A DNA stretch of 64,000 bases from an uncultured Candidatus Saccharibacteria bacterium (GTDB lineage Bacteria > Patescibacteriota > Saccharimonadia > Saccharimonadales > AWTP1-31). The stretch covers positions 39,869-103,868 of the forward strand of contig CAZXTE010000004.1 of assembly GCA_964643545.1 (NCBI GenBank). The letters are read 5' to 3'. Below are positions 1 to 64,000 of the stretch, one piece after another. The position numbers were made by a program, and so were the translations under genes. The notes under the pieces are model-generated. The model searched no databases, was not told the origin of the DNA, and worked only from the letters and a program-made list of their open reading frames with translations. Every line of letters begins with the position of its first letter. The stretch's first letter is position 1.

Positions 1-2
1 GG

Positions 3-185
3 GAACGTTTAGTGCAGGCGCAACATGAGCTGACCGATAATGACGCAGTATGGTTTGCGCACAATTTGGCCAAGAAACTTTTGAATGAAGCTGTCCCGCG
101 GCTGCGTGAGGCTGACGTTAAGAAATCTCTCGTTGGCGTTCGGCAGGCGCTGCGTGACCTAGGAGCGTTGCATGATAAGCAGTGA
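3..185 (+). CDS. C-terminal fragment of an unidentified protein (5' end outside window)
   Basis: Frame 3 is open from the window edge to TGA at 183-185 (...ALRDLGALHDKQ*). It overlaps the gatB start by 14 nt. I recognise no motif. Confidence 0.3.
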   Translation, partial: ERLVQAQHELTDNDAVWFAHNLAKKLLNEAVPRLREADVKKSLVGVRQALRDLGALHDKQ

Positions 186-1650
186 AACTCGAAATAAGTA
201 TAGCGCTACGATTGGCATAGAGTGCCACGTTCAACTCAATACCAAAACAAAGTTATTTGCTGGTGTAGATAATGATGCCCGCCATGCTCCGGTGAACACC
301 CTTATCTCGCATATATGTCTAGGCATGCCAGGGAGCTTGCCGGTACTTAACCAGCGAGCTGTTGAGCTTGCAGTGCGGGCTGCCTATGCACTTGGCACCA
401 AACCCCAACTGCTTAGCAAATTTGATCGTAAACATTACTTCTATCCAGATTTGCCTAAGGGCTACCAAATAACTCAGTTTGATCAACCAATTATTCTAGG
501 CGGTTCAATTGAGATAGATATTGATGGAGAAAAAAAGGCAGTCGGCATCACCAGGGCGCACCTAGAGGAAGATGCCGGCAAGAACACACATCCTGTCGGT
601 GCCGCATATAGTCTGGTTGATCTCAATCGGGCGGGGACCCCACTCTTAGAGATTGTGTCCGAACCCGACATGCATTCGTCAAAAGAGGCCAAGGCGTACG
701 CACAAGAGCTGTATCTGCGGATGAAATATGCAGATGTCTCGGACTGCAACTTGTTTTATGGGAATATGAGATTTGACGTAAATGTATCTGTGAGTAAAGG
801 CGAAGCACTAGGCACACGCACAGAAACAAAAAATCTTAATTCTTTCCGAAGTATAGAAAAAGCTGTTGACTATGAAATTAAGCGCCAAATAGAACTCCTA
901 GAGAGGGGTGAGTCTGTCATTCAGGAAACACTTGGCTGGGACGATGCCAAGCAAAAAACAACTAGCCAGCGCAGCAAGGAAGAATCACACGATTACCGCT
1001 ATTTTCCTGAACCGGACGTACCCCCTGTTGTACTCCAAGAGACATTTTGTAACGAGATTGCAGCAAGTCTGCCAACTATGCCAGATGAGTGGCGAAAAAC
1101 TTTAGCTAGTTTTGGGCTTGATAAAAGCCAAACTGATATTCTGTTGCTCTCAGAGGTCGACCATGACAGTGTGAGCTATCTGTCTCTATTGCGTGCATAT
1201 GAAGCAGATGCCTCGAAGGCAAGGCAGGTTGCAAACTGGTTTGTTAATATTGAAATTCCAACTCGTAACGCAGATCCAAGCAAGTGCATCTTAAGAGAAG
1301 AGGAGCGTGCAGAGCTCTACGATGAGTTGTACCGCCTAGTAGGCGCACAAAAGCTGAGTTCAACCAATGCCAAATTGCTCATAGGCGAGCTATTATCCCA
1401 CACAGCACTACCGGAGAATGTTGAGAAATATGCCGCAGAACAAGGCTTTATACAAGTGTCAGACAACAAGGAAATGAAGAATATAGTGCAGAAAGTCTTA
1501 GACGAAAATCAACAAGCCGTAGAAGATATAAAGTCTGGTGAAATGAAGGCAATTGGTTATTTGGTTGGGCAGGTGATGAAACAGAGTATGGGGAAGGCAA
1601 ACCCTGAACGTGCGCAACAGATAATACGTGAACTACTGGAGCTATCATGA
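172..1650 (+). CDS. gatB: Asp/Glu-tRNA(Asn/Gln) amidotransferase subunit B
   Basis: 492-aa ORF with GatB motifs (IGIECHVQLNT, KHYFYPDLPKGYQITQ, TRAHLEEDAGK) and a C-terminal Yqey-like tail. ATGA overlap with the next gene. Confidence 0.95.
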   Translation: MISSETRNKYSATIGIECHVQLNTKTKLFAGVDNDARHAPVNTLISHICLGMPGSLPVLNQRAVELAVRAAYALGTKPQLLSKFDRKHYFYPDLPKGYQITQFDQPIILGGSIEIDIDGEKKAVGITRAHLEEDAGKNTHPVGAAYSLVDLNRAGTPLLEIVSEPDMHSSKEAKAYAQELYLRMKYADVSDCNLFYGNMRFDVNVSVSKGEALGTRTETKNLNSFRSIEKAVDYEIKRQIELLERGESVIQETLGWDDAKQKTTSQRSKEESHDYRYFPEPDVPPVVLQETFCNEIAASLPTMPDEWRKTLASFGLDKSQTDILLLSEVDHDSVSYLSLLRAYEADASKARQVANWFVNIEIPTRNADPSKCILREEERAELYDELYRLVGAQKLSSTNAKLLIGELLSHTALPENVEKYAAEQGFIQVSDNKEMKNIVQKVLDENQQAVEDIKSGEMKAIGYLVGQVMKQSMGKANPERAQQIIRELLELS

Positions 1651-2543
1651 GCAAACCGATTAGAAAAGCGGTTATCGCCGCCGCTGGCTTCGGGACTCGT
1701 TTTCTACCCCAAACGAAGGCGATGCCCAAGGAGATGCTTCCCCTAGTTGACAAGCCAATTATTCAATACATTGTAGAAGAGCTCGTTGGCGCAGGCATAG
1801 AAGACATTATTATTGTGACGGGGTATAGCAAACGCCCCATAGAGGATCACTTCGATGCGCTTAGTGCCGAGCTGGGCGCAAATTTGCGCCAGGGTGGTAA
1901 GCAAGAACTGCTCGATGAGGTGAAGAAAATATCAGACCTAGCTAACTTCGTCTATGTACGCCAGAAAGGGCCATATGGTAATGCTACACCCCTCATCAAT
2001 GTCTCGCACCTTATCGGCGACGAACCATTCGTCTATGCGTTTGCGGATGATTTTGTGGTTGCAGAGCCATCGCGTTTTCAGCAAATCATTGCCGTGCACA
2101 ATCAACATGGGGGTTCTGTACTGACATGCGTGCGCGCCAAACAGAAAGAAGATTACGAGCGGTATGGTTTTGTTGATGGGGAGCCAGCAGCAGACGGGCT
2201 TGTTTTTGTGAAAAAAGTGGTAGAGAAGCCTGGGTCGAAAGAAGCTTCACCTTCTGACTTGGCGAGTGTAAGTGGCTACGTGTTGCAGCCTGAAATTTTC
2301 AGCTACCTAAGGCAAGACCTGGAAATGCTACCGGAAGGAGTTGAGTTTGCGATGCAGCCTTCACTTGAGAGAATGTCAATTGACGGGCATAAGGTATACG
2401 CCCACGAAGTCACCGACGGGACCTTCTACGACACGGGCAACAAGATCGAATACGTTAAGGCAGTTGTTGATTTTGCAATGCAGAATGAGGATATTCGCGA
2501 GCCGCTGCTTACCCATATAAAAAAGATCATTTCCCAGGAATGA
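1647..2543 (+). CDS. galU: UTP-glucose-1-phosphate uridylyltransferase
   Basis: 298 aa. The N-terminal nucleotidyltransferase signature AAGFGTRFLPQTKAMPKEMLPLVDKP is typical of GalU. Confidence 0.9.
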   Translation: MSKPIRKAVIAAAGFGTRFLPQTKAMPKEMLPLVDKPIIQYIVEELVGAGIEDIIIVTGYSKRPIEDHFDALSAELGANLRQGGKQELLDEVKKISDLANFVYVRQKGPYGNATPLINVSHLIGDEPFVYAFADDFVVAEPSRFQQIIAVHNQHGGSVLTCVRAKQKEDYERYGFVDGEPAADGLVFVKKVVEKPGSKEASPSDLASVSGYVLQPEIFSYLRQDLEMLPEGVEFAMQPSLERMSIDGHKVYAHEVTDGTFYDTGNKIEYVKAVVDFAMQNEDIREPLLTHIKKIISQE

Positions 2544-2565
2544 TAAGGGGTATATACTGGTGATT

Positions 2566-2826
2566 ATGAATACAACAGAACAGTCACTTCTTATTATTCT
2601 TAGTATAATGCTCGCCCTGTTCTTGCTTTTATCGATTGTCGCCTTGATAAAGAGCATACAGATTTTATCGAGTCTGAAACGTATAACAAATAAAGCCGAA
2701 TCGATTGCCGATAAGGCTGAAGAGGTGACTGAGTTTTTCCAAGATGTTAAAGGACCAATATCGCTCATAAAATCTTTGCAGCACATCGTGCATGCAGTAC
2801 AAAACAGTAAACGAAAGGGCAAATAG
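2566..2826 (+). CDS. Small membrane-anchored coiled-coil protein (DUF948/YtxG-like)
   Basis: One N-terminal hydrophobic helix (LLIILSIMLALFLLLSIVALI) followed by a charged helical tail. ATG 2566 lies 7 nt after TATACT (2553-2558); the ORF track starts at GTG 2560. It is paired with a YtxH-like gene, as in Firmicute ytxGH. Confidence 0.5.
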   Translation: MNTTEQSLLIILSIMLALFLLLSIVALIKSIQILSSLKRITNKAESIADKAEEVTEFFQDVKGPISLIKSLQHIVHAVQNSKRKGK

Positions 2827-2830
2827 AATC

Positions 2831-3235
2831 ATGAAGAATAACGCGACAAAGAAATTTGCGGTTGGTGCTGTTCTCGCAGGTGTCGTCGGCTATGTCGCAG
2901 GCATACTGACTGCTCCTAAAAGTGGGAAACAGACAAGAGAGGACGTCAAACAAACAGCGTCTAAGGCAAAAGTAGCCGCCGAGAAGCAGCTTAAAATGCT
3001 CCATGCCGAGTTGACAACGCTTGCAGATCAGCTAGCCATGCAAACCAAACAAGCAAAAACAAGCGTAGATAAAGAACTGAAAAAGGCCCTGAACAAGGCT
3101 GCTGCATCAAAAGACAAGGTTCGACAAACATTGAGTGCAATTCATGAGGGTGGTGCAGACGATAAAGACCTTGATAAAGCCATCAAAGACGCAAAACAGG
3201 CTGTAGAGCATTTAAAAAACTTTGTGACCAAGTAG
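2831..3235 (+). CDS. YtxH-like general-stress-type membrane protein
   Basis: N-terminal helix plus the APKSGKQTRED motif typical of the YtxH family, then a K/A/E-rich coiled coil. I chose ATG 2831 because the track start at 2792 overlaps the upstream gene. Confidence 0.6.
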   Translation: MKNNATKKFAVGAVLAGVVGYVAGILTAPKSGKQTREDVKQTASKAKVAAEKQLKMLHAELTTLADQLAMQTKQAKTSVDKELKKALNKAAASKDKVRQTLSAIHEGGADDKDLDKAIKDAKQAVEHLKNFVTK

Positions 3236-3344
3236 GTCAAAAACTACTATAGTGCTGCTGAAGAAAGCATGTGTGTTGTAATTGTAGGTATTTCCTCGCG
3301 GTGACAAGCCCTTTTTATTACAATGTATATAATTAACAGGAGAG

Positions 3345-6300
3345 ATGGTGTCTGGACTTACAGCTGGCGATTTTGTTCACCTTCATAATCATACACAGTA
3401 CAGCCTGCTGGATGGCCTGACAAAGCTCCCTGCACTTATTGAATACGTAAAAGAATCGGGCATGACATCTGTGGCCATGACGGACCATGGGACCATGTCA
3501 GGAGCCATAGAGTTTTACAAAGTTGCAAATGCACACGGGGTTAAGCCCATCATAGGCATGGAAACGTACGTTTCTCCAAGACAACATACGGACAAAGATC
3601 CTTCCAAAGACAAAACGCCCTATCACTTGATCATATTAGCCATGAACAACACGGGCTATGAAAATCTTATGCGATTAAGTACGATAGCTAATCTCCAGGG
3701 GTTCTATTACAAGCCACGTGTTGATCATGAATTGCTAGAAAAATATAACGAGGGCTTAATTGTTCTCAGCGGCTGTATAGGGGGAGAGGTTGGCGATCGG
3801 CTCCGTCAAGGACAATATGAGCAAGCGAAACAGATAGCCGCTTGGTATAAAGAAGTATTCGGCGATCGCTATTACCTCGAGGTTCAGGATCACGGCCACC
3901 CCGAGCATAGCTCGGCATGGGATGAACAGGTGGCTATTACAGAGCAAACATTTCAGCTAGGTCGTGAACTATCCATCGAATGTGTTGTTACGTGTGATGC
4001 GCATTACTTACGTCATGCGGATCAAGAAGCACACGAGATATTGCTTTGTGTGCAGACTGGTTCCTTCTTGAGTGATGAAAAACGCATGAGCTTGAGCCAA
4101 TTTGAGCTTCATGTTACAGACCCAAAGGAAATCATTGAGCGTTGGTCAAAAGAACACCCAGAGGTTATTCGAAATACAAAGCTGATTGCCGACCGTTGCA
4201 GTGTAGATATACAACTTGGGAAAATTCTAATTCCGAAATTTCCGGTTCCTGCGAACGAGACTGAGGAAAGCTATTTGCACGGGATGGTTTATCGTGGCTT
4301 GGCGAGACGGTACGGCAACATAAGTGAAAAGGATGCCGAAAACCTAACAATAGCCGAGGCAATGAAAACATTACCCCAAGATATACAGCAGCGAGCAGAA
4401 TATGAGCTCAGAGTCATTAAGGATATGGGTTTTAATGGATACTTTCTGATTATTTCAGACTTTATAAATTGGGGGAAAGATCAAGGTATCGTTTTTGGGC
4501 CAGGGCGCGGCTCGGCAGCCGGTTCAATTATTGCGTATGCACTTAAAATAACAGAGCTCGACCCAATGCGTTATGACTTGCTATTTGAGCGCTTCTTAAA
4601 CCCCGACAGAATAAGTATGCCCGATATTGATATAGATATTCAGGACTCTCGGCGCGATGAAGTTATCCAGTACTGCGTTGAAAAATATGGCACAGAACGA
4701 GTTGCAAATATAGTCACCTTTGGCCGTATGGCTGCTCGTAACGCGGTCAGAGACGTTGCACGGGTGCTGCAGGTGCCATACACAGAGGCGGATCGTTTGG
4801 CAAAAATGATTCCACCTCCCGTGCAAGGCAGGCATATACTTCTTGCAACGTCGCTGGTGGAAAATCAAGATTTAAAAAAAGAGTACGAAACCAGTGAGAC
4901 AGCCCGACGGGTGTTTGATTTAGCCGTTCAATTAGAGGGTACTATTCGCTCCCACGGTGTACACGCGGCCGGGGTTGTTATTGCACCCGATGAACTTGTT
5001 AAGTTTGCCCCTCTAGAAATGGCCCAGAAAGGGGTTGTGGCAACCCAGTACTCTATGAATCCTATTGAGGAGCTTGGGCTGTTAAAAATGGATTTCCTCG
5101 GATTATCTAACTTAACGACGATAAAAAACACGTTACGAATTGTAAAAAAAGTCTACAACGAAGACATAGATATTGATCGATTACCATTGGATGATAAAGA
5201 GACATTCCAATTACTGCAGAGAGGAGACACGACAGGCGTTTTTCAATTAGAGTCGTCTGGGATGAAGCGATATCTACGCGAATTAAAGCCAAGCGTTTTT
5301 GAAGATATTGTTGCAATGGTCGCACTGTATAGGCCGGGGCCGATGCAGTTTATAGAGGATTTTATTGAACGAAAACATGGCAAACGGACAATAAAATATC
5401 TTCACCCAAAAATGGAAGCAGCGCTTAAAAATACCTACGGTGTTTTGGTTTACCAAGAACAGGTGATGCAGATCAGCAAAGATCTTTCTGGATTCACGGG
5501 CGGGCAGGCAGATACGCTTAGAAAGGGAATTGCAAAAAAAATTCCCGAGGTATTGGCAAAAATGAAGCTAGAATTTACTGAAGGTGCTATTAAGCACTCA
5601 GGTGCAGACCCTGCATTAATGGAAAAATTTTGGAAGCAGTTGGAAGATTTCGCGGCGTACTGTTTTAATAAAAGTCATGCTGCTTGCTATGCGCTAATCG
5701 CATACCAAACAGCATACCTAAAGGCCCATTTTCCAGCTGCGTTTATGTCTGCCCTTATGACGAGTGACTTCGACGATACTGATCGATTGGCAATAGAGAT
5801 TAACGAGTGTAATCATATGGGAATTAAGGTTTTGCCGCCAGATATCAACGAATCATTTGGAGAATTTGCGGTTGTGCCCAAAAAAATGGAAATTCGATTT
5901 GGCCTGCATGCAGTCAAGAATGTTGGATCGAACGCCGTGGATGAGATCCTTGCGCAACGAGGGAATGGAAAATTTAAAAGTCTCGAAGATTACTTCGAGC
6001 GTGTTAATGTTCGTACGGTAAACCGTAAAAATCTTGAAAGTCTTACGAAGTCCGGTGCATTTGATTCGTTTACATCTAGGGATCGGTTGCTTGCTAATCT
6101 AGACACGTTGCTTGCTTACAGTAATAGGCTACAGAAGGAGAAGGCAAGTGGCCAGACAGACCTTTTTGGTTCCATGGAAGATGCCGCCGCACGGGAGATA
6201 AAACCAAAGCTTAAACTTGTAGAACCGGCTGTAGAGTCTTCCCAGCGTGAGCAGTTGCAATGGGAAAGAGAATTATTGGGTTTATACCTCTCTCAACACC

Positions 6301-6962
6301 CGCTTGAGGACTATAGACAATGGCTGGCAGAGCAAAGCGTTGCTCTGAACCTGTTGGAAACGTCACATCATAATAAAGCAGTGACAGTAGGGGGCATTAT
6401 CACTGATGTCCGTGAGATTACTACAAAAAATGGTCAGAAGATGGCATTTGTACGTCTGGCTGATGAGTTGAGTGAAGTCGAGCTGGTGTTGTTCCCGAGA
6501 GTTTACGACGAGTCGCCCGGTCTTTGGGAGAAAGATAGGGTGGTGCTTGTTAAGGGCAAGGTGAATGCGCAAGATAAAGAGGGCAATCTGGGGGAACCAA
6601 AGGTTATGGTTGACTCTGCGCGAGAGGTTACGCATGCCGAGGCAAAACAGTATGTCGCAAGTGGCAAGCCCATGAAGCCGCCAAAAGAGACGAAAAAGGC
6701 AGGAGTTAAAAAAACCGAAACAAAGGCCGAGAACACAATAAGACGACTCTACCTGCGCGTCGCTAATAGCGAGGATAACGACAAGCTCATGCGCATCAAG
6801 CAGATCATTGATAAGCACCCGGGCGAGACGGGCGTTGTTCTTGTGGTAGGTGCGGAGAATGCACGCCAGGCCATTAAGCTACCTACGACCGTAGATCTAG
6901 CGAGTGATGTCCAAGAAGAGCTTAATTCAGTGCTTGGGTCAGAAAACGTTAAACTTCACTGA
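3345..6962 (+). CDS. dnaE: DNA polymerase III alpha subunit
   Basis: 1205 aa. PHP domain start (FVHLHNHTQYSLLDG), polymerase core (GPGRGSAAGS, MPDIDIDI), HhH and OB-fold regions. AGGAG SD upstream. Confidence 0.95.
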   Translation: MVSGLTAGDFVHLHNHTQYSLLDGLTKLPALIEYVKESGMTSVAMTDHGTMSGAIEFYKVANAHGVKPIIGMETYVSPRQHTDKDPSKDKTPYHLIILAMNNTGYENLMRLSTIANLQGFYYKPRVDHELLEKYNEGLIVLSGCIGGEVGDRLRQGQYEQAKQIAAWYKEVFGDRYYLEVQDHGHPEHSSAWDEQVAITEQTFQLGRELSIECVVTCDAHYLRHADQEAHEILLCVQTGSFLSDEKRMSLSQFELHVTDPKEIIERWSKEHPEVIRNTKLIADRCSVDIQLGKILIPKFPVPANETEESYLHGMVYRGLARRYGNISEKDAENLTIAEAMKTLPQDIQQRAEYELRVIKDMGFNGYFLIISDFINWGKDQGIVFGPGRGSAAGSIIAYALKITELDPMRYDLLFERFLNPDRISMPDIDIDIQDSRRDEVIQYCVEKYGTERVANIVTFGRMAARNAVRDVARVLQVPYTEADRLAKMIPPPVQGRHILLATSLVENQDLKKEYETSETARRVFDLAVQLEGTIRSHGVHAAGVVIAPDELVKFAPLEMAQKGVVATQYSMNPIEELGLLKMDFLGLSNLTTIKNTLRIVKKVYNEDIDIDRLPLDDKETFQLLQRGDTTGVFQLESSGMKRYLRELKPSVFEDIVAMVALYRPGPMQFIEDFIERKHGKRTIKYLHPKMEAALKNTYGVLVYQEQVMQISKDLSGFTGGQADTLRKGIAKKIPEVLAKMKLEFTEGAIKHSGADPALMEKFWKQLEDFAAYCFNKSHAACYALIAYQTAYLKAHFPAAFMSALMTSDFDDTDRLAIEINECNHMGIKVLPPDINESFGEFAVVPKKMEIRFGLHAVKNVGSNAVDEILAQRGNGKFKSLEDYFERVNVRTVNRKNLESLTKSGAFDSFTSRDRLLANLDTLLAYSNRLQKEKASGQTDLFGSMEDAAAREIKPKLKLVEPAVESSQREQLQWERELLGLYLSQHPLEDYRQWLAEQSVALNLLETSHHNKAVTVGGIITDVREITTKNGQKMAFVRLADELSEVELVLFPRVYDESPGLWEKDRVVLVKGKVNAQDKEGNLGEPKVMVDSAREVTHAEAKQYVASGKPMKPPKETKKAGVKKTETKAENTIRRLYLRVANSEDNDKLMRIKQIIDKHPGETGVVLVVGAENARQAIKLPTTVDLASDVQEELNSVLGSENVKLH

Positions 6963-6967
6963 TAACT

Positions 6968-8188
6968 CTATAGAATAACGCCAACAGTTCGGCTGACAAC
7001 CATGCATAACCAGACGAAACTAATAATCGTTACGTCAAGCACCGCATGATGAAGTATGTAGCGTTCACCTTTGACGAGCATTTTGTGTAGTGCCTTGCTG
7101 TGTTTCATGATCAGATATGTTATGCCGATGCCTGCTAGTAAGCTATAAAGCGTGGAGATCCAGGGCAGCGAACCTTTTGTAAGTAAGTCTATGCGACTTA
7201 TCTTTGTTGAGGTTGGTGCTGGCGTAACAGTGTCATCTTTATTGGCTGTTTGATTTGAGGTTGGTTCTGGTTTGCTCATCGTTACATCTACGGTATTTGC
7301 GTCACTCGCAACAGTCAGAACTTGTTCGCGCTTATTGCCATCGATCTGAATGGTTGCAGTGTGTTCGCCTGCCTCTACATTATCAAAACTGGCAATCCCA
7401 TCTTTGTCCGTTACGGCATCACGCGGTTCAGAGTGCAGCGTTACTTTTACGCCTGAAATCGGTTTAGATGTTTTGTCAACGACCAAAATACGGACAATGC
7501 GCTTAGGGGCCTCAGTTGGTGCGGTAGCGGGGATTGTCTTCTGTGTTGGCGCGAATGTTTTTGGTGTCGGGGTTACAGAGGGTTTAGCGGAAAGTGCCGG
7601 TATATATGGAGAGGCATACATGGCAACTACCACAGTTTGCTGCCCGCTACTATTAAAATTCGATCCGTTCGCAAAGCCAAAACCAACTTCCGTATAATCT
7701 TTGCTCAGTAAATTCGCCCGGTGTGACGCGCTGTTCATCCACCCAATAACCGTGTCTGAACTTGTTGCAAAACCATATGCCAAGTTTTCGCCTGCCTTGC
7801 TGTAACTATAACCTGCATTGGTGATAAACACCCAAGGTGGGCTTCCATCTGGAGTGGTATGTGACCAGTAGTTGTGGGCAATCATATCGTTTGCTTTGGC
7901 TTGTGCAGCGTCAGATAGCTTTGCATTTATGCCCAGGCTGGCAGCACCATTGTTCGTTCGTTGTTGATTCGTCGCAGATAATAAACCAGTACTGCTCATC
8001 TCTGTTGCATATGAAAGCACTTCGCGGTCTACCCGCATAACCCGCGGTTGCCAGAGCGACAGCCCCATACCGAGAGATAAAATTACAACCAATGGTAAAT
8101 AGGGCGTATAAACACGCATAAAGTGATTTGTTCGCTTCTGGTGCTGCCCATGGCGTTTTTTGTGCATGGTTGAACGGTTTCCAGACAT
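6968..8188 (-). CDS. Membrane-anchored CAP/SCP (PR-1-like, YkwD-type) domain protein with Pro/Thr linker and Ig/carboxypeptidase-regulatory-like domain
   Basis: Basic N-terminus plus a TM helix. CAP-like core (LSDAAQAKANDM..NYWSHT...GENLAYGF...IGWMNSASHRANLL...VGFG). PT-rich linker, then a beta-rich module (RILVVDKTSKPISGVKVTLHSE...DGIASFDNVEAGEHT). Two C-terminal hydrophobic helices. Confidence 0.6.
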   Translation of the reverse strand: MSGNRSTMHKKRHGQHQKRTNHFMRVYTPYLPLVVILSLGMGLSLWQPRVMRVDREVLSYATEMSSTGLLSATNQQRTNNGAASLGINAKLSDAAQAKANDMIAHNYWSHTTPDGSPPWVFITNAGYSYSKAGENLAYGFATSSDTVIGWMNSASHRANLLSKDYTEVGFGFANGSNFNSSGQQTVVVAMYASPYIPALSAKPSVTPTPKTFAPTQKTIPATAPTEAPKRIVRILVVDKTSKPISGVKVTLHSEPRDAVTDKDGIASFDNVEAGEHTATIQIDGNKREQVLTVASDANTVDVTMSKPEPTSNQTANKDDTVTPAPTSTKISRIDLLTKGSLPWISTLYSLLAGIGITYLIMKHSKALHKMLVKGERYILHHAVLDVTIISFVWLCMVVSRTVGVIL

Positions 8189-8229
8189 GTAAGTTCATTT
8201 TATCGCACCAAAATAGAAAAGGCTAACGT

Positions 8230-8724
8230 TTAGCGTCTAAATGAGCAGTGGTATAGGGCAATCGCAGCAGCCTGCACGACGTTAAGAGATTCTTTCTTGC
8301 CTTTCATGGGAATTTCAACTGCACCTTTGCAGAGTGTGACGACTTCGGGTTCAAGGCCTTCGACCTCACGTCCGACAATAAGTGCTATCTTTTCAGGGGG
8401 ATTAAACTCGGGCAAAGCAGTAGCGGTCGTGGTTTGTTCAAGAGCATACACACAAAAGCCAGATTCCTTTAGAATATCAATAGTCTTAACTATGTCTTCT
8501 TCGTGCGTCCAACTGACAGTTCTTTCTGCTCCAAGCGCAGTTTTCTGTATCTGGTTATGTATCTTAAGGCTTAAGTGGGGCAAGCGCGCATCATGTTTGG
8601 TTTGTGGGTAGGGCGTGTATCCTGTCAGGTACAGCTTTTTTACGCCAAGGCAGTCAGCGGTTCTTAACAATGACCCGACGTTGTGTGCGCTACGAAGATT
8701 ATGGGCAATAAGTACAATTTCCAT
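8230..8724 (-). CDS. SpoU/TrmH-family RNA 2'-O-methyltransferase
   Basis: MEIVLIAHNLRSAHNVGSLLRTADCLG... plus the C-terminal IPMKGKKESLNVVQAAAIALY knot motifs. ATG 8724 is preceded by TACACT-N6. The track start at 8766 would add 14 aa. Confidence 0.8.
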   Translation of the reverse strand: MEIVLIAHNLRSAHNVGSLLRTADCLGVKKLYLTGYTPYPQTKHDARLPHLSLKIHNQIQKTALGAERTVSWTHEEDIVKTIDILKESGFCVYALEQTTTATALPEFNPPEKIALIVGREVEGLEPEVVTLCKGAVEIPMKGKKESLNVVQAAAIALYHCSFRR

Positions 8725-8779
8725 GCTAATAGTGTACGGCAGGAGTGCATATTTAAGCACAAGCATCTATAATAGAGGA

Positions 8780-10384
8780 ATGAGTCAAAACGCACGCCTG
8801 GATGAAGAGCAGTCTACGCAACGTCGTGCTTCAATTTTAGGTCTCAATTATTATGATACATCTAAACTAGGCGACAAGGTGCTTTACAAAGATGTGTTGT
8901 CTGTGCCCGAACTGTATCAGTTAAAAGTCGTCCCGATTGTTGCCAGTGAACATGCGGTAACGTTCGGCATTACGAATACTACGTCACAACAAACACTAAC
9001 TCAGTTGCGCCAACGGCTTACCGATCAGCAAATTGACTACATGCTTATCTCTGACACGGGCTTCCGTGACTATATGCGTTTATACGATCCACCAAAGAAA
9101 GTGGTATACCAGGATATCTCTATAGGAACGGGTGATAACGAGTCGCTTATTGCTGCTGTTTCTGGGACATTGGAACAGGTGCGTGCTGACGATATGTTGG
9201 CATACTTAACGCAACAGGCACACAAACTCGGTGCTTCGGATATACATGTTGAGAATCAGGCCCAGTATGTTCGTATTCGATTTCGCATAGATGGTGTTCT
9301 GCACCCAGTTGCGCGTCTTTCACCGGAAAAAAACAGAATGTTGACATCGGCTATTGCCAGTGCCGCCAATGTCTCCACATCGGCTGCAATTGCTCAGCAA
9401 GGTCACATTGTGCAAAAAGGCAAAATGGCAGACGGGGCGCTGGTGAGTATTAACCTGCGTGTCGAAACAGTACCGGCCATCAACGGAATGGACATCGTGA
9501 TGCGACTCTTTAATATGGAAAGCAGTATGTACACGCTCGACAGGCTCGGCCTATCAAAGCCGGAGCGTGCCGTCGTCGATGGGATTATTCGTAAGCCAAG
9601 TGGGTTGGTGCTGGCGGTTGGGCCAACTGGTTCAGGTAAGACAACCACGTTGTACTCTATTCTTAACTCGCTGAATAATGTTGAGCGAAAGATAATAACT
9701 ATCGAGGACCCAGTTGAGTATCAATTCGAAGGCATCACACAGATATCAGTAACGAGTCAAAGTGGTGATCAGACGAATTTTGCAGACAAGTTGCGCGCTG
9801 TTCTTCGCTTAGACCCCGATATTGTCATGGTTGGAGAAATCAGAGATCTTGATACTGCTAAGACGGCATTGCAAGCCTCGCTCACGGGCCATTTGGTGCT
9901 TTCTACCTTTCACGCTGGTTCCGCGGCCGCTGCGTTAACGAGGCTCATGGATGTCATTGGCGAGAACCCACTTTTTCTTTCTGCAATTCGACTTGTTATG
10001 GCGCAGCGTTTGGTGCGTCGTCTTGAGGATACTACAAAACAGCCCTATGTTCCTGAGCCGAATATTAAAGCCCGAATCGAGAGCATCCTCTCAACGTTAC
10101 CTGCCTCAACACCAAAACCAGACATCACTAACCTCCAGTTATACAAACCGGGTAGTTCAGCTGATAACCCGTTCGGCTATAAAGGACAGCTTGCGCTCAG
10201 GGAGCAATTAGTGATGAGCGACGAGCTGCGAACGACCTTGCAGGAGCAAGGTGCTCATATGAGCACACAGTCTATAGAAGAGATCGCAGTAAGGAACGGC
10301 ATGTTAACAATGCTACAGAATGGTGTACTCAAGGTTGTCGCCGGCGAGACAACCGTCGAAGAAGTTTTTCGTGTCCTTGGTTAG
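8780..10384 (+). CDS. pilB: Type IV pilus/type II secretion assembly ATPase (GspE/PilB family)
   Basis: Walker A GPTGSGKTTT, Asp box, Walker B DPDIVMVGEIRD, His box LVLSTFHAG, and a T2SSE_N-like N-domain. ATG 8780 lies 6 nt after TATAAT. The longer track ORF (8615) overlaps the SpoU gene. Confidence 0.85.
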   Translation: MSQNARLDEEQSTQRRASILGLNYYDTSKLGDKVLYKDVLSVPELYQLKVVPIVASEHAVTFGITNTTSQQTLTQLRQRLTDQQIDYMLISDTGFRDYMRLYDPPKKVVYQDISIGTGDNESLIAAVSGTLEQVRADDMLAYLTQQAHKLGASDIHVENQAQYVRIRFRIDGVLHPVARLSPEKNRMLTSAIASAANVSTSAAIAQQGHIVQKGKMADGALVSINLRVETVPAINGMDIVMRLFNMESSMYTLDRLGLSKPERAVVDGIIRKPSGLVLAVGPTGSGKTTTLYSILNSLNNVERKIITIEDPVEYQFEGITQISVTSQSGDQTNFADKLRAVLRLDPDIVMVGEIRDLDTAKTALQASLTGHLVLSTFHAGSAAAALTRLMDVIGENPLFLSAIRLVMAQRLVRRLEDTTKQPYVPEPNIKARIESILSTLPASTPKPDITNLQLYKPGSSADNPFGYKGQLALREQLVMSDELRTTLQEQGAHMSTQSIEEIAVRNGMLTMLQNGVLKVVAGETTVEEVFRVLG

Positions 10385-11514
10385 CGGATAACAGCCGCGA
10401 TCTGCGGCACCAATGAGGCATTGAGTACACTGGGGACAATACACTCGGCAGTTGGCTTCTTGACCAAGGCAGCGATAACCTCGGCCGCTGCAATCTTATG
10501 AGCATCGGTTATTTGCTCAACTCTATTGTCCAACGCGCCACGGAAAATCCCAGGGAAGGCAAGTGCGTTATTGACTTGGTTGGGGAAGTCGCTACGTCCG
10601 GTAGCAACAATTGCAGCACCGGCCTCTTTGGCAATATCCGGCATAATTTCAGGAGTCGGATTCGCCATCGCAAATATGATAGGGTCCTTGTTCATAGACC
10701 GCACCATAGATGGGGTTACGAGGCCGGCTTTTGATACACCTATGAATACATCGGCCCCTTCCATAATATCTTCGAGGGTTCCATCTACGCCGGCGAGATT
10801 TGTAAAATTCAAAAGGCTTTTCTTTTCTTTGTTCAAATCAGTTCGGTTAGAGCTAATGACGCCTTTGCTGTCCACTGCAAAGATGCGTGGTTTAGCATAC
10901 AGGTAGAGCAGTTTCATAATTGCTGTACCGGCCGCTCCTGCTCCAACCACCACAATTTTGGCATCCTCTAGTTTGCGATTAACTACTTTCATGGCGTTGA
11001 TCAGCCCAGCTAATACCACGATCGCGGTTCCATGTTGATCATCATGAAAAACAGGAATCGATAGTGCTGCCTTCAAACGGTCTTCTACCTCAAAGCATAA
11101 TGGTGCAGCTATGTCCTCTAGGTTTATGCCTCCAAAGCTAGGTGCTATAGCTGCAACGGTATTAACTATATCGTCTGCAGTTGTTGCATTAAGAACAATG
11201 GGAACAGCATCAATGTCTGCGAAGTGTTTAAAAAGCATCGCTTTCCCCTCCATGACGGGCAATGCACCCTCTGGACCAATGTCACCGAGCCCTAAAACTG
11301 CAGAACCATTGCTGACAACTGCAACGGCGTTGTTTGTCCATGTATAATCTCGTGTCTGATCAGGATGACGCGCAACGTAGCTACTAACTGCAGCAACTCC
11401 CGGTGTGTAGTAGATGCTCAGTTTTTCTTGCGTATCAAGTGTGTCCTTCAGTTGCAGGCCAATTTTACCTTGAAGTTTTTTGTGCTGTGCCAAACTTTTT
11501 TTTGAATATTCCAT
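10381..11514 (-). CDS. NAD(P)-dependent malic enzyme (short form, no PTA domain)
   Basis: 377 aa. Motifs YTPGVA, VVSNGSAVLGLGDIGPEGALPVMEGKAMLFK, FEDIAAP-like INLEDIAAP and VVVGAGAAG. Confidence 0.9.
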   Translation of the reverse strand: MEYSKKSLAQHKKLQGKIGLQLKDTLDTQEKLSIYYTPGVAAVSSYVARHPDQTRDYTWTNNAVAVVSNGSAVLGLGDIGPEGALPVMEGKAMLFKHFADIDAVPIVLNATTADDIVNTVAAIAPSFGGINLEDIAAPLCFEVEDRLKAALSIPVFHDDQHGTAIVVLAGLINAMKVVNRKLEDAKIVVVGAGAAGTAIMKLLYLYAKPRIFAVDSKGVISSNRTDLNKEKKSLLNFTNLAGVDGTLEDIMEGADVFIGVSKAGLVTPSMVRSMNKDPIIFAMANPTPEIMPDIAKEAGAAIVATGRSDFPNQVNNALAFPGIFRGALDNRVEQITDAHKIAAAEVIAALVKKPTAECIVPSVLNASLVPQIAAVIR

Positions 11515-11615
11515 AGCTCTAGTGTACGTAATTTTGCAGCAAGGTGGTATTTCATTATCACAACAGATGTGATAGACTTGAAGTAACGAACAAAATAGTG
11601 TAAGGTTTATTGGTT

Positions 11616-12143
11616 ATGGAATCTGTTGTACGGAAAATTGAAGCAAAATATAAGAAACACGCCGTTGTAGACGTAATGCCTGGCGACACTGTTCGCGTGC
11701 ATCAGAAAATTCAAGAAGGCAACAAAAGCCGTATACAGATTTTTGAAGGTCTTGTTATCCGTACCTCTCGCAAGCAAAGCCTTACCTCCACCATTGCCGT
11801 GCGCCGAATCGCAAGCGGTGTTGGAGTAGAAAAGACATACCTGCTGCACTCTCCATTAATCACTAAAGTTGAAGTTACTAAGCGAAGCAAGGTTCGTCGT
11901 AATTACCTGACATATATGCGTGCCCGCACAGGCAAGTCTGCTCGTCTTACAGGGATGGACTTTGACCGTAAGTCTATTAACGAAGTGCCGGTTGACCCAG
12001 CGATTCTAAAGGCCGAAGAAGAAGCAAAAGAAGCAGCTGCAAAAGAACATGCTAGTAAAGAAGCAGAAAAAGCTGCTGAAGAAGCCGCACAAGAAGCAAA
12101 AGTCCAGGCGGCATTGGCCCAACACCAAGACACTGATAAATAA
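11616..12143 (+). CDS. rplS: 50S ribosomal protein L19 with Ala/Glu/Lys-rich C-terminal tail
   Basis: L19 core (GDTVRVHQKIQEGNKSRIQIFEGLVI...GVGVEKTYLLHSP). About 65 extra C-terminal residues. I prefer ATG 11616 to the track TTG 11610. Confidence 0.93.
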   Translation: MESVVRKIEAKYKKHAVVDVMPGDTVRVHQKIQEGNKSRIQIFEGLVIRTSRKQSLTSTIAVRRIASGVGVEKTYLLHSPLITKVEVTKRSKVRRNYLTYMRARTGKSARLTGMDFDRKSINEVPVDPAILKAEEEAKEAAAKEHASKEAEKAAEEAAQEAKVQAALAQHQDTDK

Positions 12144-12173
12144 TTACGAACCTTTTTGTTATGATTAGCCTGT

Positions 12174-12752
12174 ATGCAGGCGACTATTGGTGTAGATGAA
12201 GTAGGGCGTGGCGCGTGGGCTGGGCCGTTGTTGGTCGTGGCAGCACGAAGGCGTAAACCACTGCCAACGGGGTTGAAAGATTCTAAAATCCTCAGCAAAG
12301 CCAAGAGGAATGAGCTTTCCCCGTTAATCGCTCAATCGTGTGACATTGGGCTGGCGTGGGTCTCGAATATAGAGATAGATAGGATCGGTTTGGCTGCTGC
12401 GCTGCGTATTGCGTTTTTGCAAGCAGTTAATACACTCGTGCCAACAACAGAGGACTCTATTCTTATAGACGGTACAATAAACTATTGTGAAAACGTGTAT
12501 CCACGCAGCAAAGCCAAAGTTAAGGCCGACAGGGATAATCTTATCGTGAGCGCAGCCAGTGTATACGCGAAAGTTCTAAGAGATGAACACATGCGACAAC
12601 AGGAAGACGCTTTCCCCGGATACGGATTTGCACAAAACGTAGGGTATGGCACCCGACAACACCTAAATAGCCTGCTCCTTCTGGGAGTTTCAGATCTACA
12701 TCGTCGCAGCTTTAAGCCAGTAAAGGCGCTCGTCCGTTATGGGAAACGTTAA
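12174..12752 (+). CDS. rnhB: Ribonuclease HII
   Basis: IGVDEVGRGAWAGPLLVVA (DEVGRG catalytic motif), 192 aa. Confidence 0.9.
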   Translation: MQATIGVDEVGRGAWAGPLLVVAARRRKPLPTGLKDSKILSKAKRNELSPLIAQSCDIGLAWVSNIEIDRIGLAAALRIAFLQAVNTLVPTTEDSILIDGTINYCENVYPRSKAKVKADRDNLIVSAASVYAKVLRDEHMRQQEDAFPGYGFAQNVGYGTRQHLNSLLLLGVSDLHRRSFKPVKALVRYGKR

Positions 12753-13080
12753 TCGCGGCAAACTGGCTGAACTGGTTGCTGCCCAGTACCTGCAAGATCG
12801 GGGCTATAGAATTCTTGATCAAAATTGGAAAACACGCTATTGCGAAATAGACATTGTCGCAAAGAAAGATGACGTTATTATATTCGTTGAGGTAAAATAC
12901 CGTCTCTCAAGCGTTGCTGGGGACGGCTTTGCCTATATCACTTCAAAAAAGATATCTAAAATGCAACTAGGGGCGGAAAGTTGGGTGGCAAAAAATCGCT
13001 GGGACGGGGAGTATTGTCTGGGTGCTATAGAGTTGGCAGGGCCGGACTGTTCTGTTACGCACTTTCTTGACGCGCTTTAA
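12739..13080 (+). CDS. yraN: YraN-family (UPF0102) endonuclease-like protein
   Basis: 113 aa. G..AE..A..YL...GY.IL..NW......EIDIVA......FVEVK pattern. The rnhB-yraN adjacency is widely conserved. Confidence 0.85.
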   Translation: MGNVNRGKLAELVAAQYLQDRGYRILDQNWKTRYCEIDIVAKKDDVIIFVEVKYRLSSVAGDGFAYITSKKISKMQLGAESWVAKNRWDGEYCLGAIELAGPDCSVTHFLDAL

Positions 13081-15676
13081 AGAATGCCTCGATAGTTTTC
13101 TGGTCGCGTGCCCTCCACGCCGACTGCCACTCTATGATCTCTGTGCCTTGTTTTATATTTCTCTCAAATGCAGATGACATGTGTTTATTAAAGAATGAAC
13201 TGAATTCATCTAAGAACGTTGCGTCGCTGCACGAGCGTGCCACATAGATGGGTAATCTATAGAAGGACAGATCATTGCCAAGGTTGGTCTCGAGCCAATC
13301 CCAATGTTTCACTACCCATTGCCAGGTGGCTTCTCTCGCAAAACGGTTACTAAAGTTATACACCAACCAGTACGCGACGTCCTGTAGGCGAACAGCGTCT
13401 GTTGTGATGAGCCCCAAAGCTCTCTGTATTAATTCGGGCTGTTTGAATCCACACAAGGCGGCGCAAAGGTTGAGGCGTTCTTCGCTAAACTGTGTAGCAT
13501 TATGCATTCCCAGAAGTTTATCAAAGGTGTCTTTGTCGCCGTGTCGTGCAGCGGTACCATATACAATCCCACGCATATCAGGGTCGATTGCTTCACCACG
13601 CTTCAGACTGCTGTGCGAACCAGAAAAGCGCAGTTCGGTTGCCACGTCCTCTGGCTTGTGCATCGCATCAAACAGTTTTAATGCATGTGTAACGACTTCG
13701 GGTTCGTCTGCAACCGCCGCCATGCCCAGGATGGTTGGGCGCAATAAGCGATCAAAATGAGACTCAGAGTCGCCGGGTTCCCAACCGAGACGCTCCCGCT
13801 GGGTATGTATGAGCTTGCGAACATATGGCTTGAGTGACTCACGGATTGTATCTGAATTCATAACCATGCGTAACGTTGCTAGGTTTGATGCAATAACATC
13901 CCAAACAGCATTATCTGTCTCTTCCCGGTAGGCATCAAGCAGATGAAGTACGGTTGTGGTATCGCAGTAACTTGCTTTTGCTGCTTCAAAGGCGTCAGCC
14001 AAAAGGCCCATGCGATCAACAGGGGATACATGACCGGTACTTATCTGTTTCCCAAGCGCTTGGAGTTCCGTTGCGGTGTAGCTGGTGCGATAAAAACCAC
14101 TTTGCCCCAAGTTCATTTTTAGTAGTTTGTCTGGGCTGCGTTTGAATGCAACTGACTCTTTGGAAAGAACGCGCGGTGCATTCTTTTGCTCGCTCAGAAG
14201 AGCGACGGGCCACAAGGGACTTTGTTTTGACTTGTGCTTAGGATTAAGAATGAAGCGATGCTGCTCGAGGTGCAAATCCCCATTATTTGAAGTAACTTGT
14301 ACGATCGGATATCCCGCTTGCGTCGTCCACGCGTGCATGAACTGTTTGACGGGCATGTCAGAAACCTCCTCAAGCGCTTGCCAGAGGTCATCGGTGTCTG
14401 TGTTTTTATAGGCATGCTGTCTAAGGTAGTACCGCAAACCGTCACGAAACACTTCTGGGCCTAGGTATTGATGGAGCATGTGAATAACGCTACTTCCTTT
14501 GCTATAGCTAATGGCATCAAAAATAGTACGAATTTCATCAGGATGATTTATTGGGACCTCGATAGCATGGGTATGCTCGAGTGAATCAAGACGCAGTGCT
14601 TGCTGTTGCTCATCTACAATAAACTGAGTCCACATCTTCCAATCGGGGAATAGGTGGTCTACGGCCAAGTATTCAATCCAGCTTGCAAAGCCTTCGTTGA
14701 GCCAGAGATCAGTCCACCAACGCATGGTAACCAAGTTCCCAAACCACTGGTGCGCAAGCTCGTGCGCAACAACCATAGCTACATACTGTTTGCTGGCCAG
14801 GCTTGTATTTTTCGGGTCAACCAGTAACGCGTGCTCCCTATATGTTATGCAGCCCCAGTTTTCCATCGCCCCTGATGCAAAATCAGGCAAAGCGATCATG
14901 TCGCATTTCTCTAGTGGGTAGTCGATAGCAAAATAATCTGTATAGAAATCGAGGATCTTAACCGCACAGTCTAATGCAAATTGCGTATGATTTACATTAT
15001 CTGGCGTCGCGTATGTTCGAACAATAACTCCTTTTTTTGTTTTCTTTTCTAGGTATTTCATTTCCCCAAATACAAATGCCAATAAGTAGGTGCTCATATG
15101 GGGTGTGCGCTCAAACGTTGTGGTCCAACGTTTGTCTTTTGTCGTTTGAGTTTTTATGGGCGTATTGGAGATAACCGCTTCGCCTTCTGGTGACGTCAGT
15201 GTTAAGTCAAAGGTTGCCTTTGCCTCTGGCTCATCAATACAGGGGAATACTTCTCTTGCGTGGTGACTCTCGAACTGTGTGCCAATTAAGACCTTCTCTT
15301 TCTTGTCGTGCGTGAAGAAACAAGGGTACATGCCGTTCATGGCACGGGTTATTACCCCCTTGAAGGACATGCTTATGGTGTAGCTGCCGTTAGGCAGTGG
15401 CGAGCCGCTATGAAGCCGTATTTCATCGTAAGCACCATGATGATTCATTCTATCTATAGGCATTTCGCGGTCGCCATCTTTAGAATGGTGAATGACATGT
15501 ATCTTATGGATACGAAGTCCTTTTTGGTGCATCACGATCCGCCGGCTTGGTCGTCCAACTTTGTGGCCGCTAACAATAACGGTGCCGTTAAATACCATCT
15601 TATTTCTATCTGGTGTAAGATCGAGTATGTAGTGTTGCGGGTGAAATTGGTCGTACAGTCTTCGCACATTTTTCAT
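13055..15676 (-). CDS. pepN: M1-family zinc aminopeptidase (aminopeptidase N type)
   Basis: 873 aa. GAMENWG exopeptidase motif and HELAHQWFGNLVT...WLNEGFA zinc site. Long helical ERAP1-like C-terminal domain. Confidence 0.92.
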   Translation of the reverse strand: MKNVRRLYDQFHPQHYILDLTPDRNKMVFNGTVIVSGHKVGRPSRRIVMHQKGLRIHKIHVIHHSKDGDREMPIDRMNHHGAYDEIRLHSGSPLPNGSYTISMSFKGVITRAMNGMYPCFFTHDKKEKVLIGTQFESHHAREVFPCIDEPEAKATFDLTLTSPEGEAVISNTPIKTQTTKDKRWTTTFERTPHMSTYLLAFVFGEMKYLEKKTKKGVIVRTYATPDNVNHTQFALDCAVKILDFYTDYFAIDYPLEKCDMIALPDFASGAMENWGCITYREHALLVDPKNTSLASKQYVAMVVAHELAHQWFGNLVTMRWWTDLWLNEGFASWIEYLAVDHLFPDWKMWTQFIVDEQQQALRLDSLEHTHAIEVPINHPDEIRTIFDAISYSKGSSVIHMLHQYLGPEVFRDGLRYYLRQHAYKNTDTDDLWQALEEVSDMPVKQFMHAWTTQAGYPIVQVTSNNGDLHLEQHRFILNPKHKSKQSPLWPVALLSEQKNAPRVLSKESVAFKRSPDKLLKMNLGQSGFYRTSYTATELQALGKQISTGHVSPVDRMGLLADAFEAAKASYCDTTTVLHLLDAYREETDNAVWDVIASNLATLRMVMNSDTIRESLKPYVRKLIHTQRERLGWEPGDSESHFDRLLRPTILGMAAVADEPEVVTHALKLFDAMHKPEDVATELRFSGSHSSLKRGEAIDPDMRGIVYGTAARHGDKDTFDKLLGMHNATQFSEERLNLCAALCGFKQPELIQRALGLITTDAVRLQDVAYWLVYNFSNRFAREATWQWVVKHWDWLETNLGNDLSFYRLPIYVARSCSDATFLDEFSSFFNKHMSSAFERNIKQGTEIIEWQSAWRARDQKTIEAFFKARQESA

Positions 15677-15715
15677 CTGTTTAGTGTAGCATGCACCCGT
15701 AGCTGCCTAAACGTA

Positions 15716-15744
15716 TTGTCTACAACGGTGCATCGTGGTAAACT
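15716..15744 (+). promoter_or_regulatory. Putative nusA promoter (TTGTCT-N17-TAAACT with TGn extended -10)
   Basis: TTGTCT 15716-15721, TG at 15736-15737, TAAACT 15739-15744. It lies in the divergent pepN/nusA spacer. Confidence 0.4.
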
Positions 15745-15758
15745 AATAGGTAGTTATG

Positions 15759-15782
15759 TCCGGCCAGCAGGTCGGATTTTTT
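15759..15782 (+). terminator. Intrinsic-terminator-like hairpin inside the nusA 5' leader
   Basis: TCCGGCC-agca-GGTCGGA (7 bp, one G-U) followed by six T residues. It sits between the putative promoter and the nusA SD. It is strand-specific: the T-run is only on the plus strand. Confidence 0.6.
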
Positions 15783-15809
15783 CATATAAAGAACAAAGGA
15801 GAAGTCAAC

Positions 15810-16970
15810 ATGGAGCTAGATATTAAAAGCCTTGCAGTCGCTGTCCGTGCAATTGCAGAGGAAAAAAACCTACCCGAAGAAACTGTCCAGGAAATTGTTG
15901 AGCAGGCTCTTGCAGCCGCTTATAAACGAGATTTTGGCGATAGAGAACAGGAAGTTCGTGTCAATATGAACATCAATTCAGGAGATATTGATGTGTATAT
16001 ATCCAAGGAGGTCGTCGAGAAGGTTGGTGACCCACACTTTGAAATCAGCCTGACCGAGGCACAAGCTATTCGTAAAAATGTCGTTATTGGGGACATGGTT
16101 GAGATTCACCAAAAGGCAGACAACTTTGGACGTGTTGCAGCCCAGACGGCAAAACAGGTCATTTTGCAGCGTCTCCGCGAAGTTGAGCGTGAAATCATTA
16201 TGGCTGAGTTTGATGACAAAATTGGCACCATCATCAATGGTATCGTTTCTCGTGTCGAGGGAATGCTTGTGCGTTTTGATCTTGGTAAGGCGCAGGGCAT
16301 TATGCCAAAAAGTGAGCAAATCCAGGGTGAACGCTATTACCCTGGCCAGCGCCTAAAAGTACTTTTGAAAGATGTTGAGCGCGGACCACGAGGGCCTCAA
16401 CTGGTGTTGAGCCGGGGCAGTGGAGCATTTATTGAGTTTTTGTTTCGATCCGAAGTGCCAGAAATGGAAAATGGCGCAGTTGAGATCAAGACAATAGCGC
16501 GCGAAGCTGGTGTGCGAACTAAGTTAGCTGTTTCCAGCACCGTTCCAGGTGTTGACCCTGTCGGAACGTTTGTCGGTGGTCATGGCACCCGCGTTAACGC
16601 AGTTATGGGTGAAATCGGTGAACAGGAAAAAATTGACATAGTTGTATGGGATAAGGATCCTGCTACATTCATAATTAATGCATTGAGCCCAACGAAAGTC
16701 GCAAAGGTTAAGCTGTATGAGGCTGAAAAAAAGGCGGAAGTGATTGTTCCCGAAGATCAGCAGAGTATTGCTATAGGCAAAGCAGGCCAAAACGTTCGTC
16801 TGGCAAGCAAATTGACTGGGTACGATATTGATATCATGCCAGAGGTTGTTGCTGTCAAAGAAGAAGTAAAGCCCGCTGCACCAAAGCAGCCAAATGTTGT
16901 TCCTAAGCTTAAGAAAAAGGAGCAATTGGAAAGCTCGCTGCTTGAGGCGATTGAAGAGCACGGCGAATAG
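15810..16970 (+). CDS. nusA: Transcription termination/antitermination factor NusA
   Basis: MELDIKSLAVAVRAIAEEKNLPEE start with AAAGGAG SD 8 nt upstream. S1 and tandem KH regions (IAIGKAGQNVRLASKLTG). Confidence 0.93.
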   Translation: MELDIKSLAVAVRAIAEEKNLPEETVQEIVEQALAAAYKRDFGDREQEVRVNMNINSGDIDVYISKEVVEKVGDPHFEISLTEAQAIRKNVVIGDMVEIHQKADNFGRVAAQTAKQVILQRLREVEREIIMAEFDDKIGTIINGIVSRVEGMLVRFDLGKAQGIMPKSEQIQGERYYPGQRLKVLLKDVERGPRGPQLVLSRGSGAFIEFLFRSEVPEMENGAVEIKTIAREAGVRTKLAVSSTVPGVDPVGTFVGGHGTRVNAVMGEIGEQEKIDIVVWDKDPATFIINALSPTKVAKVKLYEAEKKAEVIVPEDQQSIAIGKAGQNVRLASKLTGYDIDIMPEVVAVKEEVKPAAPKQPNVVPKLKKKEQLESSLLEAIEEHGE

Positions 16971-16976
16971 ACCAAA

Positions 16977-17003
16977 CTAGCACTCTTGACTGACGAGTGC
17001 TAA
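16977..17003 (+). promoter_or_regulatory. CIRCE-type inverted repeat (HrcA operator) overlapping the clpC promoter
   Basis: CTAGCACTC-ttgactgac-GAGTGCTAA against consensus TTAGCACTC-N9-GAGTGCTAA. The spacer begins with TTGACT, and TATTAT follows at 17008-17013. Confidence 0.8.
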
Positions 17004-17046
17004 CTGGTATTATGGTAGTAGTGTATAAAACACCAGAAGAACTACT

Positions 17047-19515
17047 ATGAATAACTCACCAGACTTTCAAGAATTTTTGAACCACCTAACTGAGAATGCG
17101 CTCAATAGTTTGAAGCATGCAGACGGTATCGCTCGCAGTTTCGGGAGCGCTTATATTGGCACAGAGCACTTATTGCTTGGCGTGTTAGCTCAGGAGCCTA
17201 GTATGGGCGCGAAAATGCTAGAAGATGCTGGTGTTACGTTGGAGCGCGCTCGGCTAGCGCTGAATCTAACACCGAAGACAATGGTGATAAATATGGGTGC
17301 GAAAGGCCTGAGTGAAACTGCGAAGCTCACATTAAAGATGGCCTATGAGGTTGCGCAAGACTATTCACAGGATTTTTGTGGAACGGAACACATTGTGTAC
17401 AGCATTTTGACTCAGAAGAATGCCCGAGCGACGATTCTGCTACGGGATATGAATATAGATGTAGAGAACTTAACCAATCAAGTAGAGCAGTTTTTGAATA
17501 GACAGCAAGCAAGCGATGGATCTAGCAGTACGCGACGACGTGGGAAGAAACAGCGCAAGACGGCACTTGATTTCTTCGGGACAGATTTAACGGCCCAGGC
17601 ACGTGATCAAAAACTTGATCCTGTAGTGGGGAGAGAGCCACAAATTCGTAGGCTTATCACCATTCTCAATCGACGCACCAAGAATAACCCAGTATTGATT
17701 GGTGACCCAGGTGTTGGTAAAACGGCGATTGTTGAAGGACTTGCGCAGCGCATTATCTCGGAAGATGTCCCCGATAGTCTGCTTGATAAGCGTATTGTCA
17801 TGCTTGATCTAGCGGGTATGATCGCTGGTACAAAATACCGCGGTGAATTTGAAGAACGACTCAAAAAGGTTATGAGCGAACTAGAGAACGATCGTCACAC
17901 CATTATTTTTATCGACGAGATGCATTTAATTGTTGGTGCAGGTGCAGCAGAAGGAGCAATGGATGCGGGAAACATCTTGAAGCCTGCCCTTGCACGTGGC
18001 AAGATCCAGGTTATTGGGGCAACGACAACTGACGAATATACAAAGCACATTGAAAAAGATGCAGCACTAGAGCGTAGGTTCCAGCCAATTTTGGTTCCTG
18101 AAGCAACAGATGGAGAGACCCTGGCAATACTAAAAGGACTCCGTAAACATTATGAGAAATTCCATCATGTCACTGTCAGTGACGAGGTACTAGAAGATAC
18201 GGTCCGACTTAGTAGCCGTTATATCAACGATCGATTCATGCCAGACAAAGCGATTGACTTACTTGATGAGACTGCGGCGCATCTTCGTGTTGATAAGGGC
18301 AGGACATCACCCGAAGTTCGAAGTCTTCAGAAAGAATTAAAGCTTGTTCAGTCAAAAATTGATGAGGCTGTAGATAATGAGAACTATGAGAGTGCCGCTA
18401 AGCACAAAACACGTGCCAGCCAGATAGAGAAGGAACTGAAAGCGCTGCAAAGCTCTGGAAAAGTGGCAAATAAGCTTGTTATGCACAGCGACGATGTTGC
18501 TGAAGTTGTTGCGCGTTGGACAGGCGTGCCTGTGCAGAAAGTTATTCGAAGCGAAGCAAAGTACCTGCTAAATTTAGAAAAGACGATCGGCAAGCATATT
18601 GTTGGTCAGGATGAGGCAGTAACGGCCGTAGCGAAAGCAATTAGGCGTAGTCGCTCTGGGATTAGCAACGAGCGACGACCAATCGGTTCGTTTGTATTCC
18701 TTGGCCCAACGGGTGTCGGCAAAACCGAGTTGGCTCGTGTTTTGGCTCGAGAATTCTTTGGCAGCAAAGATGCACTTATCAAAATTGACATGAGTGAGTT
18801 TAGCGAACGTCACACGACGTCGCGTCTCGTTGGCGCTCCAGCAGGATATGTTGGTTACGATGAAGGTGGGCAGCTTACAGACAAAATTCGTAGGCAACCA
18901 TATAGTCTTGTGTTGTTTGACGAGATTGAAAAAGCGCATCCAGAGGTTTTTAACATCTTACTGCAAATACTTGAAGATGGTGTGCTTACAGATGCTAAGG
19001 GTCGACAGATTGATTTTTCCAACACCATTATTATTATGACGAGCAATGTTGGTGCAGAGAAGCTGCAACAAGAGGCAGTCCTAGGGTTCCAGGCAACGTC
19101 TAAAGCCGATCAAAAAGACCTAGATCAACTACACAGTCGGAATAAGGATAAAGTACAGGGCGAATTAAAAAAACTTATGCGTCCAGAATTGCTTAATAGG
19201 ATTGATAAGGTTGTGGTCTTCCGTGCATTAACCAAAAGGGATGCACTCCATATTCTTGATCTACAGATCGCCGAGTTACGAGAACGGCTCATTAAGCATG
19301 GCCTTGGCCTGGAGGTTGACGCAAAAGCCAAGAAACATCTACTACAGCAAGGTTACGATTCGCATAATGGTGTGCGACCTATGCGTCGTCTGTTGCAAGA
19401 CACTGTCGAAGATCATATTGCGCTGTCGCTTCTTGATAAGCTGTATGGTAAGGGCGATATTGTACAAATAGGCGTCCGAGACAAGGATCTTACGTACTCG
19501 TTAGCACAAGAGTAA
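17047..19515 (+). CDS. clpC: ATP-dependent Clp protease ATP-binding subunit ClpC (class I AAA+)
   Basis: 822 aa. Double Clp_N repeat, two Walker A sites ([16 protein letters not shown]), UVR-like linker ([23 protein letters not shown]), ClpB_D2-small C-terminus. Confidence 0.93.
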
Positions 19516-19532
19516 TAGTTTATACTACACAC

Positions 19533-20507
19533 ATGACTCGAAAGAATCGCTCCGCACTGTTTGGTGGCGCAGTATCTTGTTTGATAATTGCGGGCAGCGT
19601 ATTCATGTTCTTCCAAAGGCAGGCCTTGTTAGACTGGTTTGCACTTAGAAATTATTCAGCACCCACACAGGTAGAAAGTTTGGCGCTACAGACGACAATG
19701 GATGCTTATGGGAAAAAAATATTCTATGTTAACCGACCGCAAGTACAGGATAAGGCTCAATTTTATGCAAGTTGTAATGAGAACGAAAAGACGGTTGTAT
19801 TAGGGTGTTACAAAAGTAACGAAGGTATATTTTTGTTGCAGGTTACCGATGCTCGACTCAAAGGGGTGGAGGAGGTCACAGCAGCACATGAAATGTTGCA
19901 TGCAGGCTATGAGCGCCTTGGCGGAACAGAAAAAGCTGACGTGCGGCGTATGGTGCTTGCTGCTTATGACCAGCTTGTTGACCCCGGTATTAGGGAAAAG
20001 ATTGATCTATATAAAGCTGCGAACGCAGATATACCAAACGAGCTTCATTCAATCTTAGGTACTGAAGTCGAAGACTTGCCTGCAGGATTAGAGCAGTATT
20101 ACCGTAAATACTTCACTAATCGCAAGCGTGTCGTAACTTTCGCGAACACCTACAAGGCTGAATTCCAAAAAAGAAAAGACACACTTAATGATTACAATGC
20201 GAAATTAGACAATTTGCAGCGCGAAATCGAAAGCAACAACAGCGTGCTTGATGGGCAAATAGGCGTACTGGAGAGTGAGCAGAAGCGCCTCAGTAGTCTT
20301 CGTGCATCTGGAGATATTGCAACATACAATGCAAGTGTAAACCCATACAATCAGAAAGTTAGCACCTATAACGCACTTGTTAGCAAAACAAGAGCCATGA
20401 TTGATACATACAAGGCGCTTCTCGAACAGCGTAATCAAGTGGCCGAGGAGGCACAAGAATTAACACGCGCATTGGATAGTCGAATATTCACTCGGGAACA
20501 ATTGTAG
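19533..20507 (+). CDS. Hypothetical membrane-anchored protein with HExxH motif and C-terminal coiled coil
   Basis: N-terminal TM helix (GGAVSCLIIAGSVFMFF). AAHEMLHAGYE is a candidate zinc-protease motif. Heptad-like C-terminal third. TATACT-N6-ATG start context. Confidence 0.5.
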   Translation: MTRKNRSALFGGAVSCLIIAGSVFMFFQRQALLDWFALRNYSAPTQVESLALQTTMDAYGKKIFYVNRPQVQDKAQFYASCNENEKTVVLGCYKSNEGIFLLQVTDARLKGVEEVTAAHEMLHAGYERLGGTEKADVRRMVLAAYDQLVDPGIREKIDLYKAANADIPNELHSILGTEVEDLPAGLEQYYRKYFTNRKRVVTFANTYKAEFQKRKDTLNDYNAKLDNLQREIESNNSVLDGQIGVLESEQKRLSSLRASGDIATYNASVNPYNQKVSTYNALVSKTRAMIDTYKALLEQRNQVAEEAQELTRALDSRIFTREQL

Positions 20508-20528
20508 TCTGGTACACTGGTTGTATCT

Positions 20529-21878
20529 ATGGGGAAACAGAATGTTGAGTTTGCATGCACGAGCTGTGGTGCCAAAAGCAGTACCTGGTCAGGACGGTGT
20601 CATGTGTGTGGTGAATGGAACACCCTACAAGAGCAAACGCCGCTCGTATCTGTAAGAACAGGCAAGGGAAGAGCTATAAGTCTATCAACTCAGAATGTGC
20701 AGGGGGCAATAAAAAGCGATAAAGTGCCTCGCTTACAGACCAATGTTACAGAAGTTGACGTAGTGCTTGGCGGGGGGTTCGTGCCCGGGAGCATAAGTTT
20801 GTTTGCCGGCCAGCCCGGTATCGGCAAGAGTACGCTGTTGCTCCAGCTCGCAGATGCTGTCGCGCATAATCATTCTGTATTGTATGTCAGTGGCGAGGAA
20901 TCAGTTCATCAGGTGGCCCTACGTGCGGAACGGCTGAAAACTTCGTCTGCAAAACTACAGCTTGCAACAGCCTCGTCTGCCGACGATATTGCGCGCACTA
21001 TTTTATCGGGGGACTATAGTCTTGTGGTTGTTGACTCCATTCAGACGGTTAGCGTGGATGCAGTTGCATCGGCGCCTGGAACAGTGAGCCAAATCACAAA
21101 CAGTACCCACATTCTTGGTGAAGCAGCGAAAGCCAGCAACACTGCCCTAGTGCTTGTGGGCCATGTTACCAAGGAAGGCTCTATAGCTGGCCCGAAAGTA
21201 CTCGAGCACGTTGTAGACGTTGTTATGCAGCTTGAAGGTGATCGTTATGGTGGGTTTAAAGTGCTCCGGGGTGTCAAAAATAGATACGGATCAACTAACG
21301 AAACTGGCATTTTTGAAATGCACGATAACGGTTTGCAGCCAGTGGCAAATCCTTCCGCTGCATTGCTCGCAGAGCGGCAAGTGACTGATGGCTCTGTTGT
21401 CCTGGCGACGATCGAAGGAAGCCGACCCCTTCTCGTTGAGGTGCAGGCATTGGTGAATAAAACAAGCTATGGCTACCCAAAACGAGCAGCAAGCGGTATT
21501 GACCTTAATAGAGTTAATCTACTGGTGGCCATGCTAGAGCGTAGAACAAAATTAAATCTATCGGATCAAGATATATACATCAATATAGTAGGTGGCATTC
21601 GAATTAGCGAACCGGCTGCAGATTTAGCAGTTTGCATGGCCATTGCCTCGGCCAGTAAAGGACTACAGCTAAAAAAGAACGCCGCTGTCTTTGGCGAGGT
21701 AGGGCTCTCTGGCGAGATTCGTCATGTGCCATTTATAGAAAAGCGTGTAGCAGAAGCACGTAAGCTCGGTTTCAGCGGGGCGATAGGCCCTGTACAAAGG
21801 TCCGGGAAGAAACTTGCCGGTATGTACGGTGTTGCAGATATCCGCTCTGCACTCAATCAATTCCTAGAGAAAGACTAA
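20529..21878 (+). CDS. radA: DNA repair protein RadA/Sms
   Basis: C4 zinc finger (CTSCGAKSSTWSGRCHVCGEWNT), Walker A GQPGIGKST, KNRYGS motif, Lon-protease-like C-domain. Confidence 0.95.
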   Translation: MGKQNVEFACTSCGAKSSTWSGRCHVCGEWNTLQEQTPLVSVRTGKGRAISLSTQNVQGAIKSDKVPRLQTNVTEVDVVLGGGFVPGSISLFAGQPGIGKSTLLLQLADAVAHNHSVLYVSGEESVHQVALRAERLKTSSAKLQLATASSADDIARTILSGDYSLVVVDSIQTVSVDAVASAPGTVSQITNSTHILGEAAKASNTALVLVGHVTKEGSIAGPKVLEHVVDVVMQLEGDRYGGFKVLRGVKNRYGSTNETGIFEMHDNGLQPVANPSAALLAERQVTDGSVVLATIEGSRPLLVEVQALVNKTSYGYPKRAASGIDLNRVNLLVAMLERRTKLNLSDQDIYINIVGGIRISEPAADLAVCMAIASASKGLQLKKNAAVFGEVGLSGEIRHVPFIEKRVAEARKLGFSGAIGPVQRSGKKLAGMYGVADIRSALNQFLEKD

Positions 21879-21882
21879 ACTA

Positions 21883-24870
21883 TTAGGGTCCTGAGACGTT
21901 GACCGTTTTTCCTGTGCTGTCTTTCGCATAGGCACCACTGATGCTCACGACAGTGTAAGGCCCTCCTGTACAACCTGAACCCAAGGCGGAAGCACTACAG
22001 ATTGGGGTACCGTCAGACTTATAAACGGTAATTGTTCCAGTCCCACCACTTGTCCACCCAAAGTTATATTTAGTGGGCGTAACTTGTGTCGCAGTGACCG
22101 TGAAGCTAGAGCCTGCTGTGATGGTCTCGCTTGAACTTGTTGTGTCATAGAGGACGCTATCAACTATCTGGGCACTTATTGCTTTGCTACCAGTGAAATC
22201 GGGTGTGTACGTGAACGCTGCTAAGCCCGACCCAGGTCCATCAATATTGAACGATCTGATTGTTTGCCCATCTAGTATGTAATTCACCGTTCCTTTAAAT
22301 TTGTCAGAATTAATCGGGTGTGTACCTTGCGTGACGTTGACAGACAAGTTGTATGGACTAGACCCAGAGACGTTCAGCGATATGCCTGGTTTTGCATCGT
22401 CACATTTATGTACATCGTCCTTGTCGCTCGAGTTTGAGCCGGCTCCACCAACAAAACGGTCACCAGAGAAGGCATTGGCGCTGGCATCATTGATAGTTTC
22501 TTTTGCAAGGCCAGGCGTACATTCGGTAGCAAGCTTGTTAGACACTTTGTCGATTGTCTTTGGCTTGTTGTCTGTGCTGTTGTTGTTCTTGTACCATGAA
22601 GGGAACAGGTCACTACTTGGACTTGGTTCTACAGACCCAATGCCGACATGACTACGGATAACGTAGGCAGGTTTTGTTTGCAGGCCAGCAGGTTTCTCTC
22701 GGTCAAAGGCCGGAATGTTATCATGCGCTTTGTTCATCCAGCCCTGCCAAATCGGTTGCGTCATATTCTCCATAGTCCCAGACATAACTTTCTGTCTTGT
22801 GTGGTAGCCCACCCAGACGCCGGCTGCATATTGTGGTGAAAAGCCCATCATCCACCCATCTTTGTTGTCGTTTGTTGTCCCTGTTTTCATCGCAAATTTC
22901 CAGTTCTTGTAACGGTGCGGCTTGCGACCCGCAGGGAAGTAGCTCGCGTTTGGATCACTCATCATGTCAGAAACGATGTAGGCTGATTCTGCTCGTATGG
23001 CTTGCTCGCCTTTGCTTGCCTTCCACTGATCCACGACTTTACTGCCGGAGTCTGTTATTTTTAGAATATATGTCTGAGGAATGTTTAGGCCATTTCTAGA
23101 CAAGCTGCCATATGCATGGACGTGCTCGTCTAAGTTAAGGAAAGCTCCATCTCCGATGGCTGAGGATGCATAGCACGGTCCCTCTTTAGTATTTTGTTCG
23201 TCTTGGTAGCATTTATAGCCACTCTTGAGCCCCAGCTTCTCGGCTGTACTAATTGTCTTATCGATTCCGACAGTCAACATCGCTTTAATAGCAGGAACGT
23301 TTCGTGAGCCACCCAATGCATAGCGCAATGTAACTGGCCCAGGATAACGAAAATCATAGTCCCAAATGCAGTTAGCATTCTTGTCTGTTTTAGGGCTATT
23401 TTTATTTGTGCAGGGGTAGCCGTCGACGGGACCTTGTGTGTCGTAAAGGACAGAGCCTGCGCCAAAGTTGGTTGAGTGTTCTATAAGCGCTGCGTAATCA
23501 TATGGTTTAAAGCTAGAGCCAGGGGGTAGTGGGGACGTTGCATAATTGAATTGGCCAAATTCAGCATTGGTAAAGTCAGATCCACCAACAAGTGCCACCA
23601 TTTGCCCTGTCTTAACGTCTTCTGCCGCAAAAGCAGCAGTGTCACCACCTTGTCTGCGAACTTGTGCCATGCCCTTGCCCACTTGCTCCTCGGCGATAGC
23701 TTGCTTTTCCATATCAAGCGTTGTTGTTACAACCCAACCGCCTCGGCGCACTGTTTGGTCTCCAAATTTGTTTTCCAGCTGTTTCTTTGCAGCAAGCACA
23801 AACCAAGGTGCTTTGATGCCGGCGAATTTGGGTTGCGGCTCATGAATTGTAGCCAGCGTATCTACCTTTTTCGCGTCATCACGTTGCTGCTTTGTAATCA
23901 TCCCTTGCTGCTGCATCAGATCCAAGACGTAGTGTTGTCTCCCAATAAGCGCAGGCTTTGATTCTTCTGGGTTGGTTTTAAAGTACGCACCGTATGGTGA
24001 GTAGAATGAAGGTGACTTAGGTATGGATGCTAAAAATGCCGCCTCATCGAGAGTCAAATCTTTGGCAGACTTTTGGAAGTAGTCACGCGCTGCAGCTTCA
24101 ACCCCGTACTGGACATTCCCATAAGGAGCAGTGTTGAGATAACCGGCCAGGATTTCCTGCTTTGAATAGCTGCGTTCAAGTTCAACAGAAAGTATGAGTT
24201 CTTTTACCTTGCGTGTGTAAGATCTGTCTTTCGTCCAATTCTGGGTCAGTTTAACCAGCTGCTGCGTGATTGTAGAACCACCTTGTGTTCCTCCGCTCTT
24301 GCCGAAAACATTATTGACACCGGCTCTGGTGATGCCACGAACGTCAAAACCGCCATGCTTAAAGAAGTCTTTGTCTTCTACTGCAACAGTAGCTGCCTTA
24401 AGGAAGGGTGAGATCTCCTCATCCTTTACAGGAATGCGCTTTACTGCATCGTAATCTTCCCAGAGAAGTTGCTTACCAGTCCTGTCGTAATAACGAATAC
24501 TGCCCCCCAGGCTGTTCCCAGAGATGTCGCGTAGGTTGGGCAGATCTTTGCGAAAATATGCAAACAACCCAAGTAAAACAAGAAAACCGACTGCCAAACC
24601 AATACCCGTAAGCTTGAGTGCCATAATAGCGCCGTCGCGACTAAACCAATAATGATAAAGTCTCCGTGGCTGTAGGTGGTAGAGCGCTCGTTTAACCCTG
24701 GTTTTTGGCATGCCTGCCATGCGTGCTGCTTTGCGTTGTTCTTTGGCATCTTTCCCGTTTACCCAACGCGCAACGATGCCACGGTTAACCTTAAATGTCT
24801 GCCCGCTTCGCGTGGTGTGGTAGTTCTTGCCTCGGCGAGGTTTTCGAGTACTACCGTTAGATGCTGCCAT
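21883..24870 (-). CDS. Class A penicillin-binding protein (glycosyltransferase + transpeptidase) with long Ser/Thr/Gly-rich C-terminal extension
   Basis: GT51 motifs (EDKDFFKHGGFD, GGSTITQQLVK). Transpeptidase SxxK-region (GSSFKP), SRN (GGSRN) and KTGT (KTGTT). Basic cytoplasmic tail plus a TM helix at the N-terminus. Confidence 0.9.
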   Translation of the reverse strand: MAASNGSTRKPRRGKNYHTTRSGQTFKVNRGIVARWVNGKDAKEQRKAARMAGMPKTRVKRALYHLQPRRLYHYWFSRDGAIMALKLTGIGLAVGFLVLLGLFAYFRKDLPNLRDISGNSLGGSIRYYDRTGKQLLWEDYDAVKRIPVKDEEISPFLKAATVAVEDKDFFKHGGFDVRGITRAGVNNVFGKSGGTQGGSTITQQLVKLTQNWTKDRSYTRKVKELILSVELERSYSKQEILAGYLNTAPYGNVQYGVEAAARDYFQKSAKDLTLDEAAFLASIPKSPSFYSPYGAYFKTNPEESKPALIGRQHYVLDLMQQQGMITKQQRDDAKKVDTLATIHEPQPKFAGIKAPWFVLAAKKQLENKFGDQTVRRGGWVVTTTLDMEKQAIAEEQVGKGMAQVRRQGGDTAAFAAEDVKTGQMVALVGGSDFTNAEFGQFNYATSPLPPGSSFKPYDYAALIEHSTNFGAGSVLYDTQGPVDGYPCTNKNSPKTDKNANCIWDYDFRYPGPVTLRYALGGSRNVPAIKAMLTVGIDKTISTAEKLGLKSGYKCYQDEQNTKEGPCYASSAIGDGAFLNLDEHVHAYGSLSRNGLNIPQTYILKITDSGSKVVDQWKASKGEQAIRAESAYIVSDMMSDPNASYFPAGRKPHRYKNWKFAMKTGTTNDNKDGWMMGFSPQYAAGVWVGYHTRQKVMSGTMENMTQPIWQGWMNKAHDNIPAFDREKPAGLQTKPAYVIRSHVGIGSVEPSPSSDLFPSWYKNNNSTDNKPKTIDKVSNKLATECTPGLAKETINDASANAFSGDRFVGGAGSNSSDKDDVHKCDDAKPGISLNVSGSSPYNLSVNVTQGTHPINSDKFKGTVNYILDGQTIRSFNIDGPGSGLAAFTYTPDFTGSKAISAQIVDSVLYDTTSSSETITAGSSFTVTATQVTPTKYNFGWTSGGTGTITVYKSDGTPICSASALGSGCTGGPYTVVSISGAYAKDSTGKTVNVSGP

Positions 24871-24981
24871 ATAGTTTTACGACTCCTTATAATGTCTCTA
24901 GTATACCAAAAATGACAATAACAAGCTTCTAAAAACACGAGCAATATTAGGCACGGATAAAGATAGGTTATACTACCTATT

Positions 24982-26232
24982 ATGAGCACTATGACCCTAA
25001 GCGAAGAACTCGAATGGCGTGGTTTTATTAATCAGACCACATACAGAAATCTGCACGAACTAGATACTGCACCAAAGACGTTTTATCATGGGTACGATGC
25101 ATCGGCTGATTCGCAAACAGTCGGCAATCTAGCGGCAATGATGTTCGATAAAGTTTTTATGCGGCACGGCTGGAACGCCGTAATTCTTGCAGGGGGTGCC
25201 ACAAGCCTTATAGGTGACCCGGGCGGGAAAGATAGCGAGCGGCCGCTGCAAGACGAAAAGACTATTGCGCATAACGTTGCGTGCGCCGAGGAGCAGCTGC
25301 GCAAGGTTTTGTCGGGACACCCGTTTAGCATGGTGAATAATCTTGACTGGACTAAGGACTTAACGGTAATAGACTTTCTGCGTGATATCGGCAAGCACTT
25401 CAGTATGACGCCGCTAGTGCAACGTGACTACATAGCAAAACGCATAGGCGAAGGCAGCACCGGTATTAGCTATACCGAGTTCAGCTACAGCCTCTTACAG
25501 GCGCTCGATTACTTACATCTATACGACACTAAAAAAACGGTTTTGCAGCTTGGTGGCGCAGACCAGTGGGGTAATTGCCTCTCCGGAGTTGAGCTCGTTC
25601 GAAAGGCGCGTGGTGCTGAAGTTCATGTAATGACACTGCCTCTGATTATGAATAAAGTAACCGGTAAGAAGTTCGGCAAGAGTGAGCAGGGCGCCGTTTG
25701 GCTTGACCCAAATAAGACCTCACCCTTCGATTTTTATCAGTTCTGGTTGAATGTTGATGACGAGGGCGCCGAAGGTTATCTCAAGACGTTTACAGAGCTT
25801 GATAAAGATACGATAGATTCAGTTATTGCAAAATTTGAGCAAAATCGATCAGAACGATTTGCCCAAAAAACGCTTGCGTACGAGGTGACTAAACTTCTAC
25901 ATGGTGCCGATGTCGCCGATAAGACGCGTCAAGATAGCCAGCAGCTTTTCAGCAAAAAGCCGTTCGACAGTTTTACTGTTCAGGATTTTGAGCAACTAGA
26001 CATCCCACGGCACGCTGTCGCCCACGATGAGTCTTTGATTGACCTACTGGTTCGTACTGCGCTGGCATCCTCAAAGTCGGAAGCGCGACGTTTTTTGCAG
26101 GCCGGTGCAATATATATAAACGACGAGCAAGTATCTGCTGAGGTAACCGGACTGACAGAAGAGGACTTTAATGATAACTATGCAGTCTTGCGACGTGGGA
26201 AAAACAACCAGGTATTGTTGACTCTAAAATAA
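24982..26232 (+). CDS. tyrS: Tyrosyl-tRNA synthetase (non-canonical HIGH signature)
   Basis: Collinear with bacterial TyrRS (GGATSLIGDP, FLRDIGKHFS, TEFSYSLLQALDY, GGADQWGN, KFGKS, S4-like C-terminus). The HIGH position reads DSQTVGNL. Confidence 0.9.
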   Translation: MSTMTLSEELEWRGFINQTTYRNLHELDTAPKTFYHGYDASADSQTVGNLAAMMFDKVFMRHGWNAVILAGGATSLIGDPGGKDSERPLQDEKTIAHNVACAEEQLRKVLSGHPFSMVNNLDWTKDLTVIDFLRDIGKHFSMTPLVQRDYIAKRIGEGSTGISYTEFSYSLLQALDYLHLYDTKKTVLQLGGADQWGNCLSGVELVRKARGAEVHVMTLPLIMNKVTGKKFGKSEQGAVWLDPNKTSPFDFYQFWLNVDDEGAEGYLKTFTELDKDTIDSVIAKFEQNRSERFAQKTLAYEVTKLLHGADVADKTRQDSQQLFSKKPFDSFTVQDFEQLDIPRHAVAHDESLIDLLVRTALASSKSEARRFLQAGAIYINDEQVSAEVTGLTEEDFNDNYAVLRRGKNNQVLLTLK

Positions 26233-26252
26233 CTCGTGTATACTTAACCTTT

Positions 26253-27017
26253 ATGTCAAAACAAACGAAAAAAGCCGATCAATATAACGACCCAAAGCAC
26301 AACTATCTGCGCTACTGGGATGGTAGAGATTATGAAAACGCTGCTGAGCAACTGGCGATCAAGCGACTGTTAAAAGGCAAACATTTTAAGAATGCAGTTG
26401 ACATTGGAGGGGGGTTTGGACGGTTATGTATATTTCTTGAGCAATTTGCAGACTCAGTGACACTTGCGGAGCCAAGCCAACAACAGCTCGATATAGCCAA
26501 AACATACCTAAAAGACCACCCAGAGATTAAACAGCTTTTAACCCAGGCTGACGCAATCAAGCTAAAGGATAAGTCGATGGATCTTATTACTATGATTCGG
26601 GTCATGCACCACTTACCGAACCCCGCGACAGAATTTTCAGAGTTAAAACGAGTTCTGAGCGACGATGGCTATATTGTTTTAGAGCTCGCAAATTATGCGC
26701 ATGGGCGTAACCGACTGAAGTACTTCTTGAAGGGTAAAAGTTTGCCCGAGCAGCCAGTTGATATCCGTTCTTCAGAAAATCAAAGGGACGAAGAAATTGC
26801 TTTCGTAAACCATAACCCCAAGACAATCGTGAAGCAATTAGCACATGCAGGTCTTCGTGTCGAAAAGGTACTTTCGGTCTCGAATCTCCGATCGCCACTT
26901 CTTAAAAAGATTATGCCTCAGCCAGCTATGCTTGCAATAGAAAACGCACTACAGCCAACGCTTGCCAAAACGTATTTTGGGCCAAGTGTATTTTTTCTGA
27001 TCCGCAAGGCAAGTTAA
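26253..27017 (+). CDS. Class I SAM-dependent methyltransferase
   Basis: 254 aa. Motif I VDIGGGFGR and a post-I acidic residue pattern. Substrate unknown. Confidence 0.7.
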   Translation: MSKQTKKADQYNDPKHNYLRYWDGRDYENAAEQLAIKRLLKGKHFKNAVDIGGGFGRLCIFLEQFADSVTLAEPSQQQLDIAKTYLKDHPEIKQLLTQADAIKLKDKSMDLITMIRVMHHLPNPATEFSELKRVLSDDGYIVLELANYAHGRNRLKYFLKGKSLPEQPVDIRSSENQRDEEIAFVNHNPKTIVKQLAHAGLRVEKVLSVSNLRSPLLKKIMPQPAMLAIENALQPTLAKTYFGPSVFFLIRKAS

Positions 27018-27050
27018 CAGGCTGCATAGTGCCCAGCGTATACTATGGTC

Positions 27051-29084
27051 ATGTCACTTCATGATCCTATAGATAGTATAAAAGGAGTCGGCCCCCAACT
27101 TCAGAAGCTGTTTAACCGACTCGGTATATATACTGTTGATGATTTGTTGATGTACTATCCCGTACGTTATGACGACTACTCACACATACAACGTGCGAGT
27201 GAGTTGCGTCCTGGCATGGTGTCCATTGAGGCAACTATTGACCAAGTGTCTGGCCGTTATGTTCGTCGCGGGCTGCACGTAACAGAGGCCATTGCATCCG
27301 ATGCGAGCGGCAAAGTTCGCTTGGTGTGGTTTAACCAGCCGTATCGTAAAGCAGCGCTAAAGGCGCAGGCTACGTATCTCGTATCTGGCATGTATGAGCT
27401 TAGCTATCAAAAGTTTGCAATTATGAACCCTTCATGTGAGTTGCGTAGCGATTTTCCGGTCAGTGCAGGGCGAGTAATCCCGATATACCGAGAAACAAAG
27501 GGATTAAGCTCGCAACAGATCCGAAAAGTACTAAAATCTATATTTACGTCTGGCGTGGTGATAGCGGAGACACTGCCAAGGTGGCTTGTTGCACAGCAGA
27601 AATTACTCCCTAGGAGCGATGCAATAGAGACGATCCACTTTCCTCCAAGTATGGGCCAGCTGGAAAACGCGCGTAAGCGATTAGCATTTGAAGAGGTTTT
27701 GGAGCTGTGCCTGGCTTCGCTATTACTCAAGCAAGAAAATCATAAAGAACACGCAATATCGGTCCCGTTTGACGAGCGTATCGCTATTTCGTTTGTAAAA
27801 CATCTGCCATTTGCACTTACCGACGATCAGCGCCGTGTGATATGGCAATCCTATCTTGACATAGCAAAGCAGGAGCCGATGAATCGCCTGGTCCAAGGAG
27901 ATGTTGGCGCCGGAAAAACTGTTGTAGCAGCAATGATAGGGCTGATGGTTCTGCAGAGCGGCCATCAAGTAGCGCTTATGGCTCCCACGGAGGTTTTAGC
28001 TCGGCAGCACGCAGAGACAATGTATAAGCTACTAAAGCCACTGGGGTACGAGTCCCAGGTTTGTCTACTCGTAGGGGGGATGTCTAGTGCGCAAAAAAAA
28101 GTTGCCTATAAACGGATCACTTCGGGCGATGCACGGTTGATTGTCGGCACACATGCGATTATTCAAGAGAAGATTAACCTTGAGCAACTCGGGCTGGTGA
28201 TTATTGACGAGCAACACCGTTTTGGTGTTGAACAGCGACAAAAGTTACTACAAAAAACCGGCCACATCCCTCATTTATTAAGCCTCACAGCAACGCCCAT
28301 CCCGCGTAGTTTGTCATTAACGCTATATGGAGAGCTGGACATCTCTACCATTAGAGAAAAGCCTAAAGATAGAAAGCCAATTGCGACACAGTTATTCCAC
28401 GTAAACGATAGGGAGAAGGCGTATCAAATTGCAAAGCGAGAGGTTTCTAATGGCCATCAGGTATTCGTGGTTTGCCCAACGATCGAACAGCGCGTCGAGA
28501 GCTCGCCTAAGAGCGTTCAAGAGGTCTACGAAAACCTCAGAAAAGGCATATTTAAACAGGCACGTGTCGCACTCCTGCACGGTCAGATGAAGTCAGCAGA
28601 AAAAGAGGACGTCATGCAGCGTTTTGTCGAGGGTAAGGTAGACGTGCTCGTATCCACAACCGTTATTGAAGTGGGAGTCGACGTATCTAATGCAACGGTT
28701 ATGATCATTGAAAGTGCTGAACGATTTGGTCTAGCCCAACTTCACCAGCTACGAGGGCGTGTTGGGCGAGGGGTAGCACAAGGCCACTGTTTGTTGCTGG
28801 TAGAAACGCAACAGCCGACCAAAAGATTGCGCGCGCTCGTTAGCAGTAATGATGGTTTTGCACTTGCTGAGTTCGATCTGTCAATTCGTGGTCCGGGTGC
28901 AATTTATGGTACATCACAACACGGGGCGCTCGACTTGCGTATCGCAAAATTGTCAGATTATGCACTCCTTGTACGCACAAAAAAAATAGCACAAGCAATG
29001 CTAGCAAAAGAGAAAGACCTGATACAATATGAGCATCTTAGTAAACAAATCGCACGTGTACGTGCAGTAACGTATTTGAACTGA
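27051..29084 (+). CDS. recG: ATP-dependent DNA helicase RecG
   Basis: Wedge/OB N-domain, helicase motifs (GDVGAGKT, DEQHRFG, TATPIPR), and the TRG-motif region QLHQLRGRVGRG. ATG 27051 lies 6 nt after TATACT; the track start at 27045 abuts the -10. Confidence 0.93.
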   Translation: MSLHDPIDSIKGVGPQLQKLFNRLGIYTVDDLLMYYPVRYDDYSHIQRASELRPGMVSIEATIDQVSGRYVRRGLHVTEAIASDASGKVRLVWFNQPYRKAALKAQATYLVSGMYELSYQKFAIMNPSCELRSDFPVSAGRVIPIYRETKGLSSQQIRKVLKSIFTSGVVIAETLPRWLVAQQKLLPRSDAIETIHFPPSMGQLENARKRLAFEEVLELCLASLLLKQENHKEHAISVPFDERIAISFVKHLPFALTDDQRRVIWQSYLDIAKQEPMNRLVQGDVGAGKTVVAAMIGLMVLQSGHQVALMAPTEVLARQHAETMYKLLKPLGYESQVCLLVGGMSSAQKKVAYKRITSGDARLIVGTHAIIQEKINLEQLGLVIIDEQHRFGVEQRQKLLQKTGHIPHLLSLTATPIPRSLSLTLYGELDISTIREKPKDRKPIATQLFHVNDREKAYQIAKREVSNGHQVFVVCPTIEQRVESSPKSVQEVYENLRKGIFKQARVALLHGQMKSAEKEDVMQRFVEGKVDVLVSTTVIEVGVDVSNATVMIIESAERFGLAQLHQLRGRVGRGVAQGHCLLLVETQQPTKRLRALVSSNDGFALAEFDLSIRGPGAIYGTSQHGALDLRIAKLSDYALLVRTKKIAQAMLAKEKDLIQYEHLSKQIARVRAVTYLN

Positions 29085-29093
29085 TAAATAAAC

Positions 29094-29930
29094 ATGTATT
29101 CTGGAACCACATTAACAGTCGCCTCGGGTCGTGTTCTTGGTGCGCATCAAAAAATAGATAGAGTTGCCCGGAACCATCTCACCCTGCTCCTTGCGGACGA
29201 TACTATTTTCCCAAGCGCTCGGCGTATCCTTCATTTTGAAGGCAAAAATGGCCCAGATGGTATAAAGCGGAAAAGCCCAGCAAAAGATGAACCTTGGCAC
29301 TACTACAGTCCGTTTAATGACGATGATTCCCAGCTTACTGAGCTTATCGTAGAGCATTACAAATCTCTTGTTGAGCGACTGAAGTCAGGCAATAAAGAGC
29401 GCGTCGCGTTTGAGGCAGCCTGGCTCGCACACGCGCTCGTTGACGGGTTGACCCCCGCACACCACTACCCCTATGAGGAAAAGTTAATTGAACTGCGTGG
29501 CGAAGGCATAGAAACGAGAACGACTATTAAGGAAAAGTTAATTGTCCCTGGCGATACAAGGCGTGACGCGGTTAAAAAGAACTGGAAAGTATGGGGTCCA
29601 AAAGGACTCATTAGTACGCACGGGTTGTTTGAGTTAGGCATCGCAACACTCATTTTGCCAATGAGTTTTCAGCAATCAATCCCGAGTCAACACGACATTT
29701 CTGTCGCTAAGGATATAGGTATAGCTGAGTGGTTTAAGCGGTCTGCTCGAGAGATCGCAGTTCTTGATATGTACGACCGATACTACAAACGAGGTTGGAC
29801 GACGCGGTTAGCGTACGATGTACGTCAGCGTTTAGCACCAACGATTATAAAAACGGTTGCACTTGCTTGGTACTGTGCGCTGCATGATGCGGGCTTGTTG
29901 AAAGCAGAAAATGCGGATCATAGCAGGTAA
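29094..29930 (+). CDS. Hypothetical protein, possible zinc-dependent phospholipase C / S1-P1 nuclease-like fold
   Basis: 278 aa, no signal peptide. AHALVDGLTPAH gives H-x3-D-x5-H spacing, and the later HGLFE gives H-x3-E. These resemble the zinc-ligand spacing of B. cereus PLC (H118/D122/H128, H142/E146). By-eye match only. Confidence 0.3.
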   Translation: MYSGTTLTVASGRVLGAHQKIDRVARNHLTLLLADDTIFPSARRILHFEGKNGPDGIKRKSPAKDEPWHYYSPFNDDDSQLTELIVEHYKSLVERLKSGNKERVAFEAAWLAHALVDGLTPAHHYPYEEKLIELRGEGIETRTTIKEKLIVPGDTRRDAVKKNWKVWGPKGLISTHGLFELGIATLILPMSFQQSIPSQHDISVAKDIGIAEWFKRSAREIAVLDMYDRYYKRGWTTRLAYDVRQRLAPTIIKTVALAWYCALHDAGLLKAENADHSR

Positions 29931-30444
29931 GATGGGTGGGCGTCTGTTCGATGCACCTAAAGGGCATCGAACACACCCAATGAGCGATAAGATTCGTGGA
30001 GCACTATTTGGTGTCCTAGGGGACATCAGTGGTTTCTATGTGTTAGATGCGTTTGCTGGCAGTGGCGCGCTTGCTCTAGAGGCGGTTAGTCGTGGTGCAA
30101 GCAAAGCCATTGCGATTGAGGCAGATAAAGGGGCGCATAGTGTCGTCCAAAAAAACGTTGAAACATTAGGCGTCGAAGATCGCATTAAGGTCATCCGCGC
30201 GTTTGCCAACGCATGGTCTACTCGTCACCAGGATCAACTCTTTGATCTAATACTACTTGACCCGCCCTATGACAACTTACCTTATAGAGATCTTAAAAGC
30301 ATGCCGCGACATTTAAAGCCGGATGGGACTTTGGTGTTATCTTGGCCTGGTCCTGCGGACACGTATCCCTTCGAAGGGCTTGAGATTGTTCATCAGAAGC
30401 ATTATGGTGATGCCCAACTGGTTTTTTATCAGAAAATTAGCTAG
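29911..30444 (+). CDS. rsmD: 16S rRNA (guanine966-N2)-methyltransferase RsmD
   Basis: MRIIAGKMGGRLF...RTHPMSDKIRGALF..LDAFAGSGALALEAVSRGA...LDPPY motifs. Confidence 0.88.
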   Translation: MRIIAGKMGGRLFDAPKGHRTHPMSDKIRGALFGVLGDISGFYVLDAFAGSGALALEAVSRGASKAIAIEADKGAHSVVQKNVETLGVEDRIKVIRAFANAWSTRHQDQLFDLILLDPPYDNLPYRDLKSMPRHLKPDGTLVLSWPGPADTYPFEGLEIVHQKHYGDAQLVFYQKIS

Positions 30445-30464
30445 AATACATCGGTACCAAACCT

Positions 30465-30549
30465 GCGGATGTGGTGGAATTGGTAGACACGCTAGCCTTA
30501 GGAGCTAGTGCCGAAAGGCGTGAAGGTTCAAGTCCTTTCATCCGCACCA
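30465..30549 (+). tRNA. tRNA-Leu (anticodon UAG), type II with long variable arm, CCA encoded
   Basis: Manual cloverleaf. Acceptor GCGGATG/CATCCGC. 3-bp D stem with GAATTGGTAGA loop. Anticodon stem CTAGC/GCTAG with loop CTTAGGA. Variable arm TGCCGAAAGGCGT. T arm GAAGG-TTCAAGT-CCTTT. Discriminator A followed by CCA. Confidence 0.93.
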
Positions 30550-30570
30550 AGAATTGATACAATACTGGTA

Positions 30571-31875
30571 ATGACTTTATCTACACAACCATACAAGGGT
30601 GCGCGTGACTTCTACCCAGAAGATAAGCGACTCCAAAAGTACTTATTTTCTACTATGCGTCGCGTGGTAGAGAGTTTTGGCTACGAAGAGTACGACGCAC
30701 CAATACTTGAGTCTTTAGATCTCTACACTGCCAAGACAGGTGAAGAGATCGTTAACGAGCAAACCTATGCATTCAAGGACAGGGGTGGCCGGTCTGTTGT
30801 TATTCGTCCAGAAATGACACCATCCGTCAGCCGTATGGTGGCTGGGCGAAGGCAGGAGTTAGGGTATCCTGTGCGTTGGTATAGTATCCCAAATTTATGG
30901 CGCTATGAACGCCCGCAGCGTGGCCGCCTTCGTGAGCACTGGCAATTGAATGTAGATATTTTCGGGCTAGCTGGTTTAGAGGCAGAACACGAAGCGATTA
31001 CAGTCGGTGCATCGATATTGAATGCATTTGGTGCAAAACAGAGTATGTATGGCATACGGATTAATAGCCGGCAGCTCATTAATCATTTTTTGGGTAATGT
31101 TCTAGGTTTGGATGCTGTCCAGCAGTTAACAACTATCAAGCTGATCGATCGGATGCACAAGATGGAGCATGTTGCATTTGTGGCGAGTATCGATGCTATT
31201 TTAGTACCCTCCCAGCGGGAAGCCGGCGTAGGCGAGCGTATCCTCGCGTTCCTGAACGCACAATCTCTTACTGAACTTCCTGATGATCTTCGTGCTCATG
31301 AGTCTACAAAAAAAATAATCGCCCTGCTTGCAATGCTAGAGGAAAGTTCTATCCATAATGCACGTTTTGACGCGACCGTTATGCGTGGATTTGATTACTA
31401 CACAGATATCGTTTTCGAGATGTTTGATACAAATCCAGAGAATAACAGGGCAATGTTCGGCGGCGGCAGGTACGACGGGCTAGTTGGTCTGTTTGGCGTA
31501 GAGCCTGTCCCTACTGTGGGGTTTGGACTTGGTGACGTTACTTTGGCGAATTTTATCGAGAGCCACGGTCTTACCCCAAAGCTTCGCTCGGAAACAGACG
31601 TGTATGCCATACTTGTTGGTGATGTGTATAAAAAAGCACAAAACGTAGTGAGCGCGTTGCGCGAAGAAGGCGTTCGCGTTGCTGTAGATGCCACGGGCCG
31701 CAAGCCAGCCCAGCAGATTAAAGTGGCGTTAAAAAAAGAGATTCCTTACGTACTTTTCATTGGTGATAAAGAGCTAGAAGAGGGGCGATACACGCTCAAG
31801 GAGCTTGCATCGAGCAATGAACAGATGCTGAGCGTTGAGCGAATCGTCAGCGCCGTCCTAGACAGCCGCCACTAA
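30571..31875 (+). CDS. hisS: Histidyl-tRNA synthetase
   Basis: Class II motifs (YKGARDFYPED, FRYERPQRGRLREHWQ, GGGRYD) and an anticodon-binding C-domain. ATG 30571 lies 7 nt after TACAAT. The track start at 30508 lies inside the tRNA. Confidence 0.92.
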   Translation: MTLSTQPYKGARDFYPEDKRLQKYLFSTMRRVVESFGYEEYDAPILESLDLYTAKTGEEIVNEQTYAFKDRGGRSVVIRPEMTPSVSRMVAGRRQELGYPVRWYSIPNLWRYERPQRGRLREHWQLNVDIFGLAGLEAEHEAITVGASILNAFGAKQSMYGIRINSRQLINHFLGNVLGLDAVQQLTTIKLIDRMHKMEHVAFVASIDAILVPSQREAGVGERILAFLNAQSLTELPDDLRAHESTKKIIALLAMLEESSIHNARFDATVMRGFDYYTDIVFEMFDTNPENNRAMFGGGRYDGLVGLFGVEPVPTVGFGLGDVTLANFIESHGLTPKLRSETDVYAILVGDVYKKAQNVVSALREEGVRVAVDATGRKPAQQIKVALKKEIPYVLFIGDKELEEGRYTLKELASSNEQMLSVERIVSAVLDSRH

Positions 31876-31916
31876 AAATTCGCCCTCTAGTGCTGTCTGT
31901 TGTATACTTTTGAACT

Positions 31917-33200
31917 ATGCATATTACACTTACAAAAAACACACCAACGAGCGTAACTATTGGCGTCGTGGCAGACGACGATACGTTAAAGAGCATCAAA
32001 ACCGCTGTTCTACGCAAACTTAACACCCCTGACTTAAAGGTGCCAGGTTTTCGAGCCGGGAAAATTCCTTTGGAAATGGTTGAAAAGCATGTTAATCCTG
32101 AACTATTACAAACAGAGTTTATCGATACGTTACTTAATCACGCGTACGCGCAGGCCATTACAAAAGAACAACTCCGCACGGTTGGCCAGCCAGAAGTGAA
32201 TCTTAAAAAATTTGTACCGTTTTCAACCGCTGAATTTGATATAAAAACAGATGTTATTGGCGAAGTCACGTTGCCGGATTACGCAAAGATTAAATTAGCA
32301 AAGCAGAAGGCAGTTGTTGAGCAGTCAGAGGTAAAAGATGTAATTGTATCTTTGCAACGCCGCTTGGCTACAAAAACTGATGTTTCCCGGGCTGCAAAAG
32401 ACGGGGATGAAGTTTGGATTGATTTCAAGGGTGTTGATGAAAAGGGTGCACCTGTCGGAGGAGCAGACGGAACAGATTATCCGCTGCTGCTTGGAAGCAA
32501 CACTTTCATCCCTGGTTTTGAGCCCGAGCTATTAGGTATACAGCCAACAGAGTCGAAGTCATTTACTATTCCTTTTCCAAAGGACTACGGCGTGCGTTCA
32601 CTACAAGGGAAGCGTGTGACGTTCACTGTCACGTGTAAAAAGGTGCAGGAAGTTGTGCTGCCAAAACCTAATGACGAGTTTGCATCTAAGGCCGGGCCAT
32701 TTAAGACCCTGGCTGAACTGAAATCAGACATAAAAAAACAGCTAACTATAGAGAAGCAACGAGAACTTGATGCAAATTATCAGAACGAGCTCATTCGAGA
32801 GATAGCTGCAAAAAGCAGTGTCGCAATTCCTGACACCGTTATCGATCAACAAGTTATCGATGCAGAGAATCAGGAGAAGCAAAATCTTATTAATCGCGGC
32901 CAAACCTGGCAGGAACACTTAGCTGAAGAAAAGCTAACAGAAGAAGAGCATCGTAAAAAGAATCGTCCAGATGCAGAAATGCAAGTAAAAACTGGCGTTG
33001 TTCTTGGTGCTATTGGTGACAAAGAAAAGGTTGTAGTTACGCCGGAAGAAATTGAAATTAGGATTCAGCTATTGAAGGGTCAATATAATGATCCTGGCAT
33101 GCAAGCGGAACTCGACAAACCAGACGCTCGGCAAGATATTGCATCTCGGATTCGTATCGAAAAAATCATTGATGTGCTAGAGAAAAAGATCAAAGCCTGA
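31917..33200 (+). CDS. tig: Trigger factor
   Basis: 427 aa. Ribosome-binding motif GFRAGKIP, FKBP-type PPIase core (FIPGFEPELLG), helical C-domain. Confidence 0.92.
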   Translation: MHITLTKNTPTSVTIGVVADDDTLKSIKTAVLRKLNTPDLKVPGFRAGKIPLEMVEKHVNPELLQTEFIDTLLNHAYAQAITKEQLRTVGQPEVNLKKFVPFSTAEFDIKTDVIGEVTLPDYAKIKLAKQKAVVEQSEVKDVIVSLQRRLATKTDVSRAAKDGDEVWIDFKGVDEKGAPVGGADGTDYPLLLGSNTFIPGFEPELLGIQPTESKSFTIPFPKDYGVRSLQGKRVTFTVTCKKVQEVVLPKPNDEFASKAGPFKTLAELKSDIKKQLTIEKQRELDANYQNELIREIAAKSSVAIPDTVIDQQVIDAENQEKQNLINRGQTWQEHLAEEKLTEEEHRKKNRPDAEMQVKTGVVLGAIGDKEKVVVTPEEIEIRIQLLKGQYNDPGMQAELDKPDARQDIASRIRIEKIIDVLEKKIKA

Positions 33201-33227
33201 CTAGCACTCTTGACATGTGAGTGCCAG
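33201..33227 (+). promoter_or_regulatory. Second CIRCE-type inverted repeat overlapping the clpP promoter
   Basis: CTAGCACTC-ttgacatgt-GAGTGCCAG (15/18 arm positions). The spacer starts with TTGACA. TACCAT at 33234-33239 is 6 nt from the clpP ATG. Confidence 0.7.
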
Positions 33228-33245
33228 TGAAGGTACCATATTTCT

Positions 33246-33854
33246 ATGAACAAGACACACAACTCAGTACTTATACCTACAGTCATAGAGAGTGACGGGC
33301 GCATAGAACGAGCCTATGACATATATAGCCGTTTATTGAAGGATCGTATTATTTTTCTTGGTACAGATGTCAACGAGCACACGGCCAATCTTGTAGTGGC
33401 GCAGCTCTTGTTCTTGCAAGCAGAAGACCCAAAGAAGGACATTTACTTCTACATCAACAGTCCTGGCGGTAGCGTTTATGACGCGCTTGCGATTTACGAC
33501 ACGATGCAGTATGTTGCCAACGATATCCAGACAGTCGGTATAGGCGTGCAGGCATCAGCAGCCGCTTTTTTGCTCAGCTCTGGGACTAAAGGCAAGCGAA
33601 TTATCTTGCCAAATTCAACGGTCATGATTCACCAACCAAGTAGTGGGACCAGGGGTAAAGTAACAGATATGGAAATCGATTTGAAAGAATCTCTTCGGAT
33701 TAAGCAGCGCCTCAGTGACATCATGGCAAAAAATACTGGTCAAACAGTAAAAAAGATTCAATCTGACATGGAACGTGATTACTGGATGACTGCTGAAGAA
33801 GCAAAAAGGTATGGCGTTGTAGACAAGGTCATAAAAAGCCTCAAACAAATATAA
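33246..33854 (+). CDS. clpP: ATP-dependent Clp protease proteolytic subunit
   Basis: 202 aa. Ser-His-Asp triad contexts are present ([31 protein letters not shown]). Confidence 0.95.
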
Positions 33855-34028
33855 TAAAAGACTTGACATTTGTGACTCTTTTGATCAGACTTATAATCAA
33901 GAAGTAGAGTAAGTCGGGCACTGCTAGTTTTGTTACAAAAAACCTAAAAGTCCACTTAGAGATCTTCGTTCGCAGCAAAAACTACAACAAATAATATCTA
34001 CAAATCTAAGCGGAGTACTCTAAAGCAT

Positions 34029-37000
34029 ATGGCAAAAGGCAGCACACCAGCCCGAAAAGAACGAACTTATTTTACAAACAAAAAAGAAGATATTGTTTTA
34101 CCCGACCTAATCAGTCACCAAAATACCTCTTGGCAGTGGCTTGTGGAAGAAGGGCTTGGAGAACTGTTTCACGAAGTCAGCCCAATCGATGACTACACAG
34201 GCACTAAATTATCACTAAACTTTAAGCACTACCACTTTGATCAACCAAAGGTGACAGAGGCGGAAGCTCGCGAAAACAACGTAAGCTATGATGCTCCCCT
34301 TAAGGCTGTCGTTGAGCTTATCAACAAGGTTACAGGAGAAGTAAAAGAACAAGAGATTTATCTCGGTGATTACCCATGGATGACAAGCCGTGGAACATTT
34401 GTCATTAATGGCGCAGAACGCGTAGTTGTAAGCCAGCTGATCCGATCGGCTGGTGTTTTCTTTACGGCAGATGCGGGCGCAACAAAAAATAACTATGGTG
34501 CAAAGGTCATTCCTGGTCGTGGCGCATGGCTTGAATTCGAAACAGCTGCAAATGGTGCGCTGTATGTCAAGATTGATCGAAAGCGAAAAATTGCGGTAAC
34601 AACACTTCTTAAAGCGCTTGGTATGAGCGAGGCTCAGATCAGAGAGGCGTTTGCGCATGTTGATCAGGGCAAGACAAACTATGTTACGGCAACGCTTGAT
34701 AAAGATCCTTCAAAAGGTGTGAATGAAGCGCTCATTGAAGTGTATCGTCGTCTACGCCCGGGCGATCTTGCGACCGTCGACAATGCACGCAACCTGATTG
34801 AGAATATGTTCTACAACTTTAAACGCTTCGATTTCAGTCGCGTTGGTCGTTATAAGATTAACAAACGACTTGATTTAGACATCCCAAACACCACTGAGAA
34901 TCGAGTGATGCGACTTGAAGATTTGATAGCAATTATCGCAGAAATCATTCGTCTTAATAACACACAAGAACCTGCTGACGACATCGATAGTCTGGCAAAT
35001 CGACGCGTAAAATTGGTTGGTGAATTAGTGCAACGACAATTCCGTATTGGTCTATTGCGCATGGAGCGAAATACAAAAGATCGCATGAGCATGAGCGAGA
35101 TAGAAACAGTAACACCTGCTCAGCTGATTAACGCACGGCCAATTGTTGCGGCTGTCCGTGAATTCTTTGCGAGTTCGCAACTTAGTCAATTTATGGATCA
35201 GATTAACCCTCTCAGCGAGCTTGCTCACAAGCGTCGCCTAAGCTCTATGGGCCCTGGTGGTTTAAGCAGAGAGCGTGCTGGGTTTGAAGTTCGCGATGCG
35301 CATGCTACTCATTATGGAAGAATTTGTGCAGTTGAGACCCCGGAAGGTGCAAACATTGGTCTTGTTTTGAATTTGGCCAGTTATGCACGCATTAATGAAT
35401 ATGGTTTTGTTGAGACTCCATATAGAAAAGTAATCAATGCACTTCCTGCTTCTAAAATAGCAGGGGCAATTGCAAGCGCTGACCTTGAGGATGAAAGCGG
35501 AAAAGTGATCGTAAAAGCGAATCAAGTTGTCACTGAGGCTGCCGCAAAGAAACTTGCTGCCATAAAAGGTCAGGCAACATGGCCCGTCAAAGCACGCGTA
35601 ACAAATGATCTTGTCTATCTTGATGCAGCCGCTGAAGACAATGCAGTCATTGCGAGTGCGAGCGAACTCTTGGATCAAGACGGATATTTTGTGAACGAAC
35701 GAGCAAGTGTTCGCAACAGACTTATTGCAGGTGAAGTAGATACGAATGTTGTAACGCACGTTGACGCATCACGACGCCAGATTATTGGTTCGAGTGCAGC
35801 GTTAATCCCATTTATTGAGAAGAATTATGTGTATCGTTCGCTTATGGGCAGTAACCAGCAACGACAGGCGGTTCCACTCATTCGTCCATCTGCACCTGTT
35901 GTAGGTACCGGTATGGAATCTGCAGTTGCTCGCAACTCAGGACAGGTTATTTTGGCCCAGGATGCTGGCGAAGTAACCAGTGCAAGCGCCGACAAGGTAG
36001 TCGTCCAGTATAAAGGCGGTTCAGTTACGTATGAACCACAGCACTTTGTTCGAAGCAACGAGGGCACAAGCATTAATCAAAAAGTCGTTGTTACGACAGG
36101 CGATAAGGTTAAAAAAGGCGACGTCCTTATAGAAGGAATGTCTATTGATGGCGGTGAACTTGCACTTGGAAAAGACCTCTTGGTCGCATTCATGCCATGG
36201 GGCGGTTACAACTTTGAGGATGCGATCATCATTAGTCGAAAGCTAGTAGAAGATGACACGCTAACAAGCATACACATCGTTGATTACATGACGGAGGTTC
36301 GAGAGACAAAACTTGGGCCAGAGATTGTAACGCGAGATATCCCGAATGTCTCGGAAGAAGCGCTACGCCACCTCGATGAAGACGGCATTGTTCGCATTGG
36401 AGCGGAAGTCCACCCTGGAGATATCTTGGTTGGAAAGATCACACCAAAGGGCGAACAAGAGTTAAGTAGCGAAGAGCGATTGCTCCGAGCAATATTTGGT
36501 GAAAAAGCAAAAGAAGTACGCGATACATCTCAGCGAATGAGCAATGGGAAACATGGCAAAGTTGTTGGTGTAAAAATCTTTAGCCGAGAAAATGGACATG
36601 AACTAAAAGCTGGCGTGATTATGCAAATCCAGATCTTCGTTGCCCAAATGCGAAAGATTGCTGTCGGCGACAAGTTGGGTGGACGACATGGTAACAAGGG
36701 TGTTATCGCTCGAATTTTGCCAGTTGAAGACATGCCGTTCACTGCGGATGGAACTCCTGTAGACATTGTTCTAAACCCTCTCGGCGTCCCAAGTCGCATG
36801 AACGTTGGTCAATTGTTTGAGACGCACTTAGGCATGGCAGCACGTGCCCTTGGCATGACGGTAGCCAGCCCATCATTTGATGGCGTTGAAACCAAGAAGA
36901 TACAGGAACTGCTTAAGGAAGCCGGTTTGCCTGAAGATGGTAAGCAACAGCTGTTTGATGGTCGTACGGGTGAATCCTTTAAAGAACGGACTACAGTCGG

Positions 37001-37586
37001 TAGCATGTACATGATCAAGCTTAATCACATGATTGCAGACAAGATCCATGCCCGCTCTACCGGTCCATACACCATGGTCACACAACAGCCACTCGGTGGT
37101 AAGGCACAAAATGGTGGTCAGCGCTTTGGAGAAATGGAAGTGTGGGCGCTAGAAGCATATGGTGCTGCGAACACCCTGCAAGAAATGCTTACCATTAAAT
37201 CTGATGATGTGTACGGTCGTTCAAAGGCCTATGAATCCATCATCAAGGGCACTGAAATTGTCGGGCCAAAGATTCCAGAAAGCTTCAATGTGCTTGTCAA
37301 AGAACTACAAGGCCTTAGCTTGAAGGTGGATCTAGTGAGCTCAGATAACGTTGTCGACGCCGAGAATGTGTTGGCACAAAGCATCAAAGACGCTGGTGTC
37401 CATCAGTCTGAGGTGGACGTGCCCGCACCAGAGGCATCGGAAGTAGACGTTACTGAAGACGCTGCGATTGATGAATTTGAAATTCTGGATATCGAAGACT
37501 CAGTTTCTAAGGACATTGCTGCTACAGAAACACAAGAAGAAGATCTAAGTATCGCAACAGATGTTGCAAAAGAGGAGAAACTATAA
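34029..37586 (+). CDS. rpoB: DNA-directed RNA polymerase beta subunit, with acidic C-terminal tail
   Basis: 1185 aa. Conserved beta blocks (GTFVINGAERVVVSQL, NRRVKLVGEL, MPWGGYNFEDAI, GRHGNKGV, PESFNVLVKELQ). About 85 extra D/E-rich residues at the end. Confidence 0.97.
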   Translation: MAKGSTPARKERTYFTNKKEDIVLPDLISHQNTSWQWLVEEGLGELFHEVSPIDDYTGTKLSLNFKHYHFDQPKVTEAEARENNVSYDAPLKAVVELINKVTGEVKEQEIYLGDYPWMTSRGTFVINGAERVVVSQLIRSAGVFFTADAGATKNNYGAKVIPGRGAWLEFETAANGALYVKIDRKRKIAVTTLLKALGMSEAQIREAFAHVDQGKTNYVTATLDKDPSKGVNEALIEVYRRLRPGDLATVDNARNLIENMFYNFKRFDFSRVGRYKINKRLDLDIPNTTENRVMRLEDLIAIIAEIIRLNNTQEPADDIDSLANRRVKLVGELVQRQFRIGLLRMERNTKDRMSMSEIETVTPAQLINARPIVAAVREFFASSQLSQFMDQINPLSELAHKRRLSSMGPGGLSRERAGFEVRDAHATHYGRICAVETPEGANIGLVLNLASYARINEYGFVETPYRKVINALPASKIAGAIASADLEDESGKVIVKANQVVTEAAAKKLAAIKGQATWPVKARVTNDLVYLDAAAEDNAVIASASELLDQDGYFVNERASVRNRLIAGEVDTNVVTHVDASRRQIIGSSAALIPFIEKNYVYRSLMGSNQQRQAVPLIRPSAPVVGTGMESAVARNSGQVILAQDAGEVTSASADKVVVQYKGGSVTYEPQHFVRSNEGTSINQKVVVTTGDKVKKGDVLIEGMSIDGGELALGKDLLVAFMPWGGYNFEDAIIISRKLVEDDTLTSIHIVDYMTEVRETKLGPEIVTRDIPNVSEEALRHLDEDGIVRIGAEVHPGDILVGKITPKGEQELSSEERLLRAIFGEKAKEVRDTSQRMSNGKHGKVVGVKIFSRENGHELKAGVIMQIQIFVAQMRKIAVGDKLGGRHGNKGVIARILPVEDMPFTADGTPVDIVLNPLGVPSRMNVGQLFETHLGMAARALGMTVASPSFDGVETKKIQELLKEAGLPEDGKQQLFDGRTGESFKERTTVGSMYMIKLNHMIADKIHARSTGPYTMVTQQPLGGKAQNGGQRFGEMEVWALEAYGAANTLQEMLTIKSDDVYGRSKAYESIIKGTEIVGPKIPESFNVLVKELQGLSLKVDLVSSDNVVDAENVLAQSIKDAGVHQSEVDVPAPEASEVDVTEDAAIDEFEILDIEDSVSKDIAATETQEEDLSIATDVAKEEKL

Positions 37587-40500
37587 TGCGACGATATTCA
37601 ACCGGAACCGATATTGCCGACTTTGATGCTGTCCGGCTTGCAGTCGCAAGTGCGCAGGACATTCTCGACTGGTCATATGGCGAAGTAACAAAGCCAGAAA
37701 CAATAAACTATCGCACGCAAAAACCTGAGCGTGACGGATTGTTCTGTGAACGCATCTTTGGTCCTGTAAAAGATATTAGCCCTCACGACGCAAAATATAA
37801 AGGCGTTCGTTCCCGCGAAGCTGCAGTAGATAAGAACGGCGAAGTTGTTACTAAATCTATCGTTCGTCGTGAACGAATGGGACACATCAACTTAGCATCG
37901 CCAGTTGCTCATATTTGGTTCTTGCGCGGTACACCATCCGCAATCGGGCTTGTGCTCGGCATGACCGTCAAAAATCTTGAGCGCGTTGCATATTTTGCAA
38001 GTTACATTATCAAATCAGTAGATACAGAAAAGCGAAATCAACTGTTGGCTGATAAAGAAGCAGAATTTAACGCAGCCAAAGAGGCGATCAAGATTCGCTA
38101 TGAGGAACAGGCTAAAGCTGAAGACGCCAATGTCAAAGCGCTTGCCGAAATGCAAACTAAAGAGCTTGAAGATGTTACTGTCGAGTATGAACAGATAAAA
38201 CAACAACTAGATAATCTCGTCTACCTACAGTTGATTAACGAGACCGACTATCGTAACCTGCCCGACTCGCTCCGTGAACTGATTAAAGTTGGCATGGGCG
38301 GGCAAGCTCTCAAAGACCTTCTTGACAATGTCGACCTGGCTGACCTCATAGAAGTACTCACCAAAGAAGCAGATGAGGCCAAGGGTCAGCGCAAGAAGAA
38401 GCTAATGAAACGACTTCGCTTGCTTGAAAGTATGCACCGTGCTGGTATTACACCAGCAAGTCTTTGTGTTACTGTTCTCCCCGTTATTCCTCCAGATCTT
38501 CGTCCTATGGTACAGCTCACGGGTGGTCGTTTTGCTACGAGTGATCTAAACGACCTCTATCGTCGAGTGATTAACCGTAATAATCGACTGAAGAAACTCA
38601 TCGACTTAAATGCACCAGAAGTAATCCGACGCAATGAACAGCGCATGCTACAAGAAGCTGTCGATGCATTAATTGACAATAATAACGCCCGAAGTGGCCG
38701 GGCGGTTGCCGCAACAGGTCAGCGCCGCCGACTGAAAAGCCTTAGCGACATGCTTAAGGGGAAGCAGGGTCGTTTCCGCCAGAACTTACTTGGAAAACGT
38801 GTTGATTATTCAGGTCGTTCCGTTATTGTTGCCGGTCCTGAATTGCACATCAATCAATGTGGTCTACCTAAAATGATGGCATTAGAGCTATTTAAACCGT
38901 TTGTGATTGGTTATCTTATTACAAACGAGTTTGCACATAACATTCGATCGGCAACACGCATGATCGAGGCTGGTGAGATACCAGTTTGGGACGCTCTGGA
39001 CGAAGTAATCAAGGGTAAGTACGTGCTTCTTAACCGTGCACCTAGTCTTCACCGTTTGAGTATCCAGGCATTCCAACCAGTGCTCATCGAAGGTAAGGCT
39101 ATTCAGCTCCACCCACTTGTCTGTAAGGGCTTTAACGCTGACTTCGATGGCGACCAGATGGCGGTACACTTGCCACTGAGTGATGCTGCTCAAAAAGAAG
39201 CACACGAGATCATGGCAGCTAACAAGAACCTCCTCAAACCCGCCGATGGCTCACCAATATTGCATATCGAACAAGATATTGTGCTTGGGTGTTACTACTT
39301 AACCTACGAGCGTCCTGGGTTGGCACAAAAGCGAACATACTCGTTCTCCAGCATTGACGAAGCAATCATGGCGCGTGATGCCAATACGATCGTATTACAG
39401 TCAAAAATCAATATCATATTTCGTGGCGAACGTCGCGAGACGACATTGGGACGGGCTCTGTTTAACGAGTTGTTTCCGGACGACTTTACATACCAAGACC
39501 AGCCAATGACCAAGAAGCGTCTGGCGGCAGTCATGTCACAGGTATATGCCAAATATGGTCAAGCAAAAACCGCTGAAATTGCAGATAAACTCAAGGATCT
39601 AGGTTTTGAGTATGCAACATACTCGGGCTTGTCTATGGGTATGGATGACTTTAGTGAAATCCCAAACCTAGAAGCGCTGTTGAACAAGGGTGAGGACAAA
39701 GCGAGTGAGATTAGCAATCAATACGAAGAAGGCTTTATCACAAATGATGAGCGTTATCGTTTGACTATTGAGACATGGCAGGATGTTGTCTCTGAAGTGC
39801 AGAGTGTCTTAAGTGAACAATTCGTTAATGAAGACAGTGCTATGTCTATTGCAGTTGTATCTGGTGCGCGAGGAAATATCGGCCAGGTTATGACCGCTGT
39901 TGGTATGCTTGGTATTACAACCGATGCAACCGGGCGCCCAATTGAGCTGCCTATTCGTTCTAACTACAAATATGGTCTTAATCCTTTGGAATACTTTACT
40001 GCAACACGTGGTGCTCGTAAGGGTATGATCGACACCGCTCTTAAGACAGCTGACTCAGGCTACCTTACACGGCGTTTGGTTGATGTAAGCCAAGACGTAT
40101 TCACTGTTGATGAGGACTGTGAAGATCCTGGATTTGCTATTCATCGAGCCGATGCGGCAGAGATTGGCGTGAGCTATGCATCTCGACTTCGGGGTCGTTT
40201 TGTAGCAAACGAAGTTAAGGGCATCATAAAGAAGCATCAACTCATAACTCCAGAAATTGCTGACAAGATTGATGCTACGGCAGACCTAGACGGTGTGAAG
40301 ATCCTAAGCGCGCTAAGTTGTAGCAGCGTCCGTGGTGTTTCGCGAAAGTCGTATGGTCTCGACCCTGCAACTGGTGAATTGGTTGCTTCACATCATCCAG
40401 TTGGTGTCATCGCAGCACAAAGTATCGGCGAACCAGGTACACAGCTTACGCTAAAAACATTTCACTCTGGTGGTGTCGCAGGTGAAGATATTACGACTGG

Positions 40501-41392
40501 TCTCCCCCGTGTCGAGGAGCTCTTCGAGGTCCGTACACCAAAGGGCCAAGCGTTCCTTGCTGATATTGAAGGTGTTGTGAGCACATGGGAAGAGGGTGAG
40601 CGTTATATTGTGCAGATCAATGCAGATGAAGATGCAAAAGTTGAGCTACCATTGCAAGCACGAACACCGCAAATTGCCGGTGGTACAGACGTCGCTATTG
40701 GTGATGTTGTAGCGAGCGCCGAGGGTGGTGCGGAACCACTCATCGCCCCAATTGCGGGTAAAGCTGAACTGACCAAGAAGGCTATCATCATTACTCCTGC
40801 TAAGAAGGGTGCCGTGAAGTACGAAATCCCGGGCTATAAACAAGTCGTAGTAAAAGATGGTGATAAAGTTATCCCAGGTCAACGACTGACAAATGGTTCG
40901 ATCAATCTTCATGAGCTCATGCGCTTGAAGGGTGTTGAGGCAACCCAGCGCTACATCATGAACGAAGTGCTTCGTATTTTTGCTAGCCAAGGTCAAAACA
41001 TTGCCGATAAGCACTTAGAAATCATCATCAGGCAAATGTTTAGTCGAGTTCAAATCGAAGAAGCTGGTGATACTGAATTTGTTATCGGTGACACGGTGAG
41101 TAAACTATCTGTCATAGAAACAAATGAGCGACTTGTCGCAGAGGGCAAGAATCCTGCTAAATACATCCAACTGCTCCTTGGCATCACAAAAGCATCATTG
41201 TCTACGGATTCATTCCTTAGTGCTGCCAGTTTCCAGGACACAACGCGTGTACTTATTAGTGCAGCAACGAGTGGGAAAGTTGACCATTTGTACGGTCTTA
41301 AAGAAAACGTTATCCTTGGTCGAAGGATACCGGTTGGTACGGGTGCATTGCCCCTCCATGAAGAAGTTGATCAGATTGACGATCAAGAATAA
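37586..41392 (+). CDS. rpoC: DNA-directed RNA polymerase beta' subunit
   Basis: 1268 aa. The active site reads [12 protein letters not shown]. Bridge-helix and trigger-loop regions are present. TAATG overlap with rpoB. Confidence 0.97.
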
Positions 41393-41413
41393 ACCTGTTA
41401 GAGTAAAGAGTCT

Positions 41414-41827
41414 ATGCCAACTATAAATCAATTAGTCCGCAAACCCCGCAGCAAAGCGACAAGCAAAAGTAAGTCGCCAGCCATGCAGCGTGTGGTTAAC
41501 AACCTAAAAACGAGAAATTATGATAAGCATGCACCATTCAAACGAGGTGTGTGTGTAAAGGTGACTACCAAGACGCCAAAAAAGCCAAACTCAGCGCTTC
41601 GTAAGGTAGCACGTGTGCGCCTCTCGAATGGATACGAAGTTTGGGCATATATTGGCGGCGAAGGCCATAACCTTCAGGAACATGCCGTTGTGCTCGTTCG
41701 TGGTGGCCGAGTACCTGATTTACCTGGTGTCCGATATCATATCGTTCGTGGGAGCCTTGACCTTCAGGGTGTACAAAACCGCAAACGTGGTCGCAGTAAG
41801 TACGGTACCAAGAAGGAGAGCAAATAA
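41414..41827 (+). CDS. rpsL: 30S ribosomal protein S12
   Basis: MPTINQL...KRGVC...[19 protein letters not shown]. It contains an apparent insertion of about 12 aa ([15 protein letters not shown]) after SPAM. Confidence 0.95.
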
Positions 41828-42306
41828 TGCCACGTAAAGTCACTAAATCATTAGTCCGCCCTATCGAACCAGACCGTATCTATAACAGTGTTATGGTGCA
41901 AAAAGTCATCAATCGAGTTATGCTGGACGGTAAAAAGCAGCTTGCAGAACGATTGGTGTACGGCGCAATGCAAAAGGCCGCAGATAAGCTAAAGATAAAG
42001 AACCCTCTAGAAGTATTTGATCAAGCCATTAAGAATGTTCAGCCACACACAGAGACTCGTTCTCGTCGTGTTGGTGGCGCAAACTACCAGATTCCCTTTG
42101 AGGTTAAAGGGCAACGCCAAACGCACCTTACCATCATGTGGCTTGTTGCGGCGGCCCGAGCGCGCAAAGGCATGAGTATGGAAGATCGTTTAGCGCTAGA
42201 ACTAGTGGACGCATACAATGCTGCCGGTTCTGCCGTTAAGAAAAAAGAAGATACGCACAAGATGGCCGAGGCCAACCGTGCCTTCGCTCACTTCGCTCGG
42301 TTCTAG
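41827..42306 (+). CDS. rpsG: 30S ribosomal protein S7
   Basis: 159 aa, S7 core (GKKQLAERLVYGA...RRVGGANYQIP). Start overlaps the rpsL stop. Confidence 0.95.
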   Translation: MPRKVTKSLVRPIEPDRIYNSVMVQKVINRVMLDGKKQLAERLVYGAMQKAADKLKIKNPLEVFDQAIKNVQPHTETRSRRVGGANYQIPFEVKGQRQTHLTIMWLVAAARARKGMSMEDRLALELVDAYNAAGSAVKKKEDTHKMAEANRAFAHFARF

Positions 42307-42341
42307 TAGACATAAACAGACAACATTAAGCAAGGAACGCG

Positions 42342-44429
42342 ATGGCAGCAAAGAAGTATACATTAGATAAAATTCGAAACATTGGCATTATTGCGCATAT
42401 TGACGCAGGGAAGACAACTACAACCGAGGGAATTCTCTACAGAACTGGTCTCAAGCACAAAATCGGGGCTGTTCACGAAGGAGAGACTACAACAGACTGG
42501 ATGGCTCAAGAGCGAGAGCGTGGCATCACCATCGTGTCTGCTGCGGTTACTTGCTATTGGAAGGACCGACAAATTAACATTATTGATACACCAGGTCACA
42601 TCGACTTTACTGTGGAGGTAGAGCGAAGTCTACGCGTTCTGGATGGTGCTGTCGTTGTCTTTGACGGCAAAATGGGTGTTGAGAGTCAGTCCGAAACTGT
42701 ATGGCGTCAGGCGACTAAGTATGGCGTACCGCGCATCTGTTTCATTAACAAGATTAACCAAACTGGTGGTGATTTCTACAAATCTCTGGAGTCGATTCAT
42801 AATCGACTTAGCAAGCATGCGTTCCCAATTCATCTGCCGATTGGTTTTGAACAGTCAATCAATGGCATTGTCGACCTTGTGTCGATGAAAGCCTACACCT
42901 ATAAAGACTTCACTGACCATGAATTGATAGAAGGCGATATCCCTGAAGATATGGCCGATCAAGTGAAGAAAGCACGAAGCCTGCTCATAGAGAATGCCGT
43001 TGCCGAAGATGAAGCCATGCTTGAAAAATATTTCGAAGTTGGCGAAGAAGGTCTTAGCGAAGATGATATTAAGCAGGCCATCCGCACAGCAGTCTTGTCA
43101 GGTAACTTCTTTGCTGTTACCGGTGGCGATGGTCGCGGTGTGATAGTAGAAAAAGTGTTGGACCTCGTTGTTGACTTGCTGCCAAGCCCATTAGATCGTG
43201 GCGGGACATGGGGAACGCATCCAAAAACTGGTGACGAAGTAGAGCGAAAACCCTCTGAAGATCAACCATTCTCTGGTTTGGCTTTCAAGATTGCCACGGA
43301 TCCTTTTGTTGGAAAACTCGCATACTTTCGTGTTTACTCGGGTACCCTGAAAGGTGGTAGCTATATCCTTAACAGCTCTACAGGAGAGAAAGAGCGAGTA
43401 GGTCGTATTGTCCGCATGCAGGCTGATAAGCGTGAAGATGTTGACGAAGTTGGAGCTGGTGATATTGCGGCTATCGTTGGGCTAAAAGGCACAACAACCG
43501 GGAACACATTGTGCGACACTACAAATCCTATCGTGTTAGAGTCTATAACCTTCCCCGAACCACCGGTTTCTATTGCTATTGAACCAAAAACCAAAGCCGA
43601 CCAAGAAAAAATGAGCCTCGCGCTGCAGCGGCTTGCAGAAGAAGACCCTACATTCAGAATTCGCGTAGACGATGAAACTGGTCAGACGATTATTAGCGGT
43701 ATGGGTGAACTCCACCTCGAAATTCTGGTGGATCGTATGAAACGAGAGTTCAATGTAGAAGCTAATATTGGCCAACCGCAGGTAGCTTATCGAGAGACAA
43801 TCAGAAAAGATGCTGTTGAGGTACAAGGTAAATTTATTCGTCAGTCCGGTGGGCGTGGTCAATATGGCGATGTGTGGTTGCGTCTTAGCCAGAACGAGGC
43901 TGGAAAAGGCTTTGAATTCATTAATTCAATTAAGGGCGGTGTAGTTCCTGGCGAGTACATTAAGCCTGTAGAACAAGGTATTGTCGAGGCGATGAGCAAC
44001 GGTGTCCTCGCGGGTTATCCCGTCGTAGACATTAAAGCCGAATTATATGATGGTAGTTACCACGAAGTTGACTCAAGTGAAATGGCCTTTAAAATAGCCG
44101 GCTCAATGGCTTTACAGGAAGGCGTCAAGAAAGCTTCACCCGTATTGCTTGAGCCAGTTATGAAAGTTGTTGTTGTTACTCCGGAAGAATTTATGGGTGA
44201 TGTTATCGGAGACCTTAATAGTAAGCGAGGTCGCATTGAATCAATGGAAGACCTGAGTGCTGGCATTAAGGAGATTACTGCATTTGTGCCCCTTGGTGAA
44301 ATGTTTGGCTATACAACCAACTTACGTAGCAATACCCAGGGTCGTGCGAGCAGCAGTATGGAACTAGACCACTATGCAGATGTTCCAAACCACGTCGCTG
44401 AAGCAATTATTGCAAAGAACGCTAAATAA
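42342..44429 (+). CDS. fusA: Elongation factor G
   Basis: 695 aa. GTPase motifs [22 protein letters not shown]. Domains II-V collinear. Confidence 0.97.
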
Positions 44430-44444
44430 TTTCAGACCAAACAC

Positions 44445-44473
44445 TTTACAAACCCCTGTTTATTGCCTATAAT
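44445..44473 (+). promoter_or_regulatory. Putative internal promoter for tuf (TTTACA-N17-TATAAT)
   Basis: TTTACA 44445-44450, exact 17-nt spacer, TATAAT 44468-44473, in the 109-nt fusA-tuf spacer. AGAGGAG SD follows. Confidence 0.6.
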
Positions 44474-44538
44474 TTACAGGTAACTCGCATGAGTTTAATA
44501 TGCTTATGCAAAAATTAATTAAGAGGAGACATAATTAA

Positions 44539-45720
44539 ATGGCAGATTTTGATCGAAGCAAGCCACACGTAAACGTTGGTACTATGGGTCACGTTGACCA
44601 TGGTAAGACAACGCTAACAGCAGCAATCACTGCTGTATTGGCAAAAAAGCTTCCGAGCGATGTAAACAAGAAAATTAACTACGACGAGATTGACAACGCC
44701 CCAGAAGAAAAGGCTCGTGGTATAACCATCGCTACATCTCACCAAGAGTATGAGAGCGAAAAACGACACTACGCACACGTCGACATGCCAGGACACGCCG
44801 ACTACGTCAAGAACATGATTACCGGTGCAGCTCAGATCGATGGTGCAATTTTGGTTGTTGGTGCAAACGACGGTCCGTTGCCACAGACACGTGAACACGT
44901 GCTATTGGCTCGACAAGTTGGTGTACCTAAGATCGTTGTCTTCATGAACAAAATGGACATTGCTGATGCAGAGCTTGTAGAGCTTGTAGAGATGGACATT
45001 CGTGAGCTGCTCGCTAAGAACGGCTACGACGAAGATGCACCTATCATCAAGGGTTCTGCAACAAAAGCACTAGAGGGCGACGCTGCTAATGAAGATGCAA
45101 TCATGGAGCTTGTTAAGGCACTCGATGATTATATCGAAGAGCCAAAGCGAGAACTCGACAAGCCATTCCTTATGCCTATTGAAGACGTGTTTAGCATTAA
45201 GGGTCGTGGTACTGTTGCAACTGGACGCGTTGAACAGGGTGTCGTAAAAGTAAACGAAGAAGTCGAAATCGTCGGTATTCGTGATACTCGCAAGAGTGTA
45301 GTGACTGGTGTTGAAATGTTCAAAAAGAACCTAGATCAAGGCCAGGCTGGCGATAACGTCGGTATTCTTTTACGAGGTATCGAGCGTGATGATATTGAAC
45401 GAGGCCAAGTTCTTTGCAAACCAGGTTCTATCACACCACACACTGAGTTTGACGCAGAAGTTTATATTCTCACCAAGGAAGAGGGTGGTCGTCACACACC
45501 ATTCTTTAAGGGCTACAAGCCACAGTTTTACTTCCGAACCACGGACGTAACAGGTGAAGTTGAACTTCCTGCCGACAAGGAAATGGTTATGCCTGGTGAC
45601 ACAATCACCTTTAAGGTAAAACTATTGGCACCGATTGCAATGGAACAAGGTTTGCGCTTTGCTATCCGCGAAGGTGGCCGCACTGTTGGTGCTGGTGTTG
45701 TTACTAAAATCAACAAGTAA
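44539..45720 (+). CDS. tuf: Elongation factor Tu
   Basis: 393 aa; [23 protein letters not shown](T)K motifs. Confidence 0.98.
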
Positions 45721-45748
45721 TCTAACCTAGATTACCGAGAAGCCGTAA

Positions 45749-45776
45749 AAGAGCGACCAAAACAGTCGCTCTTTTT
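45749..45776 (+). terminator. Rho-independent terminator after tuf
   Basis: AAGAGCGAC-caaaaca-GTCGCTCTT followed by a T-run. It is the first clear terminator after rpoB. Confidence 0.8.
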
Positions 45777-45822
45777 ATTGGACCAGGGTTGGTGTAATGT
45801 ATTCCCAAAGAGGAGTTAAGCA

Positions 45823-46128
45823 ATGAGTTTAGAGATCAGTGTTAAACAAGACTATATTGTCACAGTTGGTGAGAGATTTGACTGTAGCTGCTCAGAACAA
45901 GTTTGGAGGTTGACACCTGAGCTCGGTGGAATTGTGATGACGTCAGAAGTTGATGATCATACGACTGTTGATATCGCTGCTGCGCATAAGCTGTTGCAAG
46001 AACCATATGTCGGCATGGGTGGGTCTGTCGGACCCGGGCCAAAAGAAATTCTCATCTGGCCTCTAGGGACGTGGCAAGAAGTCCAGGCGGACTATCGCAT
46101 GCCTGGTTCAGGCCAAGATGTGGCATAG
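45823..46128 (+). CDS. Hypothetical acidic 101-aa protein inserted between tuf and rpsJ
   Basis: GAGGAG SD 8 nt upstream. Composition resembles neighbouring genes. No confident family assignment. There is a faint ordered resemblance to chagasin-type (I42) inhibitors (VGE..., GMGG, YRMP), but the NPTTG motif is absent. Confidence 0.5.
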   Translation: MSLEISVKQDYIVTVGERFDCSCSEQVWRLTPELGGIVMTSEVDDHTTVDIAAAHKLLQEPYVGMGGSVGPGPKEILIWPLGTWQEVQADYRMPGSGQDVA

Positions 46129-46155
46129 AGTGGCAGTATAGAATCGCTGATATGG

Positions 46156-46184
46156 TTGAACGGTTGTGTTATTTGTTATAAAAT
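46156..46184 (+). promoter_or_regulatory. Putative rpsJ promoter (TTGAAC-N17-TAAAAT)
   Basis: TTGAAC 46156-46161, 17-nt spacer, TAAAAT 46179-46184. A leader of about 95 nt with imperfect hairpins precedes the AAGGAG SD. Confidence 0.5.
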
Positions 46185-46280
46185 ATCCTACGTAAACTAA
46201 TCGTGATGACTAAAAGTCGTTAGTAAGGCTCTCTATAGCCAGCTAAAGATGTTACATCGCAAGAAAGAAGGAGCCAACAA

Positions 46281-46622
46281 ATGGCAGAAGTAAAAAAAGA
46301 GCCTGCGACAGCGAGCACTAAACAGCGTATTCGTATTCGCCTGAAGGCATACGATCATAAAGTAATTGATCAGTCAGCAAAGCAGATTGTAGATACCGCT
46401 TTACGAACTGGTGCAACCATTGCAGGGCCAATACCGCTACCAACAAAACGAACGGTATTTACGGTCATTAAGAGCCCACATGTGTACAAAAAAGGCCGTG
46501 AGCAATTCGAAATGCGCGTTCACAAGCGCCTTATTGACGTTCTAGATCCAACCCCAAAGACAATTGATTCACTTATGAACATTAGTCTCCCAGCAGGTTG
46601 TGACGCTGAAATAAAGATGTAG
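46281..46622 (+). CDS. rpsJ: 30S ribosomal protein S10
   Basis: 113 aa. [22 protein letters not shown]...GPIPLPT...[13 protein letters not shown]. Confidence 0.96.
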
Positions 46623-46687
46623 TACGCAGGAGACTACGTTGGTACATTGCAAAATAAAGCATAAGTATATAAGCTAGCTATATTCGT

Positions 46688-46957
46688 ATGAAAAAAACAA
46701 AATCAAAAAATAGACCACAAATGGATACCACCTATATTCTTAAACTTACGCTATTCTTGATTGTAGGATCACAATGGCTGTATCTTGTTAATGCTAACTC
46801 CAATACACAAATCCCTGTACCAGTAGGGCTAGTCGTCGGTCTTGTATTTGCCTCACACGACCATTTTCAGATTGATCGTAAAATAGAATATGCGCTTCTT
46901 TTGCTAGCTATGTTTGTTGGGTTTTGGTTGCCGATGGGCGTCATTGTTAGATATTAG
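46688..46957 (+). CDS. Hypothetical small membrane protein (89 aa, about 3 hydrophobic segments) inserted between rpsJ and rplC
   Basis: Lys-rich N-terminus followed by hydrophobic stretches (ILKLTLFLIVG, VPVGLVVGLVFA, ALLLLAMFVGFWLPMGVIV). Visibly more AT-rich than its neighbours. No clear SD. Confidence 0.4.
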   Translation: MKKTKSKNRPQMDTTYILKLTLFLIVGSQWLYLVNANSNTQIPVPVGLVVGLVFASHDHFQIDRKIEYALLLLAMFVGFWLPMGVIVRY

Positions 46958-46992
46958 CCGGCTATAAAACATAACGTAGAATACACAACGGA

Positions 46993-47022
46993 TTGACAGA
47001 TATGGGTATCTTCTGGTAATCT
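46993..47022 (+). promoter_or_regulatory. Putative rplC-operon promoter (TTGACA-N18-TAATCT with TGn)
   Basis: TTGACA 46993-46998, TG 47014-47015, TAATCT 47017-47022. It is followed by a leader of about 120 nt with local stems (GGTAT...ATACC, CCAAGCGT...ACGCTTTGG). Confidence 0.45.
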
Positions 47023-47149
47023 GTTATGGTATCTCAATTTATGTCCTTGGATCGTTAGAAGGTTCATCATCCATTAACAGAGGTGAATACCACTAGCACC
47101 AAGCGTTTTAGTTTCTTACGCTTTGGACAAAATCATACAAAAGGAAAGC

Positions 47150-47764
47150 ATGAAAGCACTCATCACTAGAAAAATTGGCATGGCAAGTACAGTCTCAGAA
47201 GACGGTACGGTGGTTGGTGTTACCTTGCTTTCTGCTGAGCCAAATACAGTTACCCAGCTTAAGAACCTCGATGTAGACGGTTATTGTGCTGTGCAGCTCG
47301 GTTTTGGCGCCTCAAAGAAGATTAACAAGCCTATGGCGGGTCATCTCAAGGCGGCTAAGGCGACAACACCAATTATGTGCGAAATTCGAACAGAAGAACT
47401 ACCAGAAGACCTCAAGGTTGGGGACAATCTCACCGCAGAGGTCTTTTCAATTGGCGACAGTGTAAAAGCAACAGGGACAAGTAAGGGTAAGGGTTGGGCA
47501 GGAACGATTCGTCGTCATAACTTCCATCGTGGTCGCAAGACGCATGGTGGCCGTAGTTATCGCCGTCCAGGATCAATTGGCTCTATGTACCCACAACACA
47601 TTTTTAAGGGAACCCGAATGGCAGGACAGCTTGGTGACAAGAAAGTCAGTGTAAAGAACCTTAAGATTGCACTTGTAGATATGGAGCTAAACGTGATTGG
47701 CGTGGTGGGGGCTGTGCCCGGCCCACGCAAAGGTCTTGTTTTACTGCAAGGAGCTGAAAAATGA
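47150..47764 (+). CDS. rplC: 50S ribosomal protein L3
   Basis: MKALITRKIGM start with AAGGAAAG SD. The track TTG start at 47123 is less likely. Confidence 0.95.
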   Translation: MKALITRKIGMASTVSEDGTVVGVTLLSAEPNTVTQLKNLDVDGYCAVQLGFGASKKINKPMAGHLKAAKATTPIMCEIRTEELPEDLKVGDNLTAEVFSIGDSVKATGTSKGKGWAGTIRRHNFHRGRKTHGGRSYRRPGSIGSMYPQHIFKGTRMAGQLGDKKVSVKNLKIALVDMELNVIGVVGAVPGPRKGLVLLQGAEK

Positions 47765-48399
47765 GCACATCAGCAGCTACTTACACAAAGACAGGCACCA
47801 AAGCCACTGTTGCAGCCAAGCTAGCCAAGGATGTTTTTGGCATAGAGGTCACAAGTCACGAATTGCTAAAGCAGGCTTACCAAGCGTATCTTTCCAACGG
47901 TAGAGGCAACCTTGCTGTCGTCAAGACAAGAGGGCTTGTTCGTGGTGGTGGGCGAAAGCCTTGGAAGCAAAAAGGCACGGGCCGTGCTCGTTTCGGTTCT
48001 ACACGAAACCCAATTTGGCGTGGTGGTGGTATTGTTTTCGGCCCAACTGGTGAAGAAAACTACACAAAAGCATTGCCGGTTAAGGCTAAGCGCGTTGCCT
48101 TGCGCCAGGCATTGTCTCTAAAGACTGAACAGATAAAGATTGTTGAAGATTTTGTTTGTGCGGATGGCAAATCACAAGGGGCCGTGAAATTACTTGAAAA
48201 ATTAGGTGCTACGCGCAACATCCTAGTGGTCGTTAGCGAAAAGACTGACACCGTTACCAGAGCTACGCGGAACCTGCAGAGCGTCATTTTAGTTCGAGCG
48301 ACCTACCTTAATGTATATGATATCTTGAATGCCGATACTATTATCATGACTAAAGACGCACTTGCATCTGTACATGAGTGGCTTGGAGAAAAGAAATGA
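47761..48399 (+). CDS. rplD: 50S ribosomal protein L4
   Basis: 212 aa. VRGGGRKPWKQKGTGRAR motif. ATGA overlap with rplC. Confidence 0.95.
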   Translation: MSTSAATYTKTGTKATVAAKLAKDVFGIEVTSHELLKQAYQAYLSNGRGNLAVVKTRGLVRGGGRKPWKQKGTGRARFGSTRNPIWRGGGIVFGPTGEENYTKALPVKAKRVALRQALSLKTEQIKIVEDFVCADGKSQGAVKLLEKLGATRNILVVVSEKTDTVTRATRNLQSVILVRATYLNVYDILNADTIIMTKDALASVHEWLGEKK

Positions 48400-48746
48400 T
48401 GAACGACATTGTCTTGAAGCCACGAATTAGCGAAAAAGCATACGGCTTGAGTCAAAAAGGACACGTCTATGTGTTTGATGTTCCACTGACAGCAAACAAG
48501 CTTACTGTTGCTCAGGCTGTCGCAAGTCAGTTTACTGTTGCAGTCGATAGCGTGAACATTGTCGTCATGAAGGGCAAGGCTGTACGGAGTTACCGCAAGC
48601 GAAGCAAAGCTATCAACGGTAAGCGAAATAACCTGAAGAAAGCATACGTAACCTTGCAAGAAGGCAATAGTATACCGATCTTTGAGAGTGATGAGCCAAA
48701 GACAAGCAAAAAGGCTAGCACTAAGAAAGACAAGGAGACAAAGTAA
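48396..48746 (+). CDS. rplW: 50S ribosomal protein L23
   Basis: MMNDIVLKPRISEKAY start. ATGATG overlaps the rplD stop. Lys-rich C-terminal tail. Confidence 0.93.
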   Translation: MMNDIVLKPRISEKAYGLSQKGHVYVFDVPLTANKLTVAQAVASQFTVAVDSVNIVVMKGKAVRSYRKRSKAINGKRNNLKKAYVTLQEGNSIPIFESDEPKTSKKASTKKDKETK

Positions 48747-49585
48747 TGGCTATTACACTATACCGTCCCACAACTCCTGGTCGCCGTGGCATGACAACTC
48801 AAGATATGAGTGAAATCACGGTCAAGGGTGGTGGCCCCAAGTCTTTGCGCATGGTCAAGCGACGTGGTAATGGCCGCAATAACCAAGGCCGTATTACGGT
48901 ACGTCATCGTGGTGGTGGTGCTCGTAAATTCTACCGAATTGTTAACTTTGGCCTCGCACCAGGCACGACGGCAACTATAGAAGCGATTGAGTATGACCCA
49001 AACCGAAGCGCACGCATTGCTCGTATTAAGGACGATAAGGGTGTATATCATTACGTACTCGCTGCAAAAGATATGACTGTAGGTCAAAAGCTTGTTAGCG
49101 ACGAAGAAGCACCGATCGAAAATGGCAATAGGCTACCTATCAAGAATATCCCCCTTGGAAGCACAATGTATGGAATCGAGCTGCAACCTGGCAAAGGCGC
49201 ACAGCTTGTTCGTGCTGCCGGAACTGGCGCACAACTTATGGCTAAAGAGGGCGCATACGCACAAGTAAAGCTGCCAAGTGGTGAAGTTCGTATGATACTT
49301 GTTGAGTGCACCGCTCAGATAGGCCGCATCGGCAATGAACAGCATCAGAACATTAAAGTCGGAAAAGCGGGACGCAATCGTCGTAAAGGTATTCGACCAG
49401 GTGTTCGTGGTGTTGTTATGAACGCAGCCGATCACCCGCACGGTGGTGGTGATGGTGGTCGTCATGGTACTGCCAAAGATCCGCGTACTCCTTGGGGTCA
49501 AAAAACACTTGGGTTCAAGACAAGACGACGTAAAAGTACGAATAAATTTATTGTTAAAAGCCGTCATATGGCGAAGAGGAAATAA
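48746..49585 (+). CDS. rplB: 50S ribosomal protein L2
   Basis: 279 aa. VRGVVMNAADHPHGGGDGG motif. Confidence 0.97.
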   Translation: MAITLYRPTTPGRRGMTTQDMSEITVKGGGPKSLRMVKRRGNGRNNQGRITVRHRGGGARKFYRIVNFGLAPGTTATIEAIEYDPNRSARIARIKDDKGVYHYVLAAKDMTVGQKLVSDEEAPIENGNRLPIKNIPLGSTMYGIELQPGKGAQLVRAAGTGAQLMAKEGAYAQVKLPSGEVRMILVECTAQIGRIGNEQHQNIKVGKAGRNRRKGIRPGVRGVVMNAADHPHGGGDGGRHGTAKDPRTPWGQKTLGFKTRRRKSTNKFIVKSRHMAKRK

Positions 49586-49588
49586 GCA

Positions 49589-49864
49589 ATGAGTCGATCA
49601 CTGAAAAAAGGACCATTTGTAGACCCTAAACTTGCTAAGAAGGTAGCAGCTTTAGGTGGTGAAGACCGAACGATCATCAAAACATGGGCTCGTGCGAGCA
49701 CCGTGTCACCAGATTTCGTAGGTAGAACCATTGCTGTACATAATGGCAAAGTGCACGTACCTGTCTTTATTACTGAAAATATGGTCGGCCACAAGCTCGG
49801 TGAATTTTCTCCGACACGGAAGTTTCGAAGTCATGGCGGTAAGCTAGCGAAGGGTCAAAGGTAG
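49589..49864 (+). CDS. rpsS: 30S ribosomal protein S19
   Basis: [12 protein letters not shown]...[10 protein letters not shown]...GHKLGEF. Confidence 0.97.
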
Positions 49865-49869
49865 ATACC

Positions 49870-50265
49870 ATGGCAGTACGAGCAATTGCGAAAGGTGTTA
49901 GCATGAGTCCACGTAAAGTAGGCGTGGTTGCTGCGTTAGTTCGCGGCCGTAGCGTCGCCGATGCGCTTGTTATTCTGTCTCATGTGCCACGTCGCGCAGC
50001 ACTGCCTGTTACAAAAGTCGTGGAGAGTGCGCGCGCAAATGCAGAGCACAACCACAACTATAAGGCTGAGACGCTCATGATAACTGAAATTTCTGTAACA
50101 CCGGGTGTCCGTCTTAAGAGATATCGTCCAGCAGCACACGGACGTGCCTTACCATTCCAACGTCGAACGAGTCATATTAGAGTTGTAGTAGATGGTGAAA
50201 TCCGACAAAAGAAAGCCCCCGTTGTGGCCAAACCTGCAGTAAAGAAAGCTAAGGAGACGAAATAA
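49870..50265 (+). CDS. rplV: 50S ribosomal protein L22
   Basis: 131 aa. SPRKVGVVAALVRGRSV...GRA.PFQRRTSHI. Basic C-terminal tail. Confidence 0.95.
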   Translation: MAVRAIAKGVSMSPRKVGVVAALVRGRSVADALVILSHVPRRAALPVTKVVESARANAEHNHNYKAETLMITEISVTPGVRLKRYRPAAHGRALPFQRRTSHIRVVVDGEIRQKKAPVVAKPAVKKAKETK

Positions 50266-50894
50266 TGGGCCAGAAAGTTAACCCTATTAGCATGCGTCTT
50301 CAAGTCAATAAGGACTGGCGAAGCAAATGGTTCGCAAATAAGCGTGATTATGCAAATTATTTGAAGCAGGACTTGTCGGTTCGCCGAATGATTGCCGTAA
50401 AGCTTGGCAGTCGTGCAGCTATTAACAAAGTTGATATTGAACGTTCACCAAATCTTGTCAGCGTAACAATTCATACTGCGAAAGCCGGTGTGGTAATTGG
50501 GCGTGGCGGCGCTGGGGCTCAAGAACTAAAGCAGACGATCGAACGAATTTATGGTGTCCCAACGCGCGTAAACATTGAAGAAGTTAAAAAAGCAGAACTA
50601 CAAGCAAAGTTGGTGGCTGAGAACATTGCACATCAGCTTGAGCGAAGAATTTCATTCCGACGCGCAATTAAATCAACTGCAGCAGCTACAATGCGTGCAG
50701 GTGCCAAGGGCATTCGCATCGAAGTTGCAGGACGACTTAATGGCGCAGAAATGTCTCGACGAGAAAAAGAAGTGCAGGGTAGCGTACCACTACATACATT
50801 GCGTGCCGATATCGATTACGGACAAGTTGGCGCTAAAACAGCTGCAGGAATTATTGGCGTAAAGGTCTGGATTTACAAGGGAGAGGTGGCATAA
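50265..50894 (+). CDS. rpsC: 30S ribosomal protein S3
   Basis: [14 protein letters not shown] domain ([10 protein letters not shown]), 209 aa. Confidence 0.97.
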
Positions 50895-51307
50895 TGTTAC
50901 TCCCAAAACGAACAAAGTTCCGAAAAGTACGAAAGGGAAGAATTCGCGGCGTTGCGACGTCGGGAAACTATATTGCCTTTGGCGATTTTGCACTGCAGAG
51001 CATGCAGTCTGAAAGAATTACCTCTCGTCAGATCGAAGCTTCTCGTCAAGCTATGACTCGCTACATTAAGCGTGGTGGAAAAATTTGGATTCGCATATTC
51101 CCGCACACCCCTGTTACTCGAAAACCACAAGATGTAAAGATGGGTAGCGGAAAAGGAAATCCAGAGTTCTTTGTAGCAAAAGTAAGACCGGGAACAATTT
51201 TATTTGAGATGCAGGGTGTAAGTGAAGAAATTGCACGCGAAGCAATGCGTCTTGCAAGTCATAAACTTCCTGTCAAAACCAAATTCCTGGTTAAGGAGGA
51301 GGTGTAG
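50894..51307 (+). CDS. rplP: 50S ribosomal protein L16
   Basis: [16 protein letters not shown]...[12 protein letters not shown]...KMGSGKG. Confidence 0.97.
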
Positions 51308-51309
51308 TT

Positions 51310-51510
51310 ATGAAAATCACTGACATCCGAAAATACTCGACCGCAGATCTAACAAAAGAAAGCACAAAGCTACGCGATGAAATTTCTGAATTGCGACGTC
51401 GTGTGCACATGGGAGAACAAACGAATGTGCGTCTTATCCGGAATAAACGAAAAGATCTAGCACGCATGCTAACAGTACTAAGCGAACAGCTCAGCAAGGA
51501 GACACTATAA
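51310..51510 (+). CDS. rpmC: 50S ribosomal protein L29
   Basis: 66 aa, helical L29 pattern (L..E...LR.E...LR). In the conserved position. Confidence 0.9.
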
Positions 51511-51812
51511 TGGCAAAGACACTCACCGGTACAGTTGTATCCGATAAAACCGACAAGACAATTGTCGTTGCTGTTCATGCACACAAAACGCACCCAATTT
51601 ACCGAAAAGCTTATTCTGTGACGAAGCGATTTATGGCTCACGATGAAAAGAACGAAGCAAAACAAGGTGATACTGTTGTGATCGCAGAATGCCGCCCAAT
51701 CAGTGCACGAAAACGATACACGCTACAGTCAGTCATTGGGCGTGCCATTATAACTGCAGCAGATTCAGTTGAAACAGTCACCGCCGATGTCGCAACAGAG
51801 GAGAAGAAATGA
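51510..51812 (+). CDS. rpsQ: 30S ribosomal protein S17
   Basis: [16 protein letters not shown]...HPIYRK...[21 protein letters not shown]. Confidence 0.95.
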
Positions 51813-52177
51813 TACAGCAGGAATCACGTCTTGGTGTCTGCGATAACAGCGGTGCAAAAGAGATTCTTTGTATTCGTGTCCTTGGTGGTACGCGGAGACG
51901 ATATGCACGCGTTGGTGACGTTATCGTCGCAACAGTTAAGCAAGCCAACCCGCAAGGTAACGTAAAAAAGAAGTCAGTTATCAGGGCTGTCGTTGTGCGG
52001 ACAAAGAGCCCAATTAAGCGCAAAGATGGGTCGACAATTAAGTTCGACGATAACGCAGCGGTTGTTATCGGAGAAGACAAGCTTCCCAAAGCTACTCGTA
52101 TTTTTGGCCCCGTCCCACGAGAACTGCGTGAGTTAGGCTATGCAAAGATCATTAGCTTGGCACCGGAGGTCCTATAA
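51809..52177 (+). CDS. rplN: 50S ribosomal protein L14
   Basis: [18 protein letters not shown]...122 aa. Confidence 0.97.
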
Positions 52178-52512
52178 TGAATACTTCTATCTTTAAGATT
52201 CGTTTGAAAAAAGGCGACACCGTTGTTGTGCGAAGTGGCAAGTACAAGGGCAAAACTGGCTCAGTTATAGCTACGCATCCAACGCTGAACAAGGTTACTG
52301 TTGAAGGGATAAACATTGTTAAAAAGCATGTGAAGCCAAATAAGACAAACCCACAAGGCGGTATTATCGAGCTCACAAAACCAATTTGGGTTTCAAAAGT
52401 AGCAATCGTCGAACCAACAAGCAAAAAAGCCACAAAAATTAGCTACACATTAGCCAAAGATGGCAAGAAAGTACGCGTGTACAAGAGCAGCGGGAAGGAG
52501 ATCAAGTCATGA
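52177..52512 (+). CDS. rplX: 50S ribosomal protein L24
   Basis: KKGDTVVVRSGKYKGKTG (KOW motif), 111 aa. Confidence 0.95.
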   Translation: MNTSIFKIRLKKGDTVVVRSGKYKGKTGSVIATHPTLNKVTVEGINIVKKHVKPNKTNPQGGIIELTKPIWVSKVAIVEPTSKKATKISYTLAKDGKKVRVYKSSGKEIKS

Positions 52513-53072
52513 ATACAACCAGCACAGTACGATTAAAAGATCTCTACAAAACTACTGTTGTCGGCGAACTCAAAGAAGAGCTAGGCCTAGAGAACATTCA
52601 CCAAGTGCCAGTGTTGCAAAAGATAGTTGTTAATGTTGGACTTGGCCGCGCTAAGGATGAAAAGAAGCTTATCGACATAGCTGCCAACACATTAAAGAAA
52701 ATTACAGGACAAGTGCCTATCGAAACGGTTGCTAAAAAATCAATCGCATCATTTAAGCTTCGTGAAGGCAATAAAATTGGGCTAAAGGTGACCCTTCGCG
52801 GTGACAGAATGTATGAATTTGCTGATCGACTCATTAGCGTTGTTTTGCCACGACTACGTGACTTCCATGGCGTAAAAACAACTGCTTTTGATCGCAGCGG
52901 GAACTATAGCATCGGACTCGTAGATCAATCCGTATTCCCAGAACTTACATTTGAAGAAACAACCACGACACATGGGCTACAAGCGGTGTTTGTTGTAAAA
53001 GCCCAGCAACCCGAGCACGCGCGTGCGTTGCTCACTAAATTAGGTATGCCTTTTGAGAAGGAGAGAAAGTAA
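52509..53072 (+). CDS. rplE: 50S ribosomal protein L5
   Basis: 187 aa. RLKDLY...[15 protein letters not shown]...[16 protein letters not shown]. Confidence 0.96.
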
Positions 53073-53341
53073 TGGCTAAAAAATCTATTATTGCCCGAGA
53101 CCTGAAACGTCAAAGGATGATTGCGCAATATGCAGCAAAACGAGCCGAATTAAAGACTATGGGTGACCAAGAAGGCCTTCATAAGCTTCCTCGCAACTCA
53201 TCGCCAACGCGCCATAAAAACCGCTGCCTAGAAACAGGCCGCCCCCACGGTTACATGCGAACGTTTGGCTTGAGCCGTATTTCATTTCGTGAGCATGCAG
53301 TTAAGGGTGAAATCCCCGGTGTAACGAAAGCTAGCTGGTAA
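53072..53341 (+). CDS. rpsN: 30S ribosomal protein S14 (long, non-zinc form)
   Basis: 89 aa. RNRC..TGRP.G..R.FGLSRI.FRE...G.IPGV.KASW. No CxxC pairs. Confidence 0.95.
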
Positions 53342-53351
53342 GGAGCGCCTT

Positions 53352-53753
53352 ATGTCTACAACATCTACTGACCCAATTGCCGACATGTTATCTCGAATTC
53401 GTAACGCAATTGCCGTACGAAAAAACGAGGTTGTTATGCCGCACTCAAAAATCAAGCAAGCTGTTGCTGAAGTACTTGTCAAAAATAACTACCTCGATTC
53501 TGCTCGCGTCACTGAAGCAAGTATTGGAAAAAGTTTGCACCTTTCGATCAACCCGGAAAACCAGAATGCTCGAATTACAGAAATTGTCAGAATAAGCACT
53601 CCTGGCCGCCGTAACTATAGTTCAGCAAAAGAGATCCCTGCAGTTAAAAGTGGTCGTGGTATTATTATCGTCTCAACGAGCAAGGGTCTTATGACTGGTG
53701 CGCAAGCAAAAACTGCTGGTGTTGGCGGCGAATTAATTTGTAGGGTGTACTAA
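53352..53753 (+). CDS. rpsH: 30S ribosomal protein S8
   Basis: DPIADMLSRIRNA...133 aa. Confidence 0.96.
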   Translation: MSTTSTDPIADMLSRIRNAIAVRKNEVVMPHSKIKQAVAEVLVKNNYLDSARVTEASIGKSLHLSINPENQNARITEIVRISTPGRRNYSSAKEIPAVKSGRGIIIVSTSKGLMTGAQAKTAGVGGELICRVY

Positions 53754-53755
53754 TT

Positions 53756-54295
53756 ATGAGTCGCGTAGGAAAATCACCCATCGAAATACCAAATGGCGTT
53801 ACGCTTACTGCTGAAGACGGTATGCTAACTGTTGTGGGTCCAAAAGGTACTCTTTCACAGCCACTACTTGACGATATTATGGTTAGCCAAGAAGATGGCA
53901 AGATTATTGTTACACGTGCAAATGATGAGCCAAAAATCCGTGCGAAGCATGGACTGGTTCGTGCACTCTTAAACAACATGGTTGAAGGCGTAACAGCAGG
54001 ATTTAGTAAACAGCTGGAAATACAAGGGGTTGGCTATCGAGTTTCTCTCGCAGGATCAGAACTAAAATTCAATCTTGGCTTTTCACATGATGTTATATAC
54101 AAAATCCCACAAGGGGTTACAGCGGTGGTAGAGCAAAATACCATCACCATATCAGGTATCAGCAAGCAGCAGGTAGGCCAAGTTGCAGCCGAGATACGAT
54201 CTTTAAAGAAACCAGAACCCTATAAGGGCAAAGGTATCCGATACGTTGGTGAGAGAATTATACGAAAAAGCGGTAAGTCAGGTAAGGATAAATAA
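53756..54295 (+). CDS. rplF: 50S ribosomal protein L6
   Basis: MSRVGKSPIEIPNGV...PEPYKGKGIRY, 179 aa. Confidence 0.96.
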   Translation: MSRVGKSPIEIPNGVTLTAEDGMLTVVGPKGTLSQPLLDDIMVSQEDGKIIVTRANDEPKIRAKHGLVRALLNNMVEGVTAGFSKQLEIQGVGYRVSLAGSELKFNLGFSHDVIYKIPQGVTAVVEQNTITISGISKQQVGQVAAEIRSLKKPEPYKGKGIRYVGERIIRKSGKSGKDK

Positions 54296-54649
54296 ATGAA
54301 CGGATTAGCACATACACTACAGAAAGTCGCACAGCGCAAAGCTCGTGTACGATCAAAAGTCTATGGGACCGCAGACAGGCCTCGTTTATCTGTATTTGTC
54401 AGCAACCGACACATCACTGCTCAGGTAATCAATGATGACACCCGTGTAACCATTGCATATGTGAGCACGACCGGGCTTAAGACAACAGGCAGCATGACCG
54501 AGAAAGCAGCAGTCATCGGTGAACTGATCGCAAAAGCGGCGCTAAAAGCAAAGATCAAGAAAGTTGTTTTTGATCGCAACGGACGTATTTACCACGGAAG
54601 AGTCAAAGCACTGGCCGACGCAGCGCGTAAAGCAGGATTGGAGTTCTAG
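54296..54649 (+). CDS. rplR: 50S ribosomal protein L18
   Basis: 117 aa. RPRLSVF.SNRHI.AQVI.D...FDRNG..YHGRVKALADAAR..GL.F. Confidence 0.95.
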   Translation: MNGLAHTLQKVAQRKARVRSKVYGTADRPRLSVFVSNRHITAQVINDDTRVTIAYVSTTGLKTTGSMTEKAAVIGELIAKAALKAKIKKVVFDRNGRIYHGRVKALADAARKAGLEF

Positions 54650-54650
54650 C

Positions 54651-55208
54651 ATGCAACCAAATGATCGCAGACCAAGAAATAACAGAGACGCACAACCTGC
54701 TGAAAAATTATTTGATGAGCGCGTTGTGAACATTGATCGTGTTGCACGTGTCGTAAAAGGTGGACGAAGATTTCGATTTCGTGCGCTAGCCGCTGTAGGT
54801 GACCGCAAGTCACGCGTTGGTATTGGTTCAGCAAAAGGCGCCGACGTAACGAGTGCTGTTGCAAAAGCAATGGAAGTAGCCAAGAAAAACATGGTAACAA
54901 TTAATTTGTACAAAGGTACATTACCGCACGAAGCCACTGCAAAAGTTGGAGGTGCACGTATACTCATAAAACCAGCTGCGCAAGGTACAGGACTCATAGC
55001 TGGTGGTGTTGTCCGCACCGTTTTAGAAGTTGCTGGGGTAAAAAATGCACTTAGCAAGTCTCTCGGGTCTGCAAACAAGACAAACACTGCTTACGCAACC
55101 CTAGCTGCCTTGCAGTCTACTGAACCTGCAAAGAACTGGATAACCAATCAAGTTGCCAAAGAACAAGCAAAGACAGCTGAAGCGAAGGCGAAAAAGGTAG
55201 CAGCATGA
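54651..55208 (+). CDS. rpsE: 30S ribosomal protein S5
   Basis: ATG 54651 lies directly after the rplR stop. VVNIDRVARVVKGGRRFRFRALAAVGD core. The track start at 54564 overlaps rplR. Confidence 0.95.
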   Translation: MQPNDRRPRNNRDAQPAEKLFDERVVNIDRVARVVKGGRRFRFRALAAVGDRKSRVGIGSAKGADVTSAVAKAMEVAKKNMVTINLYKGTLPHEATAKVGGARILIKPAAQGTGLIAGGVVRTVLEVAGVKNALSKSLGSANKTNTAYATLAALQSTEPAKNWITNQVAKEQAKTAEAKAKKVAA

Positions 55209-55678
55209 AATTCAATGAACTAAAGACAGTGAAATCAAAGCAGACGAAGCGTGTCGGACGCGGCATTGCAGCAGGACAGGGTAAAACTGCTGGAAGAGGA
55301 ACAAAAGGTCAAAAAGCGCGTACTGGCTATAGTGCGCGGCCCGGTTTTGAAGGTGGTCAGAACCCCCTTTCACAACGCTTCCCAAAACTGCGCGGTTTTC
55401 GCTCACATAGAGTAGCTGCAGAAGTTGTATTTACCGATCAAATATCATCACTAGGTGAAACGGTCGACAACCATAGTCTCGTTAAAGCAGGCCTTTTAGA
55501 AAACCCTCATACTCGTGTGAAACTTTTAACGCGTGGTGAGTATACAGCTAAGCAAACGGTTAAATTGCAACTTGCTAGCAAGAGTGCTGTTGCGACACTA
55601 GAGAAGGCCGGTGGTTCCTTTGTAGCAACTAGTCAAATACCTCGTGTAGCAACAAAAAAGACAAAAAAGACAGATTAG
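55205..55678 (+). CDS. rplO: 50S ribosomal protein L15
   Basis: GRGIAAGQGKTAGRGTKGQKAR...FEGGQ.PL..R.PK.RGF. ATGA overlap with rpsE, so there is no rpmD in between. Confidence 0.95.
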   Translation: MKFNELKTVKSKQTKRVGRGIAAGQGKTAGRGTKGQKARTGYSARPGFEGGQNPLSQRFPKLRGFRSHRVAAEVVFTDQISSLGETVDNHSLVKAGLLENPHTRVKLLTRGEYTAKQTVKLQLASKSAVATLEKAGGSFVATSQIPRVATKKTKKTD

Positions 55679-55739
55679 TATTTTTTGAGCGACCAATAAA
55701 GCTGATATACTGTCGAATATAGTTAGGTAGAAGGAATAC

Positions 55740-57281
55740 ATGAGCTGGAAAGTTATTTGGCGATCTTTACGAGCGGGTGACATGAGGAAACGGCTACTCG
55801 CTGTCATGGGAATGTTGTTTGTGTTTCGTATTTTCGCACATATTCCAGTCCCACTGAGTGACGCAAAAACACTGCAACAGGTGTTACAAAATGTATTTGC
55901 ATCAAATGACTCACCACAGCTGTTAAGCTTTATCAATGTTTTGTCGGGCGGAGCACTAGCCAACTTTTCGATTATGCTCGTGGGATTGGGTCCATATATC
56001 AATGCCTCAATTATCATGCAGTTGCTCACCAGGGCCATCCCTAAGCTAGAAGCATTAAATAATGAGGGTGAATTCGGCAGACGAAAAATAAACCAGTACA
56101 CCCGTCTCCTAACTCTCCCGCTTGCTATGGTGCAGTCAGTTGGTGCAATATATCTCGTTCGTGAATCTGCAACCAGAATAGGCGGATTGGGCGATATTAC
56201 TGCTAATACATCTCTTTTGCGTTGGGGTTTGATGGTTGCCGCACTAACGGGAGGTTCTATGGTGCTTATGTGGCTCGGCGAGCTAATAACAGAGCAAAAT
56301 GTAGGCAATGGGATATCCTTAATTATAACTGTCGGTATCGTCAGTAGCTTGCCACAGACAGTAGCTTCGCTTATTGAATCCCTGACTGCAAAGAGCGATA
56401 AGCTCAGTGTTTTCGGGAATCAACTACCCATAAGTGGCAGCGCACTCCTTTACGCGCTACTGATCCTTGTTCTCGTGACAATTGTGACGATTTTGATAGT
56501 TAAGTTGAACGAAGCATCAAGAAAGCTAACAGTTAATTATGCTAAACGAGTGCAGGGTAATAGGGCGTATGGTGGCGTAACCACAATTTTGCCAGTTAAA
56601 TTAATTACAGCCGGAGTTGTCCCGATAATTTTCGCAGTTGCTTTCCTGAGTGTTCCTAGCTTCGCAGGACAGCTGCTTGTCAGCAACTCCAGTCAGCGAT
56701 TGCAGGAATTAGGGACGACCCTTGTCCGATTATTCCAAAACCCGAGCGTTCAGAGCTTTCAGCAAGGCGGGTGGCAACCGTATCTATACCCAGTAGTCTA
56801 CTTTCTCCTCGTCGTTGTATTTACGTTCTTTTATACGTCTATCGCCTTCAATGCAAAAGAGATTGCAGAGAACTTACAGAAACAAGGTGGATTTATCGCT
56901 GATATCCGCGCAGGTAAGCAGACAGAGAAGTATTTGTCTGCTGTGGTTAACCGTCTGACGCTCTTTGGGGCTATATCTCTGGGGCTTCTCGCGTTGCTCC
57001 CTATTATTGGACAGATATTCTTAAAAACAAACATAACCATAGGGGGTACAAGCATCCTCATCCTTGTTTCCGTAGCTTTAGAGACACTTCGTCAAATAGA
57101 GTCTAGGGCACTCATGGTCACGTACGATCAGTACGAGCAGCCTGACTTCTTTACAGATGCAACCGAAGAGACAACATCAACATCGTCAAGGCGTACGCTA
57201 TTACGTGGACGAATCCGCCTGTTCAATCGCGTGAAAACAACCCTGTCAAGAAAAAACCGTAAAAACCCTTTGCAAAAGTAA
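55740..57281 (+). CDS. secY: Preprotein translocase subunit SecY (513 aa, with basic C-terminal tail)
   Basis: 10-TM SecY pattern (ALGPYINASIIMQLL, WLGELITE, GGFI..IR.G..T). About 50 extra C-terminal residues rich in R/K/T/S. Confidence 0.95.
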   Translation: MSWKVIWRSLRAGDMRKRLLAVMGMLFVFRIFAHIPVPLSDAKTLQQVLQNVFASNDSPQLLSFINVLSGGALANFSIMLVGLGPYINASIIMQLLTRAIPKLEALNNEGEFGRRKINQYTRLLTLPLAMVQSVGAIYLVRESATRIGGLGDITANTSLLRWGLMVAALTGGSMVLMWLGELITEQNVGNGISLIITVGIVSSLPQTVASLIESLTAKSDKLSVFGNQLPISGSALLYALLILVLVTIVTILIVKLNEASRKLTVNYAKRVQGNRAYGGVTTILPVKLITAGVVPIIFAVAFLSVPSFAGQLLVSNSSQRLQELGTTLVRLFQNPSVQSFQQGGWQPYLYPVVYFLLVVVFTFFYTSIAFNAKEIAENLQKQGGFIADIRAGKQTEKYLSAVVNRLTLFGAISLGLLALLPIIGQIFLKTNITIGGTSILILVSVALETLRQIESRALMVTYDQYEQPDFFTDATEETTSTSSRRTLLRGRIRLFNRVKTTLSRKNRKNPLQK

Positions 57282-57316
57282 TATATATCTGTTAAACTTG
57301 AGACTTAGTTATATTT

Positions 57317-57538
57317 ATGGCCGTAAACAAGGAAGTAATAGAACTCACGGGAACGATCGTGGAGACATTACCCGGAACGCAGTTCCGAGTAGAACTTGAG
57401 AACGGGCATCAAATTATAGCTCACGTGGCAGGTAAGATGCGAAAACATTATATTCGGATCGTACCAGGCGACAGCGTTACGGTTGAGTTGACCCCTTACG
57501 ACCTTTCTAAGGGAAGAATCACCTATCGCAAATCATAA
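57317..57538 (+). CDS. infA: Translation initiation factor IF-1
   Basis: 73 aa. [59 protein letters not shown]. Confidence 0.97.
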
Positions 57539-57583
57539 ATAAGCAGTGTGTTATGCGTTGCAGCAACAAGGAGCATAATCCGC

Positions 57584-57700
57584 ATGAAAGTGCGTGCAAG
57601 TGTCAAGAAGATAAGTCCAGACGATAAAATCGTACGCCGTAAGGGCCGCGTTTACGTCATTAATAAGCTCAAACCGAAGCACAAGCAGAGGCAGGGTTAG
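57584..57700 (+). CDS. rpmJ: 50S ribosomal protein L36
   Basis: 38-aa ORF missed by the track (too short): [46 protein letters not shown] at 57568-57573. In the conserved infA-rpmJ-rpsM position. Non-zinc (C-minus) form. Confidence 0.9.
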
Positions 57701-57703
57701 TTT

Positions 57704-58090
57704 ATGGCGCGTATATCTGGTGTTACTATTCCAAGTGAAAAACAAATTCAAATTGCTTTAACATATGTATATGGAGTTGGGCCAAAAACAAGCAGAGATA
57801 TCTTAGAGGCTGCAAAGGTAGAGCCAACTGTTCGTGTTAAGAATCTTACCGACGCAGAGATTGGCCGTATCCAAGATTTTATAAACGACAAATACACCGT
57901 TGAGGGTGAGTTGCAGCGTATTGTTACCAGCAACATTAAACGATTAAAGGATATTGGTTCGTATCGTGGTCTTCGGCACAAAGCTAGTTTGCCAAGTCGT
58001 GGCCAGCGTACTAAGACAAATGCAAGAACTCGCCGTGGTAAGAAGATTACTGTCGGTGGTACCGCTAAAAAGGTAGCGTCTAAGACATAG
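57704..58090 (+). CDS. rpsM: 30S ribosomal protein S13
   Basis: MARISGV.IP.....IALTY.YG.G...128 aa. Confidence 0.96.
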   Translation: MARISGVTIPSEKQIQIALTYVYGVGPKTSRDILEAAKVEPTVRVKNLTDAEIGRIQDFINDKYTVEGELQRIVTSNIKRLKDIGSYRGLRHKASLPSRGQRTKTNARTRRGKKITVGGTAKKVASKT

Positions 58091-58097
58091 GATAATT

Positions 58098-58490
58098 ATG
58101 GCAGATACAACAGTTACTAAGAAGAAAAAAGCAAAACGATCAGTACCAACTGGGCAGGTTCATGTGTACGCTAGCTTTAACAACACTATTATCACCTTTA
58201 CAGACACTGCAGGCGGCGCATTAACGGCATCGAGCGCTGGTGCATGTGGGTTCCGGGGCTCCAAAAAGGGCACAGCCTATGCCGCACAAGTTGCAACAGA
58301 GAAAGCCGGTCAAGAAGCTCGGCAAGCGTATGGTCTGTCCAAAGTCGACGTCTACGTAAAGGGGATCGGACTGGGTCGTGATGCAGCTGTTCGTACGCTT
58401 GCAACGTTAGGCTTCCAAGCAGAGAGCATCAAAGACGTTACAGGAATCGCACATGGTGGCGTTCGACCTAAGAAAGCACGAAGGATTTAG
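58098..58490 (+). CDS. rpsK: 30S ribosomal protein S11
   Basis: G..H.YASFNNTIITFTD..G......SAG..GF.GS.K.T.YAAQ, 130 aa. Confidence 0.96.
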   Translation: MADTTVTKKKKAKRSVPTGQVHVYASFNNTIITFTDTAGGALTASSAGACGFRGSKKGTAYAAQVATEKAGQEARQAYGLSKVDVYVKGIGLGRDAAVRTLATLGFQAESIKDVTGIAHGGVRPKKARRI

Positions 58491-58493
58491 TTT

Positions 58494-59114
58494 ATGGCAC
58501 GCGATACACAATCAATTGTAAAAATGAGCCGACGCGAAGGCTATGCACTACATCCAAAAGCCCACAAGGCGCTTTTAAAACGCACATCCACTCCCGGCCA
58601 AGTCGGAAACTATGCAGGTCGCAATAAACCAAGTCAGTATAGTCTGCAGCTTCGAGAGAAACAAAAGGTTAAGCGACTATATGGATTGCTGGAGAAGCAA
58701 TTCTCAAACCTTATGAAAGAAGCCAGCCGCCGCGAGGGTCAGTCTGGTGAAAATCTTTTGGCTTACCTTGAGCGTCGTTTAGACAACGTCATCTATCGAA
58801 GTGGCCTTGCAGTCAGCCGCCGCGCAGCACGACAACTTGTCACCCATGGACACTTCACACTCAATGGTCGCCGTGTTGATATCCCATCAATAAGAGTTTC
58901 AGAGGGAGACAAGATTATACTACGAGAGAGTAGCGCCAAGAACGAGTACTTCAAGAAGATTGATGATGTTAGCCCCGCTAACAGCGATCAAGTACCCTCT
59001 TGGCTAAAAGTAAATCGCAAGAAGTTTGATGTTTCCGTTGTTAGTATGCCTACGCGAGAGGATGCTGAAGCGGACATTAACGAGCAATTAATCGTTGAAT
59101 ATTATTCAAGGTAA
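58494..59114 (+). CDS. rpsD: 30S ribosomal protein S4
   Basis: 206 aa. S4 domain (RLDNVIYRSGLA.SRR.ARQLV.HGH...NG..V.IPS). Confidence 0.96.
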   Translation: MARDTQSIVKMSRREGYALHPKAHKALLKRTSTPGQVGNYAGRNKPSQYSLQLREKQKVKRLYGLLEKQFSNLMKEASRREGQSGENLLAYLERRLDNVIYRSGLAVSRRAARQLVTHGHFTLNGRRVDIPSIRVSEGDKIILRESSAKNEYFKKIDDVSPANSDQVPSWLKVNRKKFDVSVVSMPTREDAEADINEQLIVEYYSR

Positions 59115-59127
59115 GGGAGACCAATTT

Positions 59128-60075
59128 ATGTCAAAGCACATTCACACGCCAGCACTCGTTAATATCGACGACCACAGCAAAACGTCAGCAACGTTCAGTA
59201 TTGAACCACTGCATACCGGCTATGGCATGACGCTTGGGAATAGCTTGCGCCGCGTATTGCTGTCCAGCATAGCAGGGGCCGCCGTTACTTCATTCAAGAT
59301 TGAAGGCGCAACACATGAGTTCACCACACTTAAGGGTGTTAAAGAAGATGTCGTAGACATCATGCTCAATCTAAAGAATCTTCGTTTCCGTGTATTTAGC
59401 GACGAGCCACAAACTGTTCGTCTCACAAAAACTGGCAAGGGCGTCGTTACCGGTAAAGACATTGCCACGAATGCTGACGTAGAAGTTGTTAACCCTGCTC
59501 AAACAATCGCAACAATTGGTGACGAAAAGGGCAAAATTACGATTGATCTCGTTGTTGAGACTGGTCGCGGTTATCGCACCGTCGAAGAGGGAGCCAAGAC
59601 CAAAAATAGCGACATGATTGCACTTGATGCGATCTTTAGCCCAGTTTTGCGGGTTCGCTATAAGGTAGAAAACACTCGTGTCGGCCAAATGACCGATCTT
59701 GATAAGCTTCTTCTTACTATCGATACCGACGGTTCAATTACGCCACGTGACGCATTCGAAGAGGCGTCAGCAATCCTCGTCAATCAGTTTACTGCTCTTG
59801 CAGGCCAAACACGTGTTGAGGCACCCGCTCCTATGACTGCGGGCAATAGTGATTCGCCTGCGAGCAATGTTGATGGTGATGATCCAGCGGAACTTATGAC
59901 ATCAATTGAAGATCTTAATTTGTCAGCACGTACAACTAACGCACTTATCAACAATGAAATTCATACACTGAAAGATTTGTTCAACCTAAGTGATATCGAG
60001 CTACGCGATCTTAAAGGTTTTGGCAGTAAAGCACTAGATGAAGTTAAAGAGAAATTAGCTGAGTTGGAGTTATAA
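59128..60075 (+). CDS. rpoA: DNA-directed RNA polymerase alpha subunit
   Basis: ATG 59128 with AAGGGAG SD; the track start is TTG 59095. NTD (GYGMTLGNSLRRVLLSS) and CTD HhH (LNLSARTTNALINNEIHTLKDL). Confidence 0.95.
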   Translation: MSKHIHTPALVNIDDHSKTSATFSIEPLHTGYGMTLGNSLRRVLLSSIAGAAVTSFKIEGATHEFTTLKGVKEDVVDIMLNLKNLRFRVFSDEPQTVRLTKTGKGVVTGKDIATNADVEVVNPAQTIATIGDEKGKITIDLVVETGRGYRTVEEGAKTKNSDMIALDAIFSPVLRVRYKVENTRVGQMTDLDKLLLTIDTDGSITPRDAFEEASAILVNQFTALAGQTRVEAPAPMTAGNSDSPASNVDGDDPAELMTSIEDLNLSARTTNALINNEIHTLKDLFNLSDIELRDLKGFGSKALDEVKEKLAELEL

Positions 60076-60078
60076 AGC

Positions 60079-60552
60079 ATGCATCGTCACGGGTATAAAG
60101 GCCGCAAATTCGGCCGAGAACGAGACCAACGAGAAGCTCTTTTGAAAGGGCTAGCAGATGCATTGGTCCGTGAGGAAGCTATCAACACAACATTGCCGAA
60201 GGCAAAGGAGTTGGTCCCCTATGTCGAGAAGCTTATCACAAAAGCGAAACGAGGTGATCTTCACAGTCGTCGTCAAATCATTAGTAGTCTACAGACGTTG
60301 GATAGCGCGCACAAACTCGTTGATGAAGTAGCGCCAAAGCTCAAGAAACGCACAAGCGGTCATTTGCGCATTGCAAAGACAGTGACACGTCGCGGCGACA
60401 ACGCACAAATGGCGCGTGTGTCATTCGTTGACGACCTAAACGAGGCTCCCGTAGCAAAAGCTGCTGCCCCAAAGGTAGCTGTTTCTGAGAAAGCAAAAAC
60501 CCCAAAAGAAACGGTCGCCAAGGTAGCTACCAAGAAAGCAGAGAAGAAGTAA
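60079..60552 (+). CDS. rplQ: 50S ribosomal protein L17 with Ala/Lys-rich tail
   Basis: MHRHGYKGRKFGRERDQREALL..L...L...E.I.TT..KAKE. Confidence 0.95.
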   Translation: MHRHGYKGRKFGRERDQREALLKGLADALVREEAINTTLPKAKELVPYVEKLITKAKRGDLHSRRQIISSLQTLDSAHKLVDEVAPKLKKRTSGHLRIAKTVTRRGDNAQMARVSFVDDLNEAPVAKAAAPKVAVSEKAKTPKETVAKVATKKAEKK

Positions 60553-60556
60553 AATT

Positions 60557-60997
60557 ATGAAGACTTATAGCCAAAAACAAAGCGAGGTTGCACGAAAATG
60601 GTACGTCATAGACGCATCAGAGGCTCCTTTGGGCCGCGTATCTACTGTGGCTGCCTCTCTGCTCATCGGAAAAGGCAAACCGTCCATCACCCCGCATGTC
60701 GACAATGGTGACTTTGTTGTAATCATTAACAGCGACAACCTAAAGGTTACTGGCGGTAAAGAAACAAAGAAAATGTACTACCGACACAGTAGCTACCCAG
60801 GAGGCCTAAAATCTGCCACTCTTGAAGAGAAAATGGCTAAGGATTCAACACAGGTCATTACTCTAGCGATTCGTGGCATGCTCCCTGTTAATAAATTACG
60901 TCCTGATCGCCTTGCACGACTAAAGGTCTACAAAACAAGTGAGCACAATCATAATGCTCAGAAACCAGAAGTCTTAAGTGTGAAAGGTTCAAAATAA
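60557..60997 (+). CDS. rplM: 50S ribosomal protein L13
   Basis: RKWYVIDA....LGR.......LL.GK.KP..TPH.D.GD.VV.IN, 146 aa. Confidence 0.96.
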   Translation: MKTYSQKQSEVARKWYVIDASEAPLGRVSTVAASLLIGKGKPSITPHVDNGDFVVIINSDNLKVTGGKETKKMYYRHSSYPGGLKSATLEEKMAKDSTQVITLAIRGMLPVNKLRPDRLARLKVYKTSEHNHNAQKPEVLSVKGSK

Positions 60998-61395
60998 TGG
61001 CAGCAAAGCAGTATCATTACGCGTTAGGTAGACGAAAAAGTGCAACAGCACGCGTACGCCTCCAGTCTGGCAATGGAGTGTTCGTTGTCAATCAAAAACC
61101 AGTAGATGAATATTTTGCGACTAGTAAAAAACTGCTCAATGAGTTACAGAAGCCCTTTACAGTCCTAGAGCAGAATAATAAATATGACGTTTCGGTCGTC
61201 GTGACTGGTGGCGGACAGACTGGTCAGGCCCAAGCCATACGACTTGGTATCGCAAAGGCCCTTGCTATTATGAATGAAGATCTGAAAGCAACATTACGAC
61301 GTGCTGAATTGCTCGGCCGCGATCCAAGAGAGAAAGAACGAAAGAAATTTGGTCTCAAGGGCGCACGCAAACAGCGTCAATTCACTAAGCGTTAA
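60997..61395 (+). CDS. rpsI: 30S ribosomal protein S9
   Basis: GRRK...ARV.L..G.G...VN......GGG..GQA.A.R.GI..AL.........LR......RD.R..ERKK.G...ARK..QF.KR. Confidence 0.96.
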   Translation: MAAKQYHYALGRRKSATARVRLQSGNGVFVVNQKPVDEYFATSKKLLNELQKPFTVLEQNNKYDVSVVVTGGGQTGQAQAIRLGIAKALAIMNEDLKATLRRAELLGRDPREKERKKFGLKGARKQRQFTKR

Positions 61396-61401
61396 AATAT
61401 C

Positions 61402-61430
61402 TTGACACAATAGCTATAAAAGCGTAAGAT
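61402..61430 (+). promoter_or_regulatory. Near-consensus sigma70-type promoter (TTGACA-N17-TAAGAT)
   Basis: TTGACA 61402-61407, 17-nt spacer, TAAGAT 61425-61430. It begins 7 nt after the rpsI stop. Confidence 0.6.
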
Positions 61431-61438
61431 CTGTCACT

Positions 61439-61516
61439 ATGGTAAGCAAGCTTAATAGTAAGTTTTATTTTTGGTTTACGAGTCATCGTTGGCGGCTTGC
61501 TTTTTGTTATACATAA
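61439..61516 (+). CDS. Candidate leaderless 25-codon micro-ORF (leader peptide or precursor peptide), aromatic-rich
   Basis: The ATG lies 8 nt after the -10 box, the same geometry as many genes here. Peptide MVSKLNSKFYFWFTSHRWRLAFCYT. No homology evidence; supported only by context (promoter upstream, terminator downstream). Confidence 0.35.
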   Translation: MVSKLNSKFYFWFTSHRWRLAFCYT

Positions 61517-61538
61517 ATAACTAGATGATCAGAAATCA

Positions 61539-61563
61539 AAACCGCCCAAACAGGCGGTTTTTT
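61539..61563 (+). terminator. Rho-independent terminator between micro-ORF and racemase gene
   Basis: AAACCGCC-caaaca-GGCGGTTT followed by TTT. An A-run on the 5' side means it could act bidirectionally. Confidence 0.8.
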
Positions 61564-61588
61564 AATAGAAAAATGGAGAGAACAAGCC

Positions 61589-62302
61589 ATGAAGAACATA
61601 TCTATCGGAATTATTGGAGGCATGGGGCCGCAAGCCAGCGCACTATTACATACAAAAATTGTTAATGCTGCAAGCGCCGAACTGGGTGCACACGACTGCA
61701 ACGAATTTCCACTCATAACACACGTTTCAATACCTGCCATTGACTTTATTACCCAGCCAAATTTACGGCATAAAAATAAAGCGATGCTTGAATCAGCGGC
61801 CAAAACTTTACGTGCAAACGAACCTGATATTGTTGTAGTTGCCTGCAACACTGCACATCTTCTCATTGAGGAGGTGCCCGCCCTGGCAAACCTGCCACTT
61901 GTTTCATTGCCGGATTCTGTAATAAAAGATCTCGAGGTAAAGGGGATTAAACGGGCAGGGCTCCTGGCTTCGTCTACTACTATCGCCACAAAGCTATACC
62001 ACGAGCATGCGGCAAAGGCAAAAATTGATATTGTGGTCCTCCCACAATCCGAACAGCGAAAGACAGCCGAAGTGATACGCAGCGTGATTGCTGGCAAACC
62101 CCTTGATGACCTCAAATTGGAATTAAGTAAACAGATAGGACATCTGCAAGCGCAGGGTGTAGATATAGTTATCCTTGGGTGCACCGAGCTCTCAGTTCTC
62201 AATAATGGTCTAATGGTGGATATCGCACTAGTTGACTCACTTACTGCTGCAACGAATGCAGTAGTCAAACGGGCTAAAACGATTATGGGTGAGTCAAGAT
62301 GA
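61589..62302 (+). CDS. Aspartate/glutamate-family amino-acid racemase
   Basis: 237 aa. IGIIGGMGPQAS, with both catalytic Cys contexts present (VVACNTAH and ILGCTELS). GGAGAG SD. Confidence 0.85.
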   Translation: MKNISIGIIGGMGPQASALLHTKIVNAASAELGAHDCNEFPLITHVSIPAIDFITQPNLRHKNKAMLESAAKTLRANEPDIVVVACNTAHLLIEEVPALANLPLVSLPDSVIKDLEVKGIKRAGLLASSTTIATKLYHEHAAKAKIDIVVLPQSEQRKTAEVIRSVIAGKPLDDLKLELSKQIGHLQAQGVDIVILGCTELSVLNNGLMVDIALVDSLTAATNAVVKRAKTIMGESR

Positions 62303-63447
62303 GTGTTAGCAGAGCGGACCTCTCTGCCGCATTAGTAATGGGTGTTGAAAATGGCGTACACCCATCAGGTACACTTGGACCTACAAGAATACACGGCTTG
62401 GTTGATAGCGTTCTTGGCGAGCAGCTTGATCTTGTCCGCCAAGGTTGCGCTCATGCAGGGGGCGCAGACCCCGTCTACTCAATTGGGTTCGTTGTTGGCC
62501 GCACCTTGACGTCTCCTGAACTTCGAGTTGGTGATATAAAAAAGCCAGCAAATAGACAATTAGTGCTGGAAATTGCACGACACGCACTGCTGCCTGATTA
62601 TACGCTAGAGTTGGTAACAGCATTGGGCGGGTCGGAAACTCCGCCAACTCTACGCGCAATTGCATATGTGACTCCTGCCTTAGAGCTTGCCAAAGCATGC
62701 CAAGAGTCTGGCCTGGCCCAACCGGCGGTACGTCTTGTTGCGGCACATGCGGTATCATCCAGTCTCAATGGGCTTGATCCAGAAATCGCAGAAATGCGTG
62801 CTCACCAACTGCTGAATTTAGTAGATCGTTTACAAGAAACGGTTTACCCCAATATCAAGGTTGCGAAGGAGCATTTGTCGGTCAGTGCGCTGAGCAAGAA
62901 AGGACATGAATCTGATACGGAGCATCTTTTAACAATTCTGCAAGATGGCTCTGTAGAAAACGAGACACCAATTCATCGTGCACTGAGAAAACTAGCCCAA
63001 CGTGCAGTGAAACACGCCTCAATTGATGACGGTGATCAGCATGCACGCGTTGTCGCAGGGTACGGTGCTGCTCACGGATTAACATATCGCAATTACCGTT
63101 ACCCCGATACTGATGGCACAATCAAGATCGGTGGCCAAGGTGAAGCAGCTTTTGATGTTGTTCAACAATATATGGCTGATAGAGCAAAGATAAACGGTGA
63201 AACCGTTAGCAACCATGACAAACAAGGTAGTCCGGTTCTGGTGAGTTTAAGAACTGTTGCGGGAACTATACCACCCTATTATCTAGAGGGGCCAGCTGAG
63301 TTGACGGTCGAAAGTCCAAGCACCGCCATTCCTAGCACGGTGAGTGCCGCTGCTGAATATTACGCGCAGGCGGGTCTTCGTTCGGGTATTGATTTTGCAA
63401 ATGTGCCTGATCCTGTCAGACAGCAGTGGTCAAGAATTGTAAGATAG
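62299..63447 (+). CDS. Hypothetical 382-aa protein; possible highly diverged class-I (TrpRS-like) Rossmann-fold paralog with degenerate signature motifs
   Basis: ATGA-coupled to the racemase gene. By-eye collinear matches to the neighbouring TrpRS: GVHPSGTLG..IHGLV vs TGLRANSDLHIGNYFGAL; FVVGRTLTSP vs FVPDLHSFTTP; GLAQPAVRLVAAHAV vs GLFNYPVLMAADIL; ALSKKG at about the KMSKS position. Not verified by any search. Confidence 0.25.
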   Translation: MSVSRADLSAALVMGVENGVHPSGTLGPTRIHGLVDSVLGEQLDLVRQGCAHAGGADPVYSIGFVVGRTLTSPELRVGDIKKPANRQLVLEIARHALLPDYTLELVTALGGSETPPTLRAIAYVTPALELAKACQESGLAQPAVRLVAAHAVSSSLNGLDPEIAEMRAHQLLNLVDRLQETVYPNIKVAKEHLSVSALSKKGHESDTEHLLTILQDGSVENETPIHRALRKLAQRAVKHASIDDGDQHARVVAGYGAAHGLTYRNYRYPDTDGTIKIGGQGEAAFDVVQQYMADRAKINGETVSNHDKQGSPVLVSLRTVAGTIPPYYLEGPAELTVESPSTAIPSTVSAAAEYYAQAGLRSGIDFANVPDPVRQQWSRIVR

Positions 63448-63531
63448 TCACACAAATGTATAAGCCGATTAGGACAATGTCACACCGATTCGCACGCTTA
63501 AACCATAAATATCGTATAATGAGTATATATC

Positions 63532-64000
63532 ATGTCAAAACCTGTAATTTTAACTGGTCTTCGAGCAAACAGTGATTTGCATATTGGCAACTATTTTGGT
63601 GCGCTATTACCCACAATAGACATGGCAAAAAATCGGGCAGGCGAATATAAGGTTCATTTATTTGTACCAGATCTTCATAGCTTTACAACCCCTATCGACC
63701 ACTCGACCTTACATGATCAAATTATGGATAATCTGCGCATGTTTGTAGCCGCCGGGCTCCCGATTGATCATAATGACGTTTGCATTTATAGGCAAAGTTA
63801 CGTACCTGCCCATAGTGAGTTAACCTGGATCCTAGACTGCTTTACTGGCTTTGGGGAAATGTCTCGAATGACGCAATTTAAAGACAAATCGTCAAAATTG
63901 AGCGCTGAACGCACGAGCGTTGGTCTTTTTAATTATCCTGTACTTATGGCAGCGGATATTCTACTGTATGGTGCTACGTATGTTCCTGTGGGTGATGACC
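63532..64000 (+). CDS. trpS: Tryptophanyl-tRNA synthetase (3' end outside window)
   Basis: MSKPVILTGLRANSDLHIGNYFGAL...MTQFKDK...GLFNYPVLMAADILLYGATYVPVGDD. TATAAT at 63515-63520 lies 11 nt upstream of the ATG. Confidence 0.92.
   Translation, partial: MSKPVILTGLRANSDLHIGNYFGALLPTIDMAKNRAGEYKVHLFVPDLHSFTTPIDHSTLHDQIMDNLRMFVAAGLPIDHNDVCIYRQSYVPAHSELTWILDCFTGFGEMSRMTQFKDKSSKLSAERTSVGLFNYPVLMAADILLYGATYVPVGDD

Follow-up and report, generated by a model that had tools for sequence, protein, structure and literature searches.

The 27-bp inverted repeat that lies between nusA and clpC is, as judged from sequence comparison, very probably a true CIRCE operator, the binding site of an HrcA-family repressor, set into the core promoter of clpC and matched by a twin at clpP. 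Throughout this text, the window is the whole stretch of DNA that was analysed, 64 kb in length. The features of the clpC locus are as follows:

15756 to 16970: nusA, the gene upstream of clpC (domain search).
16977 to 17003, forward strand: CIRCE-type operator, CTAGCACTC-ttgactgac-GAGTGCTAA, with one mismatch, kept in relatives.
16986 to 16991, forward strand: -35 hexamer TTGACT, inside the 9-nt CIRCE spacer (promoter scan).
17005 to 17013, forward strand: extended -10 element TGgTATTAT, 16 nt past the -35 hexamer and 4 nt past the right CIRCE arm (promoter scan).
17047 to 19515, forward strand: gene for a clpC-type Hsp100 ATPase of 822 aa, downstream of the operator (domain search).
19533 to 20507, forward strand: open reading frame of 324 aa, starting 17 nt past clpC.
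20529 to 21878, forward strand: radA/sms, starting 21 nt past the 324-aa frame (domain search).

The intergenic region between nusA and clpC is 76 nt long, and the operator begins 6 nt past the nusA stop codon. A CIRCE inverted repeat with 17 of 18 arm positions and a 9-nt spacer had been described here in an earlier note made from the sequence alone, and the consensus search returned the same element: at 16977-17003, 17 of the 18 arm positions agree with the consensus TTAGCACTC-N9-GAGTGCTAA (one mismatch), and the spacer is exactly 9 nt. The note had also taken the TTGACT of the spacer for a -35 hexamer, followed by TATTAT 16 nt further on. The promoter scan arrived at this promoter as well (10 of 12 consensus matches for TTGACT-16 nt-TATTAT), placed the -10 hexamer at 17008-17013 and added a TG ahead of it. 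The clpC leader in the window measures approximately 26 nt and shows no obvious Shine-Dalgarno sequence.

Regarding the product of the gene downstream, the domains found in the Hsp100 protein of the window are two copies of Clp_N, two AAA+ modules, a UVR middle motif and ClpB_D2-small. An LGF tripeptide occupies residues 679-681 and is presumed to be the ClpP-docking tripeptide of the D2 loop type ([LIV]-G-[FL]). The protein scores under the equivalog cut-offs for both ClpB and ClpA and, together with the UVR-type domains and the LGF tripeptide, this assigns it to the ClpC type. The 324-aa frame at 19533-20507 has no significant match in Pfam or NCBIfam, only weak ones of the coiled-coil type; its close spacing suggests that it is probably co-transcribed with clpC, and this transcription unit possibly ends with radA.

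A search of the whole window with the CIRCE consensus revealed a second site, which is absent from the earlier note. It lies between tig and clpP, and the features of that locus are as follows:

31917 to 33200: tig (trigger factor), upstream of clpP.
33201 to 33227, forward strand: second CIRCE-type operator, CTAGCACTC-ttgacatgt-GAGTGCCAG (consensus search; lineage variants recur).
33210 to 33239, forward strand: clpP promoter, consisting of TTGACA (in the CIRCE spacer), 18 nt and TACCAT (promoter scan).
33246 to 33854, forward strand: clpP, 202 aa (CLP_protease, 3e-78; NF001368, 300 bits, above the cut-off).

At 33201-33227, 15 of the 18 arm positions agree with the CIRCE consensus around a 9-nt spacer, and the three mismatches all fall on outer arm positions. 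The operator follows the tig stop codon without a gap, and 18 nt separate its end from clpP. Because the -10 element ends only 6 nt ahead of the ATG, the clpP mRNA is probably leaderless. The arm variants CTAGCACTC and GAGTGCCAG/GAGTGCCAA recur in sites of the lineage. According to the promoter scan, the operators of clpC and clpP each overlap the -35 hexamer and the spacer of a sigma-70-like promoter; the same operator-promoter build is thus common to the two Clp genes, and nothing else in the 64-kb window has it. The clpP site is the strongest support within the window for the reading as an HrcA operator. The terminator scan flagged a 5-bp hairpin, GTGCCAGTGAAGGTAC plus CATATTTCTA, at 33221-33236 of the window (forward strand), which overlaps the right CIRCE arm and the -10 element of clpP; as its T tail is weak, it is probably a chance call.

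All DNA-level relatives of the window (approximately 67-74% identity) are MAGs of Saccharibacteria/Saccharimonadales, and the arrangements nusA-clpC...radA and tig-clpP-rpoB are common to the window and its Saccharibacteria relatives; the window is accordingly assigned to a Saccharibacterium (Patescibacteria/CPR). Searches for identical proteins gave no match for ClpC and, for ClpP, two Logan contigs of 6.6 kb whose sequence equals that of the window. In one Saccharibacterium (L098:2292-5334, reverse strand), clpP is found directly downstream of clpC under a single CIRCE promoter, and hence the tig-clpP arrangement is not universal in the phylum. The clpP gene of L098 has no CIRCE of its own; it was considered as a counter-example and ruled out, since a CIRCE-controlled clpC is its immediate upstream neighbour.

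The conservation of the clpC arrangement was assessed on metagenome loci that were retrieved by the ClpC protein alone (a conserved peptide drove the scan, and most of the 80 loci were distant). All four close ClpC relatives (59-78% identity) carry a CIRCE with 0-2 mismatches, located 64-93 nt upstream of the ClpC match, whereas among the distant ClpC loci (43-49% identity), which serve as an outgroup control, a site with four or fewer mismatches was present in only two of 74. The arrangement reported in the earlier note is therefore kept in every one of the four relatives fetched without reference to the motif. In these four loci (L123-L126), a TTG-type -35 hexamer is again found within the spacer, and a -10 element of the form (TGn)TAnnnT comes 4-6 nt past the operator. 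In L125, a +2 shift of the -35 hexamer in the spacer is matched by 2 additional nt in the gap before the -10 element, so that the promoter spacing of 16 nt is kept. One of the distant loci (L197, a metagenome contig, ClpC 43% identity) has a CIRCE with a single mismatch approximately 173 nt upstream of ClpC. In a Fervidobacterium MAG (Thermotogota; L008:4675-4697), a promoter-embedded CIRCE with TTGACA-17 nt-TAAGAT precedes a ClpC-like open reading frame. A putative CIRCE before a ClpC-like gene thus also occurs outside the CPR.

One genome per GTDB species was scanned with the query TAGCACTCTTGACNNNNGAGTGC, which represents CIRCE with the -35 element (TTGAC) in its spacer. At least 120 stretches in the GTDB species genomes match the pattern, compared with approximately four expected from base counts, and the great majority of the matches listed come from Saccharibacteria or other Patescibacteria. 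Among the matches listed (128 sites), the first open reading frame downstream is ClpC-like at 29 sites, HrcA-like at 29 and DnaK at 28; the further downstream frames comprise ClpP (12), Hsp20-like proteins (8) and a few GroES and GroEL. As the scan was selected for the motif, these gene counts tell where the motif occurs and not how often each gene carries a CIRCE; the only motif-blind sets are the four metagenome clpC relatives and nine hrcA sites outside the pattern. CIRCE also stands before groES-groEL in the Saccharibacterium L056 and in another Patescibacterium, L106. Whether groES and dnaK bear the same operator had been raised in the earlier note, and they do in relatives of the same phylum (dnaK in 28 loci, groES in L056 and L106). 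Upstream of the genes neighbouring the Clp genes, no CIRCE was found in relatives (nusA 0/16, radA 0/10, tig 0/9); the repeat is accordingly not scattered over unrelated sites.

The search pattern did not include the -10 element. Under a criterion of at least four of six matching positions, with A2 and T6 required, a -10 hexamer lies 15-19 nt past the spacer TTGAC in 100 of the 101 CPR sites listed, whereas the same test at eight shifted offsets was positive for 10-21 of the 101 CPR sites. In many hrcA, clpC and clpP promoters the start codon is found 19-25 nt past the operator and approximately 6-10 nt past the -10 element. These short distances imply leaderless or near-leaderless mRNAs, and clpP of the window (33234-33248) fits with them. 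Just downstream of the -10 element, a second CIRCE-like repeat is present in 18 of the 27 Saccharibacteria dnaK promoters among the matches listed (L013, L016, L031, L040, L083 and L113 are among these double-repeat loci). No such second repeat was seen at the clp promoters listed (clpC 0/29, clpP 0/12). The presence of a second repeat at dnaK and its absence at clpC and clpP suggest that dnaK may be repressed more tightly than the clp genes.

No hrcA, groES/EL or dnaK gene is encoded in the 64-kb window. An HrcA-family protein is present in the lineage, its own gene being preceded by the same operator, and we infer that the present genome also has an hrcA gene. In the CPR, the HrcA-like proteins comprise approximately 228-245 aa, compared with approximately 340 aa for HrcA of B. 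subtilis (short hrcA loci: L063:1343-2092, L074:2911-3688, L099:857-1609 and approximately 25 other CPR loci). The proteins of approximately 235 aa match the Pfam HrcA C-terminal domain (3e-18) and HrcA_DNA-bdg (1e-5). The match to TIGR00331 (hrcA) has an E-value of 1.5e-53 in two stretches and a score of 182.6 bits, just below the cut-off of 197.2 bits. Relative to HrcA of Streptococcus (344-358 aa), approximately 100 internal residues are absent, in several blocks, whereas the winged helix-turn-helix (wHTH) region and the C-terminal end are kept. The structure of T. maritima HrcA (PDB 1STZ) matches HrcA of the lineage at 2.7e-18, with good alignment of the wHTH region. Taken together, the matches in Pfam, NCBIfam and PDB settle that these proteins belong to the HrcA family. 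Being approximately 100 residues shorter and under the TIGR00331 cut-off, the lineage HrcA may differ in biochemical behaviour from characterised HrcAs. Two records with titles naming other groups, L034 (Acidobacteriota) and L052 (Gammaproteobacteria), contain short CPR-type hrcA genes with CIRCE promoters; the L034 protein shares 60-61% identity with HrcA of Saccharibacteria, and both records may be mis-binned contigs of Patescibacteria.

Regarding the genes for these proteins, CIRCE precedes all 33 of the CPR hrcA genes with enough upstream DNA, pattern matches included. For the hrcA genes in loci that had been fetched for other reasons, a CIRCE outside the search pattern was found in nine of nine. 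This distribution bears on the view that the repeat is a mere look-alike of CIRCE which is bound by another regulator, while the short HrcA-like protein does not control the clp genes. Such a view could draw on the truncation of the lineage HrcA relative to characterised HrcAs and on its score just under the curated equivalog cut-off. However, 17 of the 18 positions are those of the pan-bacterial consensus, the identical operator is placed before hrcA in 33 of 33 CPR cases and also before dnaK and groES, and the wHTH region aligns well with that of T. maritima HrcA. With a near-perfect consensus and the classical pattern of HrcA autoregulation, control by another regulator is very unlikely.

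The two regulators classically associated with clpC were considered separately. The tandem heptad recognised by CtsR (RGTCAAANANRGTCAAA, i.e., A/GGTCAAA-NAN-A/GGTCAAA) gave no match with up to two mismatches in the whole window, which agrees with the earlier statement that no tandem CtsR box is visible at clpC. In the Firmicute-like clpC...radA neighbourhood, which had been described as retained, nusA, clpC and radA are all present; ctsR-mcsA-mcsB are not upstream of clpC in the window, where the gene is nusA. The swap of regulators suggested in the earlier note would presuppose that CtsR control was the ancestral state. ClgR-type palindromes have the form CGC-N5-GCG (WCGCYNANRGCGW). For this form, the window contains 14 matches compared with 11.4 expected, and none of them lies within 16971-17046 or 33201-33245. 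Control by CtsR or ClgR was set aside on the basis of these box searches in the window and of the lack of ctsR-mcsAB upstream of clpC.

It is similarly improbable that the repeats act at the RNA level, as 3' stem-loops (stabilisers or terminators) of nusA and tig, and that their resemblance to CIRCE is incidental. The two repeats do begin 0-6 nt past the upstream stop codon, and the RNA hairpins fold at -15.3 and -16.8 kcal/mol (z approximately -2.7). However, neither hairpin is followed by a T-run, the terminator scan calls neither CIRCE stem, and there is no Rfam match at the site. It is the arm sequences that are conserved, not just their ability to pair, and the element tracks the downstream gene (clpC, clpP, hrcA, dnaK or hsp20) whatever lies upstream, with a correctly spaced -10 element following in all but one of the 101 cases listed. 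An intrinsic terminator was rejected on these grounds (a hairpin without a T-run, and conservation at the sequence level that tracks the downstream gene).

Within the 64-kb window, two CIRCE matches with three or fewer mismatches were observed, compared with 0.03 expected from 100 dinucleotide-preserving shuffles, none of which reached two matches. The two sites have one and three mismatches and the next-best sites of the window 5-6; since all other sites in the window have at least five, the two stand apart from the background. The reading as a palindrome arisen by chance, or as a dispersed repeat devoid of a regulatory role, has nothing in its favour other than how often short palindromes generally occur in intergenic DNA, and it is effectively refuted by the position of both matches before Clp genes, by the lack of further copies in 64 kb and by the retention of the site between species with only approximately 70% nucleotide identity in coding regions.

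The most likely mechanism is as follows. At clpC, the left arm abuts the -35 hexamer, which itself lies in the operator spacer, the right arm fills the promoter spacer, and the -10 element follows, starting 4 nt past the operator; operator and core promoter are in effect one object. An HrcA dimer bound to both arms would cover the -35 hexamer and the promoter spacer, and from this geometry it would be expected to keep RNA polymerase off. In the GroEL-titration model, HrcA needs GroEL for its activity and is inactive once unfolded protein titrates the chaperones. By analogy, misfolded proteins would titrate the chaperones and HrcA would release the DNA, upon which clpC (probably with the two genes downstream) and clpP would be transcribed together with dnaK, groES, hsp20 and hrcA. 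We infer that HrcA binds here, that its binding represses and that stress relieves the repression. HrcA/CIRCE thus appears, from the distribution of predicted operators, to form a unified proteostasis regulon in the lineage that would comprise the ClpCP protease as well as the chaperones. In one expression comparison in TM7x, clpP and the Hsp100 gene (annotated as clpB) rise together, which is weakly consistent with shared control.

The system closest at hand for comparison is HrcA/CIRCE of B. subtilis, which acts on dnaK and groESL and shares with the lineage the same consensus and a repressor family with the same wHTH. The lineage also agrees with the class I regulon of B. subtilis in the autoregulation of hrcA and in having dnaK and groES as members. 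In B. subtilis, the CIRCE operator is situated at the transcription start or downstream of it, whereas here the -35 hexamer is inside the operator spacer; the lineage HrcA also has approximately 235 aa and not approximately 340 aa. In Bacillus, the clp genes belong to CtsR, whose regulon is separate from that of HrcA (PMC6305308), whereas clpC and clpP are CIRCE targets here. In streptococci and staphylococci, where CtsR and HrcA act in a dual scheme, a clp protease gene with a CIRCE is likewise on record: clpP of S. salivarius has a CIRCE operator according to Chastanet & Msadek 2003, as cited in PMC6305308. The difference is that CtsR boxes occur there as well, whereas neither a CtsR box nor ctsR is found next to clpC here.

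A precedent is offered by the Mollicutes, which resemble the lineage in being genome-reduced, in having HrcA as the main stress regulator and in the extension of CIRCE to genes for AAA+ chaperones and proteases; their HrcA controls the dnaK operon as well as clpB and lon (PMC5138195). The targets there are clpB and lon, whereas those found here, in the phylum Patescibacteria, are clpP and the gene for a ClpC-type ATPase that has a ClpP-docking loop. Oenococcus oeni, which has kept CtsR and lost HrcA/CIRCE, also uses one repressor for chaperone and clp genes (PMC6305308). It is, however, the mirror image of the Saccharibacteria: CtsR serves both gene sets there, and HrcA/CIRCE here. As groESL has been described as the one invariant member of the HrcA regulon (PMC545781), plasticity of that regulon is to be expected. 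Full-text literature searches returned no paper that links HrcA or CIRCE with Saccharibacteria or Patescibacteria, so that control of clpC and clpP by CIRCE in this phylum appears to be undescribed within the literature searched.

From its sequence features, the arrangement is to be classified as an ordinary operator, embedded in the promoter, that is placed at unusual targets in a phylum which has received little study. It extends a known system in a sensible way and is not a new kind of system; it leaves the understanding of how HrcA/CIRCE works unchanged, and its mechanism is unsurprising. A more far-reaching proposal, which we hold to be about evenly balanced between right and wrong, is that the miniaturised HrcA of approximately 235 aa is the single proteostasis regulator across Saccharibacteria and probably the wider Patescibacteria. 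Devoid of the internal segment found in canonical HrcAs, it would control dnaK, groESL, hsp20 and the whole of ClpCP through promoter-fused operators with the -35 hexamer in the CIRCE spacer, often on leaderless mRNAs, and would replace the schemes of two or three regulators known from other bacteria, in which HrcA is combined with CtsR, ClgR or sigma32.

The locus and its relatives give a clearly defined regulon together with its operator. They also give a picture of the promoters of the lineage (TTGACA, a spacer of 16-18 nt and TAnnnT, with frequent leaderless starts) and an instance of reduced genomes consolidating their regulation, in parallel with the Mollicutes and as a mirror image of Oenococcus. 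Saccharibacteria are now open to genetic manipulation, and the compact operator-promoter of 40 nt is a candidate stress-inducible expression element for them. The finding is thus of use for the understanding and engineering of CPR bacteria.

Follow-up and report, generated by a model that had tools for sequence, protein, structure and literature searches.

A putative HrcA operator with an embedded promoter upstream of clpP in a Candidatus Saccharibacteria bacterium

The short region between the trigger factor gene tig and clpP carries a CIRCE-type inverted repeat which likely forms a functional HrcA operator-promoter. The repeat was studied within a stretch of 64,000 nucleotides (the window), together with related loci from other genomes and metagenomes. 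We propose that clpP has a promoter of the sigma-70 type (TTGACA, 18 nt, TACCAT) with the -35 box inside the 9-nt spacer of the CIRCE element. Under non-stress conditions, a dimer of a short HrcA protein would sit on both arms. The -35 box would then be covered together with the upstream half of the spacer DNA, and this occupancy would exclude RNA polymerase from the clpP promoter. As there is no terminator between tig and clpP, bound HrcA might also hinder read-through from tig. Heat or a load of misfolded proteins would inactivate HrcA and let the clpP promoter fire, with transcription starting on or beside the first base of the clpP ATG and giving a leaderless mRNA that would be translated without a Shine-Dalgarno sequence. 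With a second site at clpC, both parts of the ClpCP protease would join hrcA-grpE-dnaK-dnaJ, hsp20 and groES in the HrcA regulon. HrcA binding at clpP, repression by occlusion, induction under stress and the position of the transcription start are what we infer from the sequence.

The operator-promoter and its surroundings in the window

The features of the clpP region and of the sister site at clpC are as follows.

31917 to 33200, plus strand: tig (trigger factor; Trigger_N/FKBP_C/Trigger_C), with its TGA stop codon at 33198-33200 adjoining the operator
33201 to 33227, unstranded: predicted HrcA operator, an inverted repeat of the CIRCE type (CTAGCACTC-N9-GAGTGCCAG) made up of the left arm CTAGCACTC (33201-33209), the spacer TTGACATGT (33210-33218) and the right arm GAGTGCCAG (33219-33227)
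33210 to 33215, plus strand: -35 hexamer TTGACA, the first six spacer bases of the operator
33234 to 33239, plus strand: -10 hexamer TACCAT, 18 nt past the TTGACA
33246 to 33248, plus strand: ATG start codon of clpP, 6 nt past the TACCAT and predicted transcription start of a leaderless mRNA
33246 to 33854, plus strand: clpP coding sequence, 202 aa (Pfam CLP_protease, 3e-78; NCBIfam PRK00277, 300 bits, above cutoff)
16977 to 17003, unstranded: sister CIRCE CTAGCACTC-TTGACTGAC-GAGTGCTAA in the clpC promoter
17008 to 17013: -10 box TATTAT of the clpC promoter
17047 to 19515: clpC

The gap between tig and clpP comprises about 46 bp. The CIRCE element ends 18 nt before the clpP ATG and overlaps both the -35 box and the spacer between the -35 and -10 boxes, with its right arm located between the two hexamers. 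Re-reading the sequence confirmed every coordinate and letter given for this site in the original prediction, including the identity of its left arm with that of the clpC site, the agreement of the right arm at 7/9 positions, and the position of TTGACA within the operator spacer, an arrangement which is also present in related CIRCE sites. Compared with the consensus TTAGCACTC-N9-GAGTGCTAA, 15 of the 18 arm positions agree, and the spacer has exactly 9 nt. The core GCACTC-N9-GAGTGC is matched at 12/12 positions and is perfect at the clpC site, too. All three mismatches of the clpP site (C1, C25 and G27) fall on outermost positions. The same bases recur among the 121 related sites listed, C1 in 8 of them and C25 and G27 in 16 each, and an end in ..CAG is found in 5 of these 121, including sites upstream of dnaK, clpP and hsp20.

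The -10 hexamer TACCAT matches the consensus at only 4/6 positions. A scan with the promoter consensus returned TTGACA-18-TACCAT at clpP with 10/12 matches; it found 5 sites in the region against 3.9 expected and is by itself not above background. The operator stands out clearly: at up to 3 mismatches to TTAGCACTC-N9-GAGTGCTAA, the 64-kb window contains 2 sites where 0.03 are expected, and none of 100 shuffled sequences held two or more. For the core at up to 1 mismatch, 0.16 matches are expected in the window. These numbers bear out the earlier view that the two sites did not arise by chance.

The two sites had also been read as a regulon dedicated to Clp genes. The count of two in 64 kb stands, and the Clp-specific regulon gives way to a general HrcA regulon that includes Clp. 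CIRCE elements occur only on Clp genes here because the window holds no chaperone genes; its annotation contains no hrcA, dnaK, groEL or hsp20. ClpC has a UVR-type middle domain and an LGF loop for ClpP docking at residues 679-681, and with operators at both genes the whole ClpCP protease is therefore predicted to be under HrcA control.

The housekeeping genes of the window are gatB, dnaE, nusA, clpC, radA, a PBP gene, tyrS, recG, tRNA-Leu, hisS, tig and clpP, as well as rpoB and rpoC (named by size and position), a ribosomal protein cluster, secY and others. Downstream of clpC lie two further genes.

19533 to 20507, after clpC: coiled-coil protein of 324 aa without family assignment
20529 to 21878, after the coiled-coil gene: radA

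The linkage of clpC and radA (17047-21878) recalls the ctsR operon of Firmicutes but lacks ctsR, mcsA and mcsB. On its other side, clpP is followed by rpoB and not by clpX (33854-34029). The positions 33870-33897 hold a promoter-like TTGTGA-16-TATAAT, and inspection of the 64-kb window showed no clpX. Upstream of tig, a tRNA gene overlaps the hisS reading frame at the GTG start that had been called for it mechanically.

30465 to 30549: tRNA-Leu(TAG), just upstream of hisS
30508 to 31875: hisS open reading frame as called

The real start of HisRS is probably an internal methionine (MTLSTQPYKG...) about 60 nt downstream of the called GTG.

Conservation at clpP and the lineage-wide module

Among GTDB species representatives, the closest ClpP loci are labelled Candidatus Saccharibacteria, with 84-65% identity (the G+C content of the window is 46%), so that the streptococcal setting in which the site had been framed does not apply. 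We scanned 80 clpP loci of such representatives for CIRCE elements with up to 4 mismatches and without any selection on spacer content. A single match with 0-2 mismatches lies 44-80 nt upstream of clpP in each of L001-L004, L008 and L009, which are six of the eight loci of the Saccharibacteria type. At the same threshold, there was no match in any of the 72 other clpP loci, a set that spans Firmicutes, Nitrospirota, Proteobacteria, further CPR phyla and additional groups. The arms are invariant across the Saccharibacteria loci and the flanks are not alignable. The element tracks clpP whatever the upstream gene, the upstream sequence being different in L003, L008 and L009. A -35-like hexamer lies within the operator at all six of these unselected sites (TTGACC, TTGACT twice, TGGACA twice, and TTGACG), and in L004 the TTGACG is shifted by four bases. 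The predicted functional HrcA site at clpP is thus backed by an orthologous position which, among the 80 clpP loci, is kept in Saccharibacteria only.

Two loci labelled Saccharibacteria, L005 and L044 (ClpP identity 67% and 59%), have no CIRCE within 3 kb. HrcA control of clpP hence seems to be confined to part of the phylum. In L005, clpP directly follows the upstream gene and has a Shine-Dalgarno sequence.

The three deviations from the consensus might suggest that the clpP repeat is a chance palindrome or a decayed relic without function. We give this hardly any probability, in view of the expected count of 0.03 per window, the perfect core, the conservation in 6/8 against 0/72 loci and the placement of all three deviations at positions that vary in other sites.

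To cover a broader range of sequences, metagenome contigs were scanned for TAGCACTCTTGACNNNNGAGTGC, a CIRCE element with embedded TTGAC, which gave at least 121 sites on at least 120 contigs. The first downstream gene was classified by tblastn, using as references ClpP and ClpC of the window and representatives from the matching loci; the HrcA, GroES, Hsp20 and Zn_ribbon_8 references were confirmed by Pfam. The counts below derive from the matches listed in a search that selected for the motif and are not to be read as frequencies.

HrcA: at least 34 sites
DnaK: at least 26 sites
ClpP: at least 12 sites, 63-87% identical to ClpP of the window
ClpC, close orthologues: at least 11 sites, 69-82% identity
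ClpC-like, weak N-domain matches: at least 2 sites
Zn_ribbon_8: at least 5 sites
Hsp20: at least 4 sites
GroES/GroEL: at least 4 sites
ClpB: at least 2 sites
DnaJ: at least 1 site
Other genes: at least 12 sites
Contig end: at least 10 sites

Nearly all of the 99 classified sites among the matches listed have a TAnnnT hexamer 16-18 nt past the embedded TTGAC, which therefore behaves as a genuine -35 box. A -35 box inside the operator, which had been called unusual, is the norm in this lineage, at hrcA, dnaK, clpC, clpP, hsp20 and groES alike, and a CIRCE overlapping a -35 region has a precedent in groEL2 of Myxococcus xanthus.

At five loci (L085, L088, L101, L128, L163) the CIRCE with embedded TTGAC precedes small genes of the Zn_ribbon_8 (FmdB-type) family, often with serine-rich tails. 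Presumably, these genes resemble the HrcA-controlled mycobacterial chaperone Rv0991c/Ruc.

The clpP transcript: leaderless start or read-through

With only 6 nt from the -10 hexamer to the ATG, transcription is predicted to start on the A of the start codon. The N-terminus MNK... is common to ClpP of the window and of L002, L008 and L009, and 33246 is therefore taken as the true start of clpP. The leaderless transcript put forward in the original prediction holds up as a prediction, since a distance of 6-9 nt between -10 and ATG without a Shine-Dalgarno sequence was found at nine loci (the window, L004, L008, L009, L122, L143, L175, L190 and L195), about half of the CIRCE-clpP loci. Orthologues with longer leaders (L001, L002, L102, L183, L189, L193, L198) carry AGGAG, AAGGAGG or similar Shine-Dalgarno sequences. 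The closest relatives of the window (L001-L003) are of the kind with a leader and a Shine-Dalgarno sequence, and the leaderless state is thus variable. In the matches listed, about 15 of the 34 hrcA sites have the ATG 4-9 nt past the -10 box; the leaders at dnaK, clpC and hsp20 sites comprise 30-100 nt or more.

Gene starts of the leaderless type are also enriched in the window. A -10-like hexamer ends 6-8 nt upstream of 9 of its 42 gene starts, compared with 3.4% of all ATG triplets (p = 9e-6). These are the starts at 8188 (minus strand), 11514 (minus strand), 12174, 15676 (minus strand), 19533, 24982, 26253, 31917 and 33246; they have hexamers of the TATACT, TACACT or TAAAAT type and no Shine-Dalgarno sequence, and tig is one of them. 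The ribosomal protein genes of the window have AAGGAG sites instead. Leaderless initiation thus appears to be routine in this genome, and the enrichment points to leaderless mRNAs being common there. At clpP, the sole Shine-Dalgarno-like element, a weak GAAGG, lies at a distance of 12 nt from the ATG, upstream of the predicted transcription start. Taken together, the main clpP mRNA is probably leaderless.

The only serious partial rival accepts the operator and regards the embedded promoter as minor. Expression of clpP would then come mainly from tig read-through, by way of an mRNA with a leader and internal translation, and HrcA bound to the CIRCE would serve as a roadblock or act at the RNA level. 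Several observations are in line with this. Between tig and clpP there is no intrinsic terminator, the sole terminator-like match being a 5-bp stem (1 found, 2.9 expected); the weak GAAGG could serve translation of a longer transcript; the -10 hexamer is imperfect; and expression of lon in Mycoplasma pneumoniae has been reported to come from the tig promoter in combination with a CIRCE element (PMC7737663). However, nearly all related sites retain the order of TTGAC, 16-18 nt and TAnnnT, also where the gene upstream is not tig. Furthermore, clpP loci show either the short distance from -10 to ATG without a Shine-Dalgarno sequence, as in the nine above, or a longer distance with a strong one, and this either/or pattern is predicted by a leaderless start. 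We consider clpP expression mainly by read-through unlikely.

A further alternative takes the repeat as a stem-loop at the 3' end of the tig transcript, as terminator or stabiliser, and not as a DNA operator. The repeat begins 1 nt after the tig stop codon, and as RNA the tig-clpP region folds with -17.5 kcal/mol (z = -1.96). However, the stem is followed by UGAAGGUACC and no U-tract, for which reason an intrinsic terminator of tig was rejected, and an Rfam scan of the tig-clpP intergenic region gave no relevant match. The arms are conserved in sequence, without compensatory changes; the repeat goes with clpP and not with tig in L003, L008 and L009; and hrcA, dnaK and clpC have the identical repeat in front of them whichever gene lies further upstream. 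A function in the tig transcript is accordingly very improbable, and the DNA operator remains the preferred reading.

The repressor and comparison with known systems

The HrcA-like proteins encoded downstream of CIRCE sites have about 230-245 aa and contain PF01628 and PF03444. One subgroup has at least 8000 relatives, of which the best 120 (P0001-P0120) comprise 189-257 aa, nearly all of them 232-257. Several of these short relatives are named at NCBI as coming from Candidatus Saccharibacteria or the Patescibacteria group, and they are labelled there merely as 'transcriptional regulator'. A short hrcA heads the hrcA-grpE-dnaK-dnaJ cluster in the Saccharibacteria MAGs GCA_018062265.1 and GCA_030916705.1 and in related contigs. 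In loci obtained without motif selection (L203-L209), a CIRCE with a TTGAC spacer precedes hrcA with 0-1 mismatch and, in L207-L209, also dnaK with 2 mismatches. A comparison of the proteins of the window with the hrcA contigs gave only matches of paralogous GTPases, and among Logan contigs the exact ClpP sequence was present on just two, of about 6.6 kb each. From these relatives, the genome of the window presumably has an hrcA gene as well.

The hrcA genes at L203:6001-6708 and L208:6001-6726 illustrate that HrcA of Saccharibacteria, with about 235-241 aa, falls about 100 aa below the canonical length (338 aa in PDB 1STZ). Between the promoter CIRCE and the start of hrcA, L203 contains a second, degenerate CIRCE-like repeat TTAGCAAAC-N9-GAGTGATAA at 5973-5999. 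This second repeat is also present in L204-L206 and may represent either a tandem operator or a duplicate in decay.

The short repressor scores 186.7 bits against TIGR00331, just under the cutoff of 197.2, and AlphaFold2 modelling, based on an alignment of 32 sequences, gave no usable structure (mean pLDDT 42). Its length and the score below the cutoff might indicate that the clpP repeat, as a genuine operator, is bound by a regulator other than HrcA. This is most improbable, as the motif is the canonical CIRCE consensus, a CIRCE lies directly upstream of hrcA itself, which is a signature of autoregulation, and the protein retains the C-terminal domain of HrcA and a winged-helix domain; in a search of PDB sequences the latter, at the N-terminus, is the only part aligned to 1STZ (E = 5e-19).

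In Bacillus subtilis, the CIRCE operator follows the promoter and forms part of the transcribed leader, and only two chaperone operons are known as its targets. In contrast, the -35 box here lies inside the operator spacer, and clpP and clpC are among the targets. The classical CIRCE/HrcA system (as cited in PMC6305308 and PMC7737663) consists of the inverted repeat TTAGCACTC-N9-GAGTGCTAA bound by a repressor of the HrcA family. Repeat and repressor family are the same in the present lineage, whose hrcA would likewise be autoregulated and lies in an hrcA-grpE-dnaK-dnaJ cluster, whereas the repressor of Saccharibacteria has about 236 aa and not about 340 aa.

The closest parallel in gene order is M. 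pneumoniae, where a CIRCE is located between tig and lon and the HrcA regulon also takes in clpB, pepA and pip (PMC7737663). Both organisms are genome-reduced, place HrcA on chaperones and on an ATP-dependent protease, and share the order tig-CIRCE-protease. The protease is Lon in M. pneumoniae and not ClpP/ClpC, and in the present case the CIRCE holds its own promoter with a predicted leaderless mRNA. At the clpB promoter of M. gallisepticum, the CIRCE adjoins an extended -10 box (PMC5282649). For groEL2 of M. xanthus, a CIRCE overlapping the -35 region has been described (Zhuo et al. 2018, as cited in PMC9040617). The operator there also overlaps the -35 region of the promoter it controls, but the target is a chaperonin gene with a promoter of the sigma-32 type, a single case and no module of a whole lineage, without a leaderless mRNA. 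A reconstruction for delta-proteobacteria assigns clpP to sigma-32 and not to CIRCE (PMC545781), and for Chlamydia no CIRCE at clpP is listed (PMC8762339).

The CtsR regulon of Firmicutes (the clpC operon, clpP and clpE) resembles the predicted situation in that one heat-labile repressor acts on both clpC and clpP, and clpC is linked to radA in Bacillus as well, but it uses another operator and another repressor family. The CtsR box (tandem heptad GGTCAAANANGGTCAAA) gave 3 matches at 3 mismatches in the window against 2.28 expected, none of them near clpC or clpP. The clpP gene of Streptococcus salivarius is reportedly under dual control by CtsR and HrcA; it is thus an HrcA target as well, but there HrcA acts together with CtsR, whereas no CtsR box above chance level was found here.

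Each single feature of the site has a precedent, and there is no new mechanism involved. Their combination in a stereotyped module across Saccharibacteria, which regularly has clpC and clpP among its targets and is paired with a truncated HrcA, appears to be undescribed. Searches of the available literature returned nothing relevant linking HrcA to Saccharibacteria or Patescibacteria, nor anything for Saccharibacteria concerning leaderless mRNAs.

Gene regulation in Saccharibacteria and the Candidate Phyla Radiation (CPR) is almost unstudied. The clpP site and its relatives provide a concrete predicted regulon, consisting of hrcA, dnaK, clpC, clpP, hsp20 and groES, with a defined promoter-operator architecture, and they lead to the prediction that leaderless mRNAs are common in Saccharibacteria genomes. 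Furthermore, they would be an example of how protease genes come under HrcA in bacteria with reduced genomes, comparable to lon in Mycoplasma. On a broader reading we are evenly divided: the single master regulator of proteostasis in Saccharibacteria, and probably in a wider range of Patescibacteria, may be a truncated HrcA with about 236 aa, controlling chaperones and ClpCP through one module of about 45 bp (arms flanking the -35 box, followed by the -10 box and the start codon) with leaderless, stress-inducible clpP and hrcA mRNAs, and replacing the CtsR and sigma-32 circuits that larger genomes have. If this is true, the module would be an inducible promoter ready for use in the new genetic systems of these epibionts.
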